From an uncultured bacterium (lineage in GTDB: Bacteria > DAOPZR01): DNA of 38,704 nt. Below the pieces are notes generated by a model. That model was not told where the DNA came from and searched no databases. It worked only from the letters and a program-made list of their open reading frames with translations. Shown piece by piece: positions 1 to 38,704 of this stretch (its first letter is position 1; each line of letters begins with the position of its first letter). The position numbers were made by a program, and so were the translations under genes. The stretch spans positions 1 through 38,704 of the forward strand of contig CAZWUZ010000004.1 in assembly GCA_964637655.1 (NCBI GenBank), in the 5' to 3' direction.

Positions 1-90
1 CTGACAAACCTCGCCGCCCCATTCTGATAAACTTCGCCGGGTGATTCTGATAAACCTCGCTGACCGTTCTGAAAAACTTCGCTGGGCATT
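1..90. repeat. Four tandem 22-23 bp direct repeats (core CTGA[C/T/A]AAAC[C/T]TCGC), possibly continuing beyond the window edge
   Basis: Copies start at 1, 24, 47 and 69: ctgacaaacctcgc, ctgataaacttcgc, ctgataaacctcgc, ctgaaaaacttcgc. Confidence 0.8.
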
Positions 91-140
91 TCAAGGAATC
101 TTACCCCACGCAATCCGCATTATTGCATATCAACATTGTA

Positions 141-2708
141 TTACAAGCGTGGGTCGACGGGCTCGCTTTCGAGGGCGAGGACGCCAAACACACACTCGTG
201 GACGCGGCGGAGCGGCTCGCGGCGGACGAACCGCTCGAGCGCCTCAATGCCCAAAGCAAACTCGCGTAGCGCCAATGAACGTTTCGCGGCCAGGCCGCGG
301 GCGCGCAGGCGATCCAGATGCTGTGGCGCGGTGTATTCCGGGCCGTAGATGATGCGCAGATATTCGCGGCCGCGCACTTTGATTGCCGGCTGCACCAGTC
401 CGCGTGAGCCGCGCGCGATGAAGTCATGCGGTTTCACCACCATGCCTTCGCCGCCGGCAGCGGTCAGTTCCTCCCACCAGCGGGCCGCTGCCGCTTCCGC
501 CGACGGATCGGTGACGTCAAGCACCTGATACGGCGTGCGCAACAGCAGTTCCGGATCGGCGTCAGCCAGACGACCGAGCATGGTCATATGCCATTCGTGG
601 TCACGTGCCGTATGAACCGCATTCTCCGACGCCAGCAGATGGAACGGCGCAAGTTTCATATCCGTCAGTGCATCAACTTTCCAGCAATACCGGCGATAGG
701 CCGCCCGATACTGACTGACCATCTCCCGGCGTTCCAGCATGTGCTGCAGCAGTTCGCCCGCCTCGGGATAGCGGGCCGACGCCATCTGCAGGCATTCCGC
801 GGACGCGGTCAGCGCCCGCAACGCAGCATCCCCAACCGGCGCATACTGCTGGTGGAGCAAACTCTGCGCCTTGGCTGACCACGGCATGAGTTCCGCGTCG
901 AGACACAGCCAATCCGTCTGCAGTTCGTCCCAATAACCCGCAGTCGTAGCGGCTGCGACCAGGCGCTGTAGCATGGCGCGTTCGAGGTCGGGTTCGCTGA
1001 AGAACCGCCGGCCAGTGCGCGTATAGATGATGCCGCACCCCTCATCAACGATGCCGAAGCGGCGCCGCGCCGCCTCTTCGTCACGGCAGATAATCGCCAC
1101 GACCCGCGAGCCCATATGCTTCTGCTCGCAAATCACCCTTGCCACGCCCTGCTCGCGATAATACGCGAATGCTTCAGCCGGATATTCGAGGTACTCCGGC
1201 AGGGAACTGGTCGCGCAAGGCGACATGGTCGGCGGCAGATAGATCAGCCATTTGGGATTGGCCGAAAAGCGGCTGATTACTTCCAGCGCCGCGGTGGCAT
1301 TTTCCTCGCGCACCGTCACGGTACTCTTCAGCCGGGTGGTAATTATCCGTTTGCCGATAACATCCGCAAGATCAAGCATGTCATCCTGCTGCTGCTGCGC
1401 GCTGAGCGTGTCCGGTGCAGACACCGGCGTGAGCGGCCGTGCGGGAATTGCATAGGTCTGCCGCGCAGGCACGGCAACCAGTTCCTTTTCCGGATAGCGC
1501 AGTGCCGTCAGGCCGCCGCCAAACACACAACCGGTATCGATATTGATCGTCCGATTCAGCCATTCCGCCGCCGGCACCGGCGTGTGTCCGTACACCACCA
1601 TCGCGCGACCGCGGTATTCCTGCGCCCACGGATAGCGTACCGGCAGGCCATATTCATCGGTCTCGCCGGTCGTCTCGCCGTACAGGGCGAATTCCCGGAC
1701 CTTGCCGGAACCACGACCATGCATCGTCTCCGGCAAACCGGCATGCGCCACCACCAACCGCCCGTCATCGAGCACATAGTGGCTGACGAGATCATCGATA
1801 AACGCCTCAACGCGCGCCGTGAACGCCGGCGGCTCCTTGGCCAGTTGCGCCAGTGATTCAGCGAGGCCATGCGTTATCTGGGCATCCTTGCCACGCAGTT
1901 TCCGCAGCAGCCGGCTTTCATGGTTGCCGGGCACGCACAGGGCATTGCCCGATTCCGTCATGTCCATGACCAGCCGCAAGGTGCCGGCAATATCTGGGCC
2001 GCGATCAACCAGATCGCCAAGAAATACCGCCTTGCGCCCGGCGGGATGCGTCACCTGATAACGCGGGCCACTTTCCCCGGCTGACACCTCGCAGCGATAA
2101 CCAAGCCGCGCCAGCAGTTCGCACAATTCGGTCAGGCAGCCATGCACATCGCCGATTATGTCGAACGGTCCATGTTCGGCTTTCCGGTTATTCCATAGCG
2201 GCTCACGGGCCATAGTCACCGACGCCAACTCCTCCGGTGAGTTGAAGGTGAAAATATGGCGGAACCCCTCGCGCTGCAGGCCGCGGCGCGAACGCCGCAA
2301 CTGGCGGCATTGCTGCGGAATGACGTGCGGACCGAAGGCGCGGTCGGTGCGTGCGCGATTGCGGTCCTGACAGACCCTTTCCGGGAAATCGAGCACAATC
2401 GCCACCGGCAGACAATGATACGATCGCGCCAGCGCCACCAGCGGCCGTCGCGACTCCGGCTGGACATTCGTCGCGTCAATGACGGTCAGCCGGCCGGCCG
2501 CCAGGCGCCGGGCCGCGATAAAATGCAGCACGGCAAACGCATCGCCCGTGGCCGCCTGCGCGTTTTCATCGTCGGCAACCAGGCCGCGGCAGAAGTCGGA
2601 CGAGAGAATCTCCGTCGGCTTGAAATGCTGGCGCGCCCAGGTCGATTTGCCGGCGCCCGACGGGCCGATAAGCACCACCAGCGCCAGTTCGGGAATGGTC
2701 ACACGCAT
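141..2708 (-). CDS. pnkp: Polynucleotide kinase-phosphatase-ligase Pnkp (RNA repair)
   Basis: 855 aa; P-loop GPSGAGKST, metallophosphoesterase motifs GDVHG/GDLVDRG/GNHE, ligase motif EQKHMGSR, C-terminus ALESEPVDPRL; overlaps the hen1 stop. Confidence 0.95.
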   Translation of the reverse strand: MRVTIPELALVVLIGPSGAGKSTWARQHFKPTEILSSDFCRGLVADDENAQAATGDAFAVLHFIAARRLAAGRLTVIDATNVQPESRRPLVALARSYHCLPVAIVLDFPERVCQDRNRARTDRAFGPHVIPQQCRQLRRSRRGLQREGFRHIFTFNSPEELASVTMAREPLWNNRKAEHGPFDIIGDVHGCLTELCELLARLGYRCEVSAGESGPRYQVTHPAGRKAVFLGDLVDRGPDIAGTLRLVMDMTESGNALCVPGNHESRLLRKLRGKDAQITHGLAESLAQLAKEPPAFTARVEAFIDDLVSHYVLDDGRLVVAHAGLPETMHGRGSGKVREFALYGETTGETDEYGLPVRYPWAQEYRGRAMVVYGHTPVPAAEWLNRTINIDTGCVFGGGLTALRYPEKELVAVPARQTYAIPARPLTPVSAPDTLSAQQQQDDMLDLADVIGKRIITTRLKSTVTVREENATAALEVISRFSANPKWLIYLPPTMSPCATSSLPEYLEYPAEAFAYYREQGVARVICEQKHMGSRVVAIICRDEEAARRRFGIVDEGCGIIYTRTGRRFFSEPDLERAMLQRLVAAATTAGYWDELQTDWLCLDAELMPWSAKAQSLLHQQYAPVGDAALRALTASAECLQMASARYPEAGELLQHMLERREMVSQYRAAYRRYCWKVDALTDMKLAPFHLLASENAVHTARDHEWHMTMLGRLADADPELLLRTPYQVLDVTDPSAEAAAARWWEELTAAGGEGMVVKPHDFIARGSRGLVQPAIKVRGREYLRIIYGPEYTAPQHLDRLRARGLAAKRSLALREFALGIEALERFVRREPLRRVHECVFGVLALESEPVDPRL

Positions 2709-4099
2709 CGCGAGAACACTCCCATCTGGGTCGGAGCACCAACTTCATTGTCGAGCGAACCGACGGGCAGCATCCGCACCGTATACCCACAGCGCCCGGC
2801 AATGGCCGAACACCACGCCGCGAATTCATCGCGCCGCCATTCGAAACGATGGTCGCGATGGCGCAGATTCCCTGCCACCAGGCCGGCAAAACGGACGTTG
2901 TATTCGGCATTCGGCGTGGTAACGATGACGGTGCCAGGCCGGGCAAACTCAAATACCGACCGTTCGCACGCCGCCAGGCGCGGCGGGTCAAGATGCTCAA
3001 TGACCTCGACCAGGGCTGCGGCATCAAACCCGGCCAGACGCTGATCGCGATAGAGCAGCGACCCGTGCAGCAGGCGCACCTGCTTGCGCCGCGATTCCGG
3101 CAGGCGGTCCAGATGCAGGCGTTCCGCCGCCATAGCCAGCGAACGGTGCGAGACATCCATCCCGACAATCTCCTCGCTGCAGCGCGCGGCAAGCAATGCC
3201 TGAATAAGTTTCCCTTCACCACATCCCAGATCAAGCACCCGCCTGGCACCGCATTGGCGGATAACCGCAACCACTGCACCCAACCGCTCGTCGTTCAACC
3301 GCAGCGGCTGTTCGATTTTCTCTTCAGTGGCAGCTGGAGTTGCCGTATCCGGTTCCGGCTGATCTTCGTCCATCAGCCGGGCCAGCGCGGCGCGCGCCAA
3401 TCGCCCCTGATGCTTGAGATAGCGCCGCGCGATCTGCTCGCGTTCCGGGTGACCAGCCAGCCAACCCTCGCCATGCCGCAGCAGTTTTTCCACTTCATCT
3501 TCCGTCACCCAATAGTGCTTTTCATCATCCAGTACGGGGATGAGCACATAAAGGTGCGAGAGCAGGTCGCATAACCGGAGCGTCCCCTGCAAAGTGACGG
3601 ACAGATATGGCGATCTGCCCCAGTCAGGGAACTGTTCGTCAAGCGGCCCGCCAGTGGCGGTGACCGTATAGCCCAGCGGTTCGAACAGCCGCCGCAGCAA
3701 CCCCTCGCCACCACGGCAGGGCAATACCGGCAGGGTGGCGGTCAAGGGGAGCGCCTGTTCAGCCAGTTCCGCCCGCGCCGCGCAGTTCCCGGCCAGGGCT
3801 GTGCCAAAAACGCGCGCAATCGCCACGGAAAGGAATGAAGTCGCCGCATACGGCCGGTCATTGACATACTGGTCGAGCAAGCCGTCGGTACCGGCCGGCC
3901 CGCGACTATTGCGCACCAGTCCCACCGGGTCAACATCAAGCAGCAACGCCACCGTGCAGCATGCGTCACCGGTTTCCGGATAAAACACCTGCGCCCGGCC
4001 AAACGGCAACTCGAAGGTTTGCAGGCGTTGCGGGTGTTTGTGCAGCAGATACCCGAGATCGGTCGCCGGCGCCCGTGTCAGAGTAATGGTCAGCAGCAT
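2699..4099 (-). CDS. hen1: Hen1 3'-terminal RNA ribose 2'-O-methyltransferase
   Basis: 466 aa; N-terminus MLLTITLTRAPATDLGYLLHKHP, SAM motif VLDLGCGEG, EVIEH, RHRDHRFEW; directly upstream of pnkp. Confidence 0.95.
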   Translation of the reverse strand: MLLTITLTRAPATDLGYLLHKHPQRLQTFELPFGRAQVFYPETGDACCTVALLLDVDPVGLVRNSRGPAGTDGLLDQYVNDRPYAATSFLSVAIARVFGTALAGNCAARAELAEQALPLTATLPVLPCRGGEGLLRRLFEPLGYTVTATGGPLDEQFPDWGRSPYLSVTLQGTLRLCDLLSHLYVLIPVLDDEKHYWVTEDEVEKLLRHGEGWLAGHPEREQIARRYLKHQGRLARAALARLMDEDQPEPDTATPAATEEKIEQPLRLNDERLGAVVAVIRQCGARRVLDLGCGEGKLIQALLAARCSEEIVGMDVSHRSLAMAAERLHLDRLPESRRKQVRLLHGSLLYRDQRLAGFDAAALVEVIEHLDPPRLAACERSVFEFARPGTVIVTTPNAEYNVRFAGLVAGNLRHRDHRFEWRRDEFAAWCSAIAGRCGYTVRMLPVGSLDNEVGAPTQMGVFSRCV

Positions 4100-4137
4100 C
4101 CGGCGTTCCTCCCCGCGGTATCGGTCAGATAATCGTC

Positions 4138-4166
4138 AGTATACTATCGCCCTTTCTGACAGGCAA
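4138..4166 (-). promoter_or_regulatory. Sigma70-like promoter for hen1-pnkp
   Basis: Minus strand TTGCCT (4166-4161) - 17 bp - TATACT (4143-4138), followed by GGAGG before the ATG at 4099. Confidence 0.65.
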
Positions 4167-4225
4167 CCGCGCTGTGATAAGACAGGGTCATGGTTCTGAC
4201 GCCGCTTCGAGTTGCAATATTTCCC

Positions 4226-4480
4226 GGCGGGATAAAAACAGGGAGACGGGCCCAGTGCCCAGAAGAGTGCTGTGCCTTGAGCGCTGAGGACTGTGCGCTG
4301 TGTGATGGGTGCATGAGTAGTGACAATTGAGGATTGCCTCGTTCCCGAGTGGTCTCCTCTTCCTTGTCGGGTACACCCGGTTTTACCCGGGCGTACAATA
4401 CTCATCTCACCATCCACATTTGGCGCGGGGATGTGGTCCCCGTCCCCCCTGTGTCAGCGGGAGAAACACCGCAACCCGCC
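4226..4480 (-). ncRNA. Candidate structured ncRNA (~255 nt) with 7-nt repeats
   Basis: Nested stems 4480-4475/4231-4226, 4452-4439/4250-4238 and 4414-4399/4319-4304; hairpins at 4371-4396, 4414-4436, 4329-4340 and 4457-4472; G-U pairs work only on the minus strand; heptamer repeats at 4268-4302. Confidence 0.6.
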
Positions 4481-4497
4481 CCCCTGCTTACTGCCCG

Positions 4498-5001
4498 TTA
4501 TTTGATATCGGGGCAGGAAGTCGTGAACGCGAAGGCATTCAGGCTCTCCTGCAGGCTTTCGATGCGCGCTTTGAGTGCGGTGATGCGCGCATCCCGCTGC
4601 ACTTCCCCGATACTGACCGTCATGGGCATTTCCTTTTTGATTTCACGCCAGCGTTCCCGCTCGGCGTCATAGACCTCTTCGATTTCCTTTTCCGGTTCGT
4701 CATTGATATCCAGTTTGCGGAGCCATGCGATTTCCGCCTTGGCTTCCGCCAGGGCATAGATCATGTAGGGGATGCTCGTTTCGACCGCCGCGGTCGTGTT
4801 CCCCGCATTCGCCAGGGCGATGCCGGCCTTGACCAGCGCGAGCTTGTTGCGCTTGGCATCCAGTTGTGCCAGTTGCGCGTCGAAATCGAATTTCAGTACT
4901 TTGCTGGCCCGACGGCGGTTGTGCACCGCCAGTTTCACTTCCAGTTCACGGATTTCACCCGTGAGAGTGTTTTTCAGTTTCAACGCCGTAGAGATTTTCA
5001 T
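4498..5001 (-). CDS. Coiled-coil protein resembling the DIP1984-like/DUF6847 family (167 aa)
   Basis: Starts MKISTALKLKNTLTGEIRELE after SD AGGGGG; heptad helices; C-terminus RIESLQESLNAFAFTT; family resemblance recalled from memory. Confidence 0.65.
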   Translation of the reverse strand: MKISTALKLKNTLTGEIRELEVKLAVHNRRRASKVLKFDFDAQLAQLDAKRNKLALVKAGIALANAGNTTAAVETSIPYMIYALAEAKAEIAWLRKLDINDEPEKEIEEVYDAERERWREIKKEMPMTVSIGEVQRDARITALKARIESLQESLNAFAFTTSCPDIK

Positions 5002-5130
5002 GTGTGCCCCCTGGCCCGTTATTATTCTTCCCTTGCCTGCTGCTATATACGCCGCGCTGCCGGCGTTTGTTGCAATGTTTGTGCCGGTGCTCGTGCCAGC
5101 GCCTTGCCTGCGCTGTCTGTTATTCCTCAA

Positions 5131-5167
5131 AATGTACCACAACATACGTTTCCGTCAAGTGTCTTTT
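5131..5167 (-). promoter_or_regulatory. Sigma70-like promoter, twin copy 1
   Basis: AAAAGACAC-TTGACG (5158-5153) - 16 bp - TACATT (5136-5131) with extended -10 TG. Confidence 0.65.
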
Positions 5168-5217
5168 CTTATTCGATGAGCGGGTGAAGACATTCCGCCC
5201 AGGTGAATCTGAACTTC

Positions 5218-5253
5218 ATGACAGGACGCCGTACCGTGCTGGCGTCCTGTCAT
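5218..5253. other. Perfect 13-bp stem hairpin, possible terminator or processing site
   Basis: atgacaggacgcc (5218-5230) / ggcgtcctgtcat (5241-5253); no clear U-tract. Confidence 0.5.
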
Positions 5254-5284
5254 TCAGTCCCTGGTTGCCCCCTCCTGCCGCGGG

Positions 5285-5500
5285 TTACGCCGCGGCTTGT
5301 TTTGTTGCAGCGGCCTGCAATGTGGCCAGCTGCCTGGCGTTGACGTGTCTGGTCTGTGACGTGCAGCTACCGTCCGGGTTTGTGGTATGAATGATGATCT
5401 GGCAGAGTGGAAAGCTGTCGTTTTTCAGTTTGTAGAGTTGACGAGCCTTCACCTGCCGCTTTGTCCAGTATGATACTACGGTGATGGTCGTGTTCGTCAT
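5285..5500 (-). CDS. Small hypothetical protein (71 aa)
   Basis: SD GAGGTG; ATGA overlap with the upstream micro-ORF. Confidence 0.55.
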   Translation of the reverse strand: MTNTTITVVSYWTKRQVKARQLYKLKNDSFPLCQIIIHTTNPDGSCTSQTRHVNARQLATLQAAATKQAAA

Positions 5501-5616
5501 GGTCTGTTCACCTCATTTATCATGGCGTTCCCGTCGCTCTCTATGGCCGCGCGACCGGTAATGCCGGAACAGCGGGCAGCCGACACCCCGGTTGTCAAAG
5601 ATCTTGCCGTCAGCAT
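5497..5616 (-). CDS. Micro-ORF (39 aa, MLTARSLTTGVSAARCSG...VNRP), not in the ORF track
   Basis: TGATG overlap with the upstream stop and ATGA overlap with the downstream start. Confidence 0.4.
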   Translation of the reverse strand: MLTARSLTTGVSAARCSGITGRAAIESDGNAMINEVNRP

Positions 5617-5807
5617 CAGACGGGCATCTCCCGGTACTTCCGGGCATACTCCGCCATGTAGGCGGGATGCTTTTCCCGCCAGCGGCGGTCATACGCCTGT
5701 TTGTACTGCCGCCGCGCAGCGGTACGACACTGCGACGAGCAGTACTGCTGATTCCTGTGTCCTGCGGTGGGTTGGAAAACCGCGCCGCAAAGCCGGCAGC
5801 AACTCAC
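5616..5807 (-). CDS. Small Cys-rich (putative Zn-binding) basic protein (63 aa)
   Basis: SD AAGGAGG plus GTG; CRLC...YCSSQC motif followed by an Arg/Lys/Tyr-rich helix. Confidence 0.6.
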   Translation of the reverse strand: MSCCRLCGAVFQPTAGHRNQQYCSSQCRTAARRQYKQAYDRRWREKHPAYMAEYARKYREMPV

Positions 5808-5986
5808 GATTACGCCTCCTTCGGACCTCGCCGTTCACGTTCAGGTCGGTGTACAGCAACCGACACCTCCCGCGTTCAGCGTCTCAGTCCGATCTCAGCG
5901 CTACGTGTGTCGCATGGCTTTGCGCGCTCCTGTGTACGGCCTCGCGGCCGAAGTGGCGCCGGGTGGCCCCGGCGCGTGCTGCTCAC

Positions 5987-6023
5987 ATTCTACCACAAAC
6001 TTTCACATCGTCAAGTGTCTTTT
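5987..6023 (-). promoter_or_regulatory. Sigma70-like promoter, twin copy 2
   Basis: AAAAGACAC-TTGACG (6014-6009) - 16 bp - TAGAAT (5992-5987) with extended -10 TG. Confidence 0.7.
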
Positions 6024-6093
6024 TGCAGCATTCCAGACGGCACCCGGATTTGTCTTCGCCCTTCACTTACATATACCGTCCAGATGCGCGTCT

Positions 6094-6115
6094 CGTTGCA
6101 AATATATTTGCAACG
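6094..6115. promoter_or_regulatory. Perfect 22-bp palindrome, putative operator
   Basis: CGTTGCAAATATATTTGCAACG, between divergent transcription units. Confidence 0.55.
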
Positions 6116-6168
6116 CTGGCCACAGTTGTTCCGTAAAATATGATAGAGGCCGCAAAGGAGGGACACAC

Positions 6169-6402
6169 ATGGATTTCTTTCGGGAACACTTGAACAGCTT
6201 TCTGCTTTCTGTATTTCTATGGGCCGGGTCGCGCCTCTTCCCGGTTATCATTGTCGACACCCCGGAAGGCGAGGACGATGCCCTGCGCAACGTTCACTTT
6301 TCACTTTCCGAAGTCGATTTTGAGCGCTCAATATCGACGCACTACTGGGAGGCAGTCGAGAGTCGCAAAGCGCGGATGGCGGAGACCGTGCGTGAAGAAT
6401 AA
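6169..6402 (+). CDS. Hypothetical protein (77 aa)
   Basis: SD AAGGAGGG, ATG at 6169 (MDFFREHL...); overlaps the next gene. Confidence 0.55.
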   Translation: MDFFREHLNSFLLSVFLWAGSRLFPVIIVDTPEGEDDALRNVHFSLSEVDFERSISTHYWEAVESRKARMAETVREE

Positions 6403-6793
6403 ACCGGGAAACGCGGCATGGACGAATCGCAACCTGATATCCACCAATGACTGGTCAAATCGGGCATCACAGAAACTGTATGAACAATTCCGTGACCCGA
6501 ACCGGCGGGATATTCAACACCTCAAACAACTGTACGAGAGTGGTCGTCAATGCGGCGGTTGTTCATTTTTCGCCCCCTTCAACAGTGACTGGGGCCTGTG
6601 CTGCCATCCGCGGTCACCCCATCATCTGGAAACCGTGTTCGAGCATTTCACCTGCGCCGCGTTCGTCAATGAAGGGTGGCAGTCGCACAGTTTCTGCGAA
6701 CATCCCGAACAGCATGTGCTGCCCGATCCAATTCGACGCTCCCGCCAAGTAAAGGGCGACAAGCGCAATTCCAGACGGGCAAAACGCCGCTGA
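6392..6793 (+). CDS. Cys/His-rich protein, DUF3027-like metal-binding motif (133 aa)
   Basis: GTG at 6392; CGGCSFFAPFNSDWGLCCHPRSPHHLETVFEHFTC. Confidence 0.6.
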   Translation: MKNKPGNAAWTNRNLISTNDWSNRASQKLYEQFRDPNRRDIQHLKQLYESGRQCGGCSFFAPFNSDWGLCCHPRSPHHLETVFEHFTCAAFVNEGWQSHSFCEHPEQHVLPDPIRRSRQVKGDKRNSRRAKRR

Positions 6794-7044
6794 AGTAGTC
6801 ACTATCGGCCGTCAACCTGTTCTCCTTGGTGTTCTGTTGTAAATATCCACTCGCCCGTATATAATCCTGTCATGACGCTATTTCCCCCCACCGCTGGTCG
6901 GTGATTACCTGATCTGTTCGGTGCCGGTAACCAGTTGAATCCGCTCAAGGGACCGTCACGCAATATTGTTCATCATACTGAACACTCCCCGCCACTTCCC
7001 GGATTATGTTCATTACGATGAACTGATCCTGCCGCCACGTTCCT

Positions 7045-7116
7045 GTCCGGCACGCACGCGGCTATCGCGCGCTTGGTTGCCGGCCTGACAGCGCCGCCAA
7101 GCCCTCGCTTTTCTGA
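7045..7116 (+). pseudogene. Helicase C-terminal relic, copy C
   Basis: VRHARGYRALGCRPDSAAKPSLF*, homologous to the ends of 7357-7482 and 8883-9008. Confidence 0.55.
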
Positions 7117-7172
7117 ACCTGTCTGCCACGTGCGTTTTACGTCAGTTTTGCGCCAGTTGTTGATGCACTGGG

Positions 7173-7319
7173 ATCGTGGTGGAGGATGTCATCGCCGTGC
7201 TCGCTGACTCCACTAATCCCAAGTAGTATCTGCAACGCATGAAGTTGCGTGATCCTGAATTGGCGCAAGGGTATGTACAATTTGTACATACCCTTGCGGT
7301 GCCGACCGCGGACGGACCG
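7173..7319 (+). pseudogene. Bro-N (antirepressor-like) domain fragment
   Basis: IVVEDVIAVLADSTNPK*YLQRMKLRDPELAQGYVQFVHTLAVPTADG; in-frame TAG at 7224-7226. Confidence 0.65.
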
Positions 7320-7356
7320 CTCTTTCCGAGAGAGGTCTGCACCGGCTGAATAGTTG

Positions 7357-7482
7357 CTGCGCATCTACGATTATGTCGACCGTGCCGTGCCGATACTGCG
7401 CTGGATGTTTGCCCGGCGCGAACGCGACCATCGCGCGCCTGGCTACCGGCCAGACATCGCTGCCGAACCCTCGCTTTTCTGA
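7357..7482 (+). pseudogene. DEAD/DEAH (Res/TOTE-like) helicase C-terminal relic, copy A
   Basis: LRIYDYVDRAVPILRWMFARRERDHRAPGY...; out-of-frame LHRL just upstream; resembles the GRLHR..RIYDYVD..VP.L.RM..R..GY tail. Confidence 0.6.
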
Positions 7483-7503
7483 ATAATTGCTGGAGTTTCT
7501 GCT

Positions 7504-7902
7504 TCAGATACTGGTCATGGCATTGATGCGCGATTCAAGTGCGGAAAGGCCGGCAAAAATCTCGTCGAAATCAGGCACCGTACCGAACAGCATTGCCTGC
7601 ATGGTACGATAATCTTGGCGCAGTTCCGCCAGCATCGCAGGTGGCGGCAGCAGCCGGAAACTGCCAGGCACAGCCGACTCATAGCCCGCCCATGGGCAGC
7701 GGTAAAAACGCATTTTGAAGCGCACGACTTCCCGCAGCAGTCCCGGATCCGTCAGCGCGTGCTGGCAGATGGGCGTCCGGTTCAGGCGAAACAGGTCGTA
7801 GTAATGCCGCGAATGGCGCAGCGGTTTCGTCTTGCCCGGCGGGCAGTGCGCCTCCTGGTGCAGGATTGTCGCTTTCTCCCAGAACGTGCGTGCCGCCGCA
7901 AT
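7504..7902 (-). pseudogene. 5'-truncated AbiEii fragment with an open C-terminal third
   Basis: IAAARTFWEKATILHQEAH...SRHYYDL...DPGLLREVVRFK...INAMTSI*; open frame, N-terminal part missing. Confidence 0.85.
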
Positions 7903-7961
7903 CCCACGCTGGTCAAAGATAGCCCTTTCCAGTTATCAATAGTGTCGTACCATGAGCCGCC

Positions 7962-7990
7962 TTGTCATACAGCAGGGTGCGTGGTATACT
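7962..7990 (+). promoter_or_regulatory. Sigma70-like promoter for the PIN operon
   Basis: TTGTCA - 17 bp - TATACT with extended -10 TG. Confidence 0.7.
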
Positions 7991-8023
7991 GTGGCCGGGA
8001 CGATCGAAGACGAGGAGCGAGTT

Positions 8024-8515
8024 ATGCGTCGAATTTTGCGTCGCGCTGCCTATCGTCGTGAACGTATTTATGTCGATACTTCCGTCATCGGCGGTTGTTG
8101 TGATCCGGAGTTTCGCGAATGGTCAAATGCGCTGCTGCGGGATTTCCGGCACGGGGTTTACGCTTTGCTGGTTTCCGAACTGGTAGCAGCGGAAATTGCT
8201 GATGCCCCCGATGAAATACACATGGTTTACGCCCGTTTTTTGGAGAGTCCGCACCTCAGGATTCTGCCCATCACTCCTGAAGCGCAGGAACTGGCGGGAA
8301 AATACCTCCAACGGAAGATTGTCACGCCGAAATATTCAGATGATGCATTGCATATCGCTTTAGCCACCACTGCCGGGGCTGACATGGTGGTCAGTTGGAA
8401 TTTCCGGCATATCGTCCATTTTGATAAGATTCGGGCTTTCAATGCGGTCAATCAGGCCGCTGGTATGAAGCAGATAATGATTCATTCACCGCGAGAGGTG
8501 GCGAAAAATGGTTAA
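8024..8515 (+). CDS. PIN-domain (VapC-like) ribonuclease toxin (163 aa)
   Basis: IYVDTSVIGG...E...DDALHIALAT...VVSWNFRHIV; SD GAGGAG before ATG 8024. Confidence 0.88.
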   Translation: MRRILRRAAYRRERIYVDTSVIGGCCDPEFREWSNALLRDFRHGVYALLVSELVAAEIADAPDEIHMVYARFLESPHLRILPITPEAQELAGKYLQRKIVTPKYSDDALHIALATTAGADMVVSWNFRHIVHFDKIRAFNAVNQAAGMKQIMIHSPREVAKNG

Positions 8516-8663
8516 TATCATGGCAACCGTAAGAAAGATACGAGATCGCAATTACGCGCGCCTGAAAAAAGCCTCGCCCGGCGAGAAAATCATGGACGTC
8601 AGGAGCAAGGCGGAGGCCCTTCACAAGAAACTTGGTCTGCGCAAACGTCGCCTGGCCAGTTAG
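8508..8663 (+). CDS. Small basic protein (51 aa), probable antitoxin partner of the PIN gene; not in the ORF track
   Basis: MVNIMATVRKIRDRNYARLKKASPGEKIMDVRSKAEALHKKLGLRKRRLAS; SD GAGGTG; overlaps the PIN stop. Confidence 0.65.
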   Translation: MVNIMATVRKIRDRNYARLKKASPGEKIMDVRSKAEALHKKLGLRKRRLAS

Positions 8664-8842
8664 CGCTTCTTCTGTGGCGTCAGCGGAATTTCACCTTTTC
8701 CGGGGCGCTGGCAATCTGCTCACCGTCGCATAATTTGTCATATCACGGTCCAAAAACAGGATCAAATATTTGCGACTGCATTTCCACGGCGCGCAAATAA
8801 GTGTGGGCGATTTTCGCCACCATCGCTGCTGTGCGTGGCGCC

Positions 8843-9432
8843 CCGCTCTTTCCGGAAGCGGTCTGCACTCGCTGAATAGCTACTGCGCATCTGCGATTAT
8901 GTCGACCATGCCGTGCCGATGCTGCGCCGGATGTTCACCCGGCGTGAGCGCGGCTATCGCGCGCTTGGCTACCGGTCTGACAGCGCTGCCGAACCCTCGC
9001 TTTTCTGAATAATTGCTGGAGTTTCTGCTGCTTCAGATACTGATCATGGCATTGATGCGCGATTCAAGTGCGGAGAGGCCGGCAATGATCTCGTCGAAAT
9101 CAGGCACCGTGCCGAACAGCATTGCCTGCATGGTACGATAATCCTGGCGCAGTTCTGTCAGCGTCGGAGGTGGCGGCAGCAGACAGAAACTTCCGGGCAC
9201 AGCCGACTCATATTCTGCCCAGGAGCAGCGGTAGAAACGCATCTTGAAGCGCACGACCTCGCGCAGTCATTCCGGATCGGTTAGCGCGTGCTGGCAGATT
9301 GGCGTCCGGCTCAAGCGAAACAGGTCGTAGTAGTGCCGCGATTGGCGCAGCGGTTTCGCCTTGCCCGGCGGGCGGTGCGCCTCCTGGTGCAGGATTGTCG
9401 CTTTCTCCCAGAACGTGCGTGCCGCCGCAATC
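8843..9432. repeat. Direct repeat B
   Basis: Homologous to 7317-7903. Confidence 0.9.
8883..9008 (+). pseudogene. Helicase C-terminal relic, copy B
   Basis: LRICDYVDHAVPMLRRMFTRRERGYRALGYRSDSAAEPSLF*. Confidence 0.6.
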
Positions 9433-10031
9433 GTCCGGACCATCGTTTGGGGCACGCGGAACACGTGCGGAAAATGTGCCGCGGCATACGGACTGATTGC
9501 TTTTTCCTCGTTCGGCACCCAGGCCGCCAGCGGGCCGATTTCCAGGCGTATCTGCGGCTGGATTGCCATCAGCGAGAAGGCGCGCGGATAATGCACCAGC
9601 ACGTCCTGCCCTTCGGTACTTATACCAACCGGCATGCCGGCGCGCGCGGACAGGTCCTGCTGCAGTTTTCCGGCAAACTCGCTCTGCAAATACTGGGTAG
9701 CGCGCTGATTGGCGGCCTTGTTCCAGATATCCTGCTGTGTCGCGCTGCGGTCCGCCCACGCCTCCTGCTTTGAACAGCCCAGCACACGCCAGTCGAGAAT
9801 CAGATCAATGTCCTCGGAAAAACGTTCGATGGCGGCAAATGCCTTGGACAGGCTCGTACCGCCCTTGAATGCCATCTGTGCATGCCACGGGCTGTCATGA
9901 AACAGGTAATCAAGCACCCAGCACACCCAAAAATCCTTTTCGACTATCGCTTCGTGCACGCGCATGGCCTGCGCGGCGGCGCGAAACACTTCGCCCCTTT
10001 CACGCTCCGGCCGGCAGGCAAAATCACGCAT
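9033..10031 (-). pseudogene. AbiEii/AbiGii-family nucleotidyltransferase toxin interrupted by an in-frame TGA at 9267-9269
   Basis: IVEKDFWV, FKGGTSLSK, RFSEDIDL, RTFWEK, SRHYYD motifs; the frame continues after the stop (DPE*LREVVRFK); the paralogous fragment has Leu at this position. Confidence 0.85.
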
Positions 10032-10674
10032 GCCGCTGACGCCGTTCGGGTGCACTCTCGGTCAGTTGCCGGACAGTTTCATGTACCCAGGCCGTCACGT
10101 AACCGGTTTCAGTCGCAGCCCGGGCAAGGTCCCCAGCTTTGAATCGCTTGCGCAGTTGCGCACGTGTCGATTGGTCAAGCCGTTCCCGGCCAAGCGCCTT
10201 GATTGCCTGTACCAGCACAGCAGTGGCCGGCGAGAGTTTTGCCGTTTCACGATTAGCCCGATGCAGAAACAGAATTGTGCCGCCAGCCCACTCGTATTTT
10301 CTGGTCGGTCCGTTACTGACATAGCGCCACTGCGACGGCACCTGTTCGGACAGGCCTAGCAGGTTCAACGCCGCTTCACCGGCCGGGGTGATGGTCCAGC
10401 CGTACTCACGCGCGATAGCCCGGGCAATGGCATCCGGATCCGGCGCCACCCATGTGCCCAGCAGTTTGCTGTACCGTGGATAGTCATACACGCCGTGCCG
10501 GATGCGGCGAATCGTGCCCTTCTCTGCGAGACGGCTCAGCACTTTCCGCACCGCCACGTTTCCGCCAAGACCGGAAAAATCTTTGGCCGTGAACACACGT
10601 TTACCACCGCTGCCGCGCATGATTTTTATCACTTTATCATTCAGTGAGTTATCGTGTGTTCTTCTACCGTTCAT
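10024..10674 (-). CDS. DUF6088-family AbiEi-like type IV antitoxin/regulator (216 aa)
   Basis: VFTAKDF...VRKVLSRL...GTIRRIRHGVY...GEAALNLLGLSEQVP; overlaps the AbiEii start. Confidence 0.85.
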   Translation of the reverse strand: MNGRRTHDNSLNDKVIKIMRGSGGKRVFTAKDFSGLGGNVAVRKVLSRLAEKGTIRRIRHGVYDYPRYSKLLGTWVAPDPDAIARAIAREYGWTITPAGEAALNLLGLSEQVPSQWRYVSNGPTRKYEWAGGTILFLHRANRETAKLSPATAVLVQAIKALGRERLDQSTRAQLRKRFKAGDLARAATETGYVTAWVHETVRQLTESAPERRQRHA

Positions 10675-10710
10675 GTCACATAGATTAGTACTTATGTGTG
10701 ACATTGTCAA
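10673..10710 (-). promoter_or_regulatory. Promoter with overlapping inverted-repeat operator; leaderless geometry
   Basis: TTGACA (10710-10705) - 17 bp - TAATCT (10687-10682); inverted repeat ATGTCACA (10673-80) / TGTGACAT (10697-704). Confidence 0.65.
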
Positions 10711-10742
10711 TGGCAATATACAGAACTCCCGTGGACCGTGGC

Positions 10743-10783
10743 AACAAAAACGAGAAGCCGCCTCCTCTGTTGAGAAAGCGGCT
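10743..10783 (-). terminator. Probable intrinsic terminator after the tRNA
   Basis: RNA AGCCGCUUUCUC-AACA-GAGGAGGCGGCU followed by UCUCGUUUUUGUU. Confidence 0.55.
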
Positions 10784-10797
10784 GTTCGAGTCCTAAA

Positions 10798-10872
10798 TGG
10801 CTCCCCGAGCTGGACTCGAACCAGCAACCCTTGGATTAACAGTCCAATGCTCTACCATTGAGCTATCGGGGA
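10798..10872 (-). tRNA. tRNA-Asn (GTT)
   Basis: TCCCCGATAGCTCAATGGTAGAGCATTGGACTGTTAATCCAAGGGTTGCTGGTTCGAGTCCAGCTCGGGGAGCCA; full cloverleaf with encoded CCA. Confidence 0.97.
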
Positions 10873-10943
10873 ATAGGTGGGTTGTCAATACACTGCCTGC
10901 AACGGCAGAACGATACTACAAAAAAGACCCGGTTGTCAAGTTT

Positions 10944-10977
10944 CCCTCACCCTGCCCTCTCCCTGAGGGAGAGGGGG
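10944..10977. repeat. REP-like CCCTCTCCC/GGGAGAGGG palindrome
   Basis: ccctcaccctgccctctccctgagggagaggggg; relatives at 33651-33760. Confidence 0.65.
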
Positions 10978-10978
10978 A

Positions 10979-13135
10979 TCAGGAGGCCTGCTTGATGCTC
11001 AGGGATATGCGCTTGCGGTCGAGGTCGACCTCGAGCACCTTCACTTTGACCCGCTGGCCGACCTTGATGACGTCGCGCGGGTCCTTGACGAACTTTTTGG
11101 CCAACTGCGAGACGTGTACCAGCCCGTCCTGGTGGACCCCGACATCGACAAAGGCGCCGAAATTGGCGACGTTGGTGACCACGCCATCGAGGAGCATGCC
11201 GGCGGCCAGATGCTCCAGTTCCGTGACCCCCTCCTTGAACTGCACGGCCTCGAACTGTTCGCGCGGATCGCGGCCCGGCTTCTTCTGTTCCGCCACGATA
11301 TCCTGCAGCGTGGGGAGCCCGACATCGCCGTTGACATACTTTTTCAGGTTGAGTTGCGCGAGCAGCGGTTCGTTGCCGATGAGCTGCGCGACATCAACCC
11401 CGTTGTCGGCGGCAATCGTTTCCACCAGCGCGTAGCGCTCGGGATGCACGGCGGAATTGTCGAGCGGATGCTCGGCATCGCGGATACGCAGAAAGCCCGC
11501 CGCCTGCTCGTAGGCCTTGGGCCCGAAACGCGTCACCTTGAGCAGCTGTTTGCGGCTCCTGAACGCGCCTTCCTTGTCGCGATGTGCGACGATGTTCTTC
11601 GCCTGCGTCTCGGAGAGCCCGGCCACGTACGACAGCAGCGCCCACGAGGCGGTGTTGAGATCAACCCCGACGTAGTTGACGCATGACTCGACGGTCTCCC
11701 AGAGTGAATCGCGCAGCTTCACCTGGCTAACGTCGTGCTGGTACTGCCCGACCCCGATCGACTTCGGGTCGATCTTGACCAGTTCAGCCAGCGGATCCTG
11801 CAGGCGGCGGGCGATGCTCACCGCCCCGCGCACGGTAACATCCTTGGCCGGAAATTCCTCGCGCGCGAGAGCGGAGGCGGAATAGACCGAGGCGCCCGCC
11901 TCGCTGACCACCACCACGGTCAGGTTCAGTTCGGGATGGCGCTGTGCGATGCCGCGCAGCAGCTGTTCCGTCTCGCGCGACGCAGTGCCGTTGCCGATGG
12001 CGACCAGTTCCACCTTGTGTTGTTTCGCCAGCGCCACGATGGTCTTCTCCGCCCCCGCCGTATCGCGCCGCGGCTCATGCGGGTAGATGACGGTGTCAGC
12101 GAGGAGTTTTCCCGTCGCATCGACCACCACCACCTTGCAGCCCGTGCGCAGTCCCGGATCGACCCCCATGGTGACGCGCGCGCCCGCCGGTGGCGCAAGG
12201 AGCAGCTGGCGCGCATTCTCGGCAAAGACATGAATCGCCTCGACATCGGCGCGTTCCTTGACCGCGACGCGCGCCTCGACACCAAGCGAGAGCTGCAGGT
12301 AGACGATATAGGCAAAACGCAGACAGTCGCGGATGTAGCCCGCCTGCGCCAGCGTCGCGCTCTTCAGGAAACGCTTCTCCAGCCAGTTGAGGATGAGTTC
12401 GTCAGGAGCGATGATACGCGCCTGCAGCACCTCCTCCTTCTCGCCGCGCAGGATGGCGAGGTAGCGGTGCGAAGGGATAGCCTTGAGCGGCTCCTTGAAC
12501 TCGTAGTACTGGCTGAACTTGGTCTTCTCGTTCTTCTTTTCCGGAAGCACCTCGGAAACAAAGACACCGTTGGTGAGGATCTGGCGGCGGATGTACTGGC
12601 GCACCTCGGCATCGTCGGCAACCAGTTCAGCAATGATGAATTTCGCCCCGTCGAGCGCGGCGGCGACATCAGGGACGTCCGCCTCCGCATTCACATAGCC
12701 GGCAGCAGCCGCCTCGGGCGACACATCCTGCTGCTGTTCCCAGAGGAGCAGGGCAAGCGGCTCGAGCCCGCGTTCCTTCGCCACCATCCCCTTGGTCTTG
12801 CGTTTCGGCTTGTAGGGGAGGTAGAGGTCTTCCAGTTCCTGCTTGACGGTGCAGGCGAGTATTTTCGCCTTCAGTTCGTCGGTCAGCTTGCCCTGTTCCT
12901 CGATGCTGCGCAGGACGGTATCGCGGCGCTCGTCGAGTTCCTTGAGGTAGGCGGCACGGTCGCGGATGTCACGGATCTGCACCTCGTCAAGTTCGCCGGT
13001 CTGCTCCTTGCGGTAGCGGGCGATGAAGGGGATGGTCCCCCCCTCGTCGAAGAGCGCGAGCGTATTCTTCACCTGGGCGGGCCTGAGCGACAACTCGCCC
13101 GCCACCAGGGCGACAACCTGTTCCTGAGTCAGCAT
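10979..13135 (-). CDS. tex: Tex transcriptional accessory RNA-binding protein
   Basis: TIPFIARYRKE, GVDPGLRTGCK, SEAGASVYSAS, IGVGQYQHDV, C-terminal S1 domain. Confidence 0.95.
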   Translation of the reverse strand: MLTQEQVVALVAGELSLRPAQVKNTLALFDEGGTIPFIARYRKEQTGELDEVQIRDIRDRAAYLKELDERRDTVLRSIEEQGKLTDELKAKILACTVKQELEDLYLPYKPKRKTKGMVAKERGLEPLALLLWEQQQDVSPEAAAAGYVNAEADVPDVAAALDGAKFIIAELVADDAEVRQYIRRQILTNGVFVSEVLPEKKNEKTKFSQYYEFKEPLKAIPSHRYLAILRGEKEEVLQARIIAPDELILNWLEKRFLKSATLAQAGYIRDCLRFAYIVYLQLSLGVEARVAVKERADVEAIHVFAENARQLLLAPPAGARVTMGVDPGLRTGCKVVVVDATGKLLADTVIYPHEPRRDTAGAEKTIVALAKQHKVELVAIGNGTASRETEQLLRGIAQRHPELNLTVVVVSEAGASVYSASALAREEFPAKDVTVRGAVSIARRLQDPLAELVKIDPKSIGVGQYQHDVSQVKLRDSLWETVESCVNYVGVDLNTASWALLSYVAGLSETQAKNIVAHRDKEGAFRSRKQLLKVTRFGPKAYEQAAGFLRIRDAEHPLDNSAVHPERYALVETIAADNGVDVAQLIGNEPLLAQLNLKKYVNGDVGLPTLQDIVAEQKKPGRDPREQFEAVQFKEGVTELEHLAAGMLLDGVVTNVANFGAFVDVGVHQDGLVHVSQLAKKFVKDPRDVIKVGQRVKVKVLEVDLDRKRISLSIKQAS

Positions 13136-13196
13136 GCCATTCCCCTCCCGAGGAATGCACTGAAATACCACATAACCCACACATGATGCAACTGCG

Positions 13197-13436
13197 TTTC
13201 ACCACAGAGCACACAGAGCACACAGAGAAAGAAGATACACCTGGTGGATGAGCTCTTGCGGGCAAAGACATTCACCACGGCACACGGAGTACACGGAAAA
13301 TATCGGACAGATATTATGGGACTGGCCCTGCGGGCAGAGACGATGACGGATTACCGCATACCTGCAGCAGTCGCAGGCTTCACCCTGCGGCTGCCACAAC
13401 ATGGCTGGATCCCCGATTACACACTTCGGGGATGAC
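13197..13436. repeat. Intergenic repeat mosaic (9-bp CACAC[A/G]GAG units plus REP-like hairpins)
   Basis: Units at 13197-13230 and 13271-13300; hairpins at 13366-13394 and 13406-13436. Confidence 0.75.
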
Positions 13437-13448
13437 CGGCAAATGCGG

Positions 13449-14264
13449 TCAGCGCAGGGAGCGCAGCGGACGGCCTGTCCCTCCCGATTTGACCATGATG
13501 ATCTCCGCCATAATGCTGATGGCGATCTCGGCGGGGGAATCGTCCCCGAGGTCGAGCCCGATGGGGGAGTAGAGGCGCGGATCGTTCACCTTCACCCTTT
13601 TCTTCCGCAGGCGCCTGAGCACGTCGGCAACCTTGGTGCGGCTGCCGATCATGCCGATGTAACCGGCGCGGGTGGCCAACGCCACCTGCAGGCAGTACTC
13701 GTCATGCTTGTGCCCGTAGGTGACGATGACGATGGCGGTGCCGGCATCAACAGGAAGCGTCGCGAGAAGTTTTGCGAAGTCCCCCTTGAGGCGGCGTTCC
13801 GCCTGCGGGAAGAGGCGGGGCGCGACAAACGCGGCGCGGTTGTCGATAACCCAGAAGGGCATATCGGCAGCGGCGGCAACCTTCGCCAGCGCCTGCGCCA
13901 CGTGCCCGCCGCCGCAGCAGACGATCTTCGGTCGGTTGATGAACGGCTCGAAGAGCACCTCGGCGCTGCCGCCGCAGACCATGCCGGTTTCGACCGCAAC
14001 ACGTGTGCCGCGCGTTTTCCCGGTGGAGAGTTTGTAGGTGAGCTTGCGCGACTCACCGCCGTGTTCGAGCAGCGCCGCCGCGTCGCGGATGACGAGTTTT
14101 TCCAGCGCGCCGCCGCCGATGGTGCCGGCGATGGTGCGGTCGGGGAAGACGAGCATGCGCGTTCCCGCCTTGCGCGGCGATGAGCCGTCGACCGCGACGA
14201 GGGTGGCCAGGCAGAAAGGTTTCCCTTCCTCCTGCAGGCGCAGCATCTGTTTCAGGATGTCCAT
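13449..14264 (-). CDS. XdhC/CoxI-family accessory protein
   Basis: GSSPRKAG, GTIGGGALE, GMVCGG, GGGHVA, YIGMIGS, PIGLDLG..PAEIAISI. Confidence 0.9.
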   Translation of the reverse strand: MDILKQMLRLQEEGKPFCLATLVAVDGSSPRKAGTRMLVFPDRTIAGTIGGGALEKLVIRDAAALLEHGGESRKLTYKLSTGKTRGTRVAVETGMVCGGSAEVLFEPFINRPKIVCCGGGHVAQALAKVAAAADMPFWVIDNRAAFVAPRLFPQAERRLKGDFAKLLATLPVDAGTAIVIVTYGHKHDEYCLQVALATRAGYIGMIGSRTKVADVLRRLRKKRVKVNDPRLYSPIGLDLGDDSPAEIAISIMAEIIMVKSGGTGRPLRSLR

Positions 14265-14346
14265 GGCAGCCTCCGTCCTGATGGTAGCAGCGGGTGGCGT
14301 CGCGGTCAACTTTGACACCAACGGCAGACAACGGTATCATGACGGT

Positions 14347-14892
14347 ATGGACGGAAAGCAGCCCGTACTCCGGGCGGGTTTCCTCGCGAGCGTCGGCGCC
14401 ATCTACAGTGCCTGCATCGTCAGCTGGTGCTGGTACCTCGAAAGCATCGGCGAAACGTGGGACGGCATCGCTATATCGGCCATCGCCTCCCCGGCAATCA
14501 TCATCATCATGTTCCGCTGGGTACTCACGCGCATGCGCGGCACGATGCCGGAACGCGAGCAGCAGGCGTACGCACACGCGGAAGAGTCGATCGCGTTCCG
14601 TCTCTTTGCGACAATCATGCCGCACGCACCGGCGCGCACCCTGACGCAGCGGCTCGTTTTTTTCGAATACCCGCTGTCATGGATTTTTTTCATCATCACG
14701 CTGGTCGGACTGGCAGCACTGATTGGCGGCGTGCGCAATGACCCGACCATCCTCGTTTTCATCCCCTGGGCGGTTATCTGGTGCAAGCCGCTGGAATCGC
14801 TGCTGCTGGCACAGGCAAGCCCGGCAACGTCATTTATCGGGCGACTGCTGCTCAGCGGCATCGTCTTCGCCCTGACAGCCGTCCTCGCTTGA
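14347..14892 (+). CDS. Hypothetical membrane protein
   Basis: About 5 hydrophobic segments; TTGACA-17-TATCAT ends 6 nt before the ATG. Confidence 0.6.
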   Translation: MDGKQPVLRAGFLASVGAIYSACIVSWCWYLESIGETWDGIAISAIASPAIIIIMFRWVLTRMRGTMPEREQQAYAHAEESIAFRLFATIMPHAPARTLTQRLVFFEYPLSWIFFIITLVGLAALIGGVRNDPTILVFIPWAVIWCKPLESLLLAQASPATSFIGRLLLSGIVFALTAVLA

Positions 14893-14923
14893 TTTTTCAC
14901 CCGCTGCGGAGTATATTCACCAC

Positions 14924-16057
14924 ATGAGCTCTCTCGTGTGGGTCGAACTCGACAAAGATGCCCCCGCGCACAACGTTCGCGAACTCAAGAAGGGGGCGGC
15001 AAAGGGCGCGCAGTTCTGCGCCGTGGTCAAATCGAACGCCTACGGGCACGGCGTAAAGGAATTCGTGCAACTCCTCGGCGACGAGCCCGACTGGCTGGCG
15101 GTCAACTCGCTCGAGGAAGGGCTGGAACTGCGCTCCTGCGGGGTGACGAAGCCGGTCATCCTGCTCGGGCATGTGCCGCTGGCGCGCGTCGGCGAGGCGG
15201 TGGCCGCGGACCTGCGCCTGGTGGTCTACAACCGCGAGAGCATCACCGCGCTCGGCGCGGCGGCCACGGCGGACAAGCCGGCACGCGTGCATGTCAAGGT
15301 GGAGACGGGCACGGGACGGCAGGGGGTGATGCCGCGCGATCTGGACGCCTTTGCCGGACTGATCACCACGACGCCGCACGTCGTGTTCGAAGGGCTGTCG
15401 ACGCATTACGCCAACATTGAGGACACGCTCTCCCACGACTACGCGGAGAAACAGATCGCCGAGTTCAACGCGGCGCTGCAGCTGCTGCACGGGCGCGGCA
15501 TCCATCCGCCCGTGGTGCACACCGCCTGCACGGCCGCGAGCATCCTTTTCCCGGAAACGCATTACACGCTGCTGCGCTCGGGCATCGGTTTGTACGGCCT
15601 GTGGCCGTCGCGGGAAACGCTGCAGATGGCGCAGGTGGGACGGCAGTTCATCCCCGACCTGCGGCGCGTGCTCTCATGGCGCACGCAAGTGGTGCAGGTC
15701 AAGGAACTCCCGGAAGGAAGTTTTATCGGTTACGGCTGCACCTACAAAACGGCGCGGGCGACCAAAGTCGCCATCCTCCCGGTCGGCTATGCCGACGGCT
15801 ACAGCCGCGCGCTGGGCAACCGCGCCTATGTGCTTATCCGCGGGAAGCGGGCGCCGGTGATCGGGCGCGTCTGCATGAACCTGGTGATCACCGACGTGAC
15901 GGACATCCCCGGGGTGCAGCTGGAAGATGTGGTCACCCTGCTCGGCAGCGACGGCAGCGAGCGCATCAGTGCGGAACTGATGGCCGAGTGGGCGGGGACA
16001 ATCAACTACGAAGTGGTCACGCGCATCAGTTCGTTCCTCGAGCGACATATCATCTGA
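14924..16057 (+). CDS. alr: Alanine racemase
   Basis: AVVKSNAYGHG (PLP lysine), GYADG, GRVCMN, GTINYEVVT. Confidence 0.95.
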   Translation: MSSLVWVELDKDAPAHNVRELKKGAAKGAQFCAVVKSNAYGHGVKEFVQLLGDEPDWLAVNSLEEGLELRSCGVTKPVILLGHVPLARVGEAVAADLRLVVYNRESITALGAAATADKPARVHVKVETGTGRQGVMPRDLDAFAGLITTTPHVVFEGLSTHYANIEDTLSHDYAEKQIAEFNAALQLLHGRGIHPPVVHTACTAASILFPETHYTLLRSGIGLYGLWPSRETLQMAQVGRQFIPDLRRVLSWRTQVVQVKELPEGSFIGYGCTYKTARATKVAILPVGYADGYSRALGNRAYVLIRGKRAPVIGRVCMNLVITDVTDIPGVQLEDVVTLLGSDGSERISAELMAEWAGTINYEVVTRISSFLERHII

Positions 16058-16069
16058 TCCGCCAGCACC

Positions 16070-16558
16070 ATGTCTGACACCTTCACCGTGCGGGTCAACC
16101 GCCTGTTGCTGCTCTTCCTGGCGGGAATCGGTTTGCTCTTCGTTACGGCGGGATTCTTTCTCATTCCGACCCTGCTTGGGGCACTGCTTTTCTGGCTGCT
16201 CGGCGGCGTGATTGCGGCGCAATGCCTGTGGTATGTGCTTTTCCCGCCGGTACTGCTGCATTTTTCTCCCGCAGGAGTGTCATTCGGCACCGGGTTCAGG
16301 TATGCGCCGTACACCATACCGTGGACACAGGTGGAATCGGTCGGCGGCGGCATCAACCTGAGCATGACGGCGCATCGTGAACTGTTCGCCGGAGCGCAGA
16401 TCGTGTTCAAGGAGGCGCCCGGCGTGCCTGCGGGCCTGGCGACCAGCGCGGGCGTATCATATATGTTCCACCGGCTGACCATACACTGGATGTATGCGAA
16501 CCGGTTTCCCTGGACCATCGTAGCCACTGGCAAGAAGTTCTTCGAACAGTACCGCTAA
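16070..16558 (+). CDS. Hypothetical membrane protein
   Basis: 162 aa with two N-terminal TM segments; follows alr. Confidence 0.65.
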   Translation: MSDTFTVRVNRLLLLFLAGIGLLFVTAGFFLIPTLLGALLFWLLGGVIAAQCLWYVLFPPVLLHFSPAGVSFGTGFRYAPYTIPWTQVESVGGGINLSMTAHRELFAGAQIVFKEAPGVPAGLATSAGVSYMFHRLTIHWMYANRFPWTIVATGKKFFEQYR

Positions 16559-16610
16559 ATCCTGAAAGTGTGCCCCCATTTATCGAAATTAGTATTGTGT
16601 CCCCGAATTA

Positions 16611-16759
16611 TACCTATCGGTAGAATATGCTTGACAAAAGATGAAAACATGCTATACTTACCGTTAGGTATGATGGAGAATAGCAAAATTATATGTGATT
16701 TGTGAAATTGAGTACTGGTAGGTAGGAATAAACAAATCGTTTATACTTATCGGTCGGTA
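16611..16759 (+). promoter_or_regulatory. TetR promoter with repeated imperfect palindromic operators
   Basis: TTGACA (16631) - 16 bp - TATACT (16653); TACyTAyCGGTmGGTA-like boxes at 16611, 16655, 16709 and 16744. Confidence 0.6.
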
Positions 16760-16771
16760 GAGGAGGTCGGC

Positions 16772-17410
16772 ATGGGGCAGGCGATGCGACAACAGCATTT
16801 TGCGGAAAACCCGGAGATGAAGCAGCGTATCGTGCGGTCGGCGATACAGCTCTTCACCACCAAGGGGTACGCAGCGACCTCGGTGCGGGAGATTGTCGAG
16901 GCGGCGGGGGTCACCAAGCCCGTCCTCTACTACTACTTCAAGAACAAGGAAGACCTCTACCTGACAATTATGCAGGAGGCGGCCTCGCATTTCGATGCCT
17001 TGCTCGCGGAGATCAGCACGATGCAAGGCCCGGCACGTGAGCGCCTCGCGCGCCTGTTCGACCGGATGTTCCAGATCTACCTCGCGCATCTCGATACGGT
17101 GCGCGTGCTGCACAGCATCCACTACGGTCCGCCGCAGGGTGCGCCGGAGTTCGATCACCATTCCTTCCACAACAAGTTCCGCGAACTCGTCACCCGCCTG
17201 GTCGCGGAGGGAATTGCCGGCGGCGAGCTGCGCAAGGGGAACATCAGCGACTACACCTGGATCTTTACCGGACTGATCAACGTCTGTTTCGAAACCAACC
17301 TCTGCCACCCGGAAGTGGCACCCAGGCCGGAAGACCTGCAGCGCATGCTGGCGACGGTCTGGCACAGTTTCGCTGCCGCCCCGGCCACTACCGACGGTTA
17401 TCACGGATAA
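16772..17410 (+). CDS. TetR/AcrR-family regulator
   Basis: LFTTKGYAATSVREIVEAAGVTKPVLYYYFKNKEDL; SD GAGGAGG. Confidence 0.93.
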   Translation: MGQAMRQQHFAENPEMKQRIVRSAIQLFTTKGYAATSVREIVEAAGVTKPVLYYYFKNKEDLYLTIMQEAASHFDALLAEISTMQGPARERLARLFDRMFQIYLAHLDTVRVLHSIHYGPPQGAPEFDHHSFHNKFRELVTRLVAEGIAGGELRKGNISDYTWIFTGLINVCFETNLCHPEVAPRPEDLQRMLATVWHSFAAAPATTDGYHG

Positions 17411-17421
17411 CGGAGACGACC

Positions 17422-18621
17422 ATGAAATTTTTCACACGTACTGCTTTGATTCTGGCGCTGGCGCTCAGCGGTTGTGGGGGCAGCAGCAGCGACAGTCCCG
17501 CGGGGGACACCACGACCGTCACCGGCAAGGCGCCCGTGGCGGTGGAAACCGTCGCGGCCGCCTACGCGCCGCTGGCCGAGGGGATCGACGTCGTCGGCAC
17601 CCTCACCGCAAAGCACGCGGCGGTCATCCGCCCCGAAGCGCCCGGCATCGTGACGGAGATCTACGTCGAGGAGTGGGTCCCCGTCGCGGCGGGCGCGGCG
17701 CTGGCGCGCCTGGACACGCGCGAAGCGGACGCCACCCTGCAGCAGGCGAAGGCCTCGGTGGAAGCGGCGCGCGCGATGGTGCTGCAGGCGGAAGTCGGCG
17801 AGCAGCGGGCGGCGCGCGAGATGGCGCGCATGACCGACCTGAAAACCTACGGACTCGTCACGCGGCAGCAGTTCGAAGACGCCGGCACGGCGCACGAAGC
17901 GGCGAAGGCGATGACCGCGGCGGCGCGCGCGCAGCTGCAGGTGGCACAGGAGGGGCTGCGGCAGGCGCAGACCTACGCCAGCAAAAAGATCATTCGCAGC
18001 CCGATTGCCGGCGTGATCGCCCAGCGTGATGTCAACATCGGCTCGGTGGTCAACGACAAACAGATGTTCCGCGTGGTGGACAACCGTGTGCTTGACCTGA
18101 CGGTGAGCGTGCCCGAACGCAGCAGCGCCGCCGTATGTCCCGGCCAGTCCATCATCTTCAGCAGCGACGCACTGGCCGGCGAAACCTTCACCGCCACGGT
18201 CAAGCGGGTCAATCCCGCGGTGGACGCCCGCGACCGCGCGGTGCAGGTGATGGCGGAGATCGCCAATGCGGCCGGCCCGCTCAAGGACGGCATGTTCGTG
18301 CGCGGGCGCATCCTCACCGGGAATGACAGCCCGGTGCTGGTCATACCGCGCAGCGCGCTCACGGCCTGGGAACTGGGCGCGCGCCAGGGCACGGTGTTCG
18401 TGCTGAACGGCGAAACGGTGCGCCAGGCCACGGTCGGCACCGGGCGCGGCAGCGGCGACCTGGTGGAGATCATCGCCGGACTCAACCCGGGCGACCGGGT
18501 CATCACCGGCGGCAACTACCAGTTGCAGGACGGTGACCAGGTCACCGTCAGCATTGGCGCGCCGGCGCCGGCCGCCGACACCCGGGCCGCGGCCGGCGTC
18601 AGCCTGCCGGCGAGCCGGTAG
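17422..18621 (+). CDS. RND efflux periplasmic adaptor (MFP), lipoprotein
   Basis: Lipobox ALSGC, hairpin helices, IRSPIAGVI, LKDGMFV. Confidence 0.92.
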   Translation: MKFFTRTALILALALSGCGGSSSDSPAGDTTTVTGKAPVAVETVAAAYAPLAEGIDVVGTLTAKHAAVIRPEAPGIVTEIYVEEWVPVAAGAALARLDTREADATLQQAKASVEAARAMVLQAEVGEQRAAREMARMTDLKTYGLVTRQQFEDAGTAHEAAKAMTAAARAQLQVAQEGLRQAQTYASKKIIRSPIAGVIAQRDVNIGSVVNDKQMFRVVDNRVLDLTVSVPERSSAAVCPGQSIIFSSDALAGETFTATVKRVNPAVDARDRAVQVMAEIANAAGPLKDGMFVRGRILTGNDSPVLVIPRSALTAWELGARQGTVFVLNGETVRQATVGTGRGSGDLVEIIAGLNPGDRVITGGNYQLQDGDQVTVSIGAPAPAADTRAAAGVSLPASR

Positions 18622-18800
18622 GGCGCGCGCCATGTTTCTCTCTGACCTTTCCATCCGGCGGCCGGTATTTGCGGCCGTGATCATGCTGACGATACGTGCG
18701 GCCGGCGCGGCTACGCCTGCGCCGGCGGCCCGCCAGGAGCTACGCCATGTTTCTCTCTGACCTTTCCATCCGGCGGCCGGTATTCGCGGCCGTCATCATG
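18589..18800 (+). repeat. Tandem ~115-bp duplication of the MFP-end/RND-start junction
   Basis: atgtttctctctgacctttccatccggcggccggtatt occurs at both 18632 and 18747. Confidence 0.85.
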
Positions 18801-21800
18801 ATCACCCTGGTCGTGCTGGGGGTCTTCTCCTACCGCAAACTGGCGGTGGACATGTTCCCGAACATCGACATCCCCATCGTGTCGATTACCACGATCTACC
18901 CCGGCGCTTCGCCCGAGGCCATCGAGCGCGAGGTGACCAAGAAGATCGAGGAGGCGGTGAACCCGATCCCCGGGGTGAAGCACGTCTCGTCGTACTCGCG
19001 GGAAGGGCTGTCGATCGTCGTCATCGAATTCAACCTCGAGGTGAAACTCAACGACGCTGCGCAGGACGTCACCGTCAAGATCAACGCGGTGCGCGGCGAG
19101 TTGCCGAACGAGGTCGAGGCCCCGGTCATCCAGAAACTGGACATCGGGGGGGCGCCCGTCATCTCCCTGGCCATCCGCTCGACCACGATGAACGCGCGCG
19201 AACTGACCGAACTGGCGGAACGCACCATCAAGCGGCGGCTGGAGAACCTGACCGGGGTCGGCAAGGTCCAGTTGTCCGGCACGTCCTCGTCGGCGGTCAA
19301 CATCGAACCCGACCCGTACCGGCTCGCCGCGCTCAACATGGGCGTGAACGAACTGATCAGCGGCATCCAGACGGAGAATGTCAACACCCCGCTCGGCCGG
19401 ATCACGGGCGCGCAGCAGGAATTTCCCATGCGCCTGTCCGGCAAACCGGAACTGGTCGGCGGGTTCGCCGGCATGATCGTGGCGCAGCGCGACGGGCGCC
19501 CCATCACGCTCGGCGAGGTGGCGCGGGTTGACGACGGCATCGAGGAACAGCGTTCGCTGGCGCTGCTCAACGGCGAACCGGCGATCGGGTTCGAGATCAT
19601 GAAACAGTCGGGGGCCAACACGGTCGGCCTGGCGGACGCGGTGATTGCCGAGTGCGACCGGCTGCGCCAGGAGCTGCCGGCCGGGGTGACCATCGACATT
19701 GAGCGCGACGCCTCGCAGTTCATCCGCGACGCGGTGGCCGACGTGGAGGAGACACTGGTCCTCGGCGGCCTGCTCACGGTGTTCATCGTCTTCTGCTTCC
19801 TCAACTCGTGGCGCTCGACCGTCATCACCGGCCTGACCCTGCCCGTCTCGGTCATCAGCGCGTTCATCATGCTGAACGCGCTCGGCCTGACGCTCAACAT
19901 CCTCACCCTGATGGCGCTGTCGCTGGCCATCGGCATGCTCATCGACGACGCCATCGTCGTGCGCGAGAACATCGTGCGCCATATCGAGATGGGCAAGGAC
20001 CACTTCACCGCGGCCCGCGAGGGGACGGCGGAGATCGGGCTGGCGGTGCTCGCCACCTCGCTGTCGATCATGGCGGTGTTCCTCCCCGTCGCCTTCATGA
20101 AGGGGATCGTCGGGCGCATGTTCTATTCGTTCGGCACCACCATCGCCTTTGCCGTGGGCATTTCGCTGCTGGTCTCCTTCACCCTCGACCCGATGCTCTC
20201 CTCGCGCTGGCACGACCCCGCGCTGGAGAACAAGGGCCGGCGCAAGGGCCTGGCCCGCTGGCTGGAGGCGTTCAACGACTGGTTCGAGCGCATGGCCGAC
20301 CGCTACAAGGACGTCATCGGCTGGGCGCTCGTTCACCGCAAGACCGTGCTGGCCGGCGCGGCGGCCGCCTTCATCGGCGGCATGGCCTGCTTCTTTTCGC
20401 TGTCGGGCGAATTCATGACGCAGTCCGACCAGGGGGAGTTCCAGGTGAACCTGTCCACCGCGCCCCAGGCCTCGCTCCGCGAGACGGAGCAGCGGGCGCG
20501 CCAGGTGCTCGACGCCCTGCGCCCCGTCAGCGAGATCGCGCACACCTTCATTGCCGTCGGGGCCGGCGACCAGGGCACCGTGCGCGACGGTTCGCTGCAC
20601 ATCATGCTGAAACCGCGGGCGGAGCGCGAACGCGACCAGTTCGCCATCCAGCAGGAGGTCCGCACCCGGCTGCAGGACGTTCCCGGCGTCATCATCTCCA
20701 TCACGGAGGCGGGCGGCCCGGTCGGCAGCGAGAAGCCGCTGCTGGTCAGCGTGCGCGGCGAGGACATTGCCACGCTCAAGCAGTACGCCACCGCCATTCG
20801 CGACCACATGCGCACGGTCAGGGGCATCGTCGACATCAGCATGGACATGGAATTCAACAGTTCCGAGTACCGGCTCACCGTGGACCGGGCGCGGGCGCAG
20901 GACCTGGGCCTGAACTCCGCCACGGTCATGCGGACGGTCAGCGCGCTGGTGGGCGGCACGCCGGTCTCCACCTACGAGGACGCCGCGGGCGAGGCGCGTG
21001 AGGTGCGCGTGCGGTTGCCGCTGGAACTGCGCCGGGACCCGGCGCAGCTGTCGCTGCTGCGGGTGGTCACGCCGGACGGCGCCCTGCTGCCGCTCGACAA
21101 CATCGTGTCGCGGGAAATGGCGGTGACCCCGTCGGAGATCAGCCGCAAGGACCTGTCGCGCCAGATCGTCGTCGGCGCTTCGCTGGACGACCTGCCGCTG
21201 GGCGACGCGCAGCAGAACATCGAGGCCTTCATCGCCACGCAGACCTACGCGCCCGGCTACAAGGTGGTTTTCGCCGGTGAAGCGGAGCGCATGAATGAAA
21301 CCTTCACCTACATGGTGGAGGCCATGGTGCTCGCCATCATCCTGGTCTACCTCATCCTCGCGGCGCAGTTCGAGTCGTTCCTCGCCCCCTTCGCCATCAT
21401 GCTCTCGCTGCCGCTGTCGATCATCGGCATGGCGGGCCTGCTGCTGCTGACCGGCGACACGCTGAACATGATGTCGATGATCGGGCTCATCATGCTGATG
21501 GGGCTGGTGTGCAAGAACGCCATCCTGCTCATCGACTTCACCCGGCAGGGGGAGCGGGCGGGAATGCCGCAGCACGAGGCGATCATCAGCGCCTGCCGCA
21601 CCCGCCTGCGCCCGATCATGATGACCATGTTCGCCATGGTCTTCGGCATGATGCCGCTGGCGCTGGGCATCGGGGCGGGGGGCGAGTTCCGCGCCCCGAT
21701 GGCGCGCGCGGTGGTGGGCGGACTGGTCACCTCGACCCTGCTGACGCTCATTGTCATCCCCGTCTTTTACACCTACATTGAAGATGTCGGCCGGCTCCTG

Positions 21801-21842
21801 CACCGCTGGTGGTCGGGCGAAAAGGAGATTGAACTGTCATGA
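18747..21842 (+). CDS. RND efflux permease (AcrB/AcrD/AcrF family)
   Basis: MFLSDLSIRRPV, GMLIDDAIVVRENI, KNAILLIDF, RLRPIMMT. Confidence 0.95.
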   Translation: MFLSDLSIRRPVFAAVIMITLVVLGVFSYRKLAVDMFPNIDIPIVSITTIYPGASPEAIEREVTKKIEEAVNPIPGVKHVSSYSREGLSIVVIEFNLEVKLNDAAQDVTVKINAVRGELPNEVEAPVIQKLDIGGAPVISLAIRSTTMNARELTELAERTIKRRLENLTGVGKVQLSGTSSSAVNIEPDPYRLAALNMGVNELISGIQTENVNTPLGRITGAQQEFPMRLSGKPELVGGFAGMIVAQRDGRPITLGEVARVDDGIEEQRSLALLNGEPAIGFEIMKQSGANTVGLADAVIAECDRLRQELPAGVTIDIERDASQFIRDAVADVEETLVLGGLLTVFIVFCFLNSWRSTVITGLTLPVSVISAFIMLNALGLTLNILTLMALSLAIGMLIDDAIVVRENIVRHIEMGKDHFTAAREGTAEIGLAVLATSLSIMAVFLPVAFMKGIVGRMFYSFGTTIAFAVGISLLVSFTLDPMLSSRWHDPALENKGRRKGLARWLEAFNDWFERMADRYKDVIGWALVHRKTVLAGAAAAFIGGMACFFSLSGEFMTQSDQGEFQVNLSTAPQASLRETEQRARQVLDALRPVSEIAHTFIAVGAGDQGTVRDGSLHIMLKPRAERERDQFAIQQEVRTRLQDVPGVIISITEAGGPVGSEKPLLVSVRGEDIATLKQYATAIRDHMRTVRGIVDISMDMEFNSSEYRLTVDRARAQDLGLNSATVMRTVSALVGGTPVSTYEDAAGEAREVRVRLPLELRRDPAQLSLLRVVTPDGALLPLDNIVSREMAVTPSEISRKDLSRQIVVGASLDDLPLGDAQQNIEAFIATQTYAPGYKVVFAGEAERMNETFTYMVEAMVLAIILVYLILAAQFESFLAPFAIMLSLPLSIIGMAGLLLLTGDTLNMMSMIGLIMLMGLVCKNAILLIDFTRQGERAGMPQHEAIISACRTRLRPIMMTMFAMVFGMMPLALGIGAGGEFRAPMARAVVGGLVTSTLLTLIVIPVFYTYIEDVGRLLHRWWSGEKEIELS

Positions 21843-23200
21843 ACTGCCTCCGGCTGCTTACCGCGATGCTGCTGGCCGTTGCCCTGCTGGTGCCCGCGCA
21901 GGCGGAAACCGTGCTGACGCTGGACGAGGCGGTGGCGCTGGCCCTGGCGCGCAACCGCGACCTGCAGAGCGCGGCGGAATACCACAACTATGTCATGGGC
22001 TATTACTACCGCGAGCGGTCCTCCGCGTTCCCGCAATTGACCATCAGCGCCGCGGACATCCGCGCGCGCGACTATGCCTCCGGAGTGATGAGCCCCGGCA
22101 CCGACCCGCTGGTGAGCGAAGCGCGCACCGCGGATCTGGCGGTCGATTGGACGGTATTCACCTGGGGCCAGGTGAGCGCGGCGCTGCGGGCCGCGGTCAT
22201 CGGCATCGAGAACGCGGAAGTGAAACTCGACGTGCAGCGGCGGGCCGTGGTGGAGGCGGTGACCGCCTCCTTCTACGACTGCCTGCTGGCGGACGAACTG
22301 ACCGCCATCGCGCGGCAGAACCTGGCGCAGAAGCAGCGCCACCTTGACGAAGCGACGCGGCGCAACACCGCGGGAACGGCTACCGATTACGACGTGCTGG
22401 CAGCGGAAGTGGCGGTGGCCAATGCGCGTCCCGAACTGATCCGCGCGGAAAACGCCATCCGCACCACGCGCGAACAGCTCGCGTTCCTGCTCGCGGCCGG
22501 CGATTCGGAGATGCGTGCGAGCGGCTCGCTCGCCGCGGCGACAGCGATCAGTCCCGTCCCGGACGAAACGCAGGCGCTGGCGACCGCGCTGGCGCAGCGT
22601 CCGGAACTGACCGACCTGCGCCAGCAGGAACAGGTGGCGGCGGAGTTCGTCACCATCGCCAACGCCGGCGACAAGCCGCGCGTGGCGCTCACCGGGCAGT
22701 ACGGCTGGCACGAACTGGGCTACGGCGGCGCGGCTGAAGACGGGCGCGACTGGAAGGCGGGGGTGGTCCTCTCCTTCCCGATTTTCGACGGGTTCCGCAC
22801 GGACGGTGCGGTGCGCCAGGCGGAGAGCCAGCGGGCGACGCTCGCCATCCAGCAGGCGAAACTGCGCGAAGCGATCACCCTCGAAGTGACCGTGACGCGC
22901 GACCGGGTGCGCGAGGCGGAGGAAATCGTGACGGCGCTGAGCAAGACCGTGCAGCAGGCGGAACGCCTGCTGGTGATGGCGGAAAAGGGGTTCGAGGCGG
23001 GGGTCAAGACGCGGCTCGACGTGGACGACGCGCAGCTCAACCTCGCGGCGGCGCGGGGCAACCTCGCCCGGGCGCGGCGCGATTACCTCGTGGCGCGCGT
23101 GGCGCTCGACCGCGTGACGGGAACGATGCAGGTACCGGTAACCGCGGGGGCGATCAGCATTCCCGCCGTCCACGGCCACGCCCTCTTCCTCACCGACTGA
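21839..23200 (+). CDS. TolC-family outer membrane protein
   Basis: Signal peptide, LTLDEAVALALARN, LSFPIFDG; last gene of the efflux operon. Confidence 0.92.
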   Translation: MNCLRLLTAMLLAVALLVPAQAETVLTLDEAVALALARNRDLQSAAEYHNYVMGYYYRERSSAFPQLTISAADIRARDYASGVMSPGTDPLVSEARTADLAVDWTVFTWGQVSAALRAAVIGIENAEVKLDVQRRAVVEAVTASFYDCLLADELTAIARQNLAQKQRHLDEATRRNTAGTATDYDVLAAEVAVANARPELIRAENAIRTTREQLAFLLAAGDSEMRASGSLAAATAISPVPDETQALATALAQRPELTDLRQQEQVAAEFVTIANAGDKPRVALTGQYGWHELGYGGAAEDGRDWKAGVVLSFPIFDGFRTDGAVRQAESQRATLAIQQAKLREAITLEVTVTRDRVREAEEIVTALSKTVQQAERLLVMAEKGFEAGVKTRLDVDDAQLNLAAARGNLARARRDYLVARVALDRVTGTMQVPVTAGAISIPAVHGHALFLTD

Positions 23201-23248
23201 CATGGTCGGGTTTGTCAGTCCGGCCGGTTTGAGGTATACTCCGCGACT

Positions 23249-25090
23249 ATGCTGATTGTTGCAGATGTCGCCAAGTCGTACGGGCCGCAGCAGCTCTTCG
23301 ATGGCGTTTCCTTCCAGGTCAACCGCGGTGAGCGGGTGGGGATTGTCGGGCGCAACGGCCACGGCAAGACGACCCTGCTGCGCCTGCTCACCGGGCGCGA
23401 GGAACCGGATGCGGGGCGCATCGAGTACCCGCGCAACTACCGCATCGGTTTCCTCGAGCAGCACCTGACGTTCAAACTGCCAACCATCCTTGACGAGGCG
23501 GCGGCGGGGTTGCCGGCAGGGGACGAGCACGAGACCTGGCGCGCGGAAAAGATTCTGCGTGGACTGGGGTTCGGGTCGCGCGACCTCGAGCGCGCCGCGT
23601 CCGAGTTTTCGGGCGGCTATCAGTCGCGCATCCATCTGGCGCGCGTGCTGGTAAGCGAGCCCGACCTGCTGATCCTCGACGAGCCGACCAACTACCTCGA
23701 CATCACCGCGCTGCGCTGGCTGCAGCGTTTCCTCGCCTGCTGGCCGCGCGAACTGATCCTCGTCACGCACAACCGCAATTTCATGGACGGCGTCGTCACG
23801 CACGTGGTGGGCATCCACCGGCAGAAGGCACGCAAGGTCGCGGGTGATACAGAGCAGTACTACGGCCTCATCACCCAGGAAGAAGAGATCTTCGAGTCGA
23901 CGCGCCAGAAAGAGGAGCGCAAGCGGGCGCACGCGGAACGTTTCATCACGCGCTTCCGCGCCAAGGCACGACTCGCGGGGATGGTGCAGTCGCGCGTCAA
24001 GATGCTCGCCAAGACGGAACGCAAGGAGAAACTGGTCGACCTCGAGTCGCTCGACTTCTCCTTCACCGCCCTGCCGTTCGCCGCCAAGGTGATGCTCGGG
24101 GCGGACGACCTGGCCTTCGGCTGGAAACAGGGTAAAAAGCCGCTCATCGACAACCTGACCTTCCACGTCGGGCGCGATGACCGCATCGGGGTGGTCGGGC
24201 CCAACGGGCGTGGCAAAACGACGCTGCTGCGCCTGCTGGCCGGCGAACTGGAGCCGTGGTCGGGGAACATCCGCCCGCACCCGACCCTGACGACCGCCTA
24301 CTACGGGCAGACCAACATCGACCGGCTGCAGGCGCAGCGCAACGTGGTCGAGGAGATCCTCACCGCGGCGCCCGACGTGGCGCCGCAACGCGCGCGCGAC
24401 CTGGCCGGGGCGATGATGTTTTCCGGTGACGACGCGCTCAAGCCGATCAGCGTCCTCTCGGGTGGCGAGCGGGCGCGAGTGCTGCTGGGGAAACTGCGCG
24501 CCACTCCCGCGCACCTGCTGCTGTTGGACGAACCGACCAACCACCTCGACCTCGAGTCGTGCGACGCGCTGCTCTCGGCCATCGATGCGTTCGACGGGGC
24601 GGTGGTGATGGTGACCCACAACGAGATGCTGCTCGAGGCACTGGCGACGCGGCTGATCGTTTTCGACCGCGGGCAGATTTCCTGCTATGAGGGCCCGTAC
24701 CGTGAGTTCCTCGAACGGGTCGGCTGGGAAGAGGACGACGAGAACGCCGACGCCTGCATCCTCGCCGCGGACGAGGACGACACGCCACCGGTCAAACAGC
24801 TGTCGCGACGCGAGCGCGCGGAACTCGTGCAGCAGCGGGCGAAGGCGCTGCGCCCGCTGCAGGAGCGCGCGGGGAAACTCGAGGAACTGGTCAGCGCCGC
24901 GGAGCAGGAACTGGCCGAGGTCAACGAGGCGCTGATCGAGGCCTCGACCGCAGGCGACGCAACACAATTCGCCGCGCTGGGCAAAAAGGCGCGCGAACTG
25001 CCGCCGCTGATCGCCAAGTACTACACCGAACTTGAAACAGCGACCGCGGCCCTCGACCGCGAATCCGCGCAATGGCCCGACCCGGGCTGA
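23249..25090 (+). CDS. ABC-F family ATPase
   Basis: Two ABC cassettes (GRNGHGKTT, GPNGRGKTT, LDEPTN twice), no TM segments, C-terminal coiled coil. Confidence 0.93.
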   Translation: MLIVADVAKSYGPQQLFDGVSFQVNRGERVGIVGRNGHGKTTLLRLLTGREEPDAGRIEYPRNYRIGFLEQHLTFKLPTILDEAAAGLPAGDEHETWRAEKILRGLGFGSRDLERAASEFSGGYQSRIHLARVLVSEPDLLILDEPTNYLDITALRWLQRFLACWPRELILVTHNRNFMDGVVTHVVGIHRQKARKVAGDTEQYYGLITQEEEIFESTRQKEERKRAHAERFITRFRAKARLAGMVQSRVKMLAKTERKEKLVDLESLDFSFTALPFAAKVMLGADDLAFGWKQGKKPLIDNLTFHVGRDDRIGVVGPNGRGKTTLLRLLAGELEPWSGNIRPHPTLTTAYYGQTNIDRLQAQRNVVEEILTAAPDVAPQRARDLAGAMMFSGDDALKPISVLSGGERARVLLGKLRATPAHLLLLDEPTNHLDLESCDALLSAIDAFDGAVVMVTHNEMLLEALATRLIVFDRGQISCYEGPYREFLERVGWEEDDENADACILAADEDDTPPVKQLSRRERAELVQQRAKALRPLQERAGKLEELVSAAEQELAEVNEALIEASTAGDATQFAALGKKARELPPLIAKYYTELETATAALDRESAQWPDPG

Positions 25091-25101
25091 CCCGCCACTG
25101 C

Positions 25102-25933
25102 TTCACCGCAACGCACAAAATCACAGCAACAGCTTTCACTGCAGAGCACGCAGAGCACACAGAGAAAACCTCACCCATTCCTTTACCACGGAGCACACGG
25201 AGCACACGGAGCACACGGAGCGGTTGCGATATGCTGCCGGTGATGCGGCAGTGCATAGCAATAATCCGTCATGCCCGAATGGTGGTATCGGGCATCCACC
25301 GTATTGTGGACCCGTCCCCGAAGTCAGTAACCGGGGCTTACAGATTTCGGGGGGTGACACACCGTGCACAGGCGAGGGCGCCTGTGCCACACAATCAACT
25401 GCTGCTCATTGGTGTCGGTTCATGCAGCACCGCCGCCCACCATCTTTCCAGCGGGAGTGCTGCGGACGCGGCTGTGCCGACAAGCACCACAGCATGGCTT
25501 TCACCGCAGAGCACGCAGAGCACACAGAGAAAACCTCACCCATTTCTTTACCACGGAGCACACGGAGCACACGGAGCGGTTGCGATATGCTGCCGGTGAT
25601 GCGGCANNNNNNNNNNNNNNNNNNNNNNNNNNNNNNNNNNNNNNNNNNNNNNNNNNNNNNNNNNNNNNNNNNNNNNNNNNNNNNNNNNNNNNNNNNNNNN
25701 NNNNNNCAAGCACCACAGCATGGCTTTCACCGCAGAGCACGCAGAGCACACAGAGAAAACCACACCAGATACTTGTACCACGGGGCACACGGAGTATGGC
25801 AACAGAGAATGACAACGGCCGCAGGCTGAAGCCTGCGGCTACCACTGCTGCCACTACCGCTATCGGACAAGGTCCCGGGAACACCATGGACTGCGCTGCC
25901 ACTCTCTGTGTGCTCTGCGTACTCTGTGGTGAA
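25102..25933. repeat. Intergenic repeat cluster with a duplicated ~120-bp unit and an assembly gap (N 25607-25706)
   Basis: 9-bp CACAC[A/G]GAG arrays at 25134, 25182, 25499, 25547, 25724 and inverted at 25902-25933; hairpins at 25268-25298, 25366-25387 and 25818-25842. Confidence 0.8.
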
Positions 25934-25939
25934 TGAGGT

Positions 25940-27319
25940 TCAGTAGGCGGGGGCGAAGAGGTAGAGGTCGACACCGGGGAAGGCGCGGTGTGCCAGCAGC
26001 GGGCGGGCGGCGCGCAGACCGGCAAGGAAGCTGCCGTCGGGGTCATGATACTGCCAGTGGCTCCATACCAGCCAGAGGCGGCGGCTCCCCGTGGCGGGAA
26101 GCGCGACCTCATCGACATACGTCGCCGCATGCAGGTAGTGACGCAGCGGCAATTGCGCGTAGGGGGCGATGCAGGTGACGACATCGCCCGGCTGCAGCGC
26201 AGCGGTGATGGCCGCCGCCGCACCACGATAATCATCCGCCTGCGGATACTCGTCATGCAGTGTGGCTGCGGTCCCATGCAGCAGCGCCAGCGCATAGCAG
26301 GCAGCGGCGAGCGCCGCCGGGCGACGGTGTTTGCCCGCCAGCGGCAGGGCCAGCAGCAGCAGCAGCGGCACGTGCACGATGAACAGGTAGCGGGCGGCAA
26401 ACAGCGGGGCGAACAGCCCGACCGCCAGCGCGATGAGCAGCGGCAGCAGCACCGGCACCGCAAGGTACGCGCGGCCGCGCAATTCGCGCAGGGCGAGCAG
26501 CGCAAGCGTCCCCGCCCCGGCGAGCCCGAGATACTTCAACGCGATGGTCAGCGCGCTCTTCGGCAGCGGGTCACCCAGCAGCAGGATGACCAGTTCACGC
26601 CATGCCTGCAGCAGCGAGGTGAGCGCGACCGAACCGACGGTCGTCGTGTCACCCGCACGCGCGAGAAGTACGCCCGTCCACGGCAGGAATGCGAGTGCCG
26701 GCAGGATGAAAGCAAGCGCCAGCGGTGCACACGGCCGGTCGCCGCGCCACGGGCGCTGCCACAGGGCAACCACCAGCGCGGCGGCATACACCAGCACAAA
26801 ATAGTAGTGGGTATAGAGCCCGGCGGCCAGGGCGAACGCCAGCAGCAGCGCGGTCCCGCGCGTCCGCACGGTCAGCAGGCGGGCGAGCAGGGCATAGGCC
26901 GATACGGCACAGAACTGCAGGAACGCGTAATTGCGCGTCTGCTGCCCCCAGTATTGCTGCAGCGGATGCAGCACGAAGAAGAGCAGCGCGGCCAGCAGGA
27001 CGGGCAGCGGCAGCCGGCGGCCGGCCACGAGCAGGACGAGCGCGGCCGCGACACTCCAGAGCGCGGACCATCCGCGCGCCAGCAGCAGGGGCGCACCGTC
27101 GAGCCGCAACAGCAGGTTGAGCAGCAGGTGGTGGAGCGGCGGCGGCGTGTGCGTACCGGCGACCGGGTGCGCAAACTGCTGCCAGAGCGCGGGGAGCGGC
27201 TGCGCGGCGACCGCGAGATCCCAGGCCTCATCTATGCCCAGTCCGTGCGTAGCGAGCCCGGTCAAACGCAGGGCGCAGAGCGCGACCAAAAGCAGGGTGA
27301 GCAGCAGCACGTGGCGCAT
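25940..27319 (-). CDS. GT-C (ArnT/PMT-like) membrane glycosyltransferase
   Basis: Multi-TM; GIDEA loop motif, PPL, YTHYY; start MRHVLLL lies 6 nt after a -10 box. Confidence 0.75.
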   Translation of the reverse strand: MRHVLLLTLLLVALCALRLTGLATHGLGIDEAWDLAVAAQPLPALWQQFAHPVAGTHTPPPLHHLLLNLLLRLDGAPLLLARGWSALWSVAAALVLLVAGRRLPLPVLLAALLFFVLHPLQQYWGQQTRNYAFLQFCAVSAYALLARLLTVRTRGTALLLAFALAAGLYTHYYFVLVYAAALVVALWQRPWRGDRPCAPLALAFILPALAFLPWTGVLLARAGDTTTVGSVALTSLLQAWRELVILLLGDPLPKSALTIALKYLGLAGAGTLALLALRELRGRAYLAVPVLLPLLIALAVGLFAPLFAARYLFIVHVPLLLLLALPLAGKHRRPAALAAACYALALLHGTAATLHDEYPQADDYRGAAAAITAALQPGDVVTCIAPYAQLPLRHYLHAATYVDEVALPATGSRRLWLVWSHWQYHDPDGSFLAGLRAARPLLAHRAFPGVDLYLFAPAY

Positions 27320-27417
27320 GCGGCAAGTGTAACTGAAGACACCGGCAGCGTCAACGCGGCTTTGACTTTCCCGTCGGGGCAACCTATACTTTGCGTATCC
27401 ACCGGAAGGAGCGTGCC

Positions 27418-28143
27418 GTGAAAGGCGTTATCCTCGCGGGGGGGCTGGGCTCGCGCCTCGCCCCGCTGACCAAGATCACCAACAAGCATCTGCTCCCCGT
27501 CTACAACAAGCCGATGATCTACTACCCGATCGAGACGCTGGTCGATGCGGGGATCGACGAGATCATGGTGGTCACGGGCGGCAGCCACGCGGGCGATTTC
27601 CTGCGGCTGCTGGGGAACGGCGCGGAGTTCAAGCTGAAGGACCTGCGCTACGCCTACCAGGAAGGGGAAGGCGGCATCGCCGACGCGCTGCGCCTGGCGG
27701 CCAACTTCGTTTTCGACGATCGTTTCGTCGTCATCCTCGGCGACAATATCATCGAGAAGAGCATCCGCCCATACGTCGACCATTTCCGCGCGCAGACACG
27801 CGGGGCGCGCATTTTGCTCAAGGAAGTGCCCGACCCGCAGCGGTTCGGCGTGGCGCGTCTCGACGGCGACAAGGTGACAGAGATCATCGAAAAGCCGAAA
27901 AACCCGCCATCCACCTACGCGGTGACGGGAATCTACATGTACGACCCGCAGGTGTTCGAGTTCATCCGCGGACTCAAGCCGTCAGGGCGCGGCGAGCTGG
28001 AAATCACCGACGTCAACAACGCCTATTTACAGCGCGGCGAACTGCAGTACGACATCCTCGACGGCTGGTGGACGGACGCGGGAACGTTCCCGTCGCTCTA
28101 CCGCGCCACGCAGCTGGTGCACCAGAAACTCTACGGAGCGTGA
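27418..28143 (+). CDS. rfbA: Glucose-1-phosphate thymidylyltransferase (short RfbA/SpsI type)
   Basis: GVILAGGLGSRLAPLT, KHLLPVYNKPMIYYP, EKP, RGELEITD; SD AAGGAG plus GTG. Confidence 0.85.
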   Translation: MKGVILAGGLGSRLAPLTKITNKHLLPVYNKPMIYYPIETLVDAGIDEIMVVTGGSHAGDFLRLLGNGAEFKLKDLRYAYQEGEGGIADALRLAANFVFDDRFVVILGDNIIEKSIRPYVDHFRAQTRGARILLKEVPDPQRFGVARLDGDKVTEIIEKPKNPPSTYAVTGIYMYDPQVFEFIRGLKPSGRGELEITDVNNAYLQRGELQYDILDGWWTDAGTFPSLYRATQLVHQKLYGA

Positions 28144-28144
28144 G

Positions 28145-29164
<1,020 letters not shown>

Positions 29165-29170
29165 CGCGCC

Positions 29171-31363
29171 ATGGACCGCGACGCGGGACTCTTCTGCCGG
29201 CACGCGCTCCCGCTGCTGCTGCTGCTGGCCGCCGCGCTGCTCTATTTCAGTCCCGTCCTGACCGCAGACGGGATGTTCGCCGGTTCCGACATCCACCGGC
29301 AGTTCTTCTTCTGGCACAGTTTCGCGCGCGCGGAACTGCTCGACGGACGTTTCCCGCTGTGGGACCCGTACACCTTCGGCGGACGCCCGTTTTTCGCCGC
29401 GCTGCAGCCCGCGCTGCTCTACCCGCTGACCTGGCTCTACCTGCTGCCGTCATACCCGCTGGCGCTGCACCTCAACCTGCTGCTGAACCTCGCGCTGGCC
29501 GGTTTCTTCGCGTACCTGTACGTGGCGCGCGCCACCGGCGACCGCAGCGCCGGCCTGGTCGCGGGCGTCACCTACGCGTTTTCGGGGTTTGCCCTCACCT
29601 GCCTCTTTCTCGGGCATGTCAGCATCAGCAACTGCCTGCCGTGGCTGCCGCTGCTCTTTCTCGCGCTCGACCTGGCCGTGCGGCAGCCGGCGGCAGGGGC
29701 GGCGCTGCTGGCGACGGGATTCGCGCTGCTGCTCTTCGCGGGGCAGCCGCAATTCGCCTTCTACGCAGGCGTCGCCGCCGCGCTCTACGCTGTCGCGCGC
29801 GCCAGCGTGCTGCCGCAGCGCGGACGCTATCTGCTGACCGCAGCAACCGGCGCGGCGCTCGGCCTGCTGCTCGCCTCGGCGCAACTGCTGCCGACGCTGG
29901 AATTGAACGCGCGGTCAGCACGTCGCCTCGTGCCGATGGCCTGGGAGCAGGTCGTCTACCAGTCGCTGGTCCCGCTGCACCTGCCGCAGTTCATCGTCCC
30001 CGGGATTTTCGGCACCATCCCCGATGGCACCTATTTCTGGCAGTTGACGGGGTACGAGGAAGTGATGGAGTATGCCGGGCTCCCCGCGCTGCTGCTGGCA
30101 GGTATCGGCTGGCTGGCCGGCGCGGGACGGCGACGGCATTTCTTCGCCGCGCTGGCGGGTGCAGCACTGCTCGCCGCCTGCGGACAGCACCTGCCGTGCT
30201 ACCGCTGGCTGCACGATTTCGTGCCGGGCTTCGCACTCTTCCGCTGGCCGCTGCGCCTGCTCTGGCTCTGGAGTTTCGCTGTCGCCGTGCTGGCGGGGCT
30301 GGGACTGGCACGACTGCGTGACGGGCGCCTGCCCGCCGCACCTGCCGCGCGGATACGCCGCGCCGCGCAGGTGCTTGTCTGCCTGACACTCGCCGCCAGT
30401 GTCGTTCTCGCCGTCGCGGCCGCGCAGGAAGGCACGCTGGCCGACGCGCTCATCGCCCGCGCGCAGCAGGCCTATGACGCGCGCGGTCCGCAGCATGCGC
30501 GGCCCTTCGCCTGGTACGCGGAAAAGATCCCGGTCGTGCTGGGCGCGGCGCTGACCGCATCCGCGCGCAGCACGCTGGTGCTGCTGGCGTCGGCCATCCT
30601 GCTCACCCTCATGCTGCGCCAGGTGCGGCTGGTACGGTGGTGCAGCTATGCGTTCGTCCTGCTGCTGTTTGCCGATCTCTGGTCGGTAGCGCGCCCGTAC
30701 CTCGTGACGCGCGCGCTGCCCGACCGCGCGACGCTGGCGGCGCTTGTTCCCGAGCGCGTGCGCGAAGGCGAAACGCGCTACCTGTCGCTGGCGCAGGCGC
30801 TGCCGCAGAACAGCGGCATGTTCATCCGGCGCGAGGAACTGGGCGGCTACGACCCGCTGCTGACGGCCGACTGGTACCGGCTGGCGCAGCAGCACGACCG
30901 CGACGGGAAGGTGGACGAGAACGCGCCGCTGCAGGAACCCGACCTGTCGGTGCCGGCCTGGCGCTACCTCGGGCTGGCGGCGGTGCTGCATGACAGCGGC
31001 TGGCAGGAGTATCCCGCGGCGGCGCGCTATGTGCCCGCGGACCGGGTGGCCCTGCTGCGTTTCGCGCCCGGCGACCTGACGCTGGAGGTCGCTGACGGCA
31101 CGCGCGAAGTGCTCGTCCGCCAGCCGTATTATCCCGGCTGGCAGGCGGGAGCGCTGACGGCGTCCGGCCCGCAACCCGTTGCGGTTGAACCCGTACCCGA
31201 CCGCAGCGAGCTGACCGTCGTGCGGCTGCAGCTCCCCGAGGGGACGCAGCGGGTGCGCCTCACCTACCACCCGCCGTTCTTCCGCGCGGGACTGGCGCTG
31301 ACGCTCCTCGGCACGCTCCTGCTGCTCTGGCTGCTGTTGACAGCGCGACGGCGGCTGGAGTAG
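29171..31363 (+). CDS. YfhO-like GT-C membrane protein
   Basis: FPLWDPYTFGGRPF, YAFSGF, WLP, GQPQ, YYPGW; many TM segments. Confidence 0.8.
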   Translation: MDRDAGLFCRHALPLLLLLAAALLYFSPVLTADGMFAGSDIHRQFFFWHSFARAELLDGRFPLWDPYTFGGRPFFAALQPALLYPLTWLYLLPSYPLALHLNLLLNLALAGFFAYLYVARATGDRSAGLVAGVTYAFSGFALTCLFLGHVSISNCLPWLPLLFLALDLAVRQPAAGAALLATGFALLLFAGQPQFAFYAGVAAALYAVARASVLPQRGRYLLTAATGAALGLLLASAQLLPTLELNARSARRLVPMAWEQVVYQSLVPLHLPQFIVPGIFGTIPDGTYFWQLTGYEEVMEYAGLPALLLAGIGWLAGAGRRRHFFAALAGAALLAACGQHLPCYRWLHDFVPGFALFRWPLRLLWLWSFAVAVLAGLGLARLRDGRLPAAPAARIRRAAQVLVCLTLAASVVLAVAAAQEGTLADALIARAQQAYDARGPQHARPFAWYAEKIPVVLGAALTASARSTLVLLASAILLTLMLRQVRLVRWCSYAFVLLLFADLWSVARPYLVTRALPDRATLAALVPERVREGETRYLSLAQALPQNSGMFIRREELGGYDPLLTADWYRLAQQHDRDGKVDENAPLQEPDLSVPAWRYLGLAAVLHDSGWQEYPAAARYVPADRVALLRFAPGDLTLEVADGTREVLVRQPYYPGWQAGALTASGPQPVAVEPVPDRSELTVVRLQLPEGTQRVRLTYHPPFFRAGLALTLLGTLLLLWLLLTARRRLE

Positions 31364-31393
31364 GATTTCCGCATCCCGCATGGAGGTGGCCCC

Positions 31394-31801
31394 ATGGCCT
31401 TTATCGACTGGAGCAGCGCACTGAGCACCGGTGTCACGGAATTCGACAATCAGCACAGTAAACTCGTCGCCCTCGCCAACGAACTGCACGATGCGATGCG
31501 CGCGGGCAAGGCGAAGGACGTGCTCGGCACCATCCTCGGCAACCTCATCAGCTACACCGCGACGCATTTCGCGGCAGAGGAGCGGCTGATGGTGCAGCAC
31601 AACTATCCCGACAAGGCGGCGCATCAGATTGAACACCGCGCGCTGGTCGACAAGGTCAACGCCTTGAAGCGGGATTTCGACAGCGGCAAGGTCATGCTGT
31701 CGATGGAAGTGATGAATTTTCTCAAGGACTGGCTGGGAAAACACATCCAGGGTTCGGACAAGAAGTACGGCCCGTACTTCAACAGCAAGGGCGTGAAGTA
31801 G
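31394..31801 (+). CDS. Bacteriohemerythrin
   Basis: W...G...D.QH, HFAAEE, HQIEH, WLGKHIQGSD. Confidence 0.93.
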   Translation: MAFIDWSSALSTGVTEFDNQHSKLVALANELHDAMRAGKAKDVLGTILGNLISYTATHFAAEERLMVQHNYPDKAAHQIEHRALVDKVNALKRDFDSGKVMLSMEVMNFLKDWLGKHIQGSDKKYGPYFNSKGVK

Positions 31802-32466
31802 TGCGCCTCGCCGCTCTTCTGCTTCTGCTGCTGGCGGCGACACTGCCGGCGGCGGCGGATTCACCGCTCACCTCGACCCGCTTTGCCGAGACCTACCTCG
31901 ATGTGCCGATGGTCTGGCTGGCAGACACGCGCGGTGTGCTCACCCCGGCGCTGGCGGAATACCTCGCCGACCCGCTCGTCCCCATCGACGCGCGGGCCGC
32001 GGCCTGCAACGCGCTCGGCTGGGACATCGACGGGAAGTACAACGCCGAACTGTTCCGCGGCTGGCTGGCACTGCGCTACGGGGTGCGCCACACCGCTGTG
32101 GGTCCTGACCTGCTCACCGCGGACGAACTCTTCGTGCTCGGCTACCTGACCGCGCTGGACGATTACTTCCACCCGGAGCAGGCGCTGCCGTACCTGCAGG
32201 CGGCGCAACAGCGCAATCCCTCGTCGCTGACCGTCGCGCTCATCACGTTGCTGGCGGAGGCGCAGGCAGACCTCGGCAGCAACCGCAGCGCGCGCATCTG
32301 GCCGCGCACAGAAGCGCTGCTGCGCGACCCGTCGCTGCGCCGCGGCCTGCGTCCTGCGGCGCTCACCGCCATCGTCAATTATCTCGTGCTCTACCGTGCG
32401 GAAGCGGCAGTTGACACCGACACCCCGTCGTCCGTGGCCCCCGTCACCACCACGTCCACGAACTGA
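31801..32466 (+). CDS. Exported hypothetical protein
   Basis: Signal peptide then ADSPLTST; start overlaps the hemerythrin stop. Confidence 0.7.
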   Translation: MRLAALLLLLLAATLPAAADSPLTSTRFAETYLDVPMVWLADTRGVLTPALAEYLADPLVPIDARAAACNALGWDIDGKYNAELFRGWLALRYGVRHTAVGPDLLTADELFVLGYLTALDDYFHPEQALPYLQAAQQRNPSSLTVALITLLAEAQADLGSNRSARIWPRTEALLRDPSLRRGLRPAALTAIVNYLVLYRAEAAVDTDTPSSVAPVTTTSTN

Positions 32467-33578
32467 TTGGCCGGCACTGATGCGGGCAGGCGCACCGCCT
32501 GGTAGGTTTCGGTGTAGCCGCGCCCCGCGCGTTCCGTCAGCACCGTCTGCCGCGTCCCGATGAGCAGTTCCCGGTAGGTGCGTGCCGTTGCTGCCACCGT
32601 CGCGGCCAGGCGCGTGACACGTTCCTGCGCCACGCGTTCAGGAACGCGTCCGGGAAACGATGCCGCGGGGGTCCCGGGGCGCGGCGAAAAGGGGAACGCA
32701 TGCACGCGCGCAAGCTGATACGCGCGCGCCACGTGTTCCGTCGCGGCAAAATCGTCCTCCGTCTCGCCGGGAAACCCGGTGATGCAGTCGGCGGTCAGCG
32801 CCGCCAGCGGCAGGCGGGCGCGGAGGCGTGTCAGCAGCCGGTCGAGGTCGGCGCGTCCGTAGGGGCGGCGCATGCGGCGCAGCACGTCGTCCGACCCGCT
32901 CTGCAGCGGCAGGTGGAGGTGCGGGCAGAGACGCGGCTGCTGCGCCGCGATGAGGTCGAGCAGCGCATCGGTCACCGTGTGCGGTTCGAGCGAACTGAGC
33001 CGCAGGCGGAAGGCGCCGGGGAGCGCCAGCGCCTGTTGCAGAAAAGCGACGAGATCAGTGTCGCCGTGGCGGTAGGAGGCGAGGTGCAGACCGGTGAGCA
33101 CGATCTCTTTCGCGCCCGCCTCCACCCACGCGCGTACCTGTGCCAGCGCTGCGGCCGGTTCCGCGTGCCACTCACCGGGCCGCAGCGAGGGAATAATGCA
33201 GTAGGCGCAGCGGTGCGAGCAGCCATCCTGCAGTTTCAGCGTGCGGCGGGTGCGACGTGGCGGGGCGGGCAGGGCAGGGTCCGCTGCCGGCGGCAGCGAC
33301 GGCCAGCCCTGCAGCACCAGTTCGACCCCGGCAGGCGCACCGCCCGTCGCCTGCCAGTGCCGGGCGAGGCAGCCCGTGACAGCGATGCGCGGCACGCCCA
33401 GCCGCAGCCAGCGGTGGATGTGCTGGCGCGCGGTGCGCTCACTGCGCGCGGTGACGGCGCAGCCATGCAGCACGCAGAGCGACGCGGCGGCAGGCGCGGC
33501 GACGAGCGGTATGCCGTCCCAGGCCTCCGCCTCCGCGCGGTTGAGCCGGCACCCGAGCACGTGCAGGTAGACACTCAT
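32391..33578 (-). CDS. mtaB: MtaB-like radical SAM tRNA methylthiotransferase
   Basis: LGCRLN, CAVT, QDGCSHRCAYCIIP, RLRLSSLEP, PLQSGSD, GFPGET, FSPRPGT; downstream of rsmE. Confidence 0.85.
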   Translation of the reverse strand: MSVYLHVLGCRLNRAEAEAWDGIPLVAAPAAASLCVLHGCAVTARSERTARQHIHRWLRLGVPRIAVTGCLARHWQATGGAPAGVELVLQGWPSLPPAADPALPAPPRRTRRTLKLQDGCSHRCAYCIIPSLRPGEWHAEPAAALAQVRAWVEAGAKEIVLTGLHLASYRHGDTDLVAFLQQALALPGAFRLRLSSLEPHTVTDALLDLIAAQQPRLCPHLHLPLQSGSDDVLRRMRRPYGRADLDRLLTRLRARLPLAALTADCITGFPGETEDDFAATEHVARAYQLARVHAFPFSPRPGTPAASFPGRVPERVAQERVTRLAATVAATARTYRELLIGTRQTVLTERAGRGYTETYQAVRLPASVPANQFVDVVVTGATDDGVSVSTAASAR

Positions 33579-33602
33579 CGCCCTGCCCACGTCCGTAACT
33601 GC

Positions 33603-33960
33603 TTCACCACAGAGCACACAGAGCACGCAGAGAACTGTGCAGCCAGTACGTCCCCTCTCCCCCAGGGAGAGGGCGACGCGCAGCGTCGGGTGAGGGGCTT
33701 CGTCCAGCCATGCCCCTCCCTCACCTGCCGCTCCGCGGCTCCCTCTCCCGGTGGGAGAGGAAAACAGAGAAGCGGTTGAACAGTTGCGAACGCGGGGCGT
33801 TTGCGTGGTTGCATACGTGCAGTTGCCTGTCCCTGTCTGCTGCTGTTTTCGTCCGCCGCAGGCGGATGTCCTTCTCCCCGTGTATGCTCCCCGTGTGTTC
33901 CATGTTCCCCGTGGTAAAGCAGCAGGTGTTTTCTGCGTGCTCTGTGTGCTCAGCGGTGAA
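33603..33960. repeat. MITE-like composite with 32-bp imperfect terminal inverted repeats
   Basis: 33603-33634 matches the reverse complement of 33929-33960 at 29/32 positions; encloses CCCTCTCCC palindromes. Confidence 0.65.
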
Positions 33961-33975
33961 CATCAGCAGGCCTGT

Positions 33976-34650
33976 TCAGCGGGTGAGGTAGCGGACAACG
34001 GCGAGGGCGGCGAGGGCCGCCTGCTCGACGCGCAGCACCGACGGGCCGAGCGCGACCGCCGTCGCACCCGCCGCGCGAATGGCCGCGTACTCGTCGTCCG
34101 CGAACCCGCTTTCGGGTCCGAGGATGAGTGCCAGCGGCGTATCGGCCGCGGGCGGCTGCCACGCGCCGCCGCCCGCATCGAGCAGCAGCAGGTGCGCGCC
34201 CGATACCGTCGCGAGCGCTTCCGCCAGCGGTACGGGTCCGGTCAGGCGCGGCAGGTGGCAGGAGTGCGCGACACGTCCGGCATCTTCGAGCACCCCCTGC
34301 CAGCGCGCGAGGTTGCCCGCGTCACGCACTTTGCCCTTGCGCGGCGTCCAGACGACAACCTGCGCGGCGCCATAGGCAGACGCGGCGCGCAGCACATCGC
34401 GCATCTTGGCGCCGGCGAGCAGCGGGAGGAGCAGCGTGAGCGGCGCGGCGAACGGGTGCGGCTGCGTGCCACGCTGCTGCACCTGCACCGCGTCACCGGC
34501 CAGCACGCCGTCGGCAAAAACGCCGCGCCCGTCGCTGACCCGCACCGCCGCGCCGTCAGCACAGCGCAGCACACGACGCAGGTAATGCCGCTGCTCCGTA
34601 TTCAGCAGGCAGTCGCCGGCGGCAGGCAGGTCGCCATAGAGCAGGTGCAT
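33976..34650 (-). CDS. rsmE: 16S rRNA m3U1498 methyltransferase RsmE
   Basis: HYLRRVLR, ILGPESGF, LGPSVLRVEQA. Confidence 0.85.
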   Translation of the reverse strand: MHLLYGDLPAAGDCLLNTEQRHYLRRVLRCADGAAVRVSDGRGVFADGVLAGDAVQVQQRGTQPHPFAAPLTLLLPLLAGAKMRDVLRAASAYGAAQVVVWTPRKGKVRDAGNLARWQGVLEDAGRVAHSCHLPRLTGPVPLAEALATVSGAHLLLLDAGGGAWQPPAADTPLALILGPESGFADDEYAAIRAAGATAVALGPSVLRVEQAALAALAVVRYLTR

Positions 34651-34666
34651 GGGCAGCGGGAACCGG

Positions 34667-35017
34667 TCAGAGCGGCGTGGAATCGCCGGTGGTGCCGAGA
34701 GAGCGCAGCACGCGCTCATCCACCGGGTCAGGGAGGGCGGATTCGCCGCGCGCAGCGGCAGCGACGGTACGCTGGTACTCAGTGATGACGGCCTCGGTGA
34801 TCATGCGGCGCGTTTCGTTGTTGAGCGGATGCGCAACGTTGACATATTCGCCGTCGCGGAGTTTGCGGTCGGGCATGGCGATGAACAGGCCGGTGCCCCC
34901 CTCGATGATGCGGATATTGTGCACCATGAAACAGTCGTCGAACGTGATGGTGGCAAAGCCCTTGAGCTTGTTATCCGGGCGCTCGAACAGGCGTACCCGC
35001 ACATCGGTTACCCGCAT
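34667..35017 (-). CDS. spoVG: SpoVG family nucleic-acid-binding protein
   Basis: MRVTDVRVR...LKGFATITFDDCFMVHNIRIIEG..GLFIAMP...AHP. Confidence 0.92.
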   Translation of the reverse strand: MRVTDVRVRLFERPDNKLKGFATITFDDCFMVHNIRIIEGGTGLFIAMPDRKLRDGEYVNVAHPLNNETRRMITEAVITEYQRTVAAAARGESALPDPVDERVLRSLGTTGDSTPL

Positions 35018-35044
35018 TGCCGCCACCTCCCCGCCGCTGTCGCG

Positions 35045-35761
35045 TCAGTAGATATTGGTCAGCACGACGTTGCCCCTGCGGTCGGTAAACTGCCGCAGGG
35101 GGCGCGTCACCGGGGTCACATCCGCCCCGCCGGTGAAGTTCCCCGTCTGATAGGCCTTGAGCACCACCTGCACGTAATTGCGCGTTTCCGGGTAAGGCGG
35201 AATGCCGCCATGTTCCTCAACGGCGCCCGGTCCCGCGTTGTAGGCGGCGACGGTCTTGACCACGTCGCCGGCAAACCGCTTCTGCATCAGCGAGAGGTAC
35301 TTGATTCCCGCATGGATGTTGGTCTCGAGGTCGGCGAGGTTGCTCAGCCCCAGCGAGGCGCCGGTCGCCGGCATCACCTGCATGATCCCCATGGCCCCCT
35401 GGTCAGAGGTGCGCACCGAGCCGTCATCGTTGGTGTGACGCATGGCTGACTCAGCAAGCATCACCGCCTTGACGAGATTGATATCCACCCCGTAGCGGGC
35501 GCAGTACTTGACCAGCAGCGACTCGAACGCGGTCGGCTGGAAGGCACCGGGTGCCGCCGCTTCGCCCGCGGTACCCGCCGCGCCCGCGGTTCCTTCCGTC
35601 AGTGCCGGCTGAAACTGCTCGGTACGCTGGATATTGCTCAGCACATAGACCCCGTCCTGCAGGGTATAGTAGACGTCAGCCGCCGCGGCAAAGGCGGTGA
35701 AGACCGCACCCGCCAGGGCAACGATGACGAGCTGCGCGCGGCAGGCGCGCACGGGCATCAT
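35045..35761 (-). CDS. Lytic transglycosylase (SLT domain)
   Basis: AVMLAES, GAMGIMQVMP, AAYNAGPG, GIPPYPETRNYV. Confidence 0.9.
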   Translation of the reverse strand: MMPVRACRAQLVIVALAGAVFTAFAAAADVYYTLQDGVYVLSNIQRTEQFQPALTEGTAGAAGTAGEAAAPGAFQPTAFESLLVKYCARYGVDINLVKAVMLAESAMRHTNDDGSVRTSDQGAMGIMQVMPATGASLGLSNLADLETNIHAGIKYLSLMQKRFAGDVVKTVAAYNAGPGAVEEHGGIPPYPETRNYVQVVLKAYQTGNFTGGADVTPVTRPLRQFTDRRGNVVLTNIY

Positions 35762-35763
35762 GG

Positions 35764-37176
35764 TCAGTACGCCCCCAGCGAGTTGAGGTAGCTCTGCGCC
35801 GTCGCGTTGTTCGGGTCGAGCTGCAGCACCCGCCGCCACGCGGCGATGGCGCGCGTGCTGTCGCCCGCCTTGTAGTAGGACAGGCCGAGCCACAGCTGCG
35901 CCTCGGCGTCCGACGGGTTGAGCTGCGCCGAGGCGTTATACGCGTTGACCGCGTCGCCAAAGCGTTCCAGCTGGTAATAGGAAACCCCGAGGTTGAAATA
36001 GGCAAGCGCGTTCTGCGGCTCGTACGTCGTCGCTTCCTGGTAGGCCAGCGCCGACGTCGCGTAGTCGCGGTTGCGGAAGGCCTCGTCACCGCGTGCCAGC
36101 GCCTGCCGCGCGCGTTCCGCCGGGCTCACCTGCGGCGCCGGGGCGGGCGTGTAGGCCGGCGCCGTCGGGGCCGCCGGCGGCGGCGTGTAGGCCGGGGCGG
36201 ACGAATACGGGGAGGATGACGACGGGCCCGCGGGCGCGCTGTAGGTGCCGCGCCGGCTGCCGCCCATGTCGAACATCTTGGTGATGCCGCCGTAGATGGC
36301 AAAGTCCGGGGCGCCGTCGGAGAGGCCGAACCCGACGGTGGCATTGAGCAGCAGGTCCTGCTGCATCTGGTACTTGACGCCAAGGTCAGCCGCGAGGTAA
36401 TTGTCGCCACCCGCCACGGTCGACGTCTGCGACCACTTGTCATACGGCGACTGCCAGCCGTGGATCTCGGCAAGGATGTTCAGATTGTTCTGGTAGGGGT
36501 ACTCGAATCCGACCCCGTAGGTGAAGATGTTCTCGTAGCCGGTCAGCTGCTGGGCGAACTGACTCGGCACGCCACCGAGGTTGTGGTCCCCGCTTTTCAT
36601 GACCCAGCCCAGCTTGCCATGCAGCGTGCCCACACCCATGTTCGAGGTGAAGAACCCGGTGATACCGACATCAAAGCCGTCCATGCCGCGGTAGATCTTG
36701 TTGTCACCGGCAAACGAGGCATTGACCTCAGCCGCGATCTGCGGGTTGAACAGGTACTTGGCATAGGCCTGCACGTATTCCAGCCCGTTATCGTCGATGT
36801 CGACATTGTTGGAGGCGCCAACGCCGGGGAAGAGCGGCCCGGTCGTGCTGTACTTGCCGCTGTTCGACTCGTACGCCAGCCGCCCGCCCAGTTCGAGATT
36901 GTCCATGTAGCCGTAGCCGCCGCTGAGCAGAAACTGGAACGAGCTGAAGTCGTCACTGTTCTCGCTGTTGAACTTGATCCCGCTGCCGTAATCGAACCCG
37001 CCGTCGAGGCGCAGCATGCCGACGTCCGCCACCTGCGCGGCGCCCACATGCGGGGTTCCCTGCACGGCAATGCCGCCGCGCGGCGCATAGACGCCCGTCG
37101 GACTGTTCCAGTCAGCCGCGGCGGGAACCGCCAGCAGCAGCGCACCTGCAAGTACCATCAGCACATTCTTCATCAT
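35764..37176 (-). CDS. Exported protein with beta-strand-rich (barrel-like) domain, Pro/Ala linker and C-terminal TPRs
   Basis: Signal peptide; alternating aromatic/Gly strands; AYFNLGVSYY and AQLWLGLSYY TPR repeats. Confidence 0.8.
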   Translation of the reverse strand: MMKNVLMVLAGALLLAVPAAADWNSPTGVYAPRGGIAVQGTPHVGAAQVADVGMLRLDGGFDYGSGIKFNSENSDDFSSFQFLLSGGYGYMDNLELGGRLAYESNSGKYSTTGPLFPGVGASNNVDIDDNGLEYVQAYAKYLFNPQIAAEVNASFAGDNKIYRGMDGFDVGITGFFTSNMGVGTLHGKLGWVMKSGDHNLGGVPSQFAQQLTGYENIFTYGVGFEYPYQNNLNILAEIHGWQSPYDKWSQTSTVAGGDNYLAADLGVKYQMQQDLLLNATVGFGLSDGAPDFAIYGGITKMFDMGGSRRGTYSAPAGPSSSSPYSSAPAYTPPPAAPTAPAYTPAPAPQVSPAERARQALARGDEAFRNRDYATSALAYQEATTYEPQNALAYFNLGVSYYQLERFGDAVNAYNASAQLNPSDAEAQLWLGLSYYKAGDSTRAIAAWRRVLQLDPNNATAQSYLNSLGAY

Positions 37177-37287
37177 AACACCCCTCGCCTGATTGTTGTG
37201 CAACATATCAATTAATTGTACGTGAACGGGCGGTCTCTGTCAAGTGCCCCGCTTGACTTGCCGGCAGGCAGACACTATACTCGCCCC

Positions 37288-38511
37288 ATGCTGCGTTCCC
37301 TGCTCCGGCACCGCCGGCCCCTGCTCTGGTCGCTGTTCGCCCTTGCCCTGCTGCTCCGCGCGGGGTATGCCTTCGGTGTCGTTGGTGATGACGGGTTCCC
37401 GCAGGGGGTGGAATACTACCCGTACGCCGAGAATCTCGCCGCCGGGCGCGGCTACTACCAGGACTTCCCGCAGTACGGCTACACGCTCTATTCGCGACGT
37501 CCGCCGCTGCTGCCGCTCATCCTTGCCGCGCTCAACGTTTTCTTCGGCGATGCCTACAAGTGGGCGGGACGCGCCGTCTACGTGCTGGCCAGCGCCGCCA
37601 CGGTGCCGGTCACCTACCTGCTGGCACGGCAGTTGTACAACCGTCCGGTCGCCCTGCTGGCCGCGGCCCTGATGGCGGTGAATCCGGAGGCCACCTACTA
37701 TTGCATCCAGCTCAATCCCGCCATCCTGATGATGCTGCTGACCGCGCTCTGGCTGCTCTTTGTGCTGCGCGCCGCCCGGGGCGGACGGCCTTTGGACCTG
37801 CTGCTCGGCGCTTTATTTATCGGACTGTCGCTGCTGCTGCGCCCGCATTTTCTCTACTTCATTCCCGTTATCGCCGCGTACTTCTGTTTCCGGCTGCCGC
37901 GGGCGCGCGCCGCCGGCGCCATACTTGCCCTGCTGGCGGTACTCGGGGCCCTGCTCGCCCCGTGGGCGCTGCGCACCTGGCGGCTGCACGGCACCCCCCT
38001 GCTCGGGCCGACCCTGGTCTGGCGCGAATTTGTCGTCGCCAACAACCCGCGCGCGGTGGACAACCCGCTCGGTTTCGTCATGGACGAAGTGGACGAGGAG
38101 TTGTACCGGCTCGGCGAGGCGGAGGTCGACCGGCTGATGTTCGCGCGCGGCATGCAGTTCGTCCGCGAGCACCCCGGCATGTTCCTGGAACTCTGTTTCG
38201 ACCGTTTCGTCCGCCTCTGGCGTTTCTACCCGCACCTTGAATTTGTCGACTGGAAATATGCCGCCGTCATGCTCGTCTCGTACGGGCTGTTCGTTCCCTT
38301 CATGCTGTGGGGACTGGTCGCGGCGGCGCGGCGGCGCTGGCGCACGCACCTGCTGCTCTGGCTGCTGCTCATCTACTACTCGGCCATCTGCTCCATCGTC
38401 GTCAGCTATACCCGCTACCGGCTCACCCTGCAGGCATTGCTGCTGACGTTTGCCGCCGCCGGGTTGTGGGCTGCCTGGCAGACCTGGCAGCGCCGCCGCG
38501 CCCGCGCCTGA
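37288..38511 (+). CDS. ArnT/GT39-like membrane glycosyltransferase
   Basis: AENLAAGRGY, RPPL, LLRP, PWALR, RYR; multi-TM. Confidence 0.8.
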   Translation: MLRSLLRHRRPLLWSLFALALLLRAGYAFGVVGDDGFPQGVEYYPYAENLAAGRGYYQDFPQYGYTLYSRRPPLLPLILAALNVFFGDAYKWAGRAVYVLASAATVPVTYLLARQLYNRPVALLAAALMAVNPEATYYCIQLNPAILMMLLTALWLLFVLRAARGGRPLDLLLGALFIGLSLLLRPHFLYFIPVIAAYFCFRLPRARAAGAILALLAVLGALLAPWALRTWRLHGTPLLGPTLVWREFVVANNPRAVDNPLGFVMDEVDEELYRLGEAEVDRLMFARGMQFVREHPGMFLELCFDRFVRLWRFYPHLEFVDWKYAAVMLVSYGLFVPFMLWGLVAAARRRWRTHLLLWLLLIYYSAICSIVVSYTRYRLTLQALLLTFAAAGLWAAWQTWQRRRARA

Positions 38512-38520
38512 GCCGCACCC

Positions 38521-38704
38521 ATGCCGCTGTATGACCTGCTGACCGGCCCCCCGTCCTTCGCGCGATTCGCCCGGCACACCCCCGCCCCGGGGCGGCCGAC
38601 CCCGCTCTATTGCGCCGACCTGTTCGCCGCCTGCGGCTGGCTGGCCGCCGCGGCCGCCACGCGCCCGGTGCTGCTCCTCTGCGGCGAAGCGAACACCGCG
38701 GCGG
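38521..38704 (+). CDS. 5' part of a CDS running off the window; function not assignable
   Basis: ATG at 38521, open to the window end (MPLYDLLTGPPSFARF...). Confidence 0.45.
   Translation, partial: MPLYDLLTGPPSFARFARHTPAPGRPTPLYCADLFAACGWLAAAAATRPVLLLCGEANTAA

Follow-up and report, generated by a model that had tools for sequence, protein, structure and literature searches.

A known protein-RNA pair of bacterial RNA-repair operons is Ro60 (Rsr) with its Y RNAs, in which a protein and a closed, stem-ended noncoding RNA are encoded together in RtcR-controlled operons of the order rsr-yrlBA-rtcBA; an excerpt of PMC7790460 describes what Ro60-Y RNA does there as unknown. The other main repair system, Pnkp-Hen1, is not known to carry such a module upstream of its genes. 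A comparable arrangement outside RNA repair is found in Bacillus subtilis, in HutP with its hut terminator RNA, where a first-gene protein of about 150 aa is followed by an RNA carrying XAG sites spaced 7 nt apart and then by the enzyme genes. HutP binds these sites as a hexamer, as given in an excerpt of PMC2425495. The DIP1984/DUF6847 family has a solved structure (PDB 3kdq) and no recorded function, and the only literature mentions found for DIP1984-like genes were "septicolysin" annotations. Here, we analyzed a locus in which a relative of this family, a structured RNA and the Hen1-Pnkp genes follow one another.

The window, that is, the whole 38,704-nt stretch of DNA analyzed, carries all of these elements on its minus strand. 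The pnkp gene (141–2708), encoding polynucleotide kinase-phosphatase-ligase, matched TIGR04075 over residues 1–855 with 1432 bits (cut-off 750) and has PNKP_ligase, AAA_33, and Metallophos domains, while hen1 (2699–4099), encoding the RNA 3′-terminal 2′-O-methyltransferase, matched TIGR04074 with 712 bits (cut-off 340) and has Hen1_L and methyltransferase domains. As in the known bacterial system, both genes are full length and adjacent, overlapping by 10 nt as one operon, with both equivalog models above their cut-offs. The initial annotation of this DNA had drawn a promoter, a 167-aa gene (4498–5001), a structured RNA, hen1, and pnkp in a row on one strand, and all parts were found where it had placed them. 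Ahead of the 167-aa gene is a sigma-70-like match with an extended −10 element (5131–5158, minus strand), and the site put forward as hen1's own promoter (4138–4166, minus strand) is indeed sigma-70-like, agreeing at 9 of 12 hexamer positions with a 17-nt spacer, both being consensus matches only; four sigma-70-like sites were found between 3900 and 5600 against 0.7 expected. The window lies in an island that also contains PIN and AbiE toxin-antitoxin genes.

The 167-aa frame is open; its GC content by codon position is 0.59/0.38/0.70, as in coding sequence, and its start is consistent with the N-termini of homologs. An antisense open reading frame on the plus strand (4327–5187) was rejected, having a GC content of 0.57 at codon position 3 and no homologs. 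The suggested likeness of the protein to the DIP1984/DUF6847 family proved to be real, though distant. A total of 79 remote homologs of 140–175 aa were found, and of 58 homologs 49 match NF038048 and 31 match PF20935, making them members of the family whose length class the window protein shares. The homolog profile matched PDB 3kdq over its full length (1–151; E 9.9e-6), and the clusters nearest to the window protein in the Atlas were DIP1984/DUF6847, at 0.93. The window protein itself scored only 14.5 bits against NF038048 (E 0.029), below the curated cut-off of 70, and had no Pfam match, PF20935 giving none even at E ≤ 10. Judged by its sequence, it is thus a divergent, distant relative of the family that falls below the curated cut-offs, and its gene is the sole DIP1984-like gene in the genome.

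The predicted structure of the protein (pLDDT 97) consists of four helices and a small three-stranded sheet and is not the plain coiled coil that had been proposed. A Foldseek search of the PDB with this model gave no match at E ≤ 0.001 and a wide fold search with VIA returned generic helical bundles with a best Z of 8.7, 3kdq being absent from both results. PHROGs and PADLOC contained no family for this protein clade.

Directly downstream of the gene lies a 256-nt structured RNA (4234–4489, minus strand) with a long closing helix and a run of five U at its end. In both the minimum-free-energy and the centroid structures, the closing helix P1 joins a 5′ strand at 4462–4489 to a 3′ strand at 4236–4262 that continues into the U run (4234–4238). 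A structure of about 255 nt had been expected here and the size of the fold agrees with this, but the helix begins 8 nt past the stop codon rather than about 18 nt. The minus strand of 4100–4497 folds at −169.1 kcal/mol (z −4.35), which none of 100 shuffles equaled, and that of 4225–4492 at −125.6 (z −5.60; 0 of 200 shuffles), compared to −114.2 (z −3.23) for the plus strand of the same interval. This part of the DNA occurs only once in the assembly, and no Rfam family matched it.

The telling feature of this RNA, absent from the initial annotation, is an array of nine CA steps (4271–4329, minus strand) with spacings of 7, 7, 8, 7, 7, 7, 7, and 7 nt, which adjoins the 3′ strand of P1. Its units are laid out as 3 + 6, with six in exact register and three earlier ones read directly from the sequence. 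The exact six-unit chain (4271–4307) was reached by none of 200 shuffles and is unique in the 3.99-Mb assembly when both strands are counted (about 8 Mb of strand sequence), standing less than 230 nt from the 167-aa gene. One metagenomic run labeled as RNA-Seq cDNA, but probably DNA, contained a single 179-nt contig identical to 4271–4448, which shows presence only, the missing coverage of the flanking genes carrying no weight.

The pairing of gene and RNA recurs in sister loci from many uncultured bacteria, which share one build of gene, closing helix, GAU motif, and heptad pyrimidine-A array, the array being found on the gene strand only. The DNA downstream of the sister genes is 70–96% alike between different MAGs, and its conserved CA steps repeat every 7 nt, a spacing incompatible with a reading frame; a GAU-N-GAU motif is conserved in three sister RNA alignments. 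Of 39 genome loci, 21 had a chain of at least five pyrimidine-A steps (P ≤ 0.01), against four at most on the reverse strand; of 66 non-redundant loci from metagenomes and viruses, 51 had a chain of five or more, against three at most on the reverse strand. This recurrence across the clade bears out the earlier proposal that the downstream RNA is a partner of the protein. The closing helix was present in all 24 array-bearing loci (24/24) and covaries, as asked of the homologs' downstream RNA at the outset: across 34 sister RNAs, pairing holds in 89.7% of cells compared to 83.2% in shuffles, 12 of 19 helix pairs changed on both sides, and none of 500 shuffles matched either measure, while sliding the partner columns out of register lowered pairing to 26–53%. 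G-U pairs assign the sister RNA to the gene strand, and inspection by eye and with RNAalifold settled two helices, P1 and P1b. No Rfam family matches the sister elements, of which one subclade (L189, L190, L203, L226, and L231) carries an insert. Canonical DUF6847 loci (L004, L005, L006, and L008) have neither the array nor repair neighbors.

The window shows the same layout, with a structured RNA on the same strand directly 3′ of the gene, a long closing helix and, just 5′ of the closing strand, at least five pyrimidine-A steps at 7-nt spacing. A twin GAUG motif (4401–4415, minus strand), read from the sequence and matched by eye to the sister motif, is likely the counterpart of the conserved GAU-N-GAU. 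Comparison of the window RNA with 87 loci by blastn and nhmmer gave no significant match to other member RNAs, an nhmmer search with the sister RNA profile gave E 8.6 at 4271–4294, and the 34-sequence profile had its top matches in the whole genome outside the window RNA. Since no sister-RNA profile finds the window RNA, its membership in the module rests on shared layout and not on alignment.

Sister modules sit in rtc operons with RtcR, Ro60, RtcA, and RtcB or in tRNA arrays. RtcB or Ro60 was found in 5 of the first 18 loci, and in a sample of the phylum 8 of 13 loci had RtcR, RtcB, RtcA, or Ro60 and 5 had no repair gene nearby; among metagenome loci with enough flank, RtcB started less than 1 kb away in 14 of 32, and the other 18 had no repair gene close by. 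The proposed tie to RNA repair thus holds for operons with RtcB, RtcR, RtcA, or Ro60, but not for Pnkp-Hen1 in general, as none of 80 related hen1 loci carried a DIP1984-like gene. The pairing seen in the window is for this reason rare and could be a local accident.

A recurrent gene-RNA pair that often heads RNA-repair operons suggests that RNA repair has an RNA-protein helper not described before, and as far as we searched, no prior publication on the module or its link to RNA repair was found. In the reading that we favor, at a confidence evenly balanced between right and wrong, the 167-aa gene forms a single conserved module with the RNA immediately 3′ to it, its two parts being a DIP1984-like protein and an RNA transcribed together with the gene. 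The module would belong to RNA-damage-response operons; in the window it is joined to Hen1-Pnkp, and elsewhere it heads RtcR/RtcB operons or lies in tRNA arrays. Gene and RNA would be made as one transcript, and the RNA would close on itself through P1, protecting both ends, with P1 and the U run setting the 3′ end. The protein could then assemble in several copies on the single-stranded array, one per 7-nt unit, with each copy reading one pyrimidine-A step. The resulting stable particle may act in trans beside the repair enzymes, where it could lure or sense toxins that cut RNA or offer broken RNA a platform, in a role likened to that of Ro60-Y RNA in other rtc operons. Within single-stranded RNA, cleavage occurs most readily at pyrimidine-A steps, and the RNAs of the sister clade also bear anticodon-loop look-alikes. 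A more specific version of this reading, which we regard as improbable, is that the protein displays the nine evenly spaced steps as a sentinel for RNA-cutting toxins, whose cuts would free 7-nt pieces with 2′,3′-cyclic phosphate ends that switch on or feed RtcR/RtcB or, here, Pnkp-Hen1; if true, RNA-repair operons would have a built-in damage sensor.

The spacing of the array is also that of the HutP sites, and the module could instead work by HutP-like attenuation, in which the first-gene protein binds the evenly spaced triplets and decides whether transcription stops at P1 and its U run (or at the separate terminator of rtc loci) or continues into hen1-pnkp or rtcB. The order of regulator, RNA, terminator, and enzymes in the window and in L149–L152 fits such a role, and RtcR-linked loci have strong terminators separating the RNA from rtcB, which fit cis-regulation as well as they fit a stable particle. 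In L146, L149, and L151, a sigma-54-like promoter beside the divergent rtcR lies 62–72 nt ahead of the small gene, and rtcB would therefore follow RtcR only through terminator read-through. A weak sigma-54-like −24/−12 element with one mismatch to the consensus also lies in the window (5071–5086, minus strand), 69 nt ahead of the start codon of the 167-aa gene, and is suggestive by position alone, the window containing two such elements against 1.71 by chance; none of 68 metagenome loci had one within 160 nt upstream of the gene, and a search of the window's assembly gave no RtcR. Against attenuation, many sister loci lie within tRNA arrays, where tRNA genes follow the RNA with no terminator and there is no downstream protein gene to regulate, and RtcB was not within 1 kb in 18 of the 32 metagenome loci. 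The array is enclosed by the closing helix, without overlap with the separate terminator hairpins of the rtc loci; in the window, its nine units in a 3 + 6 layout adjoin the P1 strand that ends in the U run. Its motif is pyrimidine-A and not XAG, and HutP was not among the Pfam matches of the protein at E ≤ 10. The order of secondary-structure elements in the protein is presumably also unlike that of HutP, which counts further against this mechanism. We consider it unlikely overall.

The remaining explanations are far less probable. The location of the module between or beside Ro60 and RtcB in L150 and L099 recalls that of Y RNAs in Salmonella, as an excerpt of PMC7790460 describes it, and tRNA-like pieces occur both in YrlA and in the sister RNAs, where they are anticodon-loop look-alikes. 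A reading of the module's RNA as the Y RNA of a bacterial Ro60 system is already disfavored, however, and in our view extremely unlikely. The YrlA model RF02553 did not match the window RNA at E ≤ 10, and L141, which like L150 shows that Ro60 and the module can share one locus, has a separate YrlA-like match beside its Ro60 gene. Ro60/TROVE had no match in the window's 90.6%-complete assembly or in most loci. The module protein is small, helical, and unrelated to the TROVE ring of Ro60, and its RNA has the heptad array and is about twice as long as Y RNAs, which measure 80–130 nt according to an excerpt of PMC4201824. An ordinary 3′ untranslated region, in which the fold is only a large terminator, the small gene is unrelated and the CA spacing arose by chance, would explain the U run after the helix and the lack of an alignable relative of the window RNA. 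It too is already disfavored and very improbable, given a six-unit chain that, in about 8 Mb of strand sequence, was found solely beside the only DIP1984-like gene and the same array on the gene strand after sister genes in most loci. The small protein adjoining a repeat RNA, and the PIN and AbiE genes of the surrounding island, would also suit a type III toxin-antitoxin-like pair, in which an RNase is restrained by the repeat RNA and the adjoining repair enzymes mend the damage. The repeats of known type III antitoxins span tens of nucleotides and lie ahead of the toxin gene, PADLOC and PHROGs gave no family match, and fold searches found no nuclease-like fold or motif in the protein, so that we hold this account to be very unlikely as well.

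The favored reading, a two-part module of a DIP1984-like protein and its own RNA, bears on what triggers bacterial RNA-repair operons and on the part played by their accessory RNAs. Many rtc operons have, in the place of Ro60-Y RNA, a second protein-RNA pair unrelated to it, and in the window the module adjoins the other main repair system, Pnkp-Hen1. This brings in a class of RNAs built on an unusual 7-nt architecture and gives a lead to the function of a protein family that has so far been characterized by structure.

Transcription on the minus strand would meet a sigma-70-like site (5158-5131) before any other element of the locus, followed by the gene for the 167-aa protein (5001-4498), a 398-nt intergenic gap, hen1 (4099-2699; TIGR04074, 712 bits) and pnkp (2708-141; TIGR04075, 1432 bits), the last two overlapping and unambiguous in identity. 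The layout first read from the sequence, a small gene, a structured RNA, hen1 and pnkp on one strand, was thus borne out by the family matches, by codon-position GC, which is coding-like in the 167-aa gene, and by the folding of the gap RNA. A longer antisense open-reading frame opposite the small gene was rejected as coding, as its codon-position GC is not coding-like. Upstream of the promoter region, an 18-nt inverted repeat at 5213-5258 (89% complementary, 10-nt loop) may be the terminator of a neighbouring unit, and the ~2.7 kb from 5200 to 7900 contain only short reading frames with flat codon-position GC and no Pfam matches, and may be non-coding or decayed. A toxin-antitoxin island at 7952-10872 comprises a PIN-domain reading frame (7952-8515, plus strand), an AbiEii toxin (9267-10055, minus) and an AbiEi/DUF6088 antitoxin (10024-10827, minus) and adjoins a tRNA gene (10801-10872, minus); the Hen1-Pnkp repair operon sits at the edge of this variable region.

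No Pfam or NCBIfam model reached its cut-off with the 167-aa protein; DIP1984_fam scored 14.5 bits (cut-off 70), yet aligned end to end. A word-indexed search returned one relative and a full HMMER search 79, all of about the same length, at 24-52% identity (29-40% for the best ten or so). Among 58 aligned relatives, 49 matched NF038048 and 31 DUF6847, and their profile matched PDB 3kdq over its whole length (E 1e-5), confirming the suspected, though distant, DIP1984/DUF6847 likeness. In a protein-language atlas, its neighbours are likewise DIP1984, DUF6847 and 'septicolysin' clusters, of which several are viral. AlphaFold predicted its structure confidently (pLDDT 97.1, pTM 0.86), with helices at residues 3-26, 40-65, 77-96 and 133-160 and strands within 104-129; as modeled, the protein combines a bundle of helices with a small sheet and is not the coiled coil proposed in the initial annotation. 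Fold searches with this model gave nothing specific, and the module, meaning the gene and the structured RNA directly 3′ of it, had no match among known defence or phage families.

Evidence that the RNA is a partner of the gene comes from its relatives. In a first set of 18 genome loci, mostly from Verrucomicrobiota MAGs, the DNA 3′ of the gene shows 70-96% identity from one MAG to another, and the alignment of these sister RNAs shows a 12-bp closing helix (P1), a GAU-N-GAU motif and invariant CA dinucleotides at 7-nt intervals, the intervening bases being free; this spacing cannot be a reading frame. Pyrimidine-A chains of at least five (P ≤ 0.01) follow the gene in 21/39 genome loci, with no chain longer than four on the opposite strand. 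Metagenome and viral sequences supplied an independent set of 82 loci, from which 8 duplicates were dropped; among the 66 that have 200 nt or more of flanking sequence, 51 show chains of five or six, and the opposite strand reaches three at most. The long closing helix was predicted in all 24 array-bearing loci tested, its 3′ strand coming after the array. Across 34 diverse sister RNAs, 89.7% of cells in P1 and a further helix, P1b, pair, against 83.2% in shuffles (0/500), 12 of the 19 pairs change on both sides (0/500 shuffles), and sliding the partner columns lowers pairing to 26-53%; the anticipated covarying RNA downstream of homologs is therefore present, and G-U pairs place it on the gene strand. 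The same 34 RNAs contain 51 hairpins with an anticodon-type 7-nt loop (pyrimidine, U, three free bases, purine, any base), compared with 4.4 in shuffles; these lie one or two per RNA within the first 130 nt (alignment A8; loci L093-L110 and the metagenome loci), with varying 'anticodons'.

The RNA of the window gap folds far better than its shuffles, with z -5.60 on the minus strand versus -3.23 on the plus strand. A run of five U ends its long helix, in which ~4462-4489 pairs with 4236-4262. CA steps fall at 4329, 4322 and 4315 and, after an 8-nt gap, at 4307, 4300, 4293, 4286, 4279 and 4272, a 3+6 layout resembling the sister consensus spacing of 7,7,9,7,7,7,7. The exact six-unit run was reached in 0/200 dinucleotide shuffles and is the only one on either strand of the 3.99-Mb assembly, where runs of five number four. 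Sister-RNA sequence profiles do not detect the window RNA; its position, closing helix, twin GAUG motif and array are the grounds for assigning it to the module. It has no anticodon-loop look-alike hairpin. The stretch is single-copy in the assembly, ruling out a repeat element, and Rfam returned no family for it even at E ≤ 10. A Y RNA identity was also ruled out, since the YrlA model does not match the element. In L141 (141-243 and 1825-2592), a separate, sub-threshold YrlA-like match directly precedes the Ro60 gene, after which come five tRNA genes; the locus also contains the module and an RtcB-like gene.

The proposed tie to RNA repair held for the rtc genes and not for the Hen1-Pnkp pairing, as a DIP1984-like frame occurs in 0/80 loci of window-hen1 relatives (up to 4 kb each side). 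The first-set scan covered 17 of the 18 loci (all except L093), taking 36 of 77 reading frames from eight of them and, in the other nine, every frame of 110 aa or longer. RtcB is present at L097, Ro60 directly precedes the gene and RtcB follows it at L099, and L094 and L103 carry RtcB fragments; at L107:5001-6269, a single frame fuses the first ~100 residues of the DIP1984-like protein with the C-terminal two thirds of RtcB, as though a deletion had taken out the RNA. Dense tRNA arrays enclose many first-set loci. At L109, a group II intron domain match (965-1104) and a SAM-alpha riboswitch match (1478-1553) stand just before the gene, which is followed by SAM synthetase, a context unlike the repair loci. 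In an even sample of 401 genomes of the phylum Verrucomicrobiota, 13 contained the gene, with repair genes in 8 of these loci and none in 5. RtcR is divergent beside the gene at L146, L149, L151 and L152, RtcA or RtcB follows on the same strand at L146, L147 and L151, L150 reads RtcR, Ro60, gene, RNA, RtcB, L141 has Ro60 and the RtcB-like gene, and RtcB is 4 kb away at L143. Right after rtcB in L150, a 134-nt tRNA-model match (6942-7075) may represent either an insertion-bearing tRNA or a tRNA-like RNA. On contigs G401:C69 and G403:C19 (L121, L123-L125), RtcB is matched in two parts (model 1-73 and 144-425) that share an open frame, pointing to either an insertion or divergence of the middle segment.

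Metagenome neighbours were scored with HMMs built from the RtcB, RtcA, RtcR, Ro60, Hen1 and Pnkp sequences found here. Of the 32 non-redundant loci that have 1.5 kb or more of flanking sequence, 14 show the start of an RtcB frame no further than 1 kb downstream; Ro60 occurs in one locus, a kinase-domain-like frame is directly upstream in two, and Hen1 was found in none of those scored. No repair genes neighbour the canonical DUF6847 loci of unrelated genomes; the association is therefore a property of this clade, and its encounter with Pnkp-Hen1, as in the window, is rare. A sigma-54-like -24/-12 element (5071-5086, minus), 69 nt before the start codon of the 167-aa gene, is a possible further tie to RNA repair; three RtcR-linked loci (L146, L149, L151) have clear elements of this kind 62-72 nt ahead of the gene. 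The tie is weak: sigma-54-like elements in the window are no more numerous than expected by chance, RtcR was not found in the window's assembly, and 0/68 metagenome loci have one within 160 nt upstream of the gene.

The best reading, inferred at every step, is a stable RNA-protein particle, in which a single transcript would comprise gene and RNA, the RNA would be defined and protected by P1 and the U run, copies of the protein would bind the 7-nt units, and the particle would serve repair enzymes in trans. A serious rival is HutP-like attenuation, in which the protein would bind the evenly spaced triplets and control read-through of a terminator into the repair genes. RtcR-linked loci do have a strong terminator between the RNA and rtcB, so that control by RtcR can reach rtcB only through read-through of that terminator, but copies in tRNA arrays have neither a terminator nor a gene to control, and many loci have no RtcB nearby. 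For these reasons, and because stable RNAs typically have such a closed-end design and the sister RNAs carry anticodon-loop look-alikes, the particle is favoured over pure attenuation.

Literature searches pairing RtcB with RNA motifs turned up nothing relevant to the module among the papers listed; 'DUF6847' was not found in the literature searched, 'DIP1984' appeared in a single paper, and of the 34 papers with 'septicolysin', the 20 listed had it as gene annotation or dealt with unrelated topics. The feature is real and recurrent, and it has apparently not been described before as a protein-RNA module. With binding and function putative, the window adds a new, testable link of this module to RNA repair.
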